Notes under the pieces: model-generated | Seen by the model: the letters and a program-made list of their open reading frames with translations, nothing else | Database searches by the model: none | Told to the model about the DNA's origin: nothing | Assembly: GCA_963769425.1 (NCBI GenBank) | Contig: CAVYLP010000006.1 | Span: 416,001 to 480,000, forward strand | Direction: 5' to 3' | Length of the DNA: 64,000 nucleotides | DNA from: Candidatus Bathyarchaeota archaeon | GTDB lineage: Archaea; Thermoproteota; Bathyarchaeia; TCS64 | Shown here: piece after piece, positions 1-64,000 of the stretch | How positions within the stretch are numbered: the stretch's first letter is position 1 | Layout of the letters: each line of letters begins with the position of its first letter | Translations under genes and position numbers: made by a program

Positions 1-504
1 ATAGCCCGAGACTACGCCGCCTGCAGCGGGTGCAAGCGGTGCGAGTTAGCGTGCAGCATGAAGTTCGAGGGATGGATGTTCCCCGAGGCCTCAATGGTCA
101 GGGTCTTCATGCCCTTCCCCGGCGTCGAGGTACCACACCTCTGCACGCAGTGCGCCGACTACCCCTGCGTCAAATCCTGCGCCCCGAAGGCACTTAGTGT
201 CGACCCCGTCACAACCGCCGTCATCGTAGACAAAGAGAAGTGCATCAGCTGCGGCAGCTGCATAAAGGCGTGCCCCGGCCACGTGCCGTACCTCCACCCG
301 GAGACGAACAAGGTGGTCATATGCAACCTATGCAACGGGGACCCCGAGTGCGTGAAGGTCTGCGTCGAGGCGGGATACAACGCCCTAACCGTCGTCCCGG
401 AGGGACCGAACGTTAACAAGAAGCTCTTCAGCCGGCCCCCCATCGAGGTGGCGAAGGAGCTCGCGGTATTTTTCTTCGGCGAAAAGGGTGAAGAGGTAAT
501 CTAA
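1..504 (+). CDS. Multi-[4Fe-4S] electron-transfer subunit of an AOR-family oxidoreductase (5' truncated by window)
   Basis: Frame is open from base 1 (IARDYAACSGCKRCELACS). Further Cys motifs CTQCADYPCVKSC, CISCGSCIKACP, CNLCNGDPECVKVC. Ends 1 nt before the AOR gene. Confidence 0.9.
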   Translation: MARDYAACSGCKRCELACSMKFEGWMFPEASMVRVFMPFPGVEVPHLCTQCADYPCVKSCAPKALSVDPVTTAVIVDKEKCISCGSCIKACPGHVPYLHPETNKVVICNLCNGDPECVKVCVEAGYNALTVVPEGPNVNKKLFSRPPIEVAKELAVFFFGEKGEEVI

Positions 505-505
505 G

Positions 506-2374
506 ATGCCCGGAGGATACGCTGGAAAGTACCTCGACATCGACCTCACCAAGAGGAAGATCAAGGACACGACCTTCGACGACGAGACGCTTGAGATGTT
601 CTTCGGCGGCCGCGGCCTCGCCGCGAAGATACTCTGGGACCGCCTCGGGAAGAAGTGGGGGGACATAGACTCACTCGGCCCCGAGAACCTCTTCCTCGCC
701 CTCACAGGGCCCATGACGGCCATCTACCCCGGCGCTAGGATAATGTGCTCCGGCAAGAGCCCACTCAGCAACGGCACAGTGGGATCAACCGCCTCAACCG
801 AGTTCGCCTCCGAGATACGGATGGCGGGATACGACGGCGTCATAGTCACCGGGAAGGCGGACGAGCCCGTCTACATCCAAGTAACGAACGATGGCGGGGA
901 GATCAAGAGCGCCAAGCAACTCTGGGGAACCGTTGGCGAAGACACGATAAAGATCCTCAACAGGGAGGTCACAGCGGACCTCACCAAGAAGAAGCCAAAC
1001 ATCGGACTCTGGAAGGAGCCCGGCATCATCTACACCGGCCCAGCCGGGGAGAACATGGTGCGCAACGCCGCGGTGATGACGAAGATCTGCCACGCCTGCG
1101 GCTACGGTGGCTACGGTGCCCTGATGGGGTCGAAGAACCTCAAGGCCATAGTCGCGAAGGGCAGGGGGAGGCTCCCACCGGCCAACGCCCCAGAGGCGAC
1201 CAAGCTCCTCTGGAGGAGGACCCACGAGTATCTCATCAACCAGGGCAGGATGCGCCGCTGGGGCACAGGCTACGGCGGCTACGCCACTGGCGCCGACACC
1301 AGCTCCGAGCCCGTGAAGAACTGGCAGGAGGAGTGGCACGACGACAAGAACATGGGCGGCCCCAAGTTCGAGAACAAGTTCTGGGTCAAGAAGAAGTGGA
1401 GCGACTTCAACTGCACAACCAACTGCATGAAGGTCAGCTGCATAAAGTCTGGGAGATGGAAGGGCGACATCACCGACATGCCAGACTACGAGCTTGAGGC
1501 GTACTGCGGGACCAACCTCGGCATCTTCGATGCAGCAGATAACATCCACATCAGTACCCTGATCGATAAGCTGGGACACAGCGGCATCAACGGCCCCAAC
1601 ACGATGGGTTTCGCAGCCGAGCTCTACCAGAGGGGAATCCTCACCGAGAAAGACTTCGGGTTTAGGCCCATCTGGGGCGACGCCGAGTCTATGGACAAGC
1701 TCGCCTGGCTCATCGCGAAGCGGGAGAAGATCGGGGACATCCTCGCAGAGGGCACCTACCGAGCCGCGATAAAGATCGCGAAGATGAAGAAGATGGAGCC
1801 GGAGGAGCTGCTCAAGTTCGCGGTGCACGTCAAGGGCATCGAGATTGGCGCACACGGCACCCGGAGCGACGCCGACTACACGCATGACATCTCCTACGCC
1901 GCAAGCGTACAGGGCGGGGACCACACCTCCACGACCACAGACGGATTCACCGACATGAGCGGCGCAGTCTTCACCGACTCCGCCGTCTTCTGCAACTTCT
2001 GCTACTTCGCCGTCCCACAGGAGCTCGTCTTCGACTACGCGAAGGCGATAACAGGCTTCCCGATCTCACAAGGCAGCTGGAGGAGCGTCACAGGGCCCAG
2101 GATAGTCACCCTGCAGAAGGTTCTGCTGCTGCTCGGCGGCCCCGACGTGACATGGGAGCCGGTCAAGGACGACGACAACCCGCCGAGGTTCTACGAGCCG
2201 CTCCCGACGGGCCCGTTCAAGGGGAAGACGACCGACCACAAGAAGGTCGACGAGAAGCTACAGACCTACTTCACCACCCTCGGATGGGACAAGATGGGCA
2301 TCCCTACGAAGGAGACGCTGAAGAAGCTGGGCCTGAGCGACTGCGAGACGGCCATGAAGAAGCTGAGGGAGTGA
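506..2374 (+). CDS. Tungsten aldehyde:ferredoxin oxidoreductase family protein, paralog 1
   Basis: GGRGLAAKIL, KSPLS, GPAGEN, GALMGSKNLKAIV, PDYE, DDDNPPRFYEP, GWDKMGIP motifs; 622 aa. Confidence 0.92.
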   Translation: MPGGYAGKYLDIDLTKRKIKDTTFDDETLEMFFGGRGLAAKILWDRLGKKWGDIDSLGPENLFLALTGPMTAIYPGARIMCSGKSPLSNGTVGSTASTEFASEIRMAGYDGVIVTGKADEPVYIQVTNDGGEIKSAKQLWGTVGEDTIKILNREVTADLTKKKPNIGLWKEPGIIYTGPAGENMVRNAAVMTKICHACGYGGYGALMGSKNLKAIVAKGRGRLPPANAPEATKLLWRRTHEYLINQGRMRRWGTGYGGYATGADTSSEPVKNWQEEWHDDKNMGGPKFENKFWVKKKWSDFNCTTNCMKVSCIKSGRWKGDITDMPDYELEAYCGTNLGIFDAADNIHISTLIDKLGHSGINGPNTMGFAAELYQRGILTEKDFGFRPIWGDAESMDKLAWLIAKREKIGDILAEGTYRAAIKIAKMKKMEPEELLKFAVHVKGIEIGAHGTRSDADYTHDISYAASVQGGDHTSTTTDGFTDMSGAVFTDSAVFCNFCYFAVPQELVFDYAKAITGFPISQGSWRSVTGPRIVTLQKVLLLLGGPDVTWEPVKDDDNPPRFYEPLPTGPFKGKTTDHKKVDEKLQTYFTTLGWDKMGIPTKETLKKLGLSDCETAMKKLRE

Positions 2375-2390
2375 CCTTTTCCTTCTTTTT
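2375..2390 (+). terminator. Pyrimidine/oligo-T tract, possible archaeal terminator
   Basis: CCTTTTCCTTCTTTTT immediately after the stop codon. Confidence 0.35.
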
Positions 2391-2415
2391 AGTGGAAAAT
2401 TAGGAGAATGAGAAA

Positions 2416-4284
2416 ATGCCTGGTGGATACGCGGGGAAGTTTCTGGACGTCGACCTCACCAAGAGGAAGATCAAGGACACGACCTTCGACGACGAGACAC
2501 TTGAGATGTTCTTCGGTGGCCGCGGCCTCGCCGCGAAGATACTGTGGGACAGGATAGGTAAGAAATGGAGCAAGGTCGATGCTCTCGGGCCCGATAACCT
2601 CTTAATCGCCCTAACGGGCCCAATGACAGGCATCTACCCCGGCGGCAGGATATGCGTCTCGGGGAAGAGTCCCATGAGCAACGGCACCGTGGGGTCGACC
2701 GCGTCCACCGAGTTCGCCCACGAGCTGAGGTGCGCCGGCTACGACGGCGTCATCGCCTCGGGGAAGGCCGACGAGCCCGTCTACATCCAGGTCACGAACA
2801 ACGGGGGTGAGATCAAGCCCGCGAAGCACCTATGGGGGAAGGACGGGGAGCAGACACTCATCGCCCTTAACAAGGAGGTTGACGCCGTCCTCGCCAAGTC
2901 GAAGCCAAACATCGGCCTCTGGCGCGAACCCGGAATGATCTACATAGGTCCGGCTGGGGAAAACCTCGTTCGAAACGCCGCGGTTATGACAAAGCTCTGC
3001 CATGCCTGCGGCTACGGCGGATACGGCTCCGTAATGGGAAGCAAGAACCTTAAGGCCATAGTCGCCAAGGGGCGCGGCAGGATGCCAGCCCCAGACGCCC
3101 CCGAGTCCGCGAAGCTGATGTGGAAGAGAACACACGAGCACCTCATCGCCCGGAAGCAGTTCAGGAGATGGGGCACGGGCTTCGGTGGTTTCTCCTTCGG
3201 CAACGCCACGAGCAGCGAGCCCATAAGGAACTGGCAGGAGGAGTGGCATGACGAGAAGAGCATCGGCGGCCCGATGTTCGAGACTAAGTATTGGGTCAAG
3301 AAGAAGTGGACCGACTTCAACTGCACAACGAACTGCATGAAGGTCAGCTGCATAAAGTCAGGCCCCTGGAAGGGGGACATCACCGACATGCCCGACTACG
3401 AGCTCGAGGCCCACTGTGGAACCAACTTCGGCATCTTCAACCCTGAGGAGATAATCCACCTCAGCACACTCTGCGACCTACTCGGCCACAGCGGGATCAA
3501 CGGGATGAGCGCTATGAGCTACGCGGCGGAGCTCTACCAGCGGGGCATCCTCACCGAGGAGGACATAGGCTTCAAGCTCAAGTGGGGTGATGCCAAGGCC
3601 TTCGACCGCCTGATGCGAATGGTCGCAAACCGCGAGGGCATCGGCGACGTGATAGCCGAGGGAACCTACAGGGCCGCCATCAAGATAGCAGAGATGAAGG
3701 GGATGAAACCCGAGGAACTGCTCAAGTACGCAGTGGTTGTAAAGGGGATAGAGGTCGGGGCGCACGGCACGAGAAGCGACGCCGACTTTGCCCACGACAT
3801 AGGCTACGCCGCCAGCGTACAGGGTGGGGATCACTCGAGCCTCGTCTACGACGGGTACACCGATATGTCGGGGAGCATCTTCGCCGACTGCGGCGTCTTC
3901 TGCAGCTTCGCCTACAACGGCGTCCCTCAGGAGCTTGTCTTCGATTTCGCCAAGGCCATCACGGGGTTCCCGATAGACATCGAGAGCTGGAGGCGTGTCA
4001 CCGGCCCGAGGATCATCACATTACAGAAGGTGCTGCTGCTCCTCGGGGGACCGGACGTGACGTGGGAACCTATAAAGGATGATGACAACCCGCCCCGCTT
4101 CTACGAGCCACTCCCCGGAGGCCCATTTAAGGGCAAAACCACCGACAAACAGAAAGTCGACAAGAGGCTAAAGACCTACTTCGAAACCCTCGGATGGGAC
4201 GCTAGGGGCATCCCGAAGACGGAGACTCTCGCGAGGATGGGGCTCAACGACTGCGAGCTCTCGATGGCGAAGCTTAGGCGCTGA
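2416..4284 (+). CDS. Tungsten aldehyde:ferredoxin oxidoreductase family protein, paralog 2 (tandem duplicate)
   Basis: Same length (622 aa) and colinear with 506..2374; same motifs; AGGAG upstream. Confidence 0.92.
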   Translation: MPGGYAGKFLDVDLTKRKIKDTTFDDETLEMFFGGRGLAAKILWDRIGKKWSKVDALGPDNLLIALTGPMTGIYPGGRICVSGKSPMSNGTVGSTASTEFAHELRCAGYDGVIASGKADEPVYIQVTNNGGEIKPAKHLWGKDGEQTLIALNKEVDAVLAKSKPNIGLWREPGMIYIGPAGENLVRNAAVMTKLCHACGYGGYGSVMGSKNLKAIVAKGRGRMPAPDAPESAKLMWKRTHEHLIARKQFRRWGTGFGGFSFGNATSSEPIRNWQEEWHDEKSIGGPMFETKYWVKKKWTDFNCTTNCMKVSCIKSGPWKGDITDMPDYELEAHCGTNFGIFNPEEIIHLSTLCDLLGHSGINGMSAMSYAAELYQRGILTEEDIGFKLKWGDAKAFDRLMRMVANREGIGDVIAEGTYRAAIKIAEMKGMKPEELLKYAVVVKGIEVGAHGTRSDADFAHDIGYAASVQGGDHSSLVYDGYTDMSGSIFADCGVFCSFAYNGVPQELVFDFAKAITGFPIDIESWRRVTGPRIITLQKVLLLLGGPDVTWEPIKDDDNPPRFYEPLPGGPFKGKTTDKQKVDKRLKTYFETLGWDARGIPKTETLARMGLNDCELSMAKLRR

Positions 4285-4330
4285 CCTTTTTCATCAAGCT
4301 TTATCTCCCCCCGTAATGCGGTTGGTTACG

Positions 4331-4606
4331 ATGAAGGTCACAGTACGCGTCTTCGGGGATGTCTCACAGGTCATCGGCAGGAGACACGAGGTTGAGCTCC
4401 AGGAGGGCGCGACTATAACGACGATCGCCGCGAGGGTCGGCGAGAAGACGGGGCAGCGACAGGGCTACCTCGGCGACTTCCACGTCGGGGGCAAGGACCT
4501 AGCCATACTCCTCAACGGTAAGAGCATAGATTTGCTCAACGGCGTCCAGACAAAGCTCAAAGACGGCGACGAGGTCGTCGTCATGCAGCCGACAGCCGGC
4601 GGCTAG
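4331..4606 (+). CDS. MoaD/ThiS/SAMP ubiquitin-like sulfur carrier
   Basis: MKVTVRVFG...ILLNGKSI...LKDGDEVVVMQPTAGG with C-terminal GG; next to AOR genes. Alternative start 4316. Confidence 0.9.
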   Translation: MKVTVRVFGDVSQVIGRRHEVELQEGATITTIAARVGEKTGQRQGYLGDFHVGGKDLAILLNGKSIDLLNGVQTKLKDGDEVVVMQPTAGG

Positions 4607-5085
4607 AGCCTTATTAATACTTCTGCCTCAATCTCCACGGGTAGGCCGAAGGGCAGCTCAGCCATTCCCACCGCGGACCGCGCGTGTTTACCCGCCTCCT
4701 TCCCCCAGACCTCGATAATAAGATCGGAGAACCCGTTGATGACTGCGGGCTGATTTTTAAATCCGGGCGCAGAGTTCACCATCCCGAGGACCTTGAGCCA
4801 CTTCTCGACCCTATCCAAGTCGCCGAGCTCCTGCTTGAGGCTAGCTAGGATAGCCAGCCCCGTGAGGCGCGCCGCATCGTAGGCCTGGTCCTGCGTCACT
4901 TCGCTCCCAACCTTCCCGTACACCTGAGAGAGAGTACCGTCGGGATTCGTCGGACCGTGCCCCGAGACGTATGCCCTGTTCTCGTGCAACCTGACAAAGG
5001 GGAAAGTCTGGCGGAATGAGGCTGGGACCTTCGTAGGTTCCGGGAGAGTTATCCCAAGTTCAGATAGACGCGCTTCGATCCTCAT
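4603..5085 (-). CDS. RidA/YjgF/UK114 family protein
   Basis: YVSGHGP, GFSDL, HARSAVGMAELP, VEIEAEV. Start set at MRIEARL. Confidence 0.9.
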   Translation of the reverse strand: MRIEARLSELGITLPEPTKVPASFRQTFPFVRLHENRAYVSGHGPTNPDGTLSQVYGKVGSEVTQDQAYDAARLTGLAILASLKQELGDLDRVEKWLKVLGMVNSAPGFKNQPAVINGFSDLIIEVWGKEAGKHARSAVGMAELPFGLPVEIEAEVLIRL

Positions 5086-5243
5086 GTAGTTCGATACTGG
5101 TTCCCATCGCACCCCATTTAAAATCACCTGATAAGAACACGAGCCCCGAATGTCAATCTTTTTCCCACACCACAAATCGATATGCAACATGAAACATCTC
5201 GAAGGCTATACCCTTATCAGTCTTCACAATTCTCTGGTATCAG

Positions 5244-7091
5244 GTGATTCAATCCTTGAAGGGCTGGACCGGAAACCTCCTCAGGGTGGACCTCACGAAG
5301 GGGAAAGCCGTCAGGACTGGGTACTCTGAAGAACTCGCCGTGAAGTTCATCGGCGGACGCGGCCTCGCCGTGAAGCTACTCTGGGACGAGTTGAAGCCGG
5401 GGACCGACCCCCTCGGCCCTGACAACATCCTAATCTTCGCCGGAGGCCTCTACGCGGGGCTACCCACGGTCAACAGCGGGAAGATGGTAGTCGCGGCTAA
5501 GAGCCCCCTCACGGGCGGCTACGGCGACGGAAACCTCGGGACGATGGCCTCCCCCAATATGAGGAAGGCCGGCCTCGATGGCATAGTCCTAACCGGCAAA
5601 GCGGCGAAACCAACCTACCTCTGGATAAACGACGACGAAATAGAGTTCAAGAGCGCCTCAGACCTCTGGGGCTTGGATAGCTACGAGACTGAGAGGAAGC
5701 TGAAGAAGGAACACGGTGCCGATACGGGTGTCCTCACTATAGGGCAGAGTGGCGAGAACCTCAGTCGCTTCTCGACTGTCGTCTCTCAGGAGGGGCGAGC
5801 AGGTGGCCGCCCCGGCATGGGCGCCGTAATGGGAAGCAAGAATCTCAAGGCGGTCATTATCAAGGGCACGGGTGAGATACCCGTCGCCGATAAGGAGACC
5901 CTCCAGAAGCTGGGGAGGGAGGGCTTCCAGGACCTCCTCAAGAGGCCCAACTACAAGCACTGGAAGGCACAGGGCACGATGGCCACCGTCGAGTGGTGCC
6001 AGGCGGCCTCGACACTCCCCACCCGTAACTTCAGGGAGGGCGTCTTCGACCACAGCAAGGAGATCGATGGCAACACGATGGAAGCATCCACTGTCAAGCA
6101 GCGCGGCTGCCCCAACTGTAACATGATCTGCGGGAACGTCATCCTCGACACAAACGGTGAGGAGTCGGAGCTTGACTATGAGAACGTCGTTATGCTGGGC
6201 AGCAACATCGGCGTCGGGGACCTCAAGCAGGTGGGACGCCTCAACAGGATGTGCGACATGCTCGGCCTAGACACTATCAGCGCAGGCAGTGCCCTCGGCT
6301 TCGCGATGGAGTGCAGCGAGAAGAAGCTCGTCGAGGGCCTCGACCTCAAGTGGGGCGACTTCGAGGGCTCCCAGAGGCTCCTCGAGGACATGGCCTATAT
6401 GCGTGGACACGGCGCCCTATTCGGAATGGGCACGAAGGTTGCAGCCGAGAAGATCGGCCACGACTCCATTGACTACGCGATGCAGGTGAAGGGCCTAGAG
6501 TGCAGCGCCTACGATTGCCACCTGTGTCCGGGGATGAGCCTCAGTTTCGGCACAAGCCCCATCGGTGCTCACCACAAGGACGCCTGGGTAATCAGCTGGG
6601 AGATCAGCAGCGGCACACGCGAGGAATACGGTCCAGAAAAAGCGGACAAGGTCATCGAGTTCCAGCGCATCCGCGGCGGCATGTTCGAATGCCTCGTAGC
6701 CTGCAGGTTCCCTTGGATCGAGCTCGGCTTCGAGGTCGAGCACTACCCCAAGTACATGGAGGCGGCGACCGGCCTCAAGTGGACCCTCGATGACATGTGG
6801 GCTCTCGGTGACAGGGTCTACGCCCTGATCCGTGCCTTCTGGGTAAGGGAATTTGAGGGCAAATGGGATAGGAAGATGGATTACCCGCCGGAGCGCTGGT
6901 TCAGGGAACCCCTCACTGAGGGCCCCCTCGCGGGGAAGAAGCTGGACAGGGCGAAGTACGACGAGTTGCTCTCCGCCTACTATGAGAAGAGGAGATGGGA
7001 TGACAGAGGCATCCCTACGAGATCCATGATGGTTAGTCTTGGACTCGAGAAGGAAGCTGAGGGACTAAATAAGATAGTAAGTCTCAATTAA
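5244..7091 (+). CDS. Tungsten formaldehyde:ferredoxin oxidoreductase (FOR)-like AOR-family enzyme
   Basis: GDGNLGT, SQEGRAGGRPGMGAVMGSKNLKAV, CPNCNMIC, DYENV, GAHHKDAWVISWEI resemble Thermococcales FOR as recalled. Confidence 0.88.
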   Translation: MIQSLKGWTGNLLRVDLTKGKAVRTGYSEELAVKFIGGRGLAVKLLWDELKPGTDPLGPDNILIFAGGLYAGLPTVNSGKMVVAAKSPLTGGYGDGNLGTMASPNMRKAGLDGIVLTGKAAKPTYLWINDDEIEFKSASDLWGLDSYETERKLKKEHGADTGVLTIGQSGENLSRFSTVVSQEGRAGGRPGMGAVMGSKNLKAVIIKGTGEIPVADKETLQKLGREGFQDLLKRPNYKHWKAQGTMATVEWCQAASTLPTRNFREGVFDHSKEIDGNTMEASTVKQRGCPNCNMICGNVILDTNGEESELDYENVVMLGSNIGVGDLKQVGRLNRMCDMLGLDTISAGSALGFAMECSEKKLVEGLDLKWGDFEGSQRLLEDMAYMRGHGALFGMGTKVAAEKIGHDSIDYAMQVKGLECSAYDCHLCPGMSLSFGTSPIGAHHKDAWVISWEISSGTREEYGPEKADKVIEFQRIRGGMFECLVACRFPWIELGFEVEHYPKYMEAATGLKWTLDDMWALGDRVYALIRAFWVREFEGKWDRKMDYPPERWFREPLTEGPLAGKKLDRAKYDELLSAYYEKRRWDDRGIPTRSMMVSLGLEKEAEGLNKIVSLN

Positions 7092-7240
7092 CCAAAACCT
7101 CCCCCCGCGAGTTTCGGATGTAAGTTTTTCTGAGTAATATTGTTTATCGTTACATTGCTTGAAAAATCACATATATTATGCTATTTATAGTAAAAAAGAC
7201 CTTTTTGTCTCATCTTTATAGTATTTATTTACTGTTTTCT

Positions 7241-7292
7241 AAATTAAATCTTATATAGATTAAGAGCCTGATATTTTTTGCCTAAATGGAGG
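7241..7292 (+). promoter_or_regulatory. BRE/TATA-like promoter and RBS of the four-gene membrane operon
   Basis: A-rich run then TTATATA at 7251-7257 within a ~200-bp very AT-rich intergenic region; GGAGG at 7288-7292 before TTG 7300. Confidence 0.5.
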
Positions 7293-7299
7293 CTAAAGA

Positions 7300-8091
7300 T
7301 TGGCTGTACCGTTTGTAATGGCTACTAGATTCATCGGCTTGGTTATGCTGATAGTTATAATGGGAGCAACGGTTTACTTCACACGGAGGGCACAAAGGGG
7401 GAAGATACAGGCCATCCGACGCATCCCTGGTATCGACGCCATGGATGAGGCGATTGGCCGAGCAGTCGAGATGGGGCGACCGGTCGTCGCCTCTCATGGG
7501 ATAGCTACTCTGAGAGACGCTGCAACCGGTCCCCAGACCATCGCGGGACTCAGCGTCCTTAGTTACATCGCTAAGAAAACTGCTGAAGTTGGTGCAATCC
7601 TGATAGTGCCGGTGAGACAGCCCGAAGTCTGGCCCATAGCCGCGGATATAGTGGAGACGGCCTACAAAATAGCAGGCAAGGCAGAAGATTACAAAGTCGA
7701 GAACATCCGATACCTATCAAATGACCAGTTCGCTTACGCTTCAAACTACATGGGTCTATTGATGAGGGAGAAGCCCGGCGCCAACATCATGATAGGCGCT
7801 TACTGGGCTGAGTCAATGCAGTTAGCGGAGACAGGTTCACGCGTGGGTGCTATGCAGATCTCCGGCACAGCTCAGACCTCACAGATCCCGTTCTTCCTAG
7901 TTGCAACTGACTACTGTCTGATAGGGGAGGAGGTCTTCTCCGCAGGTGCCTACCTAACGAATGATGGCCCAATGATCGGGAGCCTAGCTGGGACCGACGT
8001 GGGGCGCATCATCGCAGTAGCGCTCGGCATACTCGGAGCACTAATGATGACGGCTGGAAGTCAGGCCCTGATTCAGTTCTTCGGATGGTGA
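7300..8091 (+). CDS. Uncharacterised membrane-anchored protein A (DUF6754-like)
   Basis: N- and C-terminal TM helices flank a soluble alpha/beta domain with IRRIPGIDAMDEAIGRAVEMGRP and QIPFFLVATDYCLIGEEVFSAGAYL. DUF assignment from recall. Confidence 0.8.
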   Translation: MAVPFVMATRFIGLVMLIVIMGATVYFTRRAQRGKIQAIRRIPGIDAMDEAIGRAVEMGRPVVASHGIATLRDAATGPQTIAGLSVLSYIAKKTAEVGAILIVPVRQPEVWPIAADIVETAYKIAGKAEDYKVENIRYLSNDQFAYASNYMGLLMREKPGANIMIGAYWAESMQLAETGSRVGAMQISGTAQTSQIPFFLVATDYCLIGEEVFSAGAYLTNDGPMIGSLAGTDVGRIIAVALGILGALMMTAGSQALIQFFGW

Positions 8092-8096
8092 TATGA

Positions 8097-8768
8097 ATGT
8101 CAAATGTCCTTAGAAGAATAGAGATCCCAATAGCGATAACAATCGTGGCAGTCCTCATCCAAGTGATACCTTACTACCTAGATGCTGGAACGACAATAAA
8201 CGCAACCCTGGGTGGGGCGGCGGACTTCATGCAGAGGTGGATGCTTATAGTAATCGCGCTTGCTACGCTCGTTGGAGTCGTTTCTGTTTTCCAGGTTCAC
8301 GGGAAGAATCTACAAAAACGAGGAAAGGACTGGTACTTCAGCATCATCGTCCTAGTTGTAATGGTCATTATGATCGTCGCTGGTCTCCCGATACAGGAGA
8401 TCACACTGGGCCCGACAAATACAGTGTATCTGTTCTTCTTCAACAACTTCTACACACCACTGAGCGGGACGATGTATGCTATCATCGCCTTCTTCATTAC
8501 ATCAGCAGCATTCAGGGCCTTCCGAGCGAGAAATCTTGAGGCAACTCTGGTACTCCTAGCTGGGATCCTGATGGTTGTATCAAATGCTCCTCTTTTTACA
8601 GCGTCGTGGGGGGGCTTCAAAACCATCGGTGATTGGATTATGAATGTACCCAACATGGCTACAATGAGGGCTGTTACGATTGGAATCGCCCTCGGCACGA
8701 TAGCTCTCGCAGTTAGGACCCTGATGGGTATTGAGAGGGGCTATCTCAGAGGAGGAACTGAAGGATAA
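8097..8768 (+). CDS. Uncharacterised polytopic membrane protein B
   Basis: About 6 hydrophobic segments; SAAFRAFRARNLEA; C-terminal GIERGYLRG; tightly coupled to neighbours. Confidence 0.8.
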   Translation: MSNVLRRIEIPIAITIVAVLIQVIPYYLDAGTTINATLGGAADFMQRWMLIVIALATLVGVVSVFQVHGKNLQKRGKDWYFSIIVLVVMVIMIVAGLPIQEITLGPTNTVYLFFFNNFYTPLSGTMYAIIAFFITSAAFRAFRARNLEATLVLLAGILMVVSNAPLFTASWGGFKTIGDWIMNVPNMATMRAVTIGIALGTIALAVRTLMGIERGYLRGGTEG

Positions 8769-9613
8769 TGTCCATCCTGAAGTTCATTACAGATCTGGAC
8801 CGAAGATGGGTCTATCTTCTCTGCTGGATATTCGTCCTATATCCTCTGATCTTCCCTCTAGGGCTACCGATACCTATAGGTAAACAGTCTACGCAATGGT
8901 TCGCAGCTGTTGACGCCGTAAAGCCGGGTAGCACCGTAGTTTTATCACCTATGTATGACCCATCGGCCATACCAGAGTTATTCCCCATGACTATCGCCAC
9001 CTTCCGACACCTACTGACGAAAGATGTGAAAATCGTCGTCGTCACTTTCTGGGCCGCAGGAGCACTGGTGTTCGACCAGGTACTTACCCAGGTCAACCCA
9101 CTGGACTATAATAAGGTGTATGGAACCGACTGGATCGACCTAGGATATATCCCTGGGACCGAAACCGCTATGGCATCGTTCTCGAGGGACCCTGCCGGGA
9201 CGGCTTCTACAGACTTCCTTAAGCATCAACCAACAGCGAGCTACCCCATAATGCAAAACATCAAAACCGCCGCTGATTTCTCCCTGATCATCAGTATCGA
9301 GACCGGAACGCCAGGCGCTGGTGAATGGCTGCGCCAAACACAGGCACCCTACGGCACACCACTCATCGTGGGCTGCGTAGGAGTGTCAGCGCCAGGCATG
9401 ATGCCCTTCGTCCAAGCAGGACAGATTAGCGCACTTCTGCCTGGTCTCACGGCTAGCGCCGAGTATGAGAAGCTCCTTGGCAAGCCTGGACTCGCCATCG
9501 CCGGAGTAGATGCGGTATCAACTTCACACCTTCTGATTGTTCTACTGATAGTGCTTGGCAACATAGCATACTTCGCATCGAGGGGCCCCAAGGGCTCCAA
9601 GGGAGGTAAATGA
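8768..9613 (+). CDS. Uncharacterised membrane-anchored protein C
   Basis: DRRWVYLL TM helix, ~200-aa soluble domain, C-terminal TM and basic tail; TAATG overlap with B. Confidence 0.8.
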   Translation: MSILKFITDLDRRWVYLLCWIFVLYPLIFPLGLPIPIGKQSTQWFAAVDAVKPGSTVVLSPMYDPSAIPELFPMTIATFRHLLTKDVKIVVVTFWAAGALVFDQVLTQVNPLDYNKVYGTDWIDLGYIPGTETAMASFSRDPAGTASTDFLKHQPTASYPIMQNIKTAADFSLIISIETGTPGAGEWLRQTQAPYGTPLIVGCVGVSAPGMMPFVQAGQISALLPGLTASAEYEKLLGKPGLAIAGVDAVSTSHLLIVLLIVLGNIAYFASRGPKGSKGGK

Positions 9614-9614
9614 C

Positions 9615-10349
9615 ATGGTTGACTTAATCGCAGTCTGGGCTGGGGTCTTCCTAACCCTCGCGATCTACAGCATCCTATACAGGGAGAGCCCCTGGTACAG
9701 GATAGCGGAATCCGTATACCTCGGCGTCGCTGTCGGCTACGGTGTCTCGCTTGACCTAGTCTACGTTCGGAACCAGTGGGAGACCGGAGGATGGTCATCC
9801 GGACCGATGCTGATTGGTTTCGCACTGGCTGCGATCCTCGGAATCCTCTGGTACCTAAGGTTTGCTAAATCATACTTCTACCTATACAGGTGGCCCCTTG
9901 CCGTCGTCGTTGGAACCGGATTAGGCCTAACGCTAAGAACCGTAGTTTTCACACAGTTCACGACGCAGATCCTAGCCCAGGCGAAGCTCAACCTTTACTT
10001 ACCCAGCGATCCACTGACTTGGTTCAACAATATACTGATGTTCATAATGGTGCCTTCTGTACTCCTCTACTTCTGGTTCACGGGAGTGGGTGTGAGGCAG
10101 GGTACTACGATGAAGATCATCGACCAGTTGGCCAGGTACATCATGATGGTGGGTTTCGGCGCATCCTTCGGCTACACCATCCTGACCAGATACGCCCTCC
10201 TAATCGGCAGGGCGCAGTACCTACTCGGCATAGTACCAAACCCGCCAGAGAACTTCACCGCATCCATCGTGATAGCAGCGGTGATCCTCATATCACTGTT
10301 CGGCTACGACTTCATGAAGAGAGGGAAAAGCACAGTAACACCTGCATAA
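9615..10349 (+). CDS. Uncharacterised polytopic membrane protein D
   Basis: About 7 hydrophobic segments with repeated GxxxG-type helices; GGAGG RBS upstream. Confidence 0.8.
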   Translation: MVDLIAVWAGVFLTLAIYSILYRESPWYRIAESVYLGVAVGYGVSLDLVYVRNQWETGGWSSGPMLIGFALAAILGILWYLRFAKSYFYLYRWPLAVVVGTGLGLTLRTVVFTQFTTQILAQAKLNLYLPSDPLTWFNNILMFIMVPSVLLYFWFTGVGVRQGTTMKIIDQLARYIMMVGFGASFGYTILTRYALLIGRAQYLLGIVPNPPENFTASIVIAAVILISLFGYDFMKRGKSTVTPA

Positions 10350-10351
10350 CC

Positions 10352-10366
10352 ATTCCTCTTTTTTTT
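10352..10366 (+). terminator. Oligo-T terminator candidate of the membrane operon
   Basis: ATTCCTC followed by a T run after the stop, between convergent genes. Confidence 0.45.
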
Positions 10367-10374
10367 AAAAAGAT

Positions 10375-10791
10375 CTATTTCTTTGAGGTTATCGTGTACT
10401 TCACACCGAGTGGCTTGAGCACCTCATCGATCTTCTGAATGAGGGAGTTCAACTGGTCTACGGTTGGCTCCCTATACCATTCGAAGAAGAAGTCGTAGTC
10501 ACCCAGATGCTCACCGGACTTACTCACCAGCTTCCCGCACCTCTCTTCAGAGATGTTTTCCTTCAATGGAACAAAGTACTCCATCGCCTCAGACGATCCG
10601 GAGGTCGTCGACGTACTTGGGTCGGGTTCATTGTCAACCGAGAAGTATGTCCGGATTAGGGGGTCCATGATGCAGACCTCATTGAAGTCTATGGCCATCT
10701 TCTCGAGAGCCTTAATCGCATCATATACGGGTGGTCCGTAGATTTTTATATAACTCTTCAACACTTTCACCAAATTTATGATTGGAATCAC
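10375..10791 (-). CDS. Hypothetical protein
   Basis: 138-aa ORF filling the gap with globular composition; the true start may be slightly downstream. Confidence 0.6.
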   Translation of the reverse strand: MIPIINLVKVLKSYIKIYGPPVYDAIKALEKMAIDFNEVCIMDPLIRTYFSVDNEPDPSTSTTSGSSEAMEYFVPLKENISEERCGKLVSKSGEHLGDYDFFFEWYREPTVDQLNSLIQKIDEVLKPLGVKYTITSKK

Positions 10792-10867
10792 TTATTATAA
10801 ATCTAACCTAAGAGTCGCCCATTTATTACCGAATCTGTTAAACCACTTTACTGCCGTTTAGCTACCA

Positions 10868-12052
10868 GTGAACCAAATGCTAGCCATCAAGGGTGGGAAG
10901 ATTCTAACCATCACGAAGGGTATAATCGACAACGGCATCGTCCTCGTAGAGAATGGGAAGATCAAGGCCGTCGGCGTGGACGTGAAGATTCCGGCCGACG
11001 CCAAGGTGATTAATGCTAACCGGAAGGTTGTGATGCCCGGCCTCGTCGAGGCCCACTGCCACATCGGCATCACGGAGGAGACCGCCGGCTGGTCTGGGAG
11101 CGACGATAACGAAGCGATGGAGCCCATCACGCCCCAGATGAGGGCGATAGATGGCATAAAGGCGAATGCCGACGAGAAGGGGCTCGAGGCGGCGCTCATG
11201 ACGGGGATTACGACGGCACAGATTCTCCCCGGGAGCGCGAACGTGATCGGCGGAACGGGCGTCGTCGTGAAGACCGCCCCGAAGGTCGTCGTGGACGAAA
11301 TGATCGTCAAGAATCCCTCCGGTATGAAGGTGGCCTTTGGTGAGAACCCCCGGCGGGTCTACGGCGTGGAGTTGAAGAAGATACCGAGCACCCGCATGGG
11401 GGAGGCGGCCCTACTCAGGGAGTGGCTTAACCGGGCCCTACTCTACTCAGAGAAGAAGAAAGCCGCCATAGCACAGAAGGACCCCATAAAGATGCCTGAC
11501 GCCGACCCGAGGCTCGAGGCGCTGCAACCAGTCATCAACAAAGAGATTCCCCTAAGAGTGCACGCCCACAGGGCCGACGACGTCGCCACAGCGGTGAGAA
11601 TATGCGAGGAGTTCGGCCTCGAGATGAGCTGGGAGCACGCCACGGAGGGGCACAGGGTCGCCAAGTGGCTCGCCGAGAAGAAGATCTCAGCCGTCTGGGG
11701 ACCCAGCCTCGTAGCGAGGAGGAAGTGGGAGATGAGGGAGCTGAGTTTCGACACCCCGAGGATCCTCCACGAGGCCAAGGTGCACTTCGCCATCCAGACG
11801 GACGCGGTGGGGAGTACGATTGCCTTCCTCCCGATATGCGCCGGACTCGCCTGCCGTGACGGCCTGCCCTACGAGGAGGCGCTCAAGTCCATTACGATCA
11901 ACTCGGCCGAGATAATTGGCGTCGGGGACAGGGTGGGGAGCCTCGAGAAGGGCAAGGACGCGGACATACGGATACTCACCGGTGACCCCCTTGAGCTGAA
12001 GACGAAGGTGGAGAAGGTTATAATCAACGGCGAGCTCGCTTGGAGCCGTTAG
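10868..12052 (+). CDS. Metal-dependent amidohydrolase
   Basis: VMPGLVEAHCHIG (HxH), KVAFGENP, HAHRADD, RVGSLEKGKDAD. Confidence 0.9.
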   Translation: MNQMLAIKGGKILTITKGIIDNGIVLVENGKIKAVGVDVKIPADAKVINANRKVVMPGLVEAHCHIGITEETAGWSGSDDNEAMEPITPQMRAIDGIKANADEKGLEAALMTGITTAQILPGSANVIGGTGVVVKTAPKVVVDEMIVKNPSGMKVAFGENPRRVYGVELKKIPSTRMGEAALLREWLNRALLYSEKKKAAIAQKDPIKMPDADPRLEALQPVINKEIPLRVHAHRADDVATAVRICEEFGLEMSWEHATEGHRVAKWLAEKKISAVWGPSLVARRKWEMRELSFDTPRILHEAKVHFAIQTDAVGSTIAFLPICAGLACRDGLPYEEALKSITINSAEIIGVGDRVGSLEKGKDADIRILTGDPLELKTKVEKVIINGELAWSR

Positions 12053-12791
12053 CCACGATACCGCGTATCTTCATCTGTTTTAAACTTGGAGCCGCGGGCG
12101 TAAGCTCCACTCTGAAGTTGGCGAGTCTCTCCAGCTGCCCGTCGAATTCCGCGATGAAGCTCGGGAGGGCGAGGACTGAGACGGTGGGGACCCGCCTGTA
12201 GATCTCCATGGGGGTCGCTGATAGAGTCAGTACCATGGGCACCAAGGTTGCCCTCGTCCAGCTCTCTATGCCTATTCGCCCGTTTAGAGTCTCTACGTAC
12301 CGCGAGAATACCTCTGTCTTATCGAGGTGTGTCTCGACTATCCCCCGGGCCGTCTGGTTGCCCATTCCCTTCCTCCAATGCTTGCATTCGGCGCAGACAA
12401 GGTAGGGGGCCCTCATAGCGAGGAGGTCTATCTCCCACCTCCTCCCCTCAGCCGTGAACCTGAACCGCCGCAGGACGCGGAACCTGTTCTCCTCGAGAAC
12501 CTTCGCGGATATCTCCTCGAACTCCTTCCACCCGAGGCTCCTGCTGACGGACTCGAAGTCGGCCCCCGCCTCCACCGCTTTCGTGGCGAGTTGTAGGCGC
12601 TGGTCGAGGCTCAGGGTGATTCGACTACCCTCGACGGTTATCATATCCAGCTCGCTGAGCTGGCCCAGGACGCCCTCCAGTGCCTCCGAGGTGATCCTCA
12701 TTGAGCCTCGGAGTTTCTCGACCTCCACCGACTCGTCATTCGTGAGGGCGAGGAGTCGAGTGAGCACGAGGCGTAGGGGAGCAGATTCCAT
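12024..12791 (-). CDS. wHTH plus PD-(D/E)XK restriction-endonuclease-like protein
   Basis: WKEFEE...WEIDLLA...CAECKHW catalytic pattern. Start set at MESAPL because the longer ORF overlaps the opposite-strand deacetylase. Confidence 0.7.
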   Translation of the reverse strand: MESAPLRLVLTRLLALTNDESVEVEKLRGSMRITSEALEGVLGQLSELDMITVEGSRITLSLDQRLQLATKAVEAGADFESVSRSLGWKEFEEISAKVLEENRFRVLRRFRFTAEGRRWEIDLLAMRAPYLVCAECKHWRKGMGNQTARGIVETHLDKTEVFSRYVETLNGRIGIESWTRATLVPMVLTLSATPMEIYRRVPTVSVLALPSFIAEFDGQLERLANFRVELTPAAPSLKQMKIRGIVANGSKRARR

Positions 12792-12884
12792 CTCCTCATC
12801 TCGTGACGCGCGGGAGATGAGGGTTTCCCCGCGCCACTCGAAGGTTTCATATCCGCACCCACCGCTACTTCCCCCGGTGAATTG

Positions 12885-13667
12885 ATGGGTTTCTGGCCAA
12901 AGGGCTACAAGAGCTGCTTCTTCCTCAGCTTCGATTACGACGCTTCTAGCGCCGAGACTTGGAAGACCCCCGACGATCTCTCGTCGCTTAGCAAGGGGCG
13001 GTACGCACCGCGCGTCGCCGTCCCTAGGATACTCAACCTCCTCGACAGACTCGAGATAAAGACTACCTTTTTCACGCCTGGGTGGACCTGCGACAACCAC
13101 CCTGACTCGATCGCAGACATCGTGAGCCACGGTCACGAGATCGCCGCGCATAGCTACGCCCACGAGAAGATGACGGAGCTGACGGCTGAGAAGGAGGCAG
13201 AGGTTTGGGAGAAGAGCATAGCCGCGTTAGAACGTGTAGGCGTCAAACCGCAGGGCTACCGAGCCCCCTACTGGATGTTCGGGGAGCGCAGCATCAACCA
13301 CATGAAGAGGCTCGGGTTCAAGTACAGTAGCAACATGATGGACGAGGACATGCCGTATATGCTCGAACACAAGGGGAAGCCCACGGGGCTCGTCGAGCTT
13401 CCTGTTGAGTGGCTCCTCGACGACTGGCCCCACTTCGAGATGGACAGGATGGGACCTGAGGAGGTCTACAAGCTGTGGAAGCCGGAGTGGGAGGGGTTGC
13501 ATGGGCTCGGGCGGTGCTTCGGTCTGACCTGCCATCCCGAGTGCATTGGGAGGGTTAGCCGTATCAAGATGCTTGAGAGGCTCGTCTCAGAAGCGAAGGA
13601 GGGGGGCGACGTCTGGTTCCCGACGGGTAAGGAGCTCGCCGACTGGACGAGGAAGAAGCTCAAGTGA
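12885..13667 (+). CDS. Polysaccharide deacetylase family (PuuE/PgdA-like)
   Basis: LSFDYD, TFFTPG, HEIAAHSYAHE, GYRAPYW, LVELPVEWLLDDW, CHPECIGR. Confidence 0.88.
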   Translation: MGFWPKGYKSCFFLSFDYDASSAETWKTPDDLSSLSKGRYAPRVAVPRILNLLDRLEIKTTFFTPGWTCDNHPDSIADIVSHGHEIAAHSYAHEKMTELTAEKEAEVWEKSIAALERVGVKPQGYRAPYWMFGERSINHMKRLGFKYSSNMMDEDMPYMLEHKGKPTGLVELPVEWLLDDWPHFEMDRMGPEEVYKLWKPEWEGLHGLGRCFGLTCHPECIGRVSRIKMLERLVSEAKEGGDVWFPTGKELADWTRKKLK

Positions 13668-13669
13668 GG

Positions 13670-14623
13670 CTAGTTTAGGCTGAGCCAGCCCCTCATGTAA
13701 AAGAATATGCCGAGGAAAGTCATCGTCAGGATGCTTATTGTTATCTCGGCAATGGGGGGTGCTCCTGCTCTTGCCCCGGTTATGTTGACGCCGAGGAGTG
13801 TGCTGAACAGGGAGGGCACGCCGATGATCACGGTGAGGGCCGCTATGAGCCTCATGGTCTTGTTTAGGTCGTGGCTAAGCGTGTCCATGTGCAGTCCTAT
13901 GAGATCTTGCATCGTCTCATGGGTCACCTCAGTGGTTTCCACAGCCCCGGTTGCGCGCTCGTATAGCCCGTCGAACATCCTCTTCTCTAGCTCATTTATA
14001 CCGAGTTCGGTGTGGTTGTCTGTCAGCGCCTCGGTGAGTCTCTTGAGGTGGCGGAGCTGGCGGAGGAGGCTGCTCGCCTCGCGCCTTATCACGAAGGCGT
14101 CCATGTATGCGCTCCTCGGCCACGGTGGGTTCTGGTCCTCCAGCTTCTCGGCCTGGGTTTCGAAGCTGTCGACGAAGTACTCGTAGGACTCTAGTACATG
14201 GTCTAGGGTCAGGTAGATCACGCGGGCGGTGTTGGAGAGGGAGGCGTAGCGGGGGGAGTCATAGTATAGGGCGATCTTGTCGCTGAGACCCGTCCAAGAG
14301 CGGCTGATGCTCACGACGCTGTGCCCGTTTGTGAAGGCGATGACGGGGGCCATGTCGCTCGTAATGTCCGTTCCCAGTCCCTTCGTGTTGAGGTACCAGG
14401 CGAAGACCTTCGTGTACTCGGGGTAGGAGTCGACGTGCGGGTAGTTGCTGCTGAGCTTCCCTATGAGGGAGTTGCGGGGGACCTTAATGGCTGTCGCCAG
14501 CTTCTCGAGGTCCTCGACGCTGGGATCTGTCACGTCGAACCATAGCTTCTTCCTGTGATCGGCGACGAGTTCCTCCAGGCTGGATTCTGAGAGCGCCCCG
14601 TCGCGCCCGACCCTGATCCTCAT
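13670..14623 (-). CDS. CorA-family divalent cation transporter
   Basis: Long soluble domain, LNKTMRLIA, two C-terminal TMs, GVN in place of the GMN signature. Confidence 0.85.
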   Translation of the reverse strand: MRIRVGRDGALSESSLEELVADHRKKLWFDVTDPSVEDLEKLATAIKVPRNSLIGKLSSNYPHVDSYPEYTKVFAWYLNTKGLGTDITSDMAPVIAFTNGHSVVSISRSWTGLSDKIALYYDSPRYASLSNTARVIYLTLDHVLESYEYFVDSFETQAEKLEDQNPPWPRSAYMDAFVIRREASSLLRQLRHLKRLTEALTDNHTELGINELEKRMFDGLYERATGAVETTEVTHETMQDLIGLHMDTLSHDLNKTMRLIAALTVIIGVPSLFSTLLGVNITGARAGAPPIAEITISILTMTFLGIFFYMRGWLSLN

Positions 14624-14686
14624 GTGGCTCAGGTTTGAGGTGCTGGATCTTAATTGATTAACTTGTCGGGGTTTGAAGGGGGTGAT

Positions 14687-14995
14687 TTATGCTATCATGT
14701 CCCTCGGGGGGCCTTTATCTTGGGGCATTGGTACGAATCCCATCTCCTCCATGTTGCCTCTGGCGATGTCTAGGACCTCACTGACGAGAGCGACGAGGGT
14801 CTTATCGTCGAGGGTCGTTATCTGGTCCCGCTTCAGCTTTGGTTCTACTAGGCACTGTGAGAGTACCTCAGCGACGACATCCTTGCTCTCCCTCTCCTCT
14901 GCGTTGGCTGAGCCTAGCTTGACAAGTTCCTCAAAGGTTAGGCCGCGCACCGTGAATCTGGCGCTCCCCAGATCGATGATCTTGTTTCTAGGCAT
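14687..14995 (-). CDS. Hypothetical protein, weak resemblance to phage tail assembly chaperones
   Basis: 102 aa, acidic; FTVRGLTFEEL...CLVEPKL pattern. Confidence 0.5.
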   Translation of the reverse strand: MPRNKIIDLGSARFTVRGLTFEELVKLGSANAEERESKDVVAEVLSQCLVEPKLKRDQITTLDDKTLVALVSEVLDIARGNMEEMGFVPMPQDKGPPRDMIA

Positions 14996-15080
14996 CTCGA
15001 ATAGTTTTCGATATCCAGATTTTTAACTCTAAAGGATTCTGAAGCTAGATCGCTAAAAGGGATTAATTGTAAAGAAGGGT

Positions 15081-16514
15081 TTAGGCGGAGCTTACCTTGT
15101 CGAGGTAGAGCTTGCGCCTGTAGAGGATGCCCATTACGTCGGCGGCCCTCTCGGGGGTGGTGTAGACGGGGACCCTCGCCTTCTCAAGTATCTTCGCTGA
15201 CTCGGGTTCGACGTCCGCGCTGGGCTCAATGACGATTACCGGCTTGGGGAACTTCTTGTAGGTGGTGATGAGGTTGTTGTCGATCATCTGGATGAGGCCA
15301 GTGAGTGTTTCCTGGTCTACGTCTGGGAACATCGCCTTGACCATGGCCGTTCCGAGGCCGATGGTGATGAGGCCGTCGATCTCGGGCTGCTTGAGGACCA
15401 TCTCGGCAACCTGACCGAGCTTCCAGACGTCGAGGTTGGCGGTGAGGTCAACTGGGTTCTTGGCGTTGCCGAAGGCGGGGATGACGGTCTTGATCTCGTC
15501 CTGGGCCGTTGTACTTAGTGTGGGTACCTTGAGGTTATTCTCGATGAGCCTGTCGGCTGTCTCGACGGCTACGCCGCCTGAGTTACTGACGATGCCGACG
15601 TTGGGACCGTTGGGCAGTGGGCAGTAGAGGAGTCCCTTGACAAAGTCGAACATCTCGGTAGCGTCGCCGGCACGGATGACCCCCGCCTGCTTGAAGGCGG
15701 CATCGTAGACCTTGTCGCTTCCGGCGATGCTTCCTGTGTGGCTCGCGGCGGCCTTGCTACCGGCCTCGGTCACTCCGACCTTGATGACGACAATTGGCTT
15801 CTTCTTCGTGATCTGCTTCGCGGCCTCAAACCACTTACGCCCCTCCTTAAGGCCCTCGATGTACATGCAGAGCACCTTGGTCGATGGGTCCTCGGCGAAC
15901 TGTGTGCAGTACTCCCAGCCCTTGAGGTCAGTCTCGTTTCCGCTGCTGACAAACTTGCTGATGCCGACGCCGAGTGCGTTAGCGCGCAGGAAGAGCTGTA
16001 GGCCGTAGCCTCCGCTCTGGCTGATGAAGGCGACCTCTCCCTCCTTGCTTACGAGCGGGACCATGAGGGCGCTGAACTTGGATTCGCTGCTACTGACTCC
16101 CATACAATTGGGTCCGACGAAGCGGAAGTTGCCCGCGGCCTTCTCCTTGACGCTGGCGATGAGCTTTGCGCCCTCCTCGCCGGTCTCGCCGAAGCCACTT
16201 GTGATTACAACAGCTCCCTTGACCTTCTTGGCGACCATCTCATCGAAAACGCTGGGAACGACCTTAGCGGGGACAAGTATGACGGCGCAGTCAACCTCGT
16301 CTGGGACTGCACTGAGGCTTGGGTAGACTTTGTAGTCGAGGATGCTACCGATCTCTGCTGCCTTGGGGTTGACTGGGTAGACCTTGCCTTGGAAGCCGCC
16401 GACCTTGACGGCGTTTACGAACATATAGCCCCACTTGCTTGTGTCAGCTGTAGCGCCGATGAGTGCTACGCTCTTGGGGTTGAAGATCGCGTTGAGTGAT
16501 TCCTTCGTTTCCAT
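15081..16514 (-). CDS. acdA: Acetate/acyl-CoA ligase (ADP-forming) alpha subunit
   Basis: FNPKSVALIGAT, ITSGFGE, GPNCMG, ISQSGG, SHTGSIAG (phospho-His), SNSGG, NPVDL. Confidence 0.9.
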   Translation of the reverse strand: METKESLNAIFNPKSVALIGATADTSKWGYMFVNAVKVGGFQGKVYPVNPKAAEIGSILDYKVYPSLSAVPDEVDCAVILVPAKVVPSVFDEMVAKKVKGAVVITSGFGETGEEGAKLIASVKEKAAGNFRFVGPNCMGVSSSESKFSALMVPLVSKEGEVAFISQSGGYGLQLFLRANALGVGISKFVSSGNETDLKGWEYCTQFAEDPSTKVLCMYIEGLKEGRKWFEAAKQITKKKPIVVIKVGVTEAGSKAAASHTGSIAGSDKVYDAAFKQAGVIRAGDATEMFDFVKGLLYCPLPNGPNVGIVSNSGGVAVETADRLIENNLKVPTLSTTAQDEIKTVIPAFGNAKNPVDLTANLDVWKLGQVAEMVLKQPEIDGLITIGLGTAMVKAMFPDVDQETLTGLIQMIDNNLITTYKKFPKPVIVIEPSADVEPESAKILEKARVPVYTTPERAADVMGILYRRKLYLDKVSSA

Positions 16515-16849
16515 CACGATCAACTCGTTTGATAGTTCAGGTAACACTGATGCCTTCTGTATTTTAAAGTTGGGGGGAGGTCGGAGGATGCCCAAAGCAT
16601 GGCTTGTGTACAGCTACATATGATAAGAGAAAAAATATTCTTCTCAATTGATAGCGAATTTGTGCTCCTTTTACATAGATCGTTGCACCATTGGGGCAAT
16701 TTTATAGGTTATTTTACCCGACGAGGCCATATTTCGGGTTGGATGTCAAACCCCCTATTTTGACGGTGCGCTGTTTACTTTTATCATATCTAGCTGTTTT
16801 TAGGCCGCTTTAATGGTAGGGGTTAAATGTCCCATGTGGTTAGGGGTGG

Positions 16850-17602
16850 CTAATTCACCTTCGCGGCTTTTAGGGCCTGCTCCGCGCCGTAGGCTAGGAA
16901 GCCATCTGCCTCGCCGACGGTGTTGTAGATGAAACCCTTCTCGATGGCCCACTTGATGTTGCCCATGTTCGCGTAGAGACCGGGCGCCTTGTCGTGCTCC
17001 TCACAGACATGGAGCACAGCCTCCAATGCGCCGAGGAAGCGCGGGTTGTCCCACTGCGGGGGTACGCCGAAACCCATGTTGTTACTCAGGTCGTAGGGGC
17101 CGATGAACAGGGCGTCCACACCCTCAACGGCGGCGATCTCGTCGAGGTTGTCGACGGCCTTCTGTGTCTCTATCTGGACGCTCACGAGTATCTCGTCGTT
17201 TGCGGTTGCGCGGTAGTCGGGGTCGAAACGGCTCGCCCTGCGCGGGCCGAAGCCCCTTATACCCTCGGGCGGGTACCTACACGCCTCCACGGCCGCCTCC
17301 GCCTCCTCCTTGCTGTTGACCCAGGGGACGAGGACACCGTATGCGCCTATGTCGAGGACACGCTTGATTATGACGGGCTCGTTCCACTCCACGCGGACGA
17401 TGGGGGTGCAGTTGCTCCCGTTCATCGCCATCATCATCGTCTGCATCGTCTCAAGCCCGAGCGGGCCGTGCTCCCCGTCTATAAGGAGCCAGTCGAATCC
17501 GGCCCTGCTTAGGGTCTCGGTAACGTCTGGGTGGCCGAGGCCGACGAATGCACCGACGACCGGTTGCCCCTTCTGAATCTTCGCCTTGAGTGGGTTCTTC
17601 AT
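16850..17602 (-). CDS. HpcH/HpaI (GarL-like) class II pyruvate aldolase
   Basis: GFDWLLIDGEHG, RYPPEGIRGFG, QIET, LFIGPYDLS. Confidence 0.92.
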   Translation of the reverse strand: MKNPLKAKIQKGQPVVGAFVGLGHPDVTETLSRAGFDWLLIDGEHGPLGLETMQTMMMAMNGSNCTPIVRVEWNEPVIIKRVLDIGAYGVLVPWVNSKEEAEAAVEACRYPPEGIRGFGPRRASRFDPDYRATANDEILVSVQIETQKAVDNLDEIAAVEGVDALFIGPYDLSNNMGFGVPPQWDNPRFLGALEAVLHVCEEHDKAPGLYANMGNIKWAIEKGFIYNTVGEADGFLAYGAEQALKAAKVN

Positions 17603-17652
17603 TCTGATACCAGCCCTATGATTTGGGGCCGTTGACGATATAAATAAGGCGG

Positions 17653-18452
17653 GTCAACCGAGGCGCTCAAGTAGGGCCTTGATGCGTGCCGGGTACTCTC
17701 TTCGCGATCCGCGCCTTTGCCAGGTTCTCCTTGATGATGGAGCGCCAAGCCTTCACGTCGCCGTCGATCCAAGTCTCAAACTGGTTCAGGTAACCCTCGT
17801 CGGCCTCCGCGGCGACGGAGAGTGTGAAGCCCAAGCTCTTCGCGAGCATCTTCAAGTCGTCCCCCGGGGTGGCGGTATTGGCGACCAACTCCATCCCGAT
17901 GCCATTGTAACGCTCAAGGGCGCCGAGTTGTGCGTGGTTCCTCCTGAGCTGGGTCGGGTGGGCAAGGGCCACAATGGAGTTCCTGACTACTATGGGATCG
18001 CTTGATTTGCACCACTCGTCTATAAGCCTGAGTGCGACGTCAGCATGGTCCTCCAGCAGGGCTTCGAGGGCGAAGGTAACACCCTCCCTCGCCCGCCATA
18101 GTGGGCTGAAGTTCCCCTTGTACAATATCGGGACGGCCCACTCCTCCTCGCCCGGGTTACTCGAGAGGACGTGACCGATGGCGCTGTGTGCCACGAACAT
18201 CAGATACTCGTCCCCCGATGAGGACCAGGCGACTATTAGACCCTTCAGGAACCCCCTCTTTGCGTCCCAGTCCCTCGCGATGAGCCTCGAAGTCTCCGCC
18301 GCGAGCGTCAGATTCCCTCTCGGACCCGGCAGCCCCGAGTGGATGACGAGGAAATCCGTCAACGGCCCGGGGGAACCATCCGCCGTGAGACTCTCCCACG
18401 AAGCGGCCAACTCCTCCGCCACCCTCCGCTCACCCATCTCAACCAAACTCAT
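17653..18452 (-). CDS. Hypothetical helical-repeat (HEAT-like) protein with probable C-terminal frameshift
   Basis: HSGLPGPRGNL, WRAREGV. Removing one base near 17697 gives KRYPARIKALLERLG-stop. Confidence 0.6.
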
Positions 18453-18514
18453 CGGAGAGCAATCTATTTAAAAAGAGACCGCAACCATTACACGAAACAA
18501 TCAGGGTGAATTGG

Positions 18515-18901
18515 ATGGCAAAGTACCTTAGCCTAGAGTATTGGAAGAAGGTCCAGGAGCTCGCCAACGTCGACCAGGAGTTCAGCATTAAGGCGAAAAT
18601 GTTCGCGGCAAGCTTCACGTTCAAGGTCAGCGACAAGGCTGACCTCCACCCCATCTACGCGAAGTTCGCGGACGGGAAGATCGCCGAGATCCGCAACCTC
18701 AATGAGGGCGAGAAGACCGACTTCAGCCTAGAGGGCACATACGACGTCTGGAGCAAGGTAAATAAGGGCGAGCTAGACGGCAGTAATGCCATCATGCAGC
18801 GTCAGCTCCAGTTCAAGGGGAACATGAGTAACATCATCAGGTACAGCAAGAGCTTCCTCAGGCTCTTCCAGCTTATGCAGAAGGTCCCCGTCGAGTACTA
18901 G
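18515..18901 (+). CDS. SCP2 sterol-carrier-like lipid-binding domain protein
   Basis: YLSLEYW...DFSLEGTYDVWSKVNKGELDGSNAIMQRQLQFKGNM. Confidence 0.82.
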   Translation: MAKYLSLEYWKKVQELANVDQEFSIKAKMFAASFTFKVSDKADLHPIYAKFADGKIAEIRNLNEGEKTDFSLEGTYDVWSKVNKGELDGSNAIMQRQLQFKGNMSNIIRYSKSFLRLFQLMQKVPVEY

Positions 18902-18983
18902 GTATTTTTAAATCGGCTTATTCAGAGCCCCGGGAACTCCATTCCCCCGGGGGGAAACAATTTATCCCACTTGTTAGAGCGTC

Positions 18984-19695
18984 TCAGTCTTCGTTTGCTT
19001 GGGTCGTGTAGGTGATGACAGCAGAGAGCAGGGAAATGCCGGCTATCGCCGAGAACATGTAGAGTGGCTTGGGGGTGCGCCGTCCCCGATTATCGTGGAC
19101 GCTATTACGGGCCCAATCGCGGTTCCGATGTGCCACGCCCCTCGTCACTGCGGTTTCGCCGTCTTCATCTTCAGTATAAGGGATAGAGGCACGAACATCA
19201 CGCCCTGCATAAGGATGGATGGGTACCGAGGATGAGGCTGTCGCCGCCGATCCCCGGAGAAACTAGGTTACCGATCGTCGAGCCCGCTATCTGGTATCCT
19301 AGCTGCTCCCTGAGCATTTTCGGCGGGGAGACTATGCCAACGACGACGAAGAGTATAGTGCTCAATCCGCCGAAGAGACTCTGAATTATCCTGAAGGCGA
19401 CTAGCTGGATGACATTAATAGAGAACGCCATCCCCGCGTAGGTGAGGATGTTCCCCGCCAAGACGATGATGAGGACTCTCTTCGTCCCGACCTTATCGCA
19501 TATCCAGCCCCAGATGGGGGCCGTTATCGCCATCCCTCCGAACCAGGCGAAGTTAGACACACTCGACCAGTACGTAGAGCTGATGAGAGACTCACCGAGG
19601 TCCTTGTTTATGAAGAGGGGCATGAAGCTCTGCATCAACCCGAAGGCGACCGAGACCGTGAACTGGGCCACGAGGGCCAGTTTGAGGGTGTCCAT
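18984..19695 (-). pseudogene. MFS transporter pseudogene with internal deletion and frameshifts
   Basis: Motif A (WGWICDKVGTKR) and TM1-5 intact. Shifted frames then give YPSILMQGVMFVPLSLIL, HIGTAIGPVIASTII and LYMFSAIAGISLLSAVITY-stop. Only ~710 bp. Confidence 0.75.
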
Positions 19696-19895
19696 CTCCC
19701 TCATCCACCCAGACAAAGCACCATCGAAAGCTGCACAGACGTCAACTCCCTCGGAGGCCACGGACCCCTCGGAGATTGGAACGGGGTTCAGCTTTGGGGA
19801 TTTAAAGAATTTGGTCCACATACGGTTAAGACAGTGTAAGCGACCGGGGGAAGACTTATCCTAAACAGGTAGAGTACCTGAAAAGGATTCGAGAA

Positions 19896-20818
19896 ATGAA
19901 GGTATCCAGATGTCCTCATCCTAGTGGTACTCGGGACCACTGCTACTCTCGCTCACAGCCACACCCGTGAAGGCCCAGAGCACACCCCCGCAGATTCTCA
20001 CCGGCGTGAGGCTCATGAACGTGCAGAAGGTCGACCTCGCGTCCAATACCTACACACTCGACTTCTACCTCTGGTTCAGCTGGGAACCAACCCAGTTCAC
20101 GATGAAACAGATCCAAGACTTCGAGTTCCTGAACGGCGCACCCATCGATGACCCCCGTCTACGTTGACGAGGCCTCGGGCTTCCTCGAATACAGGGTCAA
20201 GGGCGACTTCGTCAAGACCTTCGACTTCTCCAAGTACCCCTTCGAGACCCAGGACCTTCAGGTCAAGATCGAGCACAAGAACATGAACTCCACTGCCCTC
20301 GCCTACGTCGCCGACTCGGACTCGAGCCTCGACAGCGGGGTCAACGTCGTCGGCGGGACCTTACCGGCTTCTCGGTGAACTCCGTGAGAGCACGCCTTTA
20401 GCGGCAACGTGATGAGCAACTTCGTCTTTGACCTACAGGTCACCCGCCCATTCTTCAGTAGCCTCGTGAAGAACGTGCTGCCGATAACAGTCATCACGAT
20501 AATCGGGCTGCTAACCTTCCTCATCCACCCGAAGAACTTCGGGCAACGCATCGGGCTCGCGGTGAGCACACTCATGGCGGCGTCCGCGGCGCACCTCTCC
20601 CTGCTCAGCGCCCTCCCACCGACGGGCTATCTGACCCTCGCGGACAGGATGATGTTGATAGTCTACATCATCTTCCTCTTCAACCTCGCACCTCGGTCTA
20701 TATCATGAGGCTCGTTGACCAAGACAAGATTGAGCAGGCAGGGAAGTTCAACGGGCAGGCGGCAAAGATGCTAGTCGTGATAACAGTGGCTATGGTGGTC
20801 GCCCAGGCATTCTTCTAG
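19896..20818 (+). pseudogene. Prokaryotic pentameric ligand-gated ion channel (GLIC/ELIC-like), about 6 frameshifts
   Basis: Stitched: signal peptide; NVQKVDLASNTYTLDFYLWFSW; FEFLNG; YRVKGDF; FSKYPFETQDL (Pro-loop); M1 NVLPITVI; M2 QRIGLAVSTLMAASAAH; LPPTGYLTLAD; M4 AKMLVVITVAMVVAQAFF. Confidence 0.85.
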
Positions 20819-20893
20819 GCGTCAACAATCCTTCATTTTAGCCAATCGCCAACTTTAACCGTCCCTGAATCATCATTTGACAGGGAATCTATT

Positions 20894-21337
20894 TTGTCGG
20901 ATGACGTCACAGCAAGGGTGCTCGATGAGTACCTACACGACTCCCGTCAATCCATAAGAGAGGTGGCGAGGAAGGTTGGGGTCTCTTCGGGGACCGTTGC
21001 ATCGAGGCTAAAGGAAATGGAGGATGCTGGAGTCATACGCCGCTACTCTGCTATACTCGACTATGAGAAGCTCGGCTACGAGCTCACCGCCATAACCGAG
21101 ATCACCGTCTCCGACGGCAAGATGATCGAAGTGGGGGAGGCCATCTCGAAGCTGAGCCAGGCAACGGGCGTTTACAATGTGACGGGGGACGCCGATATTA
21201 TGATAGTTGGAAAGTTCCGCACCCGGAAGGAGCTGAGCGATTTCACGAAGATGATCCTAACTATCCCCCACGTGCTCCGGACGAAAACCCACCTCGTCTT
21301 GAACACTATGAAGGAGGACTTCAGCTCCATCCCCTAG
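20894..21337 (+). CDS. Lrp/AsnC family transcriptional regulator
   Basis: DSRQSIREVARKVGVSSGTVASRL HTH; VYNVTGDADI RAM domain. Confidence 0.92.
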   Translation: MSDDVTARVLDEYLHDSRQSIREVARKVGVSSGTVASRLKEMEDAGVIRRYSAILDYEKLGYELTAITEITVSDGKMIEVGEAISKLSQATGVYNVTGDADIMIVGKFRTRKELSDFTKMILTIPHVLRTKTHLVLNTMKEDFSSIP

Positions 21338-21465
21338 GGGGGAGAATGCGCCCAGAACCATTTACTTGAATAGTTGGTTACAGGTTCCTCAGGTGGGATT
21401 CTAGTTATAGGTCACTCAGTAACGACTTTATTGCGTAATAATTTGAAAGAGCCGCAACGAGACCC

Positions 21466-21657
21466 GATTCCTAGTGGCAGGTGCAAAAAACGATGAATTT
21501 CCGGGATACCACCCTACTAGGAATCAGATTCCTAGTGGCAGGTATCAGGGGGTCGAGGTGAGCACTCCGCGATTCCACCCTACTAGGTATGGGATTCCTA
21601 GCCACAGGTGCGAGCTATACCACCCTAGTAGGAATCCGGTTCCTAGTGGCAGGTATC
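21466..21657. repeat. Cluster of 3.5 imperfect 42-bp palindromic repeats
   Basis: Consensus ~GATACCACCCTACTAGGAATCnGATTCCTAGTGGCAGGTATC at 21505-21546, 21571-21612 and 21616-21657; half copy at 21466-21485. Confidence 0.88.
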
Positions 21658-21881
21658 CACGCGGGATAGTTTCCATGAATTCTGAAGCTGATCTTTGGAG
21701 CCTAATCAGAGTCTGATAAACCTCTTTTTACCATCACCCTCTTAAAAACTATCAAAAACATTGGAAAGGAAACCGCGAAATAGGAGGTTCAAGATATATC
21801 GGAGCACTTCTACTATTCTTCCTATTATCCACGTCTACAAGAAATAGGTAAATTACTAATGCGAGCTGCACATAACAGAAA

Positions 21882-22884
21882 ATGGTGCCGGTTTTGAAGC
21901 GTGTTGAAATGCTATACCTATCACAGGAAGACATCTTGGAAATGGGGATCCCGCTTAGTGAGATCATCCCCCTCGTCGAGACAGGGCTTAGGGAGCACGG
22001 CCTTGGTCAGGTGGAGAATCCGCCGAAGCCGGGCATACATGCTAAGAGTAACAGCTTCATTCACGCCATGCCCGCCTACTACCGGAAGCTGGGAATAGGA
22101 GGTATAAAGTGGGTTAGCGGCTATCCCAGCAACAGGGAGTTAGGACTTCCCCAGATACTCGGCGTCATGATCACGAATGACATGGAAACGGGTGTCCCAA
22201 CCTCGATAATGGACTGCAGATGGATCACCGCCGTGAGGACAGCTGCTGTCTCCGCGGTGACGGCGAAGTTTTGCGCCTCGAAGGGGTCAACGACTCTCGG
22301 GGTCATCGGCTGCGGCGTTCAGGGCAGGATGACCCTGAGCGCACTCAAGGAGATGGTCCCCACGCTTTCGAAGGTCAAGGCCTATGACGTCAACCCTGAA
22401 GCCTCCAAGAGGTATAAAATCGACCTTGAGAAGGAGGCGGGCGTTGACATAACTCCGGTCAAGAGCGTCGAGGAGGCGGCGAATGGTTCTGACCTAATCC
22501 TCACAGCGACGCAGCGCCTCCCCCAGCCGTTGGTTAGGAACGAGTGGTTCAAGCCGGGCGCCCTCGGTATGGGGCTGGAGGCAAGCAGAGCTTGGTATGG
22601 GGACGCCATACTGAAAGCAGACAAGTTTGTCACCGACAGCTGGGAGCAGACCGAGCACTTCCATGAGCAAGGCGCTTTCCCCGATGGAATGCCAAGGCTC
22701 TACGCCGAGTTGGGTGAGATAGTGGCGGGGAAGAAGAAGGGGAGAGAGAGACCCGAAGGAGCGCATTCTTGCCATAAACATAGGCCTCGCCCTTGAAGAT
22801 GTTATAGTAGCTGACTACGTCTACAAGAAGGCGGAGAAGGATGGGGGCTACAAGAAGCTCACACTGATGGAGCGTGACTTCTAA
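21882..22884 (+). CDS. Ornithine cyclodeaminase/mu-crystallin (archaeal alanine dehydrogenase) family, frameshift ~22757
   Basis: HAMPAY, GIKWVSGYPSN, ITAVRTAAVSAV, GVIGCGVQG. Shifted frame continues ERILAINIGLALEDV to TAA 22884. Start uncertain. Confidence 0.88.
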
Positions 22885-22909
22885 AACCCCATTTCAAATC
22901 TGAATAGGT

Positions 22910-23968
22910 TTAGGGTTTGAGGTAGGCCTTCAGATACTTCACCATGGGCTTGCCGAGGGCCTTCTCGACGGGCTCGTATATCTCAGGGTACCGGTTGCCG
23001 TCGCCGACCTTGATCTTCTCCTTAGGGACGTTGACGAGGTAGACCTCGTCCCCCTTCTTGAGGGCGGCGCTTGTGACGGGGTTCCCCTCGCCGTCGAAGG
23101 TGGTCATCAGGTCGGGGAACGTCGCGAGACGTTTCCCCCCGTTCTCAAGGGTCATGTACTCGTTGACGTAGCTTAGCTCCCACGTCTCCTCCCCCTTGAT
23201 GGTCATGACGCCGACGTCGAAGCCTCCCCTCGCCTCAGTTGTCATCTCGACTATCTTGCCGGTTTCGATGAGTTCGCCGCCGAGGAACTTGGCCGCCGCC
23301 TTGACAGCTGGTTCACCCTTCTTCGCTTTGAGGTAGGCCTTGCCGAGGTCGATGGCCTGCTGGATGGCCCCAGGGGCGCCGTGCTCGAGGCACCATTCGA
23401 CCGGTATCGGGTCCCTAGCCATGGCTATGAGGGCCTTGCAGTCGCCCGCCATGAATCGGATCTGATTGCTCGTGCGCTGGAGGGTGCCCCAGCAGATCAT
23501 CTCGGCGCCTTCGGTGGCACCCGCCTTGACGGAGTTGTAGTCGAGGCGGTGTATGCCCATGCTGCCCATCATCGCAGTGGGGTGAGCTCTACCGTCGCCC
23601 GGGGTATCCACGACGGGCAGCCCAAGGGCCGCGGCGGGTATCCAGCCGCCGAAGCTGTTCTGGCCACCGTTCTCAGCGGCGATGACGCCGTCGAACTCTA
23701 CGCCCGCCTCCCAGAGCATCTGTACAGCGCGTATGAAGTGGCGCGCCTTCGTCTCTCCTTTCTGGGTGGGGGCACCGAGGGCAGCGACGGTGATCACATT
23801 CCACTCGGGTGGCGTCTCCTCGGGCGACCAGAGCTCGACGCCTCCGAGCTCCATTGCGAGCATCCCAGCAGCTCGCCCCTCCGAGGGCCAGCCACCACCG
23901 CCCCCACCGAGGATAGTCCCACCGATTGTCAGCGCCTCAACGTCCTCAACCGTGATCTTTCTTGGCAT
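22910..23968 (-). CDS. DUF917 family protein
   Basis: GGTILGGGGGG, AENGGQNS, DGRAHP, GGFDVG, NEYM, ATFPDLMT. Own ATG at 23968; appears fused to the oxidoreductase in the ORF track only because of a frameshift. Confidence 0.82.
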   Translation of the reverse strand: MPRKITVEDVEALTIGGTILGGGGGGWPSEGRAAGMLAMELGGVELWSPEETPPEWNVITVAALGAPTQKGETKARHFIRAVQMLWEAGVEFDGVIAAENGGQNSFGGWIPAAALGLPVVDTPGDGRAHPTAMMGSMGIHRLDYNSVKAGATEGAEMICWGTLQRTSNQIRFMAGDCKALIAMARDPIPVEWCLEHGAPGAIQQAIDLGKAYLKAKKGEPAVKAAAKFLGGELIETGKIVEMTTEARGGFDVGVMTIKGEETWELSYVNEYMTLENGGKRLATFPDLMTTFDGEGNPVTSAALKKGDEVYLVNVPKEKIKVGDGNRYPEIYEPVEKALGKPMVKYLKAYLKP

Positions 23969-24030
23969 GATTATCCAGCTAGAAAAAGCGGGGGACCAGA
24001 TATAATACTTGAACCCCGGGGAAAGTGTGG

Positions 24031-26131
<2,101 letters not shown>

Positions 26132-26132
<1 letters not shown>

Positions 26133-26410
26133 TACTTCTTCGCCTCCTGCTTCATCTCTATCGCCTTCTGTGGGCACTCGTTGGCGCAGACGCCACAGCC
26201 CTTGCAGAAGCGCATGTCTATCTTCGGCTTGACCTTCGGCTTGCCCGTTATGGCAGCCTCGGGGCAGATGGTCACGCAGAGGCCGCAGGCGACGCATTTC
26301 GCCTCGTCGATCTCCGGCATCAGTACACGCCAGTTACCGACGTATTGGCCACCCCTCGTGGTCGTGTCCATGAGGGCGAATCCCTTGATCACACTCTTGT
26401 CCTGGCTCAC
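26132..26410 (-). CDS. 2-oxoacid:ferredoxin oxidoreductase delta subunit (2x[4Fe-4S])
   Basis: [36 protein letters not shown]. Confidence 0.93.
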
Positions 26411-26967
26411 AGCGTCTTCACCTCGACGGTGTCGTACCCCATCTTGACCGCCCCCTTGTTCGTGGCGGCGAGCTTCGCAGGGAACCTCTTGTCGATGGCC
26501 TTGTCGATGGACTCCAGCTTCAGCAGCCCCGTCGCCTTGGCGAACGCACCCAGCATCACCGTGTTGGGGATGGGGCGCCCTATGACGCGCTGGGCGATCC
26601 CCGTCGCGTCAACGACGGCGATCTTACCCAGCTTCGCCTTGAACAGTTTCGCGGCCTCGACCGCTTTCTTCGGCGTGTTGTAGACGACGGTGCCTCCAGG
26701 GACCAAGCCCGTTGTGACGTCCATGATCTCCGGCATCGGCGGGTCAAGCACAATCAGGTACTTGGGGTAGTAGATCATGGATCGGGTCGCCTCCGACTCG
26801 TCCCCTATCTGGGCGAAGGCGAGGACTGGCGCGCCTCGCCTCGCTGACCCGTACATGGGGAAGGCGCGGCAGAACTTGCCCTCGTAGGAGGCAGCTATCG
26901 CGATGAGCTCGCCGGCAGCGACGACGCCTTGGCCGCCCTGACCGTGGAGCCTAATTTCCTCTACCAT
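26407..26967 (-). CDS. 2-oxoacid:ferredoxin oxidoreductase gamma subunit
   Basis: EIRLHGQGGQGVV, YGSARRGAPV, PNTVMLGAF. Confidence 0.93.
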   Translation of the reverse strand: MVEEIRLHGQGGQGVVAAGELIAIAASYEGKFCRAFPMYGSARRGAPVLAFAQIGDESEATRSMIYYPKYLIVLDPPMPEIMDVTTGLVPGGTVVYNTPKKAVEAAKLFKAKLGKIAVVDATGIAQRVIGRPIPNTVMLGAFAKATGLLKLESIDKAIDKRFPAKLAATNKGAVKMGYDTVEVKTL

Positions 26968-27185
26968 GGTTCAAACCTCATAAACATCTACGGGTCGAGG
27001 CACGGGACCCGGCGAGGCTAAGCGACTCTGCCTTGACCATCCTCGACTCCATGGAACTTCGGTTGAACCGGTTATAAGGTTTCTCAGAGTCCGAATATAC
27101 ACTATTTATTCCTAGAGGGTTTTCGGGCCGGTTAAGTGAGGGCGTAACCGTTAATATCGCGGCGGTATTAGCGTCTTCGATAGCC

Positions 27186-28392
27186 TTGCTAGACTCAAAG
27201 AAGTTCTACTCGAAGCTCGGCAACATGTACCCCCCCAGCCCTATGAACTCGATACTCCTCCCCAAGCCCGGGGTGAAGATGATCAGGTTCACGGGCGGAA
27301 GCTACGACGTCCCAAGCCTCCCAACGGCTGAGGTTAAGAGGATATTCGAAGAGGCCTCCCCAGCGGCGTGGGCCGAGATGCTCCAGTACGGGGGCACCGC
27401 GGGGATGCCGAGTCTCCTCAACGAGCTCTCCAAGTTCATGGCGGGGCACAAGATCAAGGCCGACCCCGGCAAGGAGATCATAGTCACGACGGGCAGCCAG
27501 GAGGCCATAGACCTCGTCAGCAGGGTCTTCATCGACAAGGGGGACAACATCCTCATCGGCGCCCCCACCTACCTGCAGGCACTCTCATCCTTCAGGGCCC
27601 AGTACCCCAAGTTCGTCGACATACCCATCGACGCAGAGGGCATGGACACGCAGGTTCTCGAGGAGAAGGCGAAGAAACTCAAGGCGCAGGGCAAGAGGGC
27701 GAAGCTCCTCTACATCATACCCAGCTTCCAGAACCCCGACAGCAGCCTCATGACGATGGAGAGAAGAAAGGCGGTGCTGGAGCTCGCGGAGAAGTACGAC
27801 TTCATAATCTTCGAGGACAACCCCTACGGCTACATCAGCTTCGAGGGGCCGATGCCCACGCCCCTAGCGGGGATGGACAAGTCGGGTCGCGTCATGTACA
27901 CGAGCACCTTCAGCAAGATGGTCAGCCCCGGTATGAGGATCGGCTGGATCACCGCCAACCCCGACTTCACCGGCCACATGATCGAGGCGAAGAACAACAT
28001 CAGCATCTGCAACGACGGCCTCAGCCAGTACGCCGCCGCAGAGCTGTTCAAGCGCGGAGACGTTGAGCGCCAGATCCCGAAGGTGACCAAGGTCTACAGG
28101 AAGAAGAGGGACGTGATGCTCGAGGCCATGGAGACGAGCTGGCCAAAGAAGGCGAAGTGGGAGACGCCGAAGGGCGGCCTCTTCCTCTGGGTCAAGCTCC
28201 CTAAGACCTTCAGCACCGACGAGCTCCTGAAGGAGGCGGTGGCAAAGGGCGTCGCCTTCGTCCCCGGGAGCCTCTTCTTCAGCAAGCCCGTCCACAACTA
28301 CATGCGCCTCAACTACAGCCTCCCCAGTCGAGGAGGACATAGTCACGGGGATACAGACGCTGGGCAGGATGCTGAAGGAGAAGCTCAAGTAG
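27186..28392 (+). CDS. PLP-dependent class I aminotransferase (LysN/Aro8-like), frameshift ~28325
   Basis: TTGSQEAID, PSFQNP, EDNPYG, STFSKMVSPGMRIGW, MRLNYS. Shifted frame ends EDIVTGIQTLGRMLKEKLK-stop. Confidence 0.9.
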
Positions 28393-28413
28393 CCCTTTCT
28401 TGTGGTGTCGACC

Positions 28414-28977
28414 ATGGTCAACGCCCTCATCGTCTACGGGACCCGCCTCGGTACGACGGCCAGCACCTCTGAGGAGATTGCGAAGGTCCTCCGCGAGGAG
28501 GGATTGGAGGTACGTGTGGTCGATGCAAAGAAGGAGAAGGTCAAGGACGTAGCCGGATACGACCTCGTCCTTGTCGGCAGCGGCATAGCGATGGGCAAGT
28601 GGATGGGCGAGCCCGAGGACTTCCTGAAGAAGTTCCGGGGAGAGCTTGTTGGAAAAAAGGTGGCGCTCTTCGTCTCCTGCGGCTCCGCCTCCCCCTCACC
28701 GACCGCTAAACCAGAGGCGGTCGCGCAGGCGAGGAAGAATTACCTCGACGACAAGGCGGCACAGTACGGCCTGAACCCCATCGCCCTGGGTTTCTTCGGA
28801 GCCGCCTACGACTACAACAACATGCCCTGGTGGGCGAGTATGTTCATGAAATCAGCCAAGAAGGACCTCATGGCATCCGGCGCCAGGGAGACGAAGCCGG
28901 GCCTCTATGACTCGAGGGACTGGGACGCGATACGCGGTTGGGCGAGGGAACTAGCCGCCAAGGCGCGCTCAGGCTAG
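28414..28977 (+). CDS. Flavodoxin-domain protein (HemG-like)
   Basis: LIVYGTRLGTT, YDLVLVGSGI, VALFVSC, DSRDWDAIRGWA. Confidence 0.85.
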   Translation: MVNALIVYGTRLGTTASTSEEIAKVLREEGLEVRVVDAKKEKVKDVAGYDLVLVGSGIAMGKWMGEPEDFLKKFRGELVGKKVALFVSCGSASPSPTAKPEAVAQARKNYLDDKAAQYGLNPIALGFFGAAYDYNNMPWWASMFMKSAKKDLMASGARETKPGLYDSRDWDAIRGWARELAAKARSG

Positions 28978-29012
28978 CATCCTGATAAGCAACTGAGTGC
29001 CCCTTTTTCCGT

Positions 29013-29597
29013 ATGGTTAAGGTCCTAGGCATAGTTGGCAGCCCGCGCCGTGGCGGGAACACGGAGATTTTGGTAAAGACCGCGCTCGAGTCGGCGCAGA
29101 CCGCCGGCGCAGAGACGGAGATGATACGCCTCGCCGAGAAGAAGGTCGGCCCCTGCGACGGCTGCGCATCCTGCGCCAAGACAAAGAAGTGTAAGTTCAA
29201 CGACGACTTCGCAGAGGTCTTCGACAAGATGGCGGCCGCGGACGCGATCCTCTTCGCGAGCCCGAGCTACTTCGAGTCGGTCACGCCGCAGATGAAGGCG
29301 TTAATCGACAGGGCAGGCTTCTTCAACAACCGCGCCACGGGGAGGCACGCCTTCGACGGCAAGGTCGGCGGCGCAATGGCCGTCGCCTACAGGACCGGCC
29401 TCGCCACCACTTGGTGCCAGATGCTCATCTTCATACTCGCCCAGAGGATGATCGTCCCCGGCATAGCCAGCTTCCCCAACGCCGTCGCCAGCGAGCCAGG
29501 CGACGTCCTCAAGGACAAGGAGGGGATGGATAAGGCGAGGGAGATCGGGGAGGCCATGGCGAAGCTGGCCCAGAGGCTAGCCAAGACCAAAGACTAA
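29013..29597 (+). CDS. Iron-sulfur flavoprotein (Isf)/NADPH-dependent FMN reductase family
   Basis: GSPRRGGNT, CDGCASCAKTKKC, ASPSYF, MKALIDR. Confidence 0.9.
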   Translation: MVKVLGIVGSPRRGGNTEILVKTALESAQTAGAETEMIRLAEKKVGPCDGCASCAKTKKCKFNDDFAEVFDKMAAADAILFASPSYFESVTPQMKALIDRAGFFNNRATGRHAFDGKVGGAMAVAYRTGLATTWCQMLIFILAQRMIVPGIASFPNAVASEPGDVLKDKEGMDKAREIGEAMAKLAQRLAKTKD

Positions 29598-29667
29598 AAC
29601 CGCCTTTTTGCAGCTAATGCTAAACCATTTATCGCCTCCCCGCCCACCTCGTATCCGGTGACTGGTT

Positions 29668-31250
29668 CTGCGATACGACATACTCTTCGAGGGCGGGCAC
29701 GTCGTTGACGGCTCGGGTAACATCTGGTTTAAGGCCGATGTAGGCGTCGTCGGCGACAGGATCGAGGCCATAGGCGACCTGAAGGGGGTCTCCGCGGCGA
29801 GGAAGGTGGACGCTAAGAGGCACATGATCGCCCCGGGCTTCATGGATATACACAGCCACAGCGACATCCCCCTACTCATCGACCCCCGCGTCGAGTCCAA
29901 GGTCTACCAGGGCATAACCGTCGAGGTGGTCGGTAATTGTGGGACATCCGCTGCGCCGATGAACAAGTCGGTCAAGGCTTACAGGGAGAAGTACGGGCGC
30001 GGTGGCGTCCCCGATGACTTCAAGCTCGACTGGGCAACGATGGGCGACTACATGGACCGCGTCGACAGGCAGGGCGTCGCTTTCAACGTGGCGACGTGGG
30101 TCGGCCATGGCACCGTCCGCCAGAACGTGCTCGGCTATGAGGACAGGGAGCCCACAGACGCGGAGCTCAAGAAGATGAAGAGGTTCGTCGACGACGCCAT
30201 GAGCGACGGCGCCTACGGGATGAGCACGGGCCTCATCTACCCGCCGAGCGTCTACGGGAAGACACCGGAGCTCATTGAGCTCGCGAAGGTCTCCGCGAAG
30301 CACGGCGGCCTCTACGCGAGCCACATCAGGGGTGAGGAGGACTACTCCCTCATCCCCGCTGTGAAGGAGGCGATAGAGATCGGTGAGAAGGCGGGTCTCC
30401 CCGTTCAGATAGCCCACTTCAAGGCGAGCGGCAAGAAGGCGTGGGGGATGGTGAAGCAGAGCCTCGCCCTCGTCGAGGAGGCACGCGCCCGCGGCGTCGA
30501 CGTAGCCTTTGACCAGTACCCCTACATAGCGTCGAGCACCGGACTCGCCGCAGTGCTCCCCCACTGGGCACACGAGGGGGGACCCGAGAAGATGATGGAG
30601 CGCCTGCGCGACCCCGAGCTCCGGAAGACGGATGTGGAAGGAGCAGAGGATCGACCGCGACTGGGACGGCGTCCTCGTGGTGTTCGCCAAGAATAACCCG
30701 CAGTACAACGGGAAGACCATCGCAGACATAGCGAAGGAGCAGGGGAAGAAGCCGCAGGAGGCGGCCTACGACCTTCTGCTCGCGGAGAACACGGTCGTCC
30801 CCGCCGTGATGTTCGGGATGTCGGAGGAGGACGTGAAGTACGTCATGAAGAGCCCAATCGGGATGGTGGGGAGCGACGGCTCCGCCATAAGCCCGAAGGG
30901 CATCCTCGGCATCGGGAAGGCCACACCCCCGCTACTACGGCACCTTCCCGCGCGTCCTCGGAAAGTACGCCCGGGAGGAGAAGGTGATCAGCATGGAGGA
31001 GGCGGTGAGGAAGATGACGAGCGCCCCCGCTCTTCGCCTCGGCCTCAAGGACCGCGGCCTCCTACGCGAGGGCTACAAGGCGGACGTGGTCGTCTTCGAC
31101 CCCCTGACGGTGAAGGACGAGGCGACCTTCACGGACCCGCACAGATTCCCAACGGGCATCCCCTACGTCGTATGCAACGGCGTCTTCACCATAGACAAGG
31201 GGAAGCACACGGGGAAGCTCCCCGGTAGGATGCTCCGCAAGGGGAAGTAG
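29668..31250 (+). CDS. N-acyl-D-amino-acid deacylase (D-aminoacylase), frameshifts ~30628 and ~30920
   Basis: VVDGSG, APGFMDIHSHSD, VGNCG, STGLIYPP, SHIRGE, VGSDG, HPRYYGTFPRVLG after correction. Start uncertain. Confidence 0.9.
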
Positions 31251-31302
31251 CACCCGGAAACCGTCTTATCCTCGGGTGCGCCGTTTCTCACCGACAGGCC
31301 CC

Positions 31303-32325
31303 ATGCCAACCAGAGTCGACTTCGACGACCGCCTCCTCGGCAGGATACACGGATGCCTCGCCGGTGTCGCGGTGGGAGACGCCCTCGGGATGCCGATGGC
31401 GGGCTGGACCCCCGCGGAGGTCAAGAGCCGATACGGGCACGTCACCGACCTCATAGCCCCGGCCCCGGACCACCCCCTCCACGGGAAGCTCCCCCTCGGC
31501 TCCATCACAGACGACACCCAGCTCACAATGGCCATAGTCGACATGATACTCGTTGACGGCGCCGTGAGCCGCCGAGGCATGGCGGACAGGATAGTGAAGT
31601 GGGTAACCGAGAACAACCTGCTTGAGACTCGGATACTCGGCCCTAGCACGAAGGCCGCGGTGCGCGACCTCATTGCGGGGCGCGACCCCTCGGAGACGGG
31701 GAGGATGGGCACCACGAACGGTGGGGCCATGAAGATTTCACCCATCGGCATCATCAACGTGGCACGCCCCATGGCGAAGCTCGTCGACGACGTAGAGGAG
31801 ACCTGTATGCCCACCCACTGCACCGGCGTGGCGATAGCGGCCTCCGCAGCCGTGGCGGCGGCTATCTCCGAGGCGCTCAGGGCTGACTCAACAACAAACT
31901 CGGTCGTCACGGCGTCGAGGCGCGCCGCTAAGATGGGGGAGACACGCGGGGCCCAGCTCGCCTACCCGAGCGTCGAGAAGAGGATCGCGATGGCAGCACG
32001 GCTCGTCAGGGGCAAGACCCCGGAGAGGGCAGCGGAGGCTCTCTACGACCAGATAGGCGCGGACATCTCGAGCAGCGACGCGATACCCACCGCCATCGGC
32101 CTCTTCGCCGCTGGGGGAGGTGACCCGATGGAGACGATCACCCTCACCGCCAACATGGGGGGCGACACCGACACGATCGGCGCCATGGCGGGAGGAATAG
32201 CCGGCGCCTACACGGGCATCGACGCCTTCCCCAGACACATCATCGACACGGTCGAGAAAGTCAACCACCTCGACCTCGCCGAGAAATCGGTGCTCCTCAT
32301 GGAGTTCGCGAGGCGGTACCTTTGA
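31303..32325 (+). CDS. ADP-ribosylglycohydrolase (DraG/ARH) family
   Basis: AVGDALGMP, TDDTQL, TNGGAMKISP, GGDTDTIGAMAG. Confidence 0.92.
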   Translation: MPTRVDFDDRLLGRIHGCLAGVAVGDALGMPMAGWTPAEVKSRYGHVTDLIAPAPDHPLHGKLPLGSITDDTQLTMAIVDMILVDGAVSRRGMADRIVKWVTENNLLETRILGPSTKAAVRDLIAGRDPSETGRMGTTNGGAMKISPIGIINVARPMAKLVDDVEETCMPTHCTGVAIAASAAVAAAISEALRADSTTNSVVTASRRAAKMGETRGAQLAYPSVEKRIAMAARLVRGKTPERAAEALYDQIGADISSSDAIPTAIGLFAAGGGDPMETITLTANMGGDTDTIGAMAGGIAGAYTGIDAFPRHIIDTVEKVNHLDLAEKSVLLMEFARRYL

Positions 32326-33276
32326 CCATCGACATGGTGGCCGTCGGCGACTCCACAGTCGACATCGTCGTCCCCGTCCCCCGCTTCCTCAGGGGAAACG
32401 AGGACAGCCTCCACAGTTCAGGGCTGGAGAGGCACATGGGGGGCTCGAGCAACTACCTCATAGAGGCGAGCCGCCTCGGCCTTCGGGTGGGCGTCGCCGA
32501 CGCCATAGGGGACGATGACCTCGGAGCCTTCTACAGGGCGGGCCTTGAGGAGGAGGGCGTCGACACCTCCCAACTCGTCGTCAGGGAAGGGGGTAGGACA
32601 ACCGGCTGCCTCGTCCTCCTCACCAAGAGGGGGAGGCACGCCTACGTGGGGCTCGAGGGGGTCAGCGGGACCTACACGCCGGAGGAGCTTGACGAGGGCT
32701 ACGTCTCTGAGGCACACTCCCTACTCATGTCCGGCTACCCCCTCGCTGAGGACCCGATATCCTCCGCGGTCGCCAAGGCGATGAGGACCGCGAAGAGGAC
32801 GGGCAGACCCATATTCTTCGACCCCAGCCCCGTCGCCGACTCCATCCAACCCAAACTGCTCCGAGAAGCCGTGGCGTCGACACACACCCTCATCCTCAAC
32901 GAGAGGGAGATGGGCCTCATCGCGTCCACCCTCAAGGTGAAGGCCAACGCGGACAGCCTCATCGAACTCGGCGCGAAGCGCGTCGTACTGAAGCGTGGGT
33001 GCGAGGGTTGCACGTTCCACGACAGATCTCGGTTTCGCGGATTACCCCGGGTTCAGGGTCCGCGTCGTCGACACTACGGGGGCCGGGGACTCATTCGACG
33101 CCGCCATCGTCTACGGGACCCTCAGGGGCCTGAGCGACGAGGACACGGCCACTCTCGCAAACGCCGCAGGGGCAGTGAAGGTGGGGAAGAAGGGCGCTGG
33201 GAGAAACGTGCCGACGCGGGCTGAACTGGTAGCCTTCCTCGAGGAGAGGGGGCTCCCACTAGCTTCTGAACTTTAG
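32322..33276 (+). CDS. PfkB/ribokinase family kinase, frameshift ~33027
   Basis: GGSSNY, IGDDDLG, FFDPSP, NEREM; shifted frame VVDTTGAGDSFDAA. Confidence 0.9.
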
Positions 33277-34371
33277 CCGCTCCTGGATTACGCGCGCGAA
33301 GTCGCTGCGCGTCACTATGCCGACTAGCTTCCCATCCTGGACGACGGGCAAGCGTCCGACACCCGCCTTCGCCAGCTTGATCAGCGCGTCCACCGCCGCG
33401 TCTCCGGGGCCTATGGTGACGAGGTTCTTCATACTCTTCATGACCTGGTCGACGCGTCTCTCGTCCCAGTGCTCTGGTCCGACCTTGCGCACGTCCTCGT
33501 CCGTGACGAGTCCGAGTAGCTCCCCATTCTTGACGACCGGGAAGCCGTGGTGCTTCGTCGGCACCAGAGCGTAGTCCTGTAGCTGCTGGAGGGTGAGGTC
33601 GGGCTCGACCGTCTTCACATCCTTCGTCATTATCTCGCCGACGGTGACGCCTGTGAGGGCCTGCGTGACACGCGTCTCGTTCATGCTCGCCTGGGCGCTG
33701 CTGTTGACGAAGAGACCGATGAAGAGGAGCCAGATGCCGTTGAAGTCGCCGTAGAGGACCGTGTCGAGGAAGCCGAGGCCGATGAAGCCGTAGCTGAAGA
33801 CGCGGGAGACCGTTGTTACGGTGCGTGTCGACTTGAGTATGTCCTTGTTCCTCCCCCAGACTATGCCGCGCAGGACCCTGCCGCCGTCCATGGGGAAGGC
33901 GGGGATGAGGTTGAAGGCGGCGAGGACGAAGTTGATGTACCCGGCGTACTGGAGGACCGCGAGGACAGCGAGGGGCAGGAAGCCCCCGACTAGGTAGATG
34001 CCGTAGAAGACGACCCCGAGAACTATGCTCGTCAGCGGGCCAGCGGCCGCCATACGCAGCTCAGCCTGTGGGGTGTGCGCCTCCTCCGCCGTCTCCGATA
34101 CCCCGCCGAGGAAGTAGAGGGTGATGCTGTTCACCTTGATGTTGAACCTCTGCGCCACGACGCTGTGGGCGACCTCGTGTATGAGGACGGAGATGAAGAG
34201 CATCGCCGCTGAGACGGCACCTACTCCCCAGTAGAAGACGTCGCTCTGCCCTGGGTACCCATATGGGAGGTAACCCGAGGCGAGTGACCACGCGAGCAGC
34301 GCGAAGATCAGGAACCAGCTGTAGTGGAGGCGAATGTCGACGCCGCTGAGGCGGCCCACCTTGAGAGACAA
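33259..34371 (-). CDS. Site-2 protease (M50) with tandem CBS domains
   Basis: HEVAH, AAGPL, FNLIPAFPMDGGR, C-terminal CBS pair. Confidence 0.93.
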   Translation of the reverse strand: MSLKVGRLSGVDIRLHYSWFLIFALLAWSLASGYLPYGYPGQSDVFYWGVGAVSAAMLFISVLIHEVAHSVVAQRFNIKVNSITLYFLGGVSETAEEAHTPQAELRMAAAGPLTSIVLGVVFYGIYLVGGFLPLAVLAVLQYAGYINFVLAAFNLIPAFPMDGGRVLRGIVWGRNKDILKSTRTVTTVSRVFSYGFIGLGFLDTVLYGDFNGIWLLFIGLFVNSSAQASMNETRVTQALTGVTVGEIMTKDVKTVEPDLTLQQLQDYALVPTKHHGFPVVKNGELLGLVTDEDVRKVGPEHWDERRVDQVMKSMKNLVTIGPGDAAVDALIKLAKAGVGRLPVVQDGKLVGIVTRSDFARVIQERLKFRS

Positions 34372-34475
34372 CTAGATCACAGGGATTCGGTCGGAACCCG
34401 TTTTTAATAACCTTCTGACCGGGTAAAAGTTTCCTCGGTAGCAAAAACTAAAACACTCTCGGCACGAATAGTCTT

Positions 34476-36135
34476 GTGATGATAACCTGGGTTGGGATCG
34501 CCCTCGCTTCCTGCCTGCTCCTGCTCGCCACGGTAGGCGACTGCTTCTGCCCCGCCCCAGTCGACGATCCATATCGGGGACATCACCCTCACAGGGTCGC
34601 AGGTCTACGAGGTAAGGGGTGGGACACTGCGACAGAAGGGCAATATCTTCGTCGGAGACAACGCCACCCTGAGACTCGTCGACGCCGACCTTGAGTTCCT
34701 GAAGACCAACGTCGAGAACAAGCAATTCAACTTCACCATCTCGGGGCACGGCCACCTGATCCTGCAGAACTCGAGACTCAACCTCACCAACTTCTACTCC
34801 GTATCGGCCTCAGATGAAGCCGAGGTGATCCTCGAAGGCTCCAAGGCGATCATGTACGAACCCTACGGCTCAAACGGGTACCTCATCGTGGGGGGATTCA
34901 CGCTCTTTGGTGACGCATCCATACAGGCCAGCGACTCGAAGATCGGGATGATTGACCTCAGGGACGGGTCATCGGCGAGTGCCACAAACACCCTAGTCGG
35001 GAGGGTGTACGAGAGGGGGAACGGCGGATATCGTCTCGATAACTGCACAGCGGAGTACCTCTTCTTCTGGCTACAGGACTCGACGGGCGTTGTAAAGCTG
35101 CGGGCGAGCGGGTTCGTCGGGCACTGGGACTCGAAGACGGATTCCACGGGGTTCCCATACAACGTGGAGTTGAGCAACACGACACTCCTCAAGGGCTTCT
35201 ATCCCATGTTCAATAACTCGAACGTCACGCTAGTCGATTCCGACCTCTACGGGGTCGGCATCTTCTTCAGCGGACTCGTAATCGATAACAGCACACTCAC
35301 GGAGATAAACATCGACCATGGCACGGCACTGGAGGTCAGGGACTCCACTATAGACTCGATCGATACGTGGAGCAGCGTCGTGCCCAGTCTGGAGATATCA
35401 GGGTCGCGCATCAGGTCGCTTATCTTCCCGACGCAGGCCCCCACCTGCATGATCGATGTAAGTGGGTCAAATATCGGAGACGCGGAACTCGAATACTACA
35501 CCCAAGATGACATGAAGGGAATTGTATGGCTCCGTGACACGAGGTTCGGAAACCTGACCTTTAGTTATGGTCCTTTCGAGGTCCACGCTGTCAACGTCAC
35601 AGTTGCCGATAGGTTCGGGTTCATCAACCAGTACATCCCCTCCGAACTCAAGGTCTCGGGTATCATCGTTTTCGGCCCCGGGTGCACATATGAGAGGGAT
35701 GTGGATAGCCTAGACGCCTGGGTGAGGCGGACGTACGACATCTATGTGACGAGCGGCTCGGAGCCGCTCGCGAGGGCTAGCATCGAGGTGCGCGGGGTTA
35801 ACGCCACGAGCAAGGATATGGAGACCGACGCCAACGGCTACGCCCACTTCGACCTAGTGTTCAGGGACAGATTCGAGCTGGTGAAGTCCCCCCAGCCTGG
35901 CGGGCCATATGCGATGAAGGAGTTCAACATGACGGCTCCCATCACCCTGACAGTCAGCCACGGCGGAGACATCTACGAGGCGGGAGTCGGGCTCCTGACA
36001 ACCACACCCGTTGAGGTGTCATTTCCCGCGTACACGCGCCCCCAGAGGGAGGCGTTAGCCGCATTCTTCTCCGCGGCTCTCATCCTCCTCGCGACTTACG
36101 TTGTCTACTGGCAGAAGTTTGCTCGCAGGTCTTAA
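34476..36135 (+). CDS. Secreted, C-terminally membrane-anchored beta-rich surface protein (frameshift ~34538)
   Basis: Signal peptide in ORF 34476; after a shift the frame is open into ORF 34825. Short beta-strand repeats, TDANGYA domain, C-terminal TM followed by KFARR. Confidence 0.7.
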
Positions 36136-36167
36136 ACGGGTTCGGGGCGATCTTACCCTGATCCAAG

Positions 36168-36533
36168 ATGGCGAAGATCGTTAAGCGAAAGGACGCGCCC
36201 CGGCTCGAAACGGTTGCTGGGCGCCACGGCGAGATACTCATGGCGGGGGAGAAGTGCATGATGATGATCAACACGATCGAACCCGGCCTCCCCACGCCGC
36301 CCCACAGCCACCCCCACGAGCAGATAGGATACCTCCAAGAGGGGGAGGGTGACCTCTACATCGGCGACGAGATGATACACATAAAGGCCCAGTGTAGCTT
36401 CGTCGCTCCCGGCGGCGTCACTCATAACTTCGACGCCACGGGAAGCAAGCCCGCCGTCCTCATAGAGTGCTTCGCGCCCCCAAGGGAGGACTACCTAGAG
36501 CGCGTCGCCAAGGACGGCAAGAAAAAGAAGTAG
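36168..36533 (+). CDS. Cupin domain protein
   Basis: PPHSHPHEQIGY...GGVTH...FAPPREDY. Confidence 0.9.
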   Translation: MAKIVKRKDAPRLETVAGRHGEILMAGEKCMMMINTIEPGLPTPPHSHPHEQIGYLQEGEGDLYIGDEMIHIKAQCSFVAPGGVTHNFDATGSKPAVLIECFAPPREDYLERVAKDGKKKK

Positions 36534-36535
36534 GA

Positions 36536-36991
36536 CTACTTCAGGTTATTCAGCATCCTGAAGTCCTCCTTGACTGTATTGAGGACGACGTGCGTGTTCG
36601 TCCTCTCGATGTCCGGCATACTGAGGAGGGCCTTCGGGAACTCGCTGAGCTCCTGCCTGTTCTTGAACTTCGCGACGACTATGCTGTCGATCTCGCCGGT
36701 GATGTCATAGACGGCGCAGACGTAGGGGAGCTTGCTGATGGCCTTCTGGACCTCTATGAGCTTCCCTCGGGCCACGGTGATCTCGATGATGACCGTGAGC
36801 TCGTATCCGAGCCTCTCCCAGTCGACCATGATCGTGTAGTCCTTCACGACCCCCGCGGACTCGAGTCGGCTGATGTGGTTGATCACCGTCGCCGTACTGA
36901 CACCAATCGCCTTCGCCAGTTCCCTCTGGCTTCTCTTAGAGTCCCTCAGCAGCTCGCTGAGGACCTTCCGGTCTATCTCGTCTAGCATGAA
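36536..36991 (-). CDS. Lrp/AsnC family transcriptional regulator
   Basis: LDEIDRKVLSELLRDSKRSQRELAKAIGVS; VYDITGEID. Confidence 0.92.
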   Translation of the reverse strand, partial: FMLDEIDRKVLSELLRDSKRSQRELAKAIGVSTATVINHISRLESAGVVKDYTIMVDWERLGYELTVIIEITVARGKLIEVQKAISKLPYVCAVYDITGEIDSIVVAKFKNRQELSEFPKALLSMPDIERTNTHVVLNTVKEDFRMLNNLK

Positions 36992-37149
36992 CATGGGCAT
37001 CTCACCTTATCGCTTTGAGCTGTAAAAGTATACACGTGTATATGAAATTTATGATAAGTTTAATATATGTAGATGGTAGAAGCGGATTTCATTAAAGTTG
37101 TTGGTGATGTCATCTGTCCGATGAAAGGGGGTACGGGACGGCGGCCGCG

Positions 37150-38007
37150 ATGACGGTCGCGATCATCTGGGGGCTGAGCTTCGTGGCGGCGAGCGTCGTG
37201 CTGACGACTCTCCCACCTGTAATACTTGCGGCGGTGAGGTTCCTCATAGCTGCAGCAATCTACGCACCAGTGGTACTCTGGGAGTACAGCAGGGGAAACA
37301 AGCCGACGATAGCGGACCTGAAAGAGCTCGCCGCCCTGGGCTTCCTCAGCATAAGCATCTACTTCTGGCTCCAGTATACGGGCGTCGCGTACGCCGGTGC
37401 CGGAGTCTCGGCTGTCATCGTCACGGGACTCATCCCAGTCCTGACTGGCCTCGCGGGCACGGTCATCCTGAAGGAGAGGTTCAACCTGAAAAAGGGCTTC
37501 GGGATAACCCTGGGCCTCGCTGGGGTTGTCCTGATCGCCCTCCCCAAGCTCCTCGTCAGCAACGTGGACTGGCTATTCTTCGTTGGTGTCCTTTGCCTCC
37601 TCGGCAACGCGGTCTGCTGGAGCCTATACTCCACTCTGAGCCGGAGGCTGATGAAGAGGATCGGGAAGCCCCTGATGGTCACAGCCTACACGACGTTCTT
37701 TGGGATGCTCTTCCTCCTCCCCATGAGCCTCACGGCTGATTGGGGGACTGTCTCCCTCCTCTCGTCGAGCCAGTGGTGGAGCATACTCTACCTCGCTGTC
37801 ATCTGCAGCAGCGGAGGCTACTTCCTCTGGAACTACGCCCTCAGCAAGACTGAGGCGGTGAAGGCGACGACGTGGCTGTACCTCGAGCCTGTGGCGGCCT
37901 TCGTGGGCTCCTTCGCCCTCTTCGGCGTAGTGCCGCTACCTCTTACAATCCTCGGAGGGGCCGCGATCCTTATCGGGGCACTCTTAACAAGTCTATCCAA
38001 ACAATAA
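37150..38007 (+). CDS. DMT/EamA family transporter
   Basis: IWGLSF, AVRFLIA, LKERF, YLEPVAA; about 10 TMs. Start may be 37114. Confidence 0.9.
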   Translation: MTVAIIWGLSFVAASVVLTTLPPVILAAVRFLIAAAIYAPVVLWEYSRGNKPTIADLKELAALGFLSISIYFWLQYTGVAYAGAGVSAVIVTGLIPVLTGLAGTVILKERFNLKKGFGITLGLAGVVLIALPKLLVSNVDWLFFVGVLCLLGNAVCWSLYSTLSRRLMKRIGKPLMVTAYTTFFGMLFLLPMSLTADWGTVSLLSSSQWWSILYLAVICSSGGYFLWNYALSKTEAVKATTWLYLEPVAAFVGSFALFGVVPLPLTILGGAAILIGALLTSLSKQ

Positions 38008-38094
38008 CTAAAAGCGAGTTTCACCTTTTTGCTATACATTTGTATAGGAAAATAGGGATAAGGTATATATTAATCGTCTAGGTAAAGCTATGAT

Positions 38095-39453
38095 ATGCCT
38101 AAGAGCGTTCTTACTCATCCTGACAGTATCGAGCCGATTATGGCTGAAGTGAAGAAGCGCGACATCCGATACATTCGTATAATCGTTGTCGACATGAACG
38201 GCATGCCGAGGGCCCTGATCATCCCCGAGTACGAGCTACCCACCGCCCTCCGCGATGGAATCGGGATCGACGGGTCGAGCCTCGGCCTCGTCCCGATCGA
38301 GCACAGCGACCTCACCGCCCACCCCGACCCGACGACCTTCATGGTCCCGATGTGGGAGACGCCCGGAGTCGCCCTAATGTTCACCTACCTCAGCAGGCCC
38401 AACGGCGCACACTTCGAGGGTGACTCCCGAGGCCGCCTCAGGTCCGCCCTCGACGAGCTCGAGGAGAAAGGCATGGGCCTCAACACGGGCCCCGAGCTCG
38501 AGTACTTCTACGTCCAGCGCCAGAACGGGGGCATCGTCCCCTACGGCGCGGGTGGCTACTACTACCTCCCACCCATGGACCCGACCGAGGACATGAAGCT
38601 GGAGACGATGATGTACCTCGAGGACGCGGGTTTCCAGCTCGAGAAGATCCACCACGAGGTCGGTATGGGGCAACAGGAGATCAACTTCCGATACGCAGAC
38701 GCCCTGAAGACGGCGGACAACACCGTCCTCTACAAGCTCGTCGTAAAGACGGTCGCCGAGAAGCACGGATACCCAGCGACCTTCATGCCCAAGCCCTTCT
38801 GGGGGATGAACGGCTCCGGCTGCCACTTCCACCTCAGCCTCACCGACCTAAAAACGGGCAGGAACCTATTCGGTGACAGGGACAGCGACAACGGCCTCAG
38901 TAAGCTCGCCTACGGCTATATAGCTGGCGTGCTAAGCCACGCGAAGGCGATGAGCATGGTCGTGGCCCCGCTTGTCAACAGCTACAAGAGGCTAGTACCA
39001 CACTACGAGGCCCCAGTCTACATCGCGTGGGGACTCGGCAACAGGTCAGCGATAGTCCGTGTACCGCAGTACCCGGGCGACAAGGCCAAAGTCACGCGCA
39101 TCGAGTACAGACACCCCGACCCCAGCTGCAACCCCTACCTCGCAACAACAGCGATGCTCATGTCCGGCCTCGACGGCATAAAGCGGAAGGCGGACCCGCC
39201 GGGAATATTCGACGATAACGTCTACCACGCTAAGAACCTGGAGATGCTACCGGAGCACCTTGGGGACGCCGTCGACATCTTCGAGAAGGACAAGGTCCTA
39301 ACCGATGCCCTCGGCGACTACATAAGCGGGACCCTCGTCAAGGCGAAGAGAGCCGAGTTCGAGGCCTACCTTAAGTACGTGGGTACGGACTGGGCTTCGA
39401 GCCGCCCACGCATCACCCCATGGGAGATAGACAGGTACCTGGTCACCTGCTAA
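38095..39453 (+). CDS. glnA: Glutamine synthetase type I family
   Basis: DGSS, GPELEYF, HHEVGMGQQEI, TFMPKP, NGSGCH, NSYKRLVP, NRSAIVR, RIEYRHPD. Confidence 0.9.
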   Translation: MPKSVLTHPDSIEPIMAEVKKRDIRYIRIIVVDMNGMPRALIIPEYELPTALRDGIGIDGSSLGLVPIEHSDLTAHPDPTTFMVPMWETPGVALMFTYLSRPNGAHFEGDSRGRLRSALDELEEKGMGLNTGPELEYFYVQRQNGGIVPYGAGGYYYLPPMDPTEDMKLETMMYLEDAGFQLEKIHHEVGMGQQEINFRYADALKTADNTVLYKLVVKTVAEKHGYPATFMPKPFWGMNGSGCHFHLSLTDLKTGRNLFGDRDSDNGLSKLAYGYIAGVLSHAKAMSMVVAPLVNSYKRLVPHYEAPVYIAWGLGNRSAIVRVPQYPGDKAKVTRIEYRHPDPSCNPYLATTAMLMSGLDGIKRKADPPGIFDDNVYHAKNLEMLPEHLGDAVDIFEKDKVLTDALGDYISGTLVKAKRAEFEAYLKYVGTDWASSRPRITPWEIDRYLVTC

Positions 39454-39859
39454 ACCTGCGGGGGCACCCCATCTCCTCGATCTTCGAGGGTAGGTCCTCA
39501 AGTTCCTCAACCATTCTACCGTACCACCTGTCGAGCATATCTCTTATCGATGCCCTGAGCTTCACGGGAGGCACGGCCATGTAGACATACTTGTACCCAC
39601 CGACCCCGATTAGCTCCTCGTTTCTGGTTGCCAGCCCCTTCTCCACAAGCGACTGTAGCAGTCTCTGTGTTGTGGGGCGGCTCTTATCCAGCCTGTCTGC
39701 TACCTCCTGCACAGTCGTCTTCCCAAGCCCGGAGAGGGCGCAGTACGCCTCGACCTCCGAGGTCTTCACACCGAGGGCACACCTCATCAGGTCGTCCGCC
39801 CCGAGGCTGGGCGCGTTTATCAGGCTCTGTAGCTCCCTGAGAGACACATGTTCAATGAT
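39443..39859 (-). CDS. TrmB-like HTH transcriptional regulator
   Basis: TVQEVADRLDKSRPTTQRLLQSLVEKGLA...GGYKYVY. Confidence 0.82.
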   Translation of the reverse strand: MIEHVSLRELQSLINAPSLGADDLMRCALGVKTSEVEAYCALSGLGKTTVQEVADRLDKSRPTTQRLLQSLVEKGLATRNEELIGVGGYKYVYMAVPPVKLRASIRDMLDRWYGRMVEELEDLPSKIEEMGCPRRFSR

Positions 39860-39917
39860 GTTGAACACCTTAAAATATCTTTATATCCGGCGCAAACCAA
39901 CAAGAAGACGAAGAAGA

Positions 39918-40244
39918 ATGGCGGAACATAAAACCGTCGAGGTAACCGACGACTCCTTCGAGGAGTTCGTCGCCAAGAACAAGATCGCGGTCATAGACTG
40001 CTGGGCAGCTTGGTGCGGCCCCTGCACCATGCTCAGCCCTGTTGTAGAGCAGCTCGCTGGCGAGTACACGAACATCACCTTCGGGAAGCTCAACGTCGAT
40101 GAGAACAGGAAGGTCCCGATGAAATTCGGCATCATGAGTATCCCCACCCTACTCTACTTCAAGGACGGGAAACTCGCCGATAAGACACTCGGGGCACTCC
40201 CAAAGAAGATGCTTGAGGGCAGGCTCCAGCGGCTCACCGAATAG
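39918..40244 (+). CDS. trxA: Thioredoxin
   Basis: WAAWCGPC, KLNVDEN, IMSIPTL. Confidence 0.95.
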   Translation: MAEHKTVEVTDDSFEEFVAKNKIAVIDCWAAWCGPCTMLSPVVEQLAGEYTNITFGKLNVDENRKVPMKFGIMSIPTLLYFKDGKLADKTLGALPKKMLEGRLQRLTE

Positions 40245-40595
40245 GCTCATATCTCGGCATTGAGGATATTTAAGAACCGCAATAATTCAAGCGATTTTAT
40301 CAACTTTATAAAGACGTGGTTGAGACCACCGTCTTAGGCACTTTCTCTATGTGCTCATCCTGCTCAGCGACACGACGCTGAACCTAAAGTATCTTCTCCT
40401 TTAGCATCTTCAATAGCTTAAAACCCCAAACTTTGGAAGCTTTAGGTTGGTAACACAAGTCTGAACGGGAGGAAGACCAGCTTTTGATAACTGATTTTTT
40501 TCAAATATCATATGCTACAATGACAAAAGGAGCCTAAAAACTGTTTCTTTTCCACACACATTAAACACTTAATCGTATGGATTTTTTAATAAAAG

Positions 40596-40850
40596 TTAGG
40601 CCACGGGGCCGAGGGCGGCGAGAATCTCCTCGGTGGAGATTATGCCCCTAAATGGCTTCCCACCGATGATCAATGCGGGGACCGTCATGAGCCCTTGCTT
40701 CCTCGCCAACCCGATGTGGTCGGGAAGCGTGTAAACCACTACCCTCGTACTGGGGCGGAGTTTCATCACATGTGCCAAGTTCTCCGCCACTTGCTTACAC
40801 TTGCCACAGAGGGGTATGCGGAAGAAGACTACGTCGGCCTCGACTGACAT
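40596..40850 (-). CDS. Small thioredoxin/glutaredoxin-like protein
   Basis: PLCGKC (CxxC) and MTVPAL cis-Pro motif. Confidence 0.75.
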   Translation of the reverse strand: MSVEADVVFFRIPLCGKCKQVAENLAHVMKLRPSTRVVVYTLPDHIGLARKQGLMTVPALIIGGKPFRGIISTEEILAALGPVA

Positions 40851-40951
40851 GTATCCTACTCCATCGCCTGCGAATAAATAAGCTCCTCATGAGCGCCTGA
40901 AAGTGTTTTATACGATCCCATCCCAAGCCAGTGGATAAGTCGGGGAATCTG

Positions 40952-42151
40952 ATGCTTGAGCTAGTCGGCCTACTCTTAGCCTTCGTCGTCATCTTCGCGC
41001 TAAGGTTCAGGAACTTCGACTTCGCTGGGAGCATCCTCATCGCTGCGGGCATCATAGGGGTGACCTCGGGGAAGCCGCTCACCATCTTCGTCGGCGTCCT
41101 CTACGAGACGCTGGCGGACAAGACGACGTGGGAGCTATGTGCCGCGGTTGGGGTCATCACGATCTTCGGTTACACCCTTAAAGAGACGGGGCACATGACG
41201 GACCTCATCGAGAAGCTACGCAGCTTCCTCCCCAGCAGGGTTCTGCTTGCCCTCATACCCGCCCTCTTCGGGATACTCACCATGCCCGGCGGCGCTCTCA
41301 TGTCCGTTCCCTTCAACGAACCGGAGGCAGACAGGCTCAAGCTCAAGCCCGAGTACAGGACCTACATCAATATCTGGTTCAGGCATGTCTGGTACTGGGC
41401 CTCCCCCATCAGCACAACAACGCTGCTCGCCTGCAGCATAGCGGGCATCGCCCTCCTTGACTTCATTAAGCTCAATCTCCCAATCTTTGTCCTGACCTGG
41501 ATCATCGGCTTCGCTGTGACGTGGGCGTGGATAAAGGGCGAAAAGATCGCTGACGGCGGGGTGAGGGACTACAGGGGTAGCCTCGTCGGCCTCTCCCCAA
41601 TACTCGTCACTGTCGCCCTCACCCTAGTCGGCGCCCCCATCTGGGTCGCGGTCCTCGTCGGGATACTCATGGTCGTGCTGATGAGGAGGGTAAATCCGAG
41701 GAGGGCCGTCGACTTCGTCGTGAAGGGGGTGAAGCTCGACATAGTCGCCGCAGTCTTCGCGACGCTGTTCTTCAGGTACATGGTTGTTGACTCGGGGAGT
41801 GTGAACATCCTCCTCGGGGACATACTCGGGCTGGGTGTGCCCCTGTTGGCGCTCTTCATAGTCGTCCCCCTCCTCGTCGGCGCGATCTCGGCGCAGCCCA
41901 CCCTCGGCATCGGTATTGTGTTCCCAATCCTCATGCCACTCGTCGCCCCAATCAACGCCTACTGGATGACCATCATGTTCGCGGGGATAGTCGCGGGTTA
42001 CACGGGCTCCCCCCTACACCTCTGCCTCATACTCACCAACCAGTACTGCAAGTCCGACCTCAACAAAGTCTACAGGTACCTGATACCGTCGCTGCTGCTG
42101 CTACTCGGCGTCGTAATCGTCTACCACGTCGCGCTGGGTGGCCTGTGGTAA
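40952..42151 (+). CDS. DUF401-like membrane protein (ion-transporter superfamily)
   Basis: PALFGILTMPGGALMS, NIWFRH, SPLHLCLILTNQY. Confidence 0.8.
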   Translation: MLELVGLLLAFVVIFALRFRNFDFAGSILIAAGIIGVTSGKPLTIFVGVLYETLADKTTWELCAAVGVITIFGYTLKETGHMTDLIEKLRSFLPSRVLLALIPALFGILTMPGGALMSVPFNEPEADRLKLKPEYRTYINIWFRHVWYWASPISTTTLLACSIAGIALLDFIKLNLPIFVLTWIIGFAVTWAWIKGEKIADGGVRDYRGSLVGLSPILVTVALTLVGAPIWVAVLVGILMVVLMRRVNPRRAVDFVVKGVKLDIVAAVFATLFFRYMVVDSGSVNILLGDILGLGVPLLALFIVVPLLVGAISAQPTLGIGIVFPILMPLVAPINAYWMTIMFAGIVAGYTGSPLHLCLILTNQYCKSDLNKVYRYLIPSLLLLLGVVIVYHVALGGLW

Positions 42152-42190
42152 CGCCTTTAACCACCTCCGCCTGATTCTTAACCGGTCAGT

Positions 42191-43216
42191 TTGGGCGTCA
42201 ACCTCACCCCGATAATCGAGAAGAGGGTCGTTACCCTCGACGACCTCCGGGGGAGGAGCTTCGCCGTGGACGGCTTCGTGGTTCTCCACCAGTTCCTCGC
42301 CCTGATCAGGGGGCGGGACGGGCAGCCACTGACGGATGCCACTGGTAGGACGACGAGCCACCTAGTCGGTCTCGCCTTCCGCACAACCCGTCTTATAGCT
42401 GACTATGGTATGAGCCTCGCCTTCGTCTTCGATGGGCGCCCACCCCAGCTCAAGAGAGCGGAGGTGGAGAAGCGCCGCGTGATCAGGGAGAGATTCGAGG
42501 AGGAGTACAGGGAGGCTGTCGCGGCGGGTGACTACAAGGCGGCGATGAGCAAGGCCGTGATGACGGGGCGCCTCACGGGTGAGGGGATAGTGGACGCGAA
42601 GAGGCTACTCGACCTCCTCGGAATCCCATGGGTTCAGGCCCCGAGCGAGGGGGAGGCACAGGCTGCCTACATGGCGGCGAGGGGGGATGTTTGGGCCTCG
42701 AACAGCCAGGACTACGACAGCCTACTCTTCGGCACCCCCCGCCTCGTGCGCTACATCACCATACAAGGGGAGGAGTGGCTCCCAAGCAAGGGGCGTGCTC
42801 GCAAGCTCCTGCCCGAGATCATAGAGCTCGAGCCATTTCTGTCAACCCTTAAGCTCACGCGGGGGCAACTCATCGACTTAGGGATACTCGTCGGCACTGA
42901 CTTCAACCCGGGCATCAGAGGCATAGGGCCTAAGACGGCGCTCAAGCTCCTAAGGAAGCACGGGCGCCTAGAGGACCTCCCACCCGAGATCAGAGATCAG
43001 CTAACCCCAGATATAGACGCTATAAGGGATCTCTACATCAACCCACCCGCCACCGACAAATACAGCCTTGAAGAGAAGCCAGTGCAAGAGCAGGAGCTCA
43101 TTAAGTTCCTCTGCGACGAGCGGAGCTTCAGCAGGGAGAGGGTGGAGACAATGATCACAAGGATGAGGGGGGCGCGCGGACAGAAGCGGCTTAGCGACTG
43201 GTTCGGGGGACCCTGA
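42191..43216 (+). CDS. fen: Flap endonuclease 1
   Basis: MGVNL, TSHLVG, VFDGRPP, APSEGEAQAA, SQDYDSLLFG, GTDFNPGIRGIGPK, PIP box QKRLSDWF. Confidence 0.96.
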   Translation: MGVNLTPIIEKRVVTLDDLRGRSFAVDGFVVLHQFLALIRGRDGQPLTDATGRTTSHLVGLAFRTTRLIADYGMSLAFVFDGRPPQLKRAEVEKRRVIRERFEEEYREAVAAGDYKAAMSKAVMTGRLTGEGIVDAKRLLDLLGIPWVQAPSEGEAQAAYMAARGDVWASNSQDYDSLLFGTPRLVRYITIQGEEWLPSKGRARKLLPEIIELEPFLSTLKLTRGQLIDLGILVGTDFNPGIRGIGPKTALKLLRKHGRLEDLPPEIRDQLTPDIDAIRDLYINPPATDKYSLEEKPVQEQELIKFLCDERSFSRERVETMITRMRGARGQKRLSDWFGGP

Positions 43217-44796
43217 TGGCCACCCCATTCTCCCGCCTCGCGGAGCTCTGCGGCGCCCTCGAGGCCACGACGAAGCGCACCGAGAAGACCCGCCTCATAG
43301 CCGAGTTCTTACGTGGCCTCTCTCCAAACGAGGTAGCGCCAGCTGTACTCCTTATTGTTGGCCAGGTCTTCCCTGAGTTCGACCCACGCACTCTCGAGGT
43401 AGGCTGGGGCACAATGAAGCGCGTCCTCGAGAGGACTAAGCAGACGACCCTTCTCAGGGGGAGCCTCAGCATACGCCGCGTCCACGAGGCCCTCAGTGAG
43501 ATAGCGCAGACTAAGGGGTCCCAGTCTAGGAAGCTGAAGGAGCGGTTACTCGTCGGGCTCATCAGCGACGCGAGCCAGGGGGAGGTTGAGGTACTCGTCA
43601 AGATCATCTTCGGGGAGATGCGGATCGGGGTAAACGAGGGGGTGATGCTCGACGCCCTCGCCGAGGCAAGCGGCGCCCCGCTCCCACTCGTTAGGCGCGC
43701 CCTCATGCTCACGGGGAACCTCGGGGAGGTCGCCCTCGTAGCCGTTACACAAGGGGAGAAGGGGTTTGAGGGAATCAAGCCCGAACTATTCGTCCCTCTA
43801 AAGCCGATGCTCGCGGAGACCGCCGACGACCCGGAGGAGGCCATAGAGGAGCACGGGGGGCGCACCGTCTTCGAGTACAAGTTCGACGGCGCACGCGTCC
43901 AGATACACCGCCTCGGAGATGAGGTGAGGATATTCAGCAGGCGCCTCAGCGACGTGACCGAGAGCGTTCCCGACGTAGTCAACATCGTCCAGAGATTCCT
44001 CCCCAAAGTCGGGATCATAGTCGAGGGGGAGATAACCGCCGTCGGCCCCGGGGGGAAGCCCCTCCCTTTCCAGGACCTCATGCGCCGATTCACACGCGTA
44101 CAAGACGTGGAGAAAGCGATCGAGCAGATCCCCCTCAAGCTCCATCTATTCGACGTCCTCTACCTTGACGGCACCCTACTCATCGACGAGCCCTACGAGA
44201 CGCGCTGGGCCATACTCAGCAAGATCGCCCCGGTGGAACTGCTCGCGGAGAGGACGGTGACGAACAGCCCCGCGGAGGCGAAGGCCTTCCTGAAGGCTGC
44301 GATGAAGGCGGGGCACGAGGGGCTGATGGCGAAGCGCCTAGACAGTCACTACAATCCGGGGGCTCGGGGCAAGGACTGGCTCAAGCTCAAGCCCGCGGAG
44401 TCGGTTGACCTCGTTATCATAGCGGCGGATTGGGGCTCGGGGCGGAGGAGAGGCTGGCTGAGCAACTACCATCTCGCCGCCCGGGACGGTGACGAGTGGA
44501 AGGTGGTAGGCAAGACGTTCAAGGGGCTCACCGACGAAGAGTTCCGCTGGATGACGAAGCGGCTACAAGCCATCAAGGTGAGCGAGACAGACTACACAGT
44601 CTCGGTGCGCCCCGAGGTCGTCGTCGAGGTAACCTTCAACGAGGTCCAGCGCAGTCCCCACTACAAGAGCGGCTTCGCCCTCAGGTTCGCACGCATAACA
44701 CGGATACGCAACGATAAGGGGCCGCTGGACGCCGAGACCCTCGACCAGATAAGGGCACACTACAAGAGGCAGTTCAGGGTTAAGGATCAGCTTTAG
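43216..44796 (+). CDS. lig: ATP-dependent DNA ligase
   Basis: KPMLA, EYKFDGARVQIH (adenylated Lys), FDVLY, EGLMAK, WLKLK, ALRFARI. Confidence 0.95.
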   Translation: MATPFSRLAELCGALEATTKRTEKTRLIAEFLRGLSPNEVAPAVLLIVGQVFPEFDPRTLEVGWGTMKRVLERTKQTTLLRGSLSIRRVHEALSEIAQTKGSQSRKLKERLLVGLISDASQGEVEVLVKIIFGEMRIGVNEGVMLDALAEASGAPLPLVRRALMLTGNLGEVALVAVTQGEKGFEGIKPELFVPLKPMLAETADDPEEAIEEHGGRTVFEYKFDGARVQIHRLGDEVRIFSRRLSDVTESVPDVVNIVQRFLPKVGIIVEGEITAVGPGGKPLPFQDLMRRFTRVQDVEKAIEQIPLKLHLFDVLYLDGTLLIDEPYETRWAILSKIAPVELLAERTVTNSPAEAKAFLKAAMKAGHEGLMAKRLDSHYNPGARGKDWLKLKPAESVDLVIIAADWGSGRRRGWLSNYHLAARDGDEWKVVGKTFKGLTDEEFRWMTKRLQAIKVSETDYTVSVRPEVVVEVTFNEVQRSPHYKSGFALRFARITRIRNDKGPLDAETLDQIRAHYKRQFRVKDQL

Positions 44797-44814
44797 GAAC
44801 CCGAGAAACTCCAA

Positions 44815-45213
44815 TCAAACTGGGAAATGTTTAACTTCAACCTCTTTGGTCTTTCTCAACTCACTGTCCGTTGTAAGGAGCAGACCATTCACTCTCTTTG
44901 TTAGGGTCAGAGCATAGCAATCGGCCAGAGATAGATCGAGTTCTCTCCGGCACTTTTCAAGACCAGCGAGCCGATCCAATCCAGGGTCATTCACAACCTC
45001 GATTTCGCTCTCGATCACCATGTTATACCGGGTATCGGCAGTCTGCCTCCCGAGGGTTTGACACGTCTTGTAGTAAAACTCAGCGAGGTTGATCCCTGCG
45101 ACGTGTCCGAGGGCTTCTCCCTCACTGATCCTTTTGAAGTACGGTAGGACCCGCTCGTCCCTCAGGAAAAACAGGTTGAAGACCCCTGCGTCGAGGACTA
45201 TGTTATTCCTCAC
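44815..45213 (-). CDS. vapC: VapC PIN-domain toxin
   Basis: IVLDAG, INLAEFYY, LSLADCYAL, LLTTD. Confidence 0.88.
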   Translation of the reverse strand: MRNNIVLDAGVFNLFFLRDERVLPYFKRISEGEALGHVAGINLAEFYYKTCQTLGRQTADTRYNMVIESEIEVVNDPGLDRLAGLEKCRRELDLSLADCYALTLTKRVNGLLLTTDSELRKTKEVEVKHFPV

Positions 45214-45445
45214 GGGCTTCCCGCCTGTGTTCCTCGTTTAATTCACGGACCGCCTTTTTGATCTCCTCGGCATGCGCCTCATCTATCCCGTAATAATCGA
45301 TGAGTCTCTTCTTTGGGACTAAAAGGACATATCCCTCCTCTTCGACGAAGCTGACCTTGTCTCCCTCCTTGATGCCGTATTTTCGCATTATCTTGGCTGG
45401 GATGGTAACCATGCTCCGACTGGTCACCGTGGCGGTCTCGGTCAT
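45203..45445 (-). CDS. AbrB/MazE/SpoVT-family antitoxin
   Basis: VTSRSMVTIPAKIMRKYGIKEGDKVSF; overlaps the toxin start. Confidence 0.88.
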   Translation of the reverse strand: MTETATVTSRSMVTIPAKIMRKYGIKEGDKVSFVEEEGYVLLVPKKRLIDYYGIDEAHAEEIKKAVRELNEEHRREAREE

Positions 45446-45447
45446 AC

Positions 45448-45517
45448 TTTACCATGAATAGAGTGGAAAACCATGCATTTATTCATTTGCATGGTATTTT
45501 TATCGCTGCATGGTTTT
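45448..45517. promoter_or_regulatory. Putative toxin-antitoxin operator: repeated ACCATG half sites
   Basis: TTTACCATG 45448, AAAACCATGCA 45467-45477; inverted TGCATGGT 45488-45495 and TGCATGGTTTT 45507-45517. Confidence 0.55.
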
Positions 45518-45590
45518 ATGCTAATTGCATTGACCTCCACATAGGCGGTGCAAAGAAGTCTTAATCCCCTCGTGGCGTTGTTTAGAAGCC

Positions 45591-46523
45591 GTGAAGCTCG
45601 TTCTATTCAGGGAATCGGAAGAAGAGGTGTGCCCCGGTCTCATCACGGACCGCGGCGTCGTGAACATCTCGCCGGCTGTTCAGCCGGGATGCACCCCCGA
45701 GCAGACGATGGAGGGCATAATAAACTACTTCGACTCGCTGCGGCCGAAGCTCGAGTGGCTCGCCACGGAGGGAAAGGCTACGCCTCTGGACAAGGTGCGG
45801 TTGCTCCCCCCACTTCCCAGGCCGGGGAAGATACTCGCCTGCATCGCCAACTACTGGGAGCATGCACAGCGTGAGCCCCGGCAGCTCAACATGTTCCTAA
45901 AGAGCCCCGACGCTGTCGTGGGCCCCGGGGACACCATCAGGCTCCCCGACTTCACGGAGCCTTGGGAGTTCATGCACGAGGCCGAGCTGGCTGTAGTCAT
46001 CAAGGGGCCGGCGAAGATGGTGAGTAGGAAGGACTGGCGGAGCGCCGTCTTCGGCTACACCTGCCTGATAGACGTCTCCGCCCGAGAGCAGGGGAGGAGG
46101 ACGTGGAGGGCGGGGAGCTGGCTGGGGAAGAGCTTCGACACCTTCGCCCCCATCGGCCCATGCATCACCACGGCGGACGAGATACCCGAGCCAAACGACC
46201 TCATAGTAAGGTTCTGGGACGACGGGCAGCTCCGCCACAACTACAGCACAGACGACATGGAGCACCGAGTCCCCGAGCTAGTCGAGTTCGCATCGAAGGC
46301 GATCACCCTCAACTCGGGGGACCTCATCTCCTGCGGCACTAACCACGAGGGGCTCGGTGCCCTGCAGGACGGGGAGACGGTAGAGATTGAGATCGAGAAG
46401 ATCGGGCGCATGTCCCTGAAGGTGGAGGACCCCCTCAAGCGGAAGTGGGAGCGCGGCGTCTACATGGGCGCCGACTCCACGAACCCGGAGGCGGTGAAGA
46501 GGAACCGCCCACAAACGGGCTGA
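45591..46523 (+). CDS. Fumarylacetoacetate hydrolase family protein
   Basis: KILACIANYWEH, MFLKSP, HEAELAVVI, DVSAR, GKSFDTFAPIGP. Confidence 0.92.
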   Translation: MKLVLFRESEEEVCPGLITDRGVVNISPAVQPGCTPEQTMEGIINYFDSLRPKLEWLATEGKATPLDKVRLLPPLPRPGKILACIANYWEHAQREPRQLNMFLKSPDAVVGPGDTIRLPDFTEPWEFMHEAELAVVIKGPAKMVSRKDWRSAVFGYTCLIDVSAREQGRRTWRAGSWLGKSFDTFAPIGPCITTADEIPEPNDLIVRFWDDGQLRHNYSTDDMEHRVPELVEFASKAITLNSGDLISCGTNHEGLGALQDGETVEIEIEKIGRMSLKVEDPLKRKWERGVYMGADSTNPEAVKRNRPQTG

Positions 46524-47946
46524 CTAGAACTGCTTGAGCGGTGGCTTGAGGTCGAGCGGGATCGGAGGCTTGTACTTCCGCCCCGCGAGGCGCGTCTTGA
46601 ACTCTGCCTTAACGTCCTTGAGAAGTTTCGGCTTGGTCATAAGGTCGAGTGCAGTGCCCGCCATCGTCTTAGTTGCGAACAGCAGCCCCTTGTGCCCGAT
46701 GCTCATGCCTCCCTGGGCGGTGAACTGCCAGCTGTGCCCGGGAGTGCCGAGCATGCAGGTGACGGTGCTGAACTCCTTCGTCGGCGTCACCCAGCTAACG
46801 TCGCGAGACGTCGGTGCTGCCTGCTCCGACCTCCCCCGCCTGATAGTCGTCGAGGATACGCTCGTCGAATAGCTCGTCGACGAGCTTCTCCCACCCGGGG
46901 CGCTTGCCCTTGCGGAGCCCCTCCTTCTTCTGGGCGGGGTCGATGCTCTTGTTCATCTCCTTGGCGAACTTGAGGTCCGCCTCGTCGTGCTTGGGGGCGC
47001 CGACCTCGCGCATGTTGGCGACGATGGTCTCGCAGAGCTTGCCGTTGGGGAGCTCGTTGTAGCATCCAGTGAGGAACTCGACCTTGTGGGTCGTGCGCGC
47101 CATCTTGTCCGCGCCGTCCGCGATCTGGAGGACCCAGTTGTAGATGGGCTCCATCTGCTCGCGCTCGGGGGCGCGGACGTAGTACCAGACGCGTGCGTAG
47201 GCGGGGACGACGTTCGGCTGGCCTCCGCCGACCTCGGTGACGTAGTGGACGCGGGCCTTCTCGATGACGTGCTCGCGCATGAAGTTGACGCCGTTGCTCA
47301 TGAGCTCGACCGCGTCGAGGGCGCTGATGCCGTTCTCGGGGTCACCTGCCGAGTGTGCGGTCTTGCCGTAGAAGTGGACCTTGAAGCTGTTCATGGAGTT
47401 GCTGCTGCCGGTGCCCGCGGTGTTTGCGGAGCCGGGGTGGTGGCTGATGCAGGCGTCGACGCCGTTGAAGAGGCCGTGGCGGGTCATCCAAACCTTGCCG
47501 ACGAGGGTCTCCTCGGCTGGGCACCCGTACATCTTGATTGTGCCCTTGATCTTCCCCTCCTCCATCGCGGCCTTCATCGCGACCGCCGCGGTGAGTGCGG
47601 TTGTGCCGTGCATGTTGTGGCCGCAGCCGTGGCCAGGAGCACCCTCCTTGACCGGCTCCTTGTAGGGGACGGCCTTCTGGCTGAGCCCCGCGAGGGCGTC
47701 CAGCTCACCCATTAACCCGATGGTTGGACCACCCTCTCCGTTGCTCCAGGTCGCCACGAAGGCTGTGGGCATGTCCGCCACGCCCCTGTCGACCTTGAAG
47801 CCCTTCTTCTCGATCCAGTCGGAGAAGAGCTTGCTCGTGTTCGTCTCCTGGAGGCCTACCTCGGCGTACTCCCACGCCTTGTTGCTGATCTTTATGATCT
47901 CCTTCTCGTTCTCTTCCACCCAGTTGAAGGCTTTTTGCTTGGACAA
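46524..47946 (-). CDS. M20 amidohydrolase, AbgB-like (frameshift ~46806)
   Basis: GELDAL, GHGCGHN, CPAEE, HHP, GGGQPNVVP; GSTDV then shifted DVSWVTPT...GHSWQ. Confidence 0.9.
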
Positions 47947-48110
47947 ATCAATCGGGATTATCTAGCCCTGTTTAGGGTATAAAACCAGCGACGGACTATA
48001 TCCCACGGGAAACGCTAACGCGGCCACCATAGTAGCACTACATAGGCAGTGCCTCCTGCCCAACACGCTTTTAAATACCGCCGAAGCAATCCCCACAGGT
48101 GAAGAGAGGA

Positions 48111-48433
48111 ATGACGCACCTCCAATATCTACCGGCGGAGTCGAAGACCTCCGCAGACTCCTTCTAAGGACCCTAAACGATAACCAGCTACTCATACTCA
48201 GCAAGGTAGCATCCAACAATCGACCCCTAACGGGACTCCTCATAAGCCTCTCAAGGGAGACTGGTATACCCCTGTCAACCCTGAAGTTAAACGCCCGCAT
48301 CCTCCGTGAACTCAACCTCATCAGCTACGGCTCGGTAGGGGAGAAGCGCCAAGCCGAGGTCGAGCCCGTTGGAAGCCTCATCCTAAGACTCATGGACGCC
48401 CCCGAGAGCGCTAAGATCAGGCTCTACGATTAG
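48111..48433 (+). CDS. Winged-HTH protein missed by the ORF track (no in-frame start)
   Basis: Open frame 48116-48433: LRRLLLRTLNDNQLLILSKV...LSRETGIPLSTLKLNARILRELNLI; ATG 48111 is out of frame. Confidence 0.65.
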
Positions 48434-48518
48434 CTGCACCCACCCTTCAGCCCACCGTAAACCCTCACTCATTTAAGCCTGTGAAGCCACCTAGAGATCA
48501 TTCTCGGTGGATGAGAGC

Positions 48519-50231
48519 ATGGGCGAGATAAAGATACTCCTGGGCTTCGAAGTCGGAACCGGCAAAGAGGTACACATGAGCCTCCACCACACCGTTATAA
48601 CGGGGATGACACAGCTTAGCGGCAAGACCACCACCCTTGAGGCCATCATCAGCCGCGCTAACAGGCGCGCAATCGCCTTCAAGACGAAGCGGGGTGAATC
48701 CGGCTTCAACAGCTACCGCGAGATACCCCCATTCTTCGAGGAGAGAGCCGACTGGCAGTACGTGTCAACCCTACTCGAGGCCGTCATGCGGGAGAAGATG
48801 AAGTTCGAGCGCCCCTGGATAATGAAGGCCACGCAGGGCACCAAGAGCCTGCGCGAGGTCCTCGAGAACGTCCAGATGCTCCGCTCCGAGGCGACCAAAC
48901 AGCTTCCAGAGAACGTCTATACCGCCCTCGAGGAGTACCTCAAGATCGTCGTCCCCCAGATAGAGAAGTTCAGGTTCAGCAAGACCCTCGACATCATCGA
49001 CGGCATTAACGTCATGGACCTCACCGAGATGACCCTTGAGCTCCAAGGGCTCGTCATCCAGAGTACCATGGAGTACGTCATCAATAACCTCCACGAGACC
49101 ATCCTTATCGTCCCCGAGGCCTGTGAACACATCCCCCAGGGTAGGAACACCCCCGTCAAACTATATGCCGAGACCTTCATCAGGAAGGGCGCCGCAATCG
49201 GCAACTACCTCTTCATAGACAGCCAGGACATCGCCGGCATCGACAAGATGCCCCTCCGCCAATGCAACAACTGGATACTCGGAAGGCAGCGCGAGGGCCA
49301 CGAGGTGGAGAGAGTCCGCGAGCAGATCGGGAGGAACAAGATAGACGCCGAGGAGATCAGGACCCTGCCCCTCGGCCACTTCCTCGCCATCCTCGGCGAC
49401 GATGTGAAGAGGGTTTACGTCCTCCCCGCTGGGGTCCCCGCAAAGATTGGGCGCCGCGTCGCAATGGGAGAAATGGCCGTCACAGACGCGGGCAAGTACA
49501 TGAACAACCCCTCCCCCGAGGAGGAACAAGCACCGGGGGCACAGACGGGCATCCGACGCTTTCTCCCCGCTCCAGGAGGCGACCGCGCCCTACGCCGAGT
49601 CGAGGAGTTGGATATGAAGCTCGCTCGAAGGGACAACGAGTTCTCCCTACTCCGAACGGAGGTCGATGGGCTCCGCAAGGAACTCATAACCAGCACCGCG
49701 AAGCTGGAGCAGCTCATGAGACAGCAGGAGACCACTGAGCAAAGGGCCGCAAAGAGCCAGGTGCCTGCCGTCCGCCCAGGCTTCACCATCGACGACCTGA
49801 ACCAACTCATAGATCAGCGTATGCACCAGATAATCCAGTATGATAAGCCCACCGTATTCACACAGGTCGACGTCTCTGGGAGGTTCAAAGAGGTCATAAG
49901 GGAGCGCTTCGTCCGCGAGCTCGGCCTCAGAATCAGGGCCCTCCCCCCGTCCACGATACACGCGGCGATGGTTGTACATGAGAGGAAAGGCATCAAGAGG
50001 GGAGATCTCTACAGCTTTCTCCACGGAGGCAACGGTAGGATAAACGACGACTTCTACGCCGAGCTCCAGACCCTCGAGGACGCTCGCCTAGTAGTCTACA
50101 GCAAGGAGACGGGCATTATCCATTGGGCCCTCGGAGAGTACTTGAAGAGGGAACTCGGCGCCATCTACGACGAGGCCGCGGTAAAACAGGCGGAGGACTA
50201 CCTCGCCAGTCTACTGCTCCCGGCTAACTGA
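48519..50231 (+). CDS. HerA/FtsK-like P-loop ATPase with coiled coil and helical C-terminal domain
   Basis: HTVITGMTQLSGKTT, ILIVPEA, IRKG, IDSQ, LPLGHF; coiled-coil-like segment around residues 365-415. Confidence 0.75.
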   Translation: MGEIKILLGFEVGTGKEVHMSLHHTVITGMTQLSGKTTTLEAIISRANRRAIAFKTKRGESGFNSYREIPPFFEERADWQYVSTLLEAVMREKMKFERPWIMKATQGTKSLREVLENVQMLRSEATKQLPENVYTALEEYLKIVVPQIEKFRFSKTLDIIDGINVMDLTEMTLELQGLVIQSTMEYVINNLHETILIVPEACEHIPQGRNTPVKLYAETFIRKGAAIGNYLFIDSQDIAGIDKMPLRQCNNWILGRQREGHEVERVREQIGRNKIDAEEIRTLPLGHFLAILGDDVKRVYVLPAGVPAKIGRRVAMGEMAVTDAGKYMNNPSPEEEQAPGAQTGIRRFLPAPGGDRALRRVEELDMKLARRDNEFSLLRTEVDGLRKELITSTAKLEQLMRQQETTEQRAAKSQVPAVRPGFTIDDLNQLIDQRMHQIIQYDKPTVFTQVDVSGRFKEVIRERFVRELGLRIRALPPSTIHAAMVVHERKGIKRGDLYSFLHGGNGRINDDFYAELQTLEDARLVVYSKETGIIHWALGEYLKRELGAIYDEAAVKQAEDYLASLLLPAN

Positions 50232-50688
50232 CCCTGTGGTCGTAGTCCATGTCCGGCGTCTTCACTGGGCGGGTGACGAGCGTACCGTCCTCAATGCTCC
50301 ACTCCCGGAGCCCAGCATACTCGATACCGTTTTCCTCAAGTATCTTACGCGCCGTCTCTCCCTCGTTGGAGGGGACGTAGACGAAGAGCTTCTTGAATCT
50401 CTCACCCATCCCCGTCCTCTCCGATAGTAGCCTCCACTTCGCCACGAGGTCGGGGGTGACCTCCATCTCGACCTCACCGATCTCCCGAATGTTTCCGTCT
50501 GGGTTTAGGACGACGACGCTCGGGTAGACCTTCCCCTTAGGGCCATCGACAGCGTAGTTCCTCTCCCGGCTCGTGTTGACGATGGTGCGCCTATCCTCGT
50601 CCCACGTCGTTTGGTCTATGAAAGGGAACCTCGTGGCCCCTATTATCCTCGAAATCCTGCCCCTGAGTACGTCCTTCGGCGGGAGCAT
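50224..50688 (-). CDS. Hypothetical protein, possible degenerate PD-(D/E)XK fold
   Basis: VYPSVVV...IGEVE...KW...LFVYVP pattern. Confidence 0.55.
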   Translation of the reverse strand: MLPPKDVLRGRISRIIGATRFPFIDQTTWDEDRRTIVNTSRERNYAVDGPKGKVYPSVVVLNPDGNIREIGEVEMEVTPDLVAKWRLLSERTGMGERFKKLFVYVPSNEGETARKILEENGIEYAGLREWSIEDGTLVTRPVKTPDMDYDHRVS

Positions 50689-50710
50689 GAGGGATAGTTG
50701 ACCGCCCCAC

Positions 50711-52406
50711 TTATGATTTCTGCGCCGAGTGCTCCCTCGCGTAGTCGTCCATCGCCCTCTGGAGGCGGCGCTCTATCTCCGCCTCGACGGCGACGCGGTC
50801 AACCTTCCCCATGCCCGTCAGGGGGAGGCTGTCCACGATGTCAATTCTCCCCGGGACTTGGTAGGGCTGGAGTCTAGCCCTGCACAGTTCAACGAGCCTA
50901 GCTTGAACACCCTCAGGGTCTAGGCTCTTCTTCAAAACGACGAGCGCCTGGATGTCGGTGTTGCACCGCAACGGATCAGGAGCTCCGACCGCCACCGCGG
51001 CCTCGACGTCTGGGCTGCTGAGCAGGACATCCTCGACCTCGACGGGCCAGACGGTGTGCCCAGCGGCGACTATTCGATCCCTCATGCGGCCCATGACGTA
51101 GAGCCAGCCCACTTCGTCGACGTGGACCACGTCACCGGTGTGGAGCCAGCCGTCGACGAGAACCCTCGCGGTCTCCTCGGGCGACTTCCAGTATCCTTTC
51201 ATTATCTGGGGGCCGCGGACGAAAAGCTCCCCCGCCTTCCCCGGTGCGACCTCAATCTCCCCGACCTGCGTATCCACGACCCTTACCTCAGTGTCGGGGT
51301 AAGCCATGCCCGCGCTCAGGTAGTTTCGCTCCCCCTCGATAGGTGTGGCGTGGGTCGCCGGGCCGGCCTCGGTAAGGCCGTAGCCCTGGTAAAATTTCGC
51401 ACCTGTAACTGCCTCGAACCTCTTCATCAGGTCCGGTGAAATCGAGGCTCCCCCGCTCGAGGCCGTCGTGACACTGCTTAGGTCGTAGCTTCCGAGTCTG
51501 GGGTGTTCGAGTATCTCGGTGACGAATCGCGGGATTAGGGGCATGTGTGTGACCCTATGCCTCTGGACGGCCTCTAATATCGCCTCCGGCTTAGGGTTGG
51601 GGACGACGACAAGTGTACAGCCGAAGCTCACCGCCTCGTTCATGATGTTCAGCCCGTAGCTGTGGAACCAGGGGACCGCGCAGAGGATGAGGGGCCACCC
51701 CTCGGGCTGAGGCTTGGCGCTGTAGCCCCAGCCCCTGAGCCAGTAGTAACTCTGGAGGGCGTTAGCAACAAGGGCGTAGTGGGTGAGCATCACGCCCTTC
51801 GGCTGCCCGGTTGTCCCGGATGTGTACAAGATAGCGGCGACGTCCTCCTTCGAGTCGACTAGGATTGGCTGTGCGGCACCCCCAACAATCAACTCGTCAA
51901 ACCTCAGCGCACCAGCTGGGGGCTTCCCCCGGTACACCAACCCGCTCAGGAACCGCATGTGCACGGGCGCGTACTCCGCCGCCTCGGCGATTATCACTTT
52001 ACCCGAGTAGTCCTTCGGAAGCCTATCCATCAGCCTGTCGAGGCCGACGAGGACCTTGCAATCCGTCTCCGTGAGTTCTCTGCCGATCTCCTCGACAGGG
52101 TTGAGGGGGTTGACGGGGACCACTATGGCCCCAGCGGCAAGTGCACCGTTGAAGGCTATTAGGAACTGAGGGGTGTTCGCAAGCAGAAGCCCGACGCGTT
52201 CACCCTTGGCAACTCCCAGACGCTTGAGGTGGCCTGCGAATCTGAGTGCCTTCCCCCATAACTCAGAGTAGGTGACGCCGTTGCCGAGGTAGAGCGCCCC
52301 GACCCTCCCCGGGAACTTCCTAGCGCTGTTCTCTAAGAACTCGTATAGGGACATCTCTGGGTACTCGATGCTCCTAGGCACGCCTGGGGGGTAGAACCGG
52401 GCCATC
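50711..52406 (-). CDS. Long-chain fatty acid--CoA ligase (AMP-binding)
   Basis: YTSGTTGQPKG, QGYGLTEA, GWLHTGD, GKVDR. Confidence 0.92.
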
Positions 52407-52483
52407 AAGTTACGGGATGCAAGCGCCGAGCCTATAAATTCGCCCCCGAACCAGTTTTAACGCGGCAAGCGGATCGATGTAGC

Positions 52484-53377
52484 ATGGCAGGACTTAACCT
52501 CGAGGGAGTCTACGTCCCCAATGTCACGCCATTCGACGAGAAGGGGGAGATACAGTACGACGCACTCGGCGAGCTGATCGAGTACTGGATAGGCGCCGGC
52601 GTATCCGGGATAGTCGCCAACGCGAGCACTGGCGAGTCCCCGTACCTCAGTAGGGAGGAGCTGACCAGTATGCTTGGCTTCGTCCTCGAGAAGGTGGACG
52701 GGCGAGTGCAGGTCATCGCTGGCACGGGAGCCATGGCGACGAGGGAGACGATAGAGTTCACCCGGGACGCAAAGAACGCAGGCGCCGGGGGTGCCCTCAT
52801 CACTACGCCCTACTTCTACCGCCCGAGCGAGGAGGAGCTTTACCGCCACTACGCCGCGGTCCTCTCAGCCGTCGACCTCCCCTCTATAATCTACAACGTT
52901 CCAAAGTTCACCGGCTATAGCATCGCCCCCAAAACGATCGCTCGGATCGCCGATGACTGCAGCGACCTCGCCGGCGTCAAGGACAGCAGCGGGAGCCCCG
53001 GCAACATGGCGGAGATAATCCGACTGTGCGGCGACAGGATAGCCTGCCTCAGCGGGGCGGCGGACATGTTCCTCCCGACCCTCAGCCTCGGCGGGAGGGG
53101 CGCGGTCCTCGCCATAGCAAACGTCGTCCCGGGGACCTGCGTCGAGCTATACAAAGCCTTCCGAAACGGTGACATAGCCACGGCTGGGAAGAGGCAGAGA
53201 ACAGCCAGCCACGTGAATAACGTCCTCGTAGCCAGTTTTCCACAGGTCGCGGCCATCAAGTCCGCCCTCAACCGCATGGGATACGGTGCAGGTGCCCCGC
53301 GGCAGCCGCTCCTCCCCCTGAACGAGGCTCAGGAGAAGGCCGCTGCCGAGGCCTTGAAAAACACGAAGCTATACTAA
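52484..53377 (+). CDS. DapA/NAL-family aldolase (dihydrodipicolinate synthase-like)
   Basis: VTPFD, ASTGE, TPYFY, IYNVPKFTG, GVKDSSG. Confidence 0.9.
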   Translation: MAGLNLEGVYVPNVTPFDEKGEIQYDALGELIEYWIGAGVSGIVANASTGESPYLSREELTSMLGFVLEKVDGRVQVIAGTGAMATRETIEFTRDAKNAGAGGALITTPYFYRPSEEELYRHYAAVLSAVDLPSIIYNVPKFTGYSIAPKTIARIADDCSDLAGVKDSSGSPGNMAEIIRLCGDRIACLSGAADMFLPTLSLGGRGAVLAIANVVPGTCVELYKAFRNGDIATAGKRQRTASHVNNVLVASFPQVAAIKSALNRMGYGAGAPRQPLLPLNEAQEKAAAEALKNTKLY

Positions 53378-54849
53378 GAACTAGGTTTTTTTTCGGTCAA
53401 CGACAGTATGACCGTCACAGCCAGCGAGAGGGGTATGCTCACAATACCAGGGTTCTCCAGCGGGAAGATCGCTGCAGCCCCCATAACGGTGGGACTCAGG
53501 ATTATCAACAGGATCGAGGATGCGAGCCCTGTCCAGATGCCCGCAACGATGCCGCGCTCCTTCGCCCCCTTCCAGAAGATGGTGCACAGCAGCGCTGGCA
53601 GGTTCGCTGACGCTGCGATGGCAAAAGCAAGTCCGACGAGGAAGGCGACGTTCTGCCCCTTCGCAACTATTCCTAACGCGATAGCTAGTATCCCGACCCC
53701 CACAGCCGTTATCTTCGATATGCGAAGGATAGTCGCGTCACTCCGCTCTTTCCCCAGGTACTCAGTGTAGATGTCGTGCGCTATCGCCCCGGCTGCGGCC
53801 ATGATCAACCCGGAAACGGTCCCGAGTATGGTCGCGAAGGCTATGCTGCTGATGAGGGAGAAGAAAACCTCACCGCCTATGAAGTTGGCCAGCAGAGGGG
53901 CTGAGAGGTTCTGGTTCGTCGCGTCGTATGTGCGGAAGTAGTTCGCGCCGAGGCCGAGGAACAGGGTGAGGATGTAGAAGACGCCTATCGCGCCTATGGC
54001 GACGACGGTGGACTTTCTAGCGTCAGCCGGCGTTGGCACAGTGTAGTACCTAATCAGGACATGGGGTAGAGCCGCTGTCCCGAGTATCAGCCCCATCGCT
54101 AGGCTTGCGAAGTCCGTCGGGTTATGGTACTTGAGCCCCGGTGAGAGGAAGACATCCCCTGTCACAGTACCCCCGCTCGGCAGCAGGACGCTCTGGTTGT
54201 TGAGGATGCTCGTGATGAAGCTTATCGGGTCCTTCCCAGCGACGACGAGTACGCCGATGGTGAGGCCGAGCGCCGCGAGCAGAAGCAGGAACCCCTTGAT
54301 GAACTGGACATAGGTCGTGGATACCATCCCCGCCGTGGCCACAATCAGGATGACCAAAGCGCCGACGATGACGACCCCCACTTCGTATTGGAACCCGAGC
54401 AGGGGTTGGACTATACTCCCCGCCCCAACGATCTGAGGGATGAGGTAGAAGATGCTCACAACCAGCGTGCTCACCGCCGCGGCGAGCCTCACCCTCTTGC
54501 TCTTGAAGACGCTGACTAGCGCATCACCGAATGTGTACTTGCCCATCCGTCGGAGCGGCTCGGCGACGAGTAGGAGCGCCACGACCCACCCTGCGAGGAA
54601 ACCGATACTGTACATGAAGCCGTCGAAGCCGGAGAAGGCGATCAACCCGGCTATACCGAGGAAGCTCGCCGCGCTCAGGTAGTCACCGGCGAAGGCGATG
54701 CCGTTCATCAGCCACTTGACGCCTCCCCCCGCGACGTAGTAGTGGCTCGATGTCTTTACGCGCCTCGCTGCCCAGAAGCTGATGGCGAGGGTAATCCCGA
54801 CGATGATGGCGAAGAGCATGAAAGCCAACGGGTGGAAACTGTAATCCAA
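53374..54849 (-). CDS. actP: Cation/acetate symporter ActP (SSS family)
   Basis: NGIAFAGDYLSAASFLG, GTAALPHVLIRYYTVP, NVAFLVGLAFAIAASAN. Confidence 0.9.
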   Translation of the reverse strand: MDYSFHPLAFMLFAIIVGITLAISFWAARRVKTSSHYYVAGGGVKWLMNGIAFAGDYLSAASFLGIAGLIAFSGFDGFMYSIGFLAGWVVALLLVAEPLRRMGKYTFGDALVSVFKSKRVRLAAAVSTLVVSIFYLIPQIVGAGSIVQPLLGFQYEVGVVIVGALVILIVATAGMVSTTYVQFIKGFLLLLAALGLTIGVLVVAGKDPISFITSILNNQSVLLPSGGTVTGDVFLSPGLKYHNPTDFASLAMGLILGTAALPHVLIRYYTVPTPADARKSTVVAIGAIGVFYILTLFLGLGANYFRTYDATNQNLSAPLLANFIGGEVFFSLISSIAFATILGTVSGLIMAAAGAIAHDIYTEYLGKERSDATILRISKITAVGVGILAIALGIVAKGQNVAFLVGLAFAIAASANLPALLCTIFWKGAKERGIVAGIWTGLASSILLIILSPTVMGAAAIFPLENPGIVSIPLSLAVTVILSLTEKKPSS

Positions 54850-54850
54850 C

Positions 54851-55111
54851 TCACGACTCCTCCGTCTTCCCCGCGAACCAGTTGTAGAGTAGGGCGATCA
54901 CGATCGCCGAGATGATGATCAGCATGCCGCTGACGACACCGAGGTTGAGGCCGCCGAGCCTCAGCGTGAGGACGCTCCTGAAGAACGTCCCCGCCAAAGT
55001 GAAGAGGGTATAACCAACGATGTAGACGGCGAAGAGGGCCAAGCCAAAGCGGAACTTCCGCCTCTCCGCTTTATGTCTAGCCATGGAATCATCTAAACGG
55101 TCATCAACCAT
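54851..55111 (-). CDS. DUF485/YjcH-like small membrane partner of ActP
   Basis: Two TM helices, directly upstream of actP. Confidence 0.8.
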   Translation of the reverse strand: MVDDRLDDSMARHKAERRKFRFGLALFAVYIVGYTLFTLAGTFFRSVLTLRLGGLNLGVVSGMLIIISAIVIALLYNWFAGKTEES

Positions 55112-55456
55112 ACAAAGCACCATTAGTACAGTAAATACTCTAAAGACCATTTATCACCGAGTTGGCGTAAAGAACTTTCTCCCATCAGCGGCAATCGTCA
55201 GAATATTCATCGCCAAATAACACCCTACAAAACCATGAAACAGAGCATCGCCGAAGTAATGGGAGGCTACGAGATCGCGGACCAATCTCACACCTTCGAG
55301 GAGGGGATGTATCTCATCGCCCTACCCCCTCAAGATCGGTGAAGGCACAGGCTCTTCTAAAAGGGCCATCGCCCTCGCCCCCAGAAACCCTACCCATAAA
55401 TGAGAAGCCTCCGAATCTAACTTAAATCCCGATACCCCTAGGATAGATCGAGGACA

Positions 55457-55918
55457 ATGTTCGACCCCGTTTTCAGCAAGGTGCTAGTCGCATACGACGG
55501 CTCAGACGCATCCAAGAGGGCTCTCGACCACGCGGCTAAGATGGCGGCCATGTTCGAGGGGGAACTCATCATACTCACGGTCGTCCCGAAGGTCTCCGTG
55601 CCCGTCTACTCCAACGCTGAGCTCGGCGCGCAGGCGATGGACATCGCCAGCCTCCAGGAGCGTATGCGCGAGAACTACGGCCAGTCGATAAAGAAGGCAG
55701 AGGAGGAGATCCATGGTTTATACCCCCACCTCAAAGTCGACACCATCCTCACGGAGGGGAGACCCGCCTCAATCATCGTCTCCGAGGCGGACAAGCAGGG
55801 CGTCAGCCTCATAGTGATGGGGAGCAGGGGACTCGGCGGGATCACGGGGTGGATACTCGGAAGCACGAGCCGCCAGGTCGTCGACCTTTGCACCAAGGCC
55901 ATCCTTATAGTAAAGTAG
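55457..55918 (+). CDS. Universal stress protein UspA family
   Basis: VLVAYDGS, IVMGSRGLGG, LGSTS. Confidence 0.93.
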   Translation: MFDPVFSKVLVAYDGSDASKRALDHAAKMAAMFEGELIILTVVPKVSVPVYSNAELGAQAMDIASLQERMRENYGQSIKKAEEEIHGLYPHLKVDTILTEGRPASIIVSEADKQGVSLIVMGSRGLGGITGWILGSTSRQVVDLCTKAILIVK

Positions 55919-55990
55919 GCCCCCCTTTTTCACCCACGCCTCTACGGTAACCTTTAACACACTCGCCAACGGGATACAATACGAAAACCG

Positions 55991-57319
55991 ATGGTCCTAG
56001 AGAAGCTCGGCTCTAGTCTCTACGACGCACTACGTAAGGTCATAAAGGCATCAGTTGTAGACGAGGCCCTGGTCAAGGAACTGATCCGAGACTTCCAGCG
56101 AGCACTCCTGCAAGCCGACGTAAACGTCGCCCTCGTCATGCAGCTAAGCCAGAACATCGAGAAGAGGGCGTTAAACGAGGAGCTCCCACCGGGCATAAGT
56201 CGCAGGGAGCACGTCGTCAAGGTCGTCTACGATGAGCTGACCAAGTTCGTCGGCGAGAAGCAGGACGACATAAAGATCGTACCCGGTAAACAGAACATCC
56301 TGATGCTCGTTGGCATCCAAGGCTCGGGGAAGACGACTACGGCGGGTAAGCTCGCCCGCTACTACCAGAAGAGGGGCCTCAAGACGGGGCTCATCACCTG
56401 TGACACCTTCCGGCCAGGCGCCTTCAACCAGCTGAAGCAGATTTCAGAACAGATCAAGGTCGACTTCTACGGCGAGCTTGATAGCAAGGATGCCGTCTCT
56501 GTCGCGAAGCACGGCGTGGACCGCTTCAAGTCGTACGAGGTCGTCATCCTCGATACCTCGGGTCGTCACAAGGAGGAGAAGGGGCTCATCGAGGAGATGC
56601 AACAGATCGCCGCAGCGGTGAAGCCCCAGGAGATAATCCTCGTCCTCGACGGCACCATCGGGCAGCAGGCATCCTCTCAGGCCCAAGCATTCATGGAGGC
56701 GACTCCCATCGGCAGCATCATCGTCTCCAAACTCGACGGCACAGCCAGGGGCGGAGGCGCGCTCAGCGGCGTCGCCGCCACGGGCGCCCACATCAAGTTC
56801 ATCGGTACCGGCGAGAAGATCGAGGACATAGAGCCATTCGCACCAGGCCGCTTCGTCGGCCGCCTACTCGGAATGGGGGATATAGACGGACTCGTCGCCA
56901 AGGTCAAGGAGGCCGAGATCCAGCCCAGCGAGAAGGACGTCCGCCAGATGATGAGCGGGAAGTTCAGTCTACAGGACATGTACGACCAGTTCGAGGCGAT
57001 GAGCAAGATGGGCCCCATCCAGAAAGTCCTAGGTATGATCCCTGGGATGAGCTACCAGCTCCCGGAGGCCGACATGGAGAAGGCCGAGGAGCGCCTCGAG
57101 AAGTGGAAGGTCATAATCAGGAGCATGACCATCGAGGAGAAGGAGGACCCGAAGGTCATCAACTCAAGCCGCATGAAGCGCATCGCCCGTGGCTCGGGCA
57201 CCACCGAGGCCGACGTTAGGGAGCTGATCAAACAGCATGAGAACATGAAGAAGATGTTCAAGCAGCTCAAGGGGAACCGCCGCCTCAGGAACATGCCTAT
57301 GAAGATGTTCCAGAGATAG
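55991..57319 (+). CDS. srp54: Signal recognition particle protein SRP54
   Basis: [34 protein letters not shown], Met-rich M domain. Confidence 0.97.
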
Positions 57320-57320
57320 A

Positions 57321-59211
57321 CTACCTGAGAAGGCCCCTCTTCTCCAGCTTCTCGACCACCTCGGGAAGATCCAGCGCCTCCAGCGTCTCCCTCCGTTGTA
57401 GTCCCGTCCCCGGGTCCCAGCCATGGAGGGTGTAGTACTCGTCGAGCATCCTCTCCCACTTCTCGTGGTCGATGCGCTCCCCCTTGTAGGGCCCAGACTT
57501 CACCGGCTCCTCCCAGAACCTCTTCGGTGGATGGTCATCCCGACGGGTGAACCCACCGTGGAGCACGTTGAACGCCTTCTCGAGGTTGACGACCTGGCGC
57601 CCTATCCTCATGAACCGGTCGACTGATATGTCCATCCCCGTGAGACTGCTCGCCAGTTCAGCGACGTATTTCGCCGCGTCGGGGGCGGCCTTCGTCTCCC
57701 AGGATAGGAGCCCATTGTTGTAGAGGCAGGTCCCCGTCATGTCGACTATGGCTTTGAACTGTTCCTGCATGTGAACGCCGTAGGGGACGCCCTCGTAGCT
57801 GAGGAACTCCTCAGGGGTGAAGCTGTGCGTCGCGCCACGTAGGTGGCGCCCGGCTGATGCTGAGGTGACGACGCCGAAGCCCCACCCCTTGGAGATGCGA
57901 ATGCCGTCGACGGTGTCCTGTCCCTTTATATGGAGCGCGAACTCCTCCGACCCCTTGCCCAGCCTCTCCGCCGCGGCTTTGACGCCGTCTGCGAGCAATT
58001 CACCGAACCCCTCCCTGTACGCGATCTTCTCTATGAGAGCCAGACACGGCGTCGTGGTTGCCCCACTTAAGCTCCAAACCATCGGTGTCCTTCTTCGTGA
58101 GAAGCCCTTTCTCGTAGCATTCGAAGGCCCAAGCGATGACGACGGACACGTTATCCCCGTCGAGCCCGAGCTGGTTCGTCCGCAGATGCGCCTTGATCGC
58201 CGCCTCGGGGTTGGAGCAGTCCACCCGTGTGCAGAAACTGTTGCTGCTGTTGTTCCACCACCCCTCCCCCTCGATCGCGTATGGACCATCTGGCACGAGC
58301 ATCCACGGCATGCAGCCGACTGGGCAGCCGTAGCAGGCGAGTATCTTCGTCCTGTACTTCTTCATGGCGTCGCCGGAGACTAGCTTGATCTTCTCGGGGT
58401 CCCAGTACTCGTCCTGCCCGTTCCGTACGGGGCGGAAGCCGGCCTCCCACGCGGGGCTGCCGTAGTAGCTCTCGACGCCGTAGTAGCCATCGACGCGGTA
58501 CTTCGCCGCCTTCGGGAACTGCTCAATCTTCTCCCTAGCAGCATCAACCGCTTTGATGAACCTCTCCGGCTCCGCGATGGCTATCGACTGTGTGCCCCTT
58601 GCGGCGATCGCCTTGAGGTTCTTGGAACCAAGGATTGCGCCGATGCCCGAACCCCCAGCGGCCTTCGACCTGTCGGATATGACGCAGGCTGACTTGACGA
58701 GATTCTCGCCGGCGGGGCCGATGCCTATTACGCGTACCTCGTCGTCGCGCTGCTCCGCCCTGATGGCGCGCTCGGTCTCCCAAGTCGTCTTCCCCCAGAC
58801 CCCGTGGGCGTCCCTCAGCTCCGCATCCCCCTCGTTCAGCCAGAGGTAGACGGGCTCATCGGCGCGCCCCGTGAATACCAGTGTGTCGAAACCCGCGTGC
58901 TTCATCTCCGCACCGAAGTGTCCACCGCAGTTCGCGGAGCCGACGCCCCCCGTGAATGCGTTCTTTGTGTCGATGGATATCCTGCTCCCGAACGGGGACA
59001 AGGTGCCGACGAGTGGGCCGACGCCGAACAGCACCATGTTCTCGGGGGCCAACGGCCTCACGGAGGGGTCCAGCTCGTTGAAGAGTATCCAGGCGTTGAT
59101 GCCCCTGCCACCGACGACCCTGTCCGCGTACCTAGCCGTCGGCTCAACGATGAGCCTCCCGCGGGTAAGGTCGACCCTGAGCATCTTCCCGGCGTATCCC
59201 GGGCGCCTCAT
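57321..59211 (-). CDS. Divergent tungsten AOR-family oxidoreductase (frameshift ~58045)
   Basis: GGRGIN, GPAGENLV, GAILGSKNLKAI, CYGCPVGC, IAYREGFGELLADG, HIKGQD, YYTLHGWD. Confidence 0.88.
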
Positions 59212-59447
59212 TGCTTGACGCTCCTCGCGCCATAGGCGCAGTACTTGACGCATAGCAGAGTCTCCTCCCCGGCGCACCAATCGCATGTGGAGTCGAGGCT
59301 CATGGTGATCTTCGCCGAGTCGTTGTCCCGGTGGATGTGTGTGCTTACCACGGCGGGGTTGAACGCCTCATGGCCGGTGTGGTGGAGGGAACAAGCGGCC
59401 TCGCAGAGCTTGCACCCCTTGCAGCGGGTGGGATCAAGGAGGATCAA
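59208..59447 (-). CDS. Small [4Fe-4S] ferredoxin-like partner
   Basis: CKGCKLCEAAC...CDWC...CVKYC; ATGA overlap with the AOR gene. Confidence 0.85.
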   Translation of the reverse strand: MILLDPTRCKGCKLCEAACSLHHTGHEAFNPAVVSTHIHRDNDSAKITMSLDSTCDWCAGEETLLCVKYCAYGARSVKQ

Positions 59448-59490
59448 TCGTGATTCCTGAGAAAAATGGCTCGGGGGTAAATGAACCTGT

Positions 59491-61473
59491 CTAGAGGTAG
59501 GTCTCGAACCAACGGAGGATGTGTCCTAGGCGCGCCTCTCTGTGCTTCGGCTTCCCGCTGCGGCTCAACTCATGGTTCTCCCCAGGGAACCTGATGAACT
59601 CGGTGGGGACGCCGAGATACTTGAGGGCAGTGAAGAACTGCTCCCCCTGCTCCATGGGGCAGCGGTAGTCCTCCTCGCTGTGGAGGACGAGGGTCGGGGT
59701 CTTGACGTTCTTGACGTACCTTATGGGGCTCTTCGCCATGAACTCTTCCTCGTTCTCCCACGGGACACCGAGCATCTCCCTCCTCCCGAATGTCCATCCG
59801 ATGTCGGATGTGCCGAAGAAGCTCACCCAGTTGCTTATGCTACGCATTGTCACCGCTGCTTTGAAACGGGTCGTGTGTGTGACTATCCAGTTCGTCATGT
59901 AGCCGCCGTAGCTGCCTCCGAGGCAGGCGAGGCTCTCACCGTCGATCCAGTCGAAGGTCTTGATGCAGTGGTCGACGGCCTCCATGATGTCGGCGTAGTC
60001 CTGCTCACCGTAGTGGCCGGGTAGCCCCGCCTGGAAGTCCTCCGAGTAACCCCCGCTCCCCCACGGGTTGATGTACATGACAGCGTAGCCCCGACCAGCG
60101 AGAACTTGGTGCTCGTGCATGAAGGCGTTGCCGAAGACGCCGCGGGGTCCGCCGTGTATCTCGACGACCATCGGGTACTTCTTCCCCTTCTTGAAGCCGC
60201 TCGGCTTCATTATCCAGCCCTCGACGACGTGGCCTCCACTGGACGTGAAGGTGAAGCGCTCGTGTGGGCGGAGGTCCAGGTCCTGACACCACTTCTTGTT
60301 GAAGTCGGTGATCTGCCTGTCCTTGCCGTTGGTCCTGATCCAGAGGTCTGGCGGCCTCGTCGTGGCGAGTGCCATGTAGGCGAGAGCCCCCTCCCTGTTC
60401 ATGCTCCAGGACTCTACGCCGTGGTCGACCTCGCCGAGGAGTTTCTGGACCTTGCCCCCCTTCGCCTTGACCCTGTTTAACGTGCTGACACCGGCGAAGT
60501 TTGATGTGAAGTAGATGAACCCGTCTCCGCCCCAGAGGGGCGTCGGGTCTATCGAGGAGACGCGCACGTCGCAGCTCAGCTTCACGCCGAGGTCGGGCTC
60601 GAAGTCCTCGGTGACCTTCCTCGGGGCTCCCCCCTCGGCGGGCATCACCCAGATGTCTGCCTTGGTCGCGCCGCCCTTCCTGTAGTCGTGGCCCGCGAAC
60701 GCGATCTCCTTACCGTCCGGGGATGGTGACACACCGACCATGCCGCCACCCGCGCCGTGGATGCTCCAAGTCCCCTCGGTGAGCCTCCTCGGCTCCCCCC
60801 TCGGGTCGACCAGATAGATGTGATCGTAGTCGTCCCGATCCGCATCCGGGTCGGTGTTCCCATAGAATAGTATGTCGGAGCCAATCCATTCGGCCCCCTC
60901 GATCTTGTACTCTCCCTTCGTCACCTGCTTCGGCTTACCGCCCCTCAGAGGGATGGTAAAGGCGTGCTTGTATATGCCCGGATAGAAGCCTCTGCCGTTG
61001 AACTTGTAGCCCAGGCGCGTGATGCGCTTGGCGTCTCCCTTGGGTTCCTCGGGCTGCGTGGGGCTGATGAAGAGTATCTGCTTCCCGTCGGGGCTCCACC
61101 TAGGCGCCTCGACGCCGAGTTTCAGGTTGGTGAACTTCCTCGCCTCCCCGCCGTCGATCGGGATGACATATAGCTGGGGCTTCTTCTTCTCCTCCCCCTC
61201 TTTGGTGGGGGGCGTTGACGTGAAGGCAAGCCTCTTCCCGTCGGGGGACCACCGCGGCCCCTTGTCCTTCCCCCTCCCCAAGGTGAACTGAGAGGATGTA
61301 CCCGTCTTAGAATCCGTCACCCAGATGTCGCTCACGTATTCGTCCTTCTCGTAGTCGAACGTCGTGTGGACGAAGGCTACGCTTCGTCCATCCGGAGAGA
61401 TGCGGGGATCCGACACCATCCTGAGCCTGAAAAGGTCCTTTACCTCAACCGGTTTCCTCTTCGCCAAGAACAC
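59491..61473 (-). CDS. S9 family acylaminoacyl/oligopeptidase
   Basis: SPDG propeller repeats, IHGGP, GGSYGG, EDYRC, ENHELS. Confidence 0.94.
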   Translation of the reverse strand: MFLAKRKPVEVKDLFRLRMVSDPRISPDGRSVAFVHTTFDYEKDEYVSDIWVTDSKTGTSSQFTLGRGKDKGPRWSPDGKRLAFTSTPPTKEGEEKKKPQLYVIPIDGGEARKFTNLKLGVEAPRWSPDGKQILFISPTQPEEPKGDAKRITRLGYKFNGRGFYPGIYKHAFTIPLRGGKPKQVTKGEYKIEGAEWIGSDILFYGNTDPDADRDDYDHIYLVDPRGEPRRLTEGTWSIHGAGGGMVGVSPSPDGKEIAFAGHDYRKGGATKADIWVMPAEGGAPRKVTEDFEPDLGVKLSCDVRVSSIDPTPLWGGDGFIYFTSNFAGVSTLNRVKAKGGKVQKLLGEVDHGVESWSMNREGALAYMALATTRPPDLWIRTNGKDRQITDFNKKWCQDLDLRPHERFTFTSSGGHVVEGWIMKPSGFKKGKKYPMVVEIHGGPRGVFGNAFMHEHQVLAGRGYAVMYINPWGSGGYSEDFQAGLPGHYGEQDYADIMEAVDHCIKTFDWIDGESLACLGGSYGGYMTNWIVTHTTRFKAAVTMRSISNWVSFFGTSDIGWTFGRREMLGVPWENEEEFMAKSPIRYVKNVKTPTLVLHSEEDYRCPMEQGEQFFTALKYLGVPTEFIRFPGENHELSRSGKPKHREARLGHILRWFETYL

Positions 61474-61612
61474 TCACATGGTTAAGTTTCTTCGTATTCT
61501 TTAAAAAACCCCCGAGTGGGAGCGGTCGAAATTAATAGAACTTATAAAAGAGTGTGTTGATTAGGTGTGGTGCTCAGCCGGGGGCTATACCACCGGAGAT
61601 GGGGCGAAAATA

Positions 61613-61906
61613 ATGGGAAAGAGCCAAGGACTACGCAGAAAGAGCAGGGCTGCTCTCACTAAGAAGGTCAGGGAGCACGGGAAGATTCCGCTTACGAGGC
61701 TACTTACAGAGTACCTACCTGGTGAGAAGGTCATTATAAAGATCGACCCAGCCATCCACAAGGGCATGCCCCACAAGAGGTTCGCAGGGCAGGTCGCCAC
61801 AGTCAAAGCAAAGCGCGGGAAGGCATACGTCCTCGAGATCCCGCAGACAAAGATAGTCAAGACCATCATCGCGCTACCCCAGCACCTCAGGAAGCACGTC
61901 GATTAA
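61613..61906 (+). CDS. rpl21e: 50S ribosomal protein eL21
   Basis: KIDPAIHKGMPHKRFAGQ...PQHLR. Confidence 0.95.
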   Translation: MGKSQGLRRKSRAALTKKVREHGKIPLTRLLTEYLPGEKVIIKIDPAIHKGMPHKRFAGQVATVKAKRGKAYVLEIPQTKIVKTIIALPQHLRKHVD

Positions 61907-61919
61907 GGGGCAAAACGCC

Positions 61920-62246
61920 ATGTCTGTAGTTGAGAAAAAGGAGATAACTGTCGCCGAGGCGAAAGCGCTTCTAGAGGCTAAGGCGGAGGAACTCGATCCC
62001 CTACAGCGCAGGGTACTCGACTACACGGTTCGCTTCGCTAAGACGGGCAGCGCCGATTCCGATAAGCTCGTTTCCGAGCTCATGGAGAAGGGCGGGATCG
62101 ACAGGCAGCTAGCCGTTCAGCTTGCGAACTGCATGCCGGGCAGCATCGCGGAGATCCGCACGTTCCTGGGTCGCCAGAGGATCATATCCGAAGAGGCCGT
62201 CGGCAGCATCCTGACAATAATCAAGAAATACAGGACCACACAATAG
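61920..62246 (+). CDS. rpo4: RNA polymerase subunit Rpo4 (RpoF)
   Basis: QRRVLDYTVRFAK, AVQLANCMPGSIAEIR; canonical position after rpl21e. Confidence 0.9.
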   Translation: MSVVEKKEITVAEAKALLEAKAEELDPLQRRVLDYTVRFAKTGSADSDKLVSELMEKGGIDRQLAVQLANCMPGSIAEIRTFLGRQRIISEEAVGSILTIIKKYRTTQ

Positions 62247-62251
62247 TTCAC

Positions 62252-62866
62252 GTGCAGGCCAGCCCGGGTGTGAACGTTTTGTATAGGGACCAGAAGAAGT
62301 ACGAGGAGTACGCATACGTCCTAGACTACCTCGAACACGGTCGCCCTGGGGCGCTGAGGACCCCGCATAGCTCCAGCGGGATCATCCAGATGGTCGGCGA
62401 GTCATATTTCACATTGCTGGAGGCCTCCCCGAAGAAAGACGCTGAGTACAACCCCCGCGACAGGATATTCGTTGGCAAGGGCGACAGGGCCCTAGTCTCC
62501 CATATCATAGGGAGGGTTACTTACTCAGAACTCACAAACTCAGCCAAGGCTGAGTTACCGGGGGTTGTCGAGATAATAGTCAGAGCGAACGAGCAGTTCT
62601 TCGTCAACTTCTTCAACACGAGCCAACCGGTTACACCGAGGATGCACAGCCTCGAGCTTATCCCAGGCATCGGGAAGAGGCTCATGTTCCAGATCCTTGA
62701 CCTTAGGGAGAAGGCTCCTTTCGTGAACTTCAAGGACATCGAGGAAAGGGTTAACCTGAAGGACCCCCCGGCGCAGCTCGCAAAGAGGGTCCTCGAGGAG
62801 CTCAGCCAAGAGGAGAAATACCTACTCTTCACGAGGCCGAGCGCCGACCACGTCTACCAGCAGTAG
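62252..62866 (+). CDS. DUF655 putative nucleic-acid-binding protein
   Basis: EEYAYVLDY, GESYFTLLE, RMHSLELIPGIGKR; canonical position after rpo4. Confidence 0.92.
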   Translation: MQASPGVNVLYRDQKKYEEYAYVLDYLEHGRPGALRTPHSSSGIIQMVGESYFTLLEASPKKDAEYNPRDRIFVGKGDRALVSHIIGRVTYSELTNSAKAELPGVVEIIVRANEQFFVNFFNTSQPVTPRMHSLELIPGIGKRLMFQILDLREKAPFVNFKDIEERVNLKDPPAQLAKRVLEELSQEEKYLLFTRPSADHVYQQ

Positions 62867-62919
62867 CCGTCTGATAATCCTTTTACCCTGAGGGGTATTA
62901 TTCTCACCCTGATTGGGTC

Positions 62920-63681
62920 TTGAGGCTCGACGACGAGATCGGGGAGCTGAGGAAGGAGCTCCAGAGCTTCCGTACTGAGACGCGGCAAAGACTAGAACTC
63001 ATAGAAAGCGAGGTCACAAAACAGGTGAGCCTGAACTATAACCGGGCGATCGTCGACTACCTGCAGAGCGCGACGCTTGATTTCATCGACTCGATGAAGT
63101 GTGAGAGGGGCGGGGATGCGGAGGCGAGGTGCAAACAGAAGATGAGGGAGACCCAGAGGCAGTACCTGGAGCTCCTGAAGGCTGGGAGGCTCAGGGATAG
63201 CCTCGGGGCTCTGAAGGAGGCAATCGAGGTCTCAACGGGGATGGAGAAGGGACTCGCCTCAAGCGGTAACATAGTATGCGCAGAGTGCATGAGGAAGGAA
63301 GCCGATTTCCTCGAAATCAATGGTGGCCTCCTCAGTCAGCTCACGATGCTGCAGGAGCCGTTGGCCCCGGTCTCGGACGAGAGAAGCACGATTGTGACGC
63401 TGGACCCTGTCGCGATGGAGCAGAGTGTCCTCGACCCTGTCGCCCATAGGGCGCGACTTCAGGTTATGCTGAGCATCTTCAAGGGGGAGAATAGGTTCGC
63501 TGACTTCACAGCAGCCACTGGATTGAAGGGGGGTCACCTGCTCTATCATATAAACAAGCTACTCGAGGGGGGTCTAGTCCAGCAATATGAGTCGAAGGAC
63601 TACGTGCTGACACGGAAGGGGCTGAAGACGCTTGTTCTCCTCGCGCAGATGGGGGACGAGCTCGCCCCCGCGGGGAACTGA
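62920..63681 (+). CDS. Transcriptional regulator with C-terminal ArsR-like wHTH
   Basis: PVAHRARLQVM...RFADFTAATGLKGGHLLYHINKL...YVLTRKG; N-terminal Cys residues. Confidence 0.8.
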   Translation: MRLDDEIGELRKELQSFRTETRQRLELIESEVTKQVSLNYNRAIVDYLQSATLDFIDSMKCERGGDAEARCKQKMRETQRQYLELLKAGRLRDSLGALKEAIEVSTGMEKGLASSGNIVCAECMRKEADFLEINGGLLSQLTMLQEPLAPVSDERSTIVTLDPVAMEQSVLDPVAHRARLQVMLSIFKGENRFADFTAATGLKGGHLLYHINKLLEGGLVQQYESKDYVLTRKGLKTLVLLAQMGDELAPAGN

Positions 63682-63784
63682 CTTGCGCCACCTCTTATAG
63701 TGGAAATAATTTTTATGGGCCGCTCCCGTGGCGGGGAGCCATTATGTTTTTAAGAATCGTCATGTGCATGTCTGTGGATAAACC

Positions 63785-64000
63785 TTGAACGCCAGGAACT
63801 TCAGGAACCCGGACCGCATGGCTTACACGCGGCGCAAGTTCATGGGCGGCATCCCCGGAAGCAAGATAGTAAAGTTCACCATGGGCAACACGGGCAAGAA
63901 GTTCCCGATGAGGGTTGAGCTCATAAACCTCGAGCACGGACAGATCAGGAACAACAGCCTAGAATCCGCCCGCATCGCGGCCAACAGACAGTTGGAGCTC
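63785..64000 (+). CDS. rpl10e: 50S ribosomal protein uL16 (L10e), 3' truncated by window
   Basis: TTG start; AYTRRKFMGGIPGSKIVKFTMGN...QIRNNSLESARIAANR. Not in the ORF track. Confidence 0.93.
   Translation, partial: MNARNFRNPDRMAYTRRKFMGGIPGSKIVKFTMGNTGKKFPMRVELINLEHGQIRNNSLESARIAANRQLEL

What the first reader, a model, noticed from the sequence alone, without database searches (positions are those of the whole stretch)
7300..10349. Four-gene membrane operon built as a duplicated module with opposite topology: candidate new transporter class
Seen: four translationally coupled membrane genes A-B-C-D with their own promoter and terminator candidates, and no ATPase or recognisable transporter motif. 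By eye A and C are colinear TM-soluble-TM proteins (A: DEAIGRAVEMGRPVVAS, ENIRYLSNDQFAYAS, GSLAGTDVGRIIAVALGILG; C: FAAVDAVKPGSTVVLS, DLGYIPGTETAMAS, GLAIAGVDAVSTSHLLIVLLIVLG). B and D share a C-terminal pattern (MRAVTIGIALGTIALAVRTLMGIERGYLRG vs ARYIMMVGFGASFGYTILTRYALLIGRAQYLLG). By the positive-inside rule, A has RRAQRGK..RR after TM1 (domain cytoplasmic), while C has DRR before TM1 and a Lys-rich tail (domain outside). Established: inverted-topology repeats are typical of alternating-access secondary transporters. Inference: AB and CD form a pseudo-symmetric complex with a soluble domain on each membrane face, possibly importing peptides or amino acids, given the adjacent amidohydrolase and AORs.
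Basis: partly seen in the sequence, partly recalled or inferred. Interest (0 to 1): 0.85.

Follow-up and report, generated by a model that had tools for sequence, protein, structure and literature searches.

The report
Widespread uncharacterised four-gene membrane module
Four tightly packed membrane-protein genes form a cassette of unknown function that keeps the same gene order across many archaea and bacteria, usually sits near peptide-degrading enzymes, and may be a new kind of nutrient uptake system.

Summary
Four packed ORFs, A 7300-8091, B 8097-8768, C 8768-9613 and D 9615-10349, lie between an AT-rich spacer and a T8 run. A is Pfam DUF6754. B, C and D match no Pfam, NCBIfam or PDB sequence.

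The cassette is not a local oddity:
- This genome holds four paralogous A-B-C-D cassettes.
- In 80 loci from species-representative genomes of many archaeal and bacterial phyla, 83 of 96 A genes are followed by B, C and D in order. Eleven more are cut by contig ends.
- Some Bacillota carry up to 23 matches to the A (DUF6754) profile.

The 'duplicated inverted module' idea is half supported:
- A and C both model as TM-Rossmann-like-TM with the same order of secondary-structure elements.
- Charge bias places their soluble domains on opposite membrane faces: A inside, C outside.
- Profile similarity between A and C is weak but above controls (E 6e-4 to 5e-3).
- B and D show nothing above reversed-sequence noise.

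These often lie next to it.

Neighbours that I scanned are rich in peptidases and amidohydrolases. My best reading is a substrate-specific uptake module for peptide-derived compounds. Function is inferred, not shown.

The parts
7092..7299 (+). AT-rich spacer with candidate archaeal promoter (TTATATA 7251-7257) and GGAGG 7288-7292 ahead of the A start
   Evidence: Sequence read. The 7000-7499 bin has GC 0.42. Promoter function is inferred, not shown.
7300..8091 (+). Gene A: DUF6754 protein, 263 aa. N-terminal TM, cytoplasmic Rossmann-like domain, C-terminal TM. It is the most conserved subunit.
   Evidence: Pfam PF20539, E 2e-80. AF2 pLDDT 87.4. Mean column identity 51%. Charge bias places the domain inside.
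8097..8768 (+). Gene B: polytopic membrane protein, 223 aa, about 6 TM, N-in and C-in. No known family.
   Evidence: No Pfam hit. Loop K+R alternates 1.89/0.76/3.64/0.62/2.78/1.08/1.27 over 113 sequences. Long variants carry a roughly 390-aa insert in the outside loop after TM3.
8768..9613 (+). Gene C: 281 aa. N-terminal TM, extracytoplasmic Rossmann-like domain, C-terminal TM, Lys/Arg-rich tail. No known family.
   Evidence: No Pfam or NCBIfam hit. AF2 pLDDT 89.5. 4846 clusters at 50% identity match its profile. Charge bias.
9615..10349 (+). Gene D: polytopic membrane protein, 244 aa, 6 core TM plus one extra C-terminal TM in this subgroup. No known family.
   Evidence: No Pfam hit. Loops 83-95 and 157-171 are K/R-rich, so inside. 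The orientation of the N-terminus is uncertain.
10359..10366 (+). T8 run: candidate archaeal oligo-T terminator, 10 nt after the D stop
   Evidence: Function is inferred.
5244..7091 (+). Context: aldehyde:ferredoxin oxidoreductase directly upstream, conserved in this position in the orthologous subgroup
   Evidence: Pfam AFOR_N and AFOR_C. An AOR precedes A in own1, L013-L017 and L033.
10375..10791 (-). Context: small soluble protein of 138 aa with no family, convergent with D. Relatives lie beside two other cassettes.
   Evidence: No Pfam or NCBIfam hit. Cluster 14 holds own1, own3 and L017.
10868..12052 (+). Context: amidohydrolase, 394 aa
   Evidence: Pfam Amidohydro_1 and Amidohydro_3. Found in the same position in L014, L016 and L017.

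Best explanation
A, B, C and D are the subunits of one conserved integral-membrane module, and this window holds one of four paralogous copies in the genome. B and D, each with about 6 TM segments, form the membrane core. C holds a Rossmann-like domain on the outer face between two TM anchors. A holds a similar, much more conserved Rossmann-like domain on the cytoplasmic face.

I read the module as a substrate-specific uptake unit for peptide- or amino-acid-derived compounds. In that reading C, together with the variable outer add-on domains in relatives, captures the ligand, B and D form the path, and A couples or regulates. A may do so by docking a shared cytoplasmic module that is encoded elsewhere in this genome: a small protein (s7), a GlmL-like ASKHA ATPase and a barrel-sandwich protein (BSH).

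Shown here: gene order, family size, folds, charge-based orientation, and co-occurrence with the ATPase module. Inferred: physical assembly, transport, substrate class and energy source.
For: Conserved unit:
- Four cassettes in the same order in this genome.
- 83 of 96 A genes in 80 loci from many phyla are followed by B, C and D in order, and 11 more are cut by contig ends.
- Median gaps are 13, 3 and 1 nt.

Size of the family:
- At least 579 loci in species-representative genomes.
- 4846 clusters at 50% identity match the C profile.

Architecture:
- AF2 models of A and C.

Orientation:
- Family-wide charge counts.
- All accessory domains sit on the predicted outer side. These are the long N-terminal extensions of A, which include one with BamB-like beta-propeller repeats; inserts in B after TM3, one of them with FG-GAP repeats; and an insert with HEAT-repeat Pfam hits in C.

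Transporter-like population biology:
- 1 to 23 DUF6754 matches per genome in one Bacillota class.
- 11 in one relative.
- 2-3 tandem cassettes behind a single ATPase module.

Link to the ATPase module:
- s7/GlmL-like/BSH lie in 29 of 80 loci, and in 13 of the 29 loci that have at least 5 kb on both sides.
- BSH was present elsewhere in 5 of 5 genomes whose fetched locus lacked it.
- Among 41 Bathyarchaeia-like relatives: both 28, neither 9, discordant 4, the discordant ones all 62-84% complete.
- Among 101 Bacillota: both 40, neither 55, DUF6754 only 1, BSH only 5.

Peptide context among the neighbours I scanned:
- Amidohydrolases, Peptidase_M14, M29-like and Creatininase beside the four own cassettes.
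- Amidohydro_1, OppD/F-type ABC ATPase, GcvP and a TonB-dependent receptor in bacterial loci.
- Peptidase_S58, C26 and M55 beside GlmL/BSH modules.
Against: - No subunit resembles any characterised transporter by sequence, and neither A nor C does by fold.
Their fold is unknown.
- Physical assembly is not demonstrated.
- No fused A-B, B-C or C-D protein was found in two length-shifted searches. This is weak evidence, as only 8000 candidates were scored in each.
- This window's cassette has no ATPase module beside it.
- GlmL/BSH could instead be a cytoplasmic enzyme pair that merely shares a pathway with the module.
- Related genomes are not independent, so the co-occurrence tables overstate support.
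- High conservation of A (51% mean column identity, with conserved charged residues) would also fit an enzyme.
Confidence: 0.42

Rival explanations
1. AB and CD are two halves of an ancient duplication inserted in opposite orientations. They form a pseudo-symmetric, ATP-independent secondary transporter that works by alternating access.
For: - A and C share their secondary-structure order and fold class.
- The hhalign A/C alignment is colinear and the same in three runs: E 0.0048, 6.4e-4 and 0.0018, against 0.076-0.13 for reversed targets.
- 89 of its 121 columns agree with the independent DSSP states, falling to 24-65 of 121 at shifts of 5 or more residues. A shift of -3 still gives 88 of 121.
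- A and C face opposite sides.
- B is N-in. D is probably N-out if its weak second segment spans the membrane.
- The window operon has no ATPase.
Against: - B versus D is not above noise. The best hit, E 0.0058, pairs B 9-99 with D 92-185 and is not colinear. Reversed controls on membrane halves reach E 8e-5 to 8e-4.
- hhalign probability for A versus C is only 7-28%.
- The genome-level tie to a GlmL-like ATPase module argues against full independence from ATP.
- Known inverted-repeat transporters have the repeat inside the membrane domain, not in flanking soluble domains. This point is from my own knowledge.
Confidence: 0.2
2. ABCD is the membrane part of a larger machine of 7 to 10 genes (s7, one or two GlmL-like/BSH pairs, a DUF483-like protein). 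Its job would not be small-solute import. Candidates are assembly or anchoring of surface structures, export, or transmembrane signalling from outer ligand-binding domains to the cytoplasmic ATPase.
For: - Variable outer add-ons typical of surface binding: long N-terminal extensions on A, a PQQ_2/BamB-type propeller, and FG-GAP repeats.
- A is highly conserved, as a docking platform would be.
- The supercluster GlmL2-BSH2-s7-GlmL-BSH-DUF483-like occurs in a Bacillota genome.
- ASKHA ATPases are not known transporter motors. This point is from my own knowledge.
Against: - Up to 23 DUF6754 matches per genome against one to a few BSH genes looks like a family of substrate-specific modules rather than one machine.
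- The cassette occurs in monoderm bacteria, diderm bacteria and archaea, so it does not depend on envelope type.
- The neighbours are catabolic enzymes, not envelope genes.
Confidence: 0.2
3. ABCD is a membrane-bound enzyme complex. The conserved Rossmann-like domain of A, and perhaps that of C, would be catalytic on peptide- or amide-type substrates at the membrane. GlmL/BSH would be a partner enzyme.
For: - Invariant charged and glycine residues in A (R40, E50, R54, E57, G67, K127, G189-T190, D204, E210-E211). Several lie at the ends of predicted strands, where Rossmann-like enzymes bind ligands. That last statement is from my own knowledge.
- GlmL relatives resemble hydantoinases.
- Amidohydrolases are among the neighbours.
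Against: - There is no match to any enzyme family.
- Two polytopic subunits with conserved Gly- and Pro-rich helices are more easily explained as a translocation path.
Confidence: 0.1

Closest known systems
Pfam DUF6754 (PF20539)
   Same: Gene A is a full-length member: E 2e-80, profile positions 7-256 of 257.
   Different: The family is only a domain of unknown function. Full-text searches for DUF6754 and PF20539 found 0 papers. It says nothing about B, C or D.
Paired opposite-orientation membrane proteins (paired small multidrug resistance proteins, Fluc/CrcB pairs); recalled, not tested against those families
   Same: Neighbouring genes whose products show opposite K+R bias (A versus C; B versus probably D).
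   Different: In those systems the partners are clearly homologous small all-membrane proteins. Here A/C similarity is sub-significant and B/D similarity is not detectable. In addition, the mirrored element is a soluble domain held between two TM helices.
RCK/KTN (TrkA-type) regulatory domains of K+ transporters
   Different: - The matches are tied with many unrelated Rossmann-like folds.
- No TrkA Pfam hit.
- The loop after the first strand of A reads without a GxGxxG motif.
- C's domain is outside the cell, where no RCK domain is known (recalled).
ECF transporters with a shared energising module and many substrate-specific membrane components (an analogy of organisation; recalled)
   Same: One or a few copies of a cytoplasmic ATPase module per genome, with many scattered or tandem membrane cassettes.
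   Different: The ATPase here is a GlmL-like ASKHA protein (Pfam MutL PF13941), not an ABC ATPase. The membrane unit has four subunits with no similarity to EcfT or S components in any Pfam scan.
GlmL/MutL accessory protein of glutamate mutase, and the GlmL-related ornithine-degradation protein
   Same: The linked ATPase matches Pfam MutL at E 3e-116 to 4e-123.
   Different: - It scores 207-219 bits against NCBIfam equivalog cut-offs of 475-600.
- It is about 150 aa longer than those models.
- It is paired with a barrel-sandwich protein that has no family at all.
- It is not in this window.

Membership tests
Pfam DUF6754 | Match to the profile above the gathering score (27 bits) | tested here: met
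   A scores 269.9 bits, E 2.3e-80. B, C and D have no hit.
Opposite-orientation homologous pairs (dual-topology type) | The partners are homologous (A with C) | tested here: inconclusive
   hhalign E 0.0048, 6.4e-4 and 0.0018, probability 7-28%, same colinear alignment each time. Reversed controls give E 0.076-0.13. The two models have the same secondary-structure order, with 214 of 291 columns identical. No direct 3D superposition was possible.
Opposite-orientation homologous pairs (dual-topology type) | The partners are homologous (B with D) | tested here: not met
   Best E is 0.0058 and the alignment is not colinear. Reversed-target controls reach E 8e-5. The folds were not modelled, so structural likeness remains open.
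Opposite-orientation homologous pairs (dual-topology type) | Opposite K+R bias between the partners | tested here: met
   A versus C is clear over 117 and 110 sequences. B is N-in. D's N-terminus is uncertain.
Known secondary or primary transporter families (MFS, APC/LeuT, ABC, TRAP, TTT, PTS) | Sequence match of a membrane subunit to a family model | tested here: not met
   No Pfam or NCBIfam family passes for B, C or D. Profile searches against PDB sequences were empty. ESM Atlas neighbours are all 'hypothetical protein'.
Known secondary or primary transporter families | Transporter fold of the polytopic subunits | not tested
ABC transporter | ABC ATPase gene in the operon | tested here: not met
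   No ABC_tran hit among the four genes or their immediate neighbours in the window. OppD/F-type genes next to some bacterial cassettes look like a separate system.
RCK/KTN domain | TrkA-type profile match and a glycine-rich dinucleotide loop | tested here: not met
GlmL family (linked ATPase in paralogous loci, not in the window) | Pfam MutL match; NCBIfam equivalog cut-off | tested here: inconclusive
   The Pfam match is met at E 3e-116. The NCBIfam equivalog and subfamily cut-offs are not reached. This looks like a distinct branch of the family.

The most novel reading that the evidence does not exclude
This would be a new class of importer found in both archaea and bacteria. Many interchangeable four-subunit membrane modules would each be built from two mirror-oriented halves: A plus B with a domain inside, and C plus D with a domain outside. 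All of them would be served by one shared motor or processing unit based on a GlmL-like ASKHA ATPase. No known transporter uses that kind of ATPase (my own knowledge).
Probability: 0.18. Interest if true: 0.95.

Novelty: categorically new. Interest (0 to 1): 0.78.

Why it matters
- **Scale.** The cassette is abundant: thousands of sequence clusters, hundreds of species-level genomes, and up to 23 DUF6754 matches per genome. It occurs in uncultured sediment and digester lineages (Bathyarchaeia, Methanomethylicia, Cloacimonadota, Zixibacteria, WOR-3, Fermentibacteria and many Bacillota).
- **Annotation gap.** Three of its four proteins have no family model, and every A homologue that a source named is called 'hypothetical protein'.
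- **If it is an uptake system.** Carbon and nitrogen budgets inferred for these organisms would be missing a major route for peptide-derived compounds.
- **If it works with the ASKHA ATPase.** It would add a new principle of transport energisation.
- **Whatever the function.** It offers a clean natural case of two similar anchored domains placed on opposite membrane faces.

Tried and rejected
- **BLASTP** of A versus C and B versus D found nothing, E about 1.
- **Profile searches against PDB sequences** for A, B, C, D, BSH and the GlmL-like protein found nothing below E 0.2.
- **Foldseek against PDB** gave no hit at E <= 1e-3 for A or C.
- **VIA-align wide search** gave only generic Rossmann-like hits.
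- **Complex prediction** of A+B+C+D with D as partner returned 'no answer'. The score was 0.74, but a control with C replaced scored 0.60. I count it neither for nor against binding.
- **Local HMM cross-searches** among about 5300 ORFs showed A and C enriched in each other's weak tails, but so were other membrane proteins. I rejected this as composition bias.
- **Internal 3+3 TM repeats in B and D** gave E around 1e-3, no better than reversed controls.
- **Searches for fused forms** found only insert-bearing C (1 hit) and B (6 hits), with no A-B, B-C or C-D fusion.
- **Per-member Pfam scans** of B, C and D found no family shared by more than 5 of the 23-24 members scanned.
- **The weak TraX hit for B** in NCBIfam (E 2e-4, far under the cut-off) was not reproduced elsewhere.
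- **Literature searches:**
  - DUF6754, PF20539 and PF13941 gave 0 papers each.
  - 'GlmL' alone gave unrelated papers, judged from the listing only.
  - GlmL with 'glutamate mutase' and 'ATPase' gave 0.
  - 'DUF483' matched other DUF numbers, again from the listing only.
  - No paper was read.
- **Expression.** Sequencing runs held only 10-14% of the sampled words. Contigs of one Nanopore RNA library cover 7394-8272 at 90-99% likeness. One RNA run laid nothing. Two 'probably DNA' runs cover most of the four genes and none of the flanks. This is no proof of transcription or of operon ends.
- **The sigma-70 and hairpin scan** was uninformative.
- **An anti-phage defence reading** was considered and dropped without a PADLOC scan, because of the catabolic context and the copy numbers.


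Full report
**What is in the window**

The ORF listing gives four + strand ORFs with almost no space between them:
- A 7300-8091, 263 aa, TTG start
- B 8097-8768, 223 aa
- C 8768-9613, 281 aa
- D 9615-10349, 244 aa

The junctions are a 5-nt gap, a 1-nt overlap and a 1-nt gap.

Upstream is a 208-nt AT-rich spacer. The 7000-7499 bin has GC 0.42, against about 0.60 in the flanking genes. GGAGG lies 7 nt before the TTG, and there is a TTATATA box. ATG 7318 is an alternative start. Ten bases after the D stop comes a T8 run, which is the usual look of an archaeal terminator. The bacterial-type scan is uninformative.

The upstream gene is an aldehyde:ferredoxin oxidoreductase. Downstream lie a small protein with no family, on the other strand, and an amidohydrolase. 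The closest named relatives of A are Bathyarchaeia/Bathyarchaeota MAG proteins at up to 77% identity, and an unnamed cluster reaches 95%. The organism is therefore probably a Bathyarchaeia archaeon.

**Family status**

A is a full-length Pfam DUF6754 protein, E 2e-80. For B, C and D I found nothing informative:
- No Pfam family and no NCBIfam family above cut-off.
- No family shared by more than 5 of the 23-24 relatives scanned per family.
- No PDB sequence by profile search.
- Only 'hypothetical protein' clusters in the ESM Atlas for B and D.

All 120 listed A homologues that carry a name are 'hypothetical protein'. Full-text searches for DUF6754, PF20539 and PF13941 returned no paper.

**The cassette is real and very widespread**

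- tblastn of A-D on the window's own genome finds four cassettes, all in the order A-B-C-D, at 30-41% identity.
- DUF6754 is found in 30 of 41 related genomes, usually in several copies and 11 in one.
- In 20 fetched regions plus the own genome there are 28 A genes. All are followed by B, C and D in order except two. One is cut by a contig end, and in the other D was missed by BLASTP at 1e-3.
- A scan of one genome per species found at least 579 loci. The best 80 come from Bathyarchaeia, Methanomethylicia, other Thermoproteota and Nitrososphaerota. They also come from Bacillota, Zixibacteria, Cloacimonadota, Ignavibacteria, WOR-3, Fermentibacteria, Eisenbacteria, Acidobacteriota, Gemmatimonadota, Armatimonadota and others.
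- Those 80 loci hold 96 A genes. Of these, 83 are followed by B, C and D in order, 11 are cut by contig ends, and 2 are ORF-calling artefacts. In 2 loci my HMM called no A.
- Median gaps are 13, 3 and 1 nt.
- A profile of C matches 4846 clusters at 50% identity, 3649 of them at E <= 1e-10.
- In a sample of 101 genomes from one Bacillota class, 41 carry DUF6754, with 1 to 23 matches each.

**Are A and C alike?**

BLASTP sees nothing. Profile-profile comparison gives the same colinear alignment in three runs. It runs from TM1 through the first three strands of the soluble domain, A 8-147 against C 11-136.

| Alignments used | E-value | Probability |
|---|---|---|
| 23-28 sequences | 0.0048 | 7% |
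| 98-117 sequences | 6.4e-4 | 28% |
| 150 extra diverse C representatives | 0.0018 | 15% |

Reversed-target controls give E 0.076-0.13, and the other subunit pairs give 0.06-0.64.

The AF2 models are confident: A has pLDDT 87.4 and pTM 0.81, C has pLDDT 89.5 and pTM 0.85. Both read TM helix, helix, six strand-helix units, TM helix. The hhalign alignment puts the same DSSP state in 89 of 121 columns. Shifting the register by 5 or more residues drops this to 24-65 of 121, although a shift of -3 still gives 88. The two DSSP strings align end to end with 214 of 291 columns identical, and C carries one insertion of about 30 residues.

So the two proteins have the same architecture and fold class. 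Common descent is plausible but not proven. I could not superpose the two models directly.

**Orientation**

Family-wide counts over 117 A and 110 C sequences:

| Segment | K+R | Net charge |
|---|---|---|
| A, 15 residues after TM1 | 4.67 | +3.9 |
| C, N-terminus | 3.39 | +1.3 |
| C, tail | 3.65 | +2.75 |
| C, flanks of its domain | not given | -0.5 and -0.9 |

By the positive-inside rule, A's domain is cytoplasmic and C's is outside.

Accessory domains give independent support:
- 59 of 117 A homologues have 90 or more residues before TM1. The examples I read begin like signal peptides, and 35 of the 59 carry a PND.G-like motif. One has BamB-type propeller repeats.
- Insert-bearing B proteins carry about 390 extra residues in the loop after TM3, which I predict to be outside. 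One B has FG-GAP repeats.
- One C protein has a 325-residue insert in its domain.

Every accessory domain therefore lies on the predicted outer side.

B shows a clean alternation of loop K+R (1.89/0.76/3.64/0.62/2.78/1.08/1.27), so it is N-in and C-in with 6 TM segments. D has K/R-rich loops at 83-95 and 157-171. It is N-out if its weakly hydrophobic second segment spans the membrane. That point is open.

**B versus D**

The best profile hit is E 0.0058. It pairs the first half of B with the second half of D. Splitting both proteins into halves gives E about 1e-3 for some pairs. Reversed-sequence controls on the same halves reach E 8e-5 to 8e-4. I therefore treat B/D similarity as not shown.

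In many loci the cassette is flanked by three further genes:
- a small protein of about 115-140 aa, which I call s7
- a 600-630 aa protein matching Pfam MutL (PF13941, E 3e-116 to 4e-123). This is the GlmL-type ASKHA ATPase family. The protein stays below the NCBIfam equivalog cut-offs.
- a protein of about 375-400 aa with only a weak barrel-sandwich (Biotin_lipoyl/RnfC_N) hit and no other family or PDB match, which I call BSH

Where this module lies:
- It is in 29 of the 80 loci, and in 13 of the 29 loci that have at least 5 kb on both sides.
- Several loci show one module followed by two or three tandem ABCD cassettes.
- In this genome two of the four cassettes have it nearby. The window's cassette does not.
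- For five genomes whose fetched cassette lacked it, a full-length BSH orthologue was found elsewhere in all five.

Presence and absence agree across genomes:

| Sample | Both | Neither | DUF6754 only | BSH only |
|---|---|---|---|---|
| 41 relatives | 28 | 9 | 2 | 2 |
| 101 Bacillota | 40 | 55 | 1 | 5 |

The four discordant relatives are MAGs that are 62-84% complete. Relatives are not independent, so these tables are indicative only. BSH orthologues are one to a few per genome, while DUF6754 matches reach 23. That pattern suggests a shared cytoplasmic module serving many membrane modules. It could equally be an enzyme pair in the same pathway.

**Context**

Among the roughly 60 neighbours I could scan, peptide- and amide-cleaving enzymes recur:
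- Beside the four own cassettes: amidohydrolases, a Peptidase_M14, an M29-like peptidase and a Creatininase-family protein.
- In bacterial loci: Amidohydro_1, OppD/F-type ATPases, glycine dehydrogenase and a TonB-dependent receptor.
- Beside GlmL/BSH modules: Peptidase_S58, C26 and M55.

The window's orthologous subgroup always has an AOR just upstream. This was a hand-picked sample, not an enrichment test.

**Reading**

I commit to a four-subunit uptake module for peptide-derived compounds (0.42). C and the variable outer domains would bind ligand, B and D would form the path, and A would be the cytoplasmic coupling domain. A may work with the shared GlmL-like module.

The rivals are:
- a non-transport membrane machine or sensor (0.2)
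- a membrane-bound enzyme complex (0.1)

Assembly, transport, substrate and energy source are all inferred. The complex-prediction job gave no verdict. No fused forms were found. The read data do not establish transcription.

**Novelty**

Nothing I could search places B, C or D in any family, or the whole cassette in any described system. A is only a DUF. The architecture has two similar anchored domains on opposite faces, two polytopic subunits and an ASKHA-type partner module. I know of no characterised counterpart.

I therefore rate the finding as categorically new in kind. The caveat is that its function is unknown, and the folds of B and D remain to be modelled.

Noticed in passing
window 10375-10791 (-): A small soluble protein of 138 aa with no Pfam or NCBIfam hit. 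Relatives lie next to two other cassettes: the own-genome copy on contig C4, and locus L017.
   Followed up: partly
L116 (G043:C3:178000-196000), 7914-14807 (-): A Bacillota supercluster: a second, paralogous GlmL-like/BSH-like pair (633 and 452 aa), then s7, the GlmL-like protein, BSH and a DUF483-like protein. Peptidase_S58 and Peptidase_C26 lie upstream. In many genomes of that class, BSH lies 9-10 kb from a DUF6754 gene on the same strand.
   Followed up: partly
genome handles G082, G127, G095, G043 and G136: Extreme expansion of the cassette: 13 to 23 DUF6754 matches in genomes of 2-4 Mb.
   Followed up: no
L038:3054-4250, L065:9512-10795, L061:8282-10741: Bacterial A proteins carry an N-terminal signal-like start plus an extra domain of about 100 aa with a conserved PNDAGG-like motif. 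Some carry 300-550 extra residues, and in L061 these hold PQQ_2/BamB-type propeller repeats.
   Followed up: partly
L019, L022-L026, L037, L041, L044, L047; own genome L113:538-933: A small membrane protein of about 130-150 aa (about four hydrophobic stretches by eye) recurs beside archaeal cassettes, often in divergent pairs. Its only hit is a weak HlyIII match (E 1e-4, below cut-off).
   Followed up: partly
rows such as G003:C143:5686-6612 and G015:C2:463702-464628: Shorter BSH-like matches of about 300 aa in Bathyarchaeia relatives. Several have one or two in-frame stop codons. They may be pseudogenes or a separate paralogue.
   Followed up: no
L115:4785-6552 (own genome, contig C3): Two tandem DUF4438 genes lie about 1.5 kb downstream of D in another own-genome cassette.
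   Followed up: no
window 117-1985 region of the own1 slice (upstream of 5244) and 4603-5190 (-): A second AOR-like ORF and a RidA/YjgF-family gene lie just upstream of the AOR that precedes A. The same trio is found in the orthologous loci L014-L017.
   Followed up: partly
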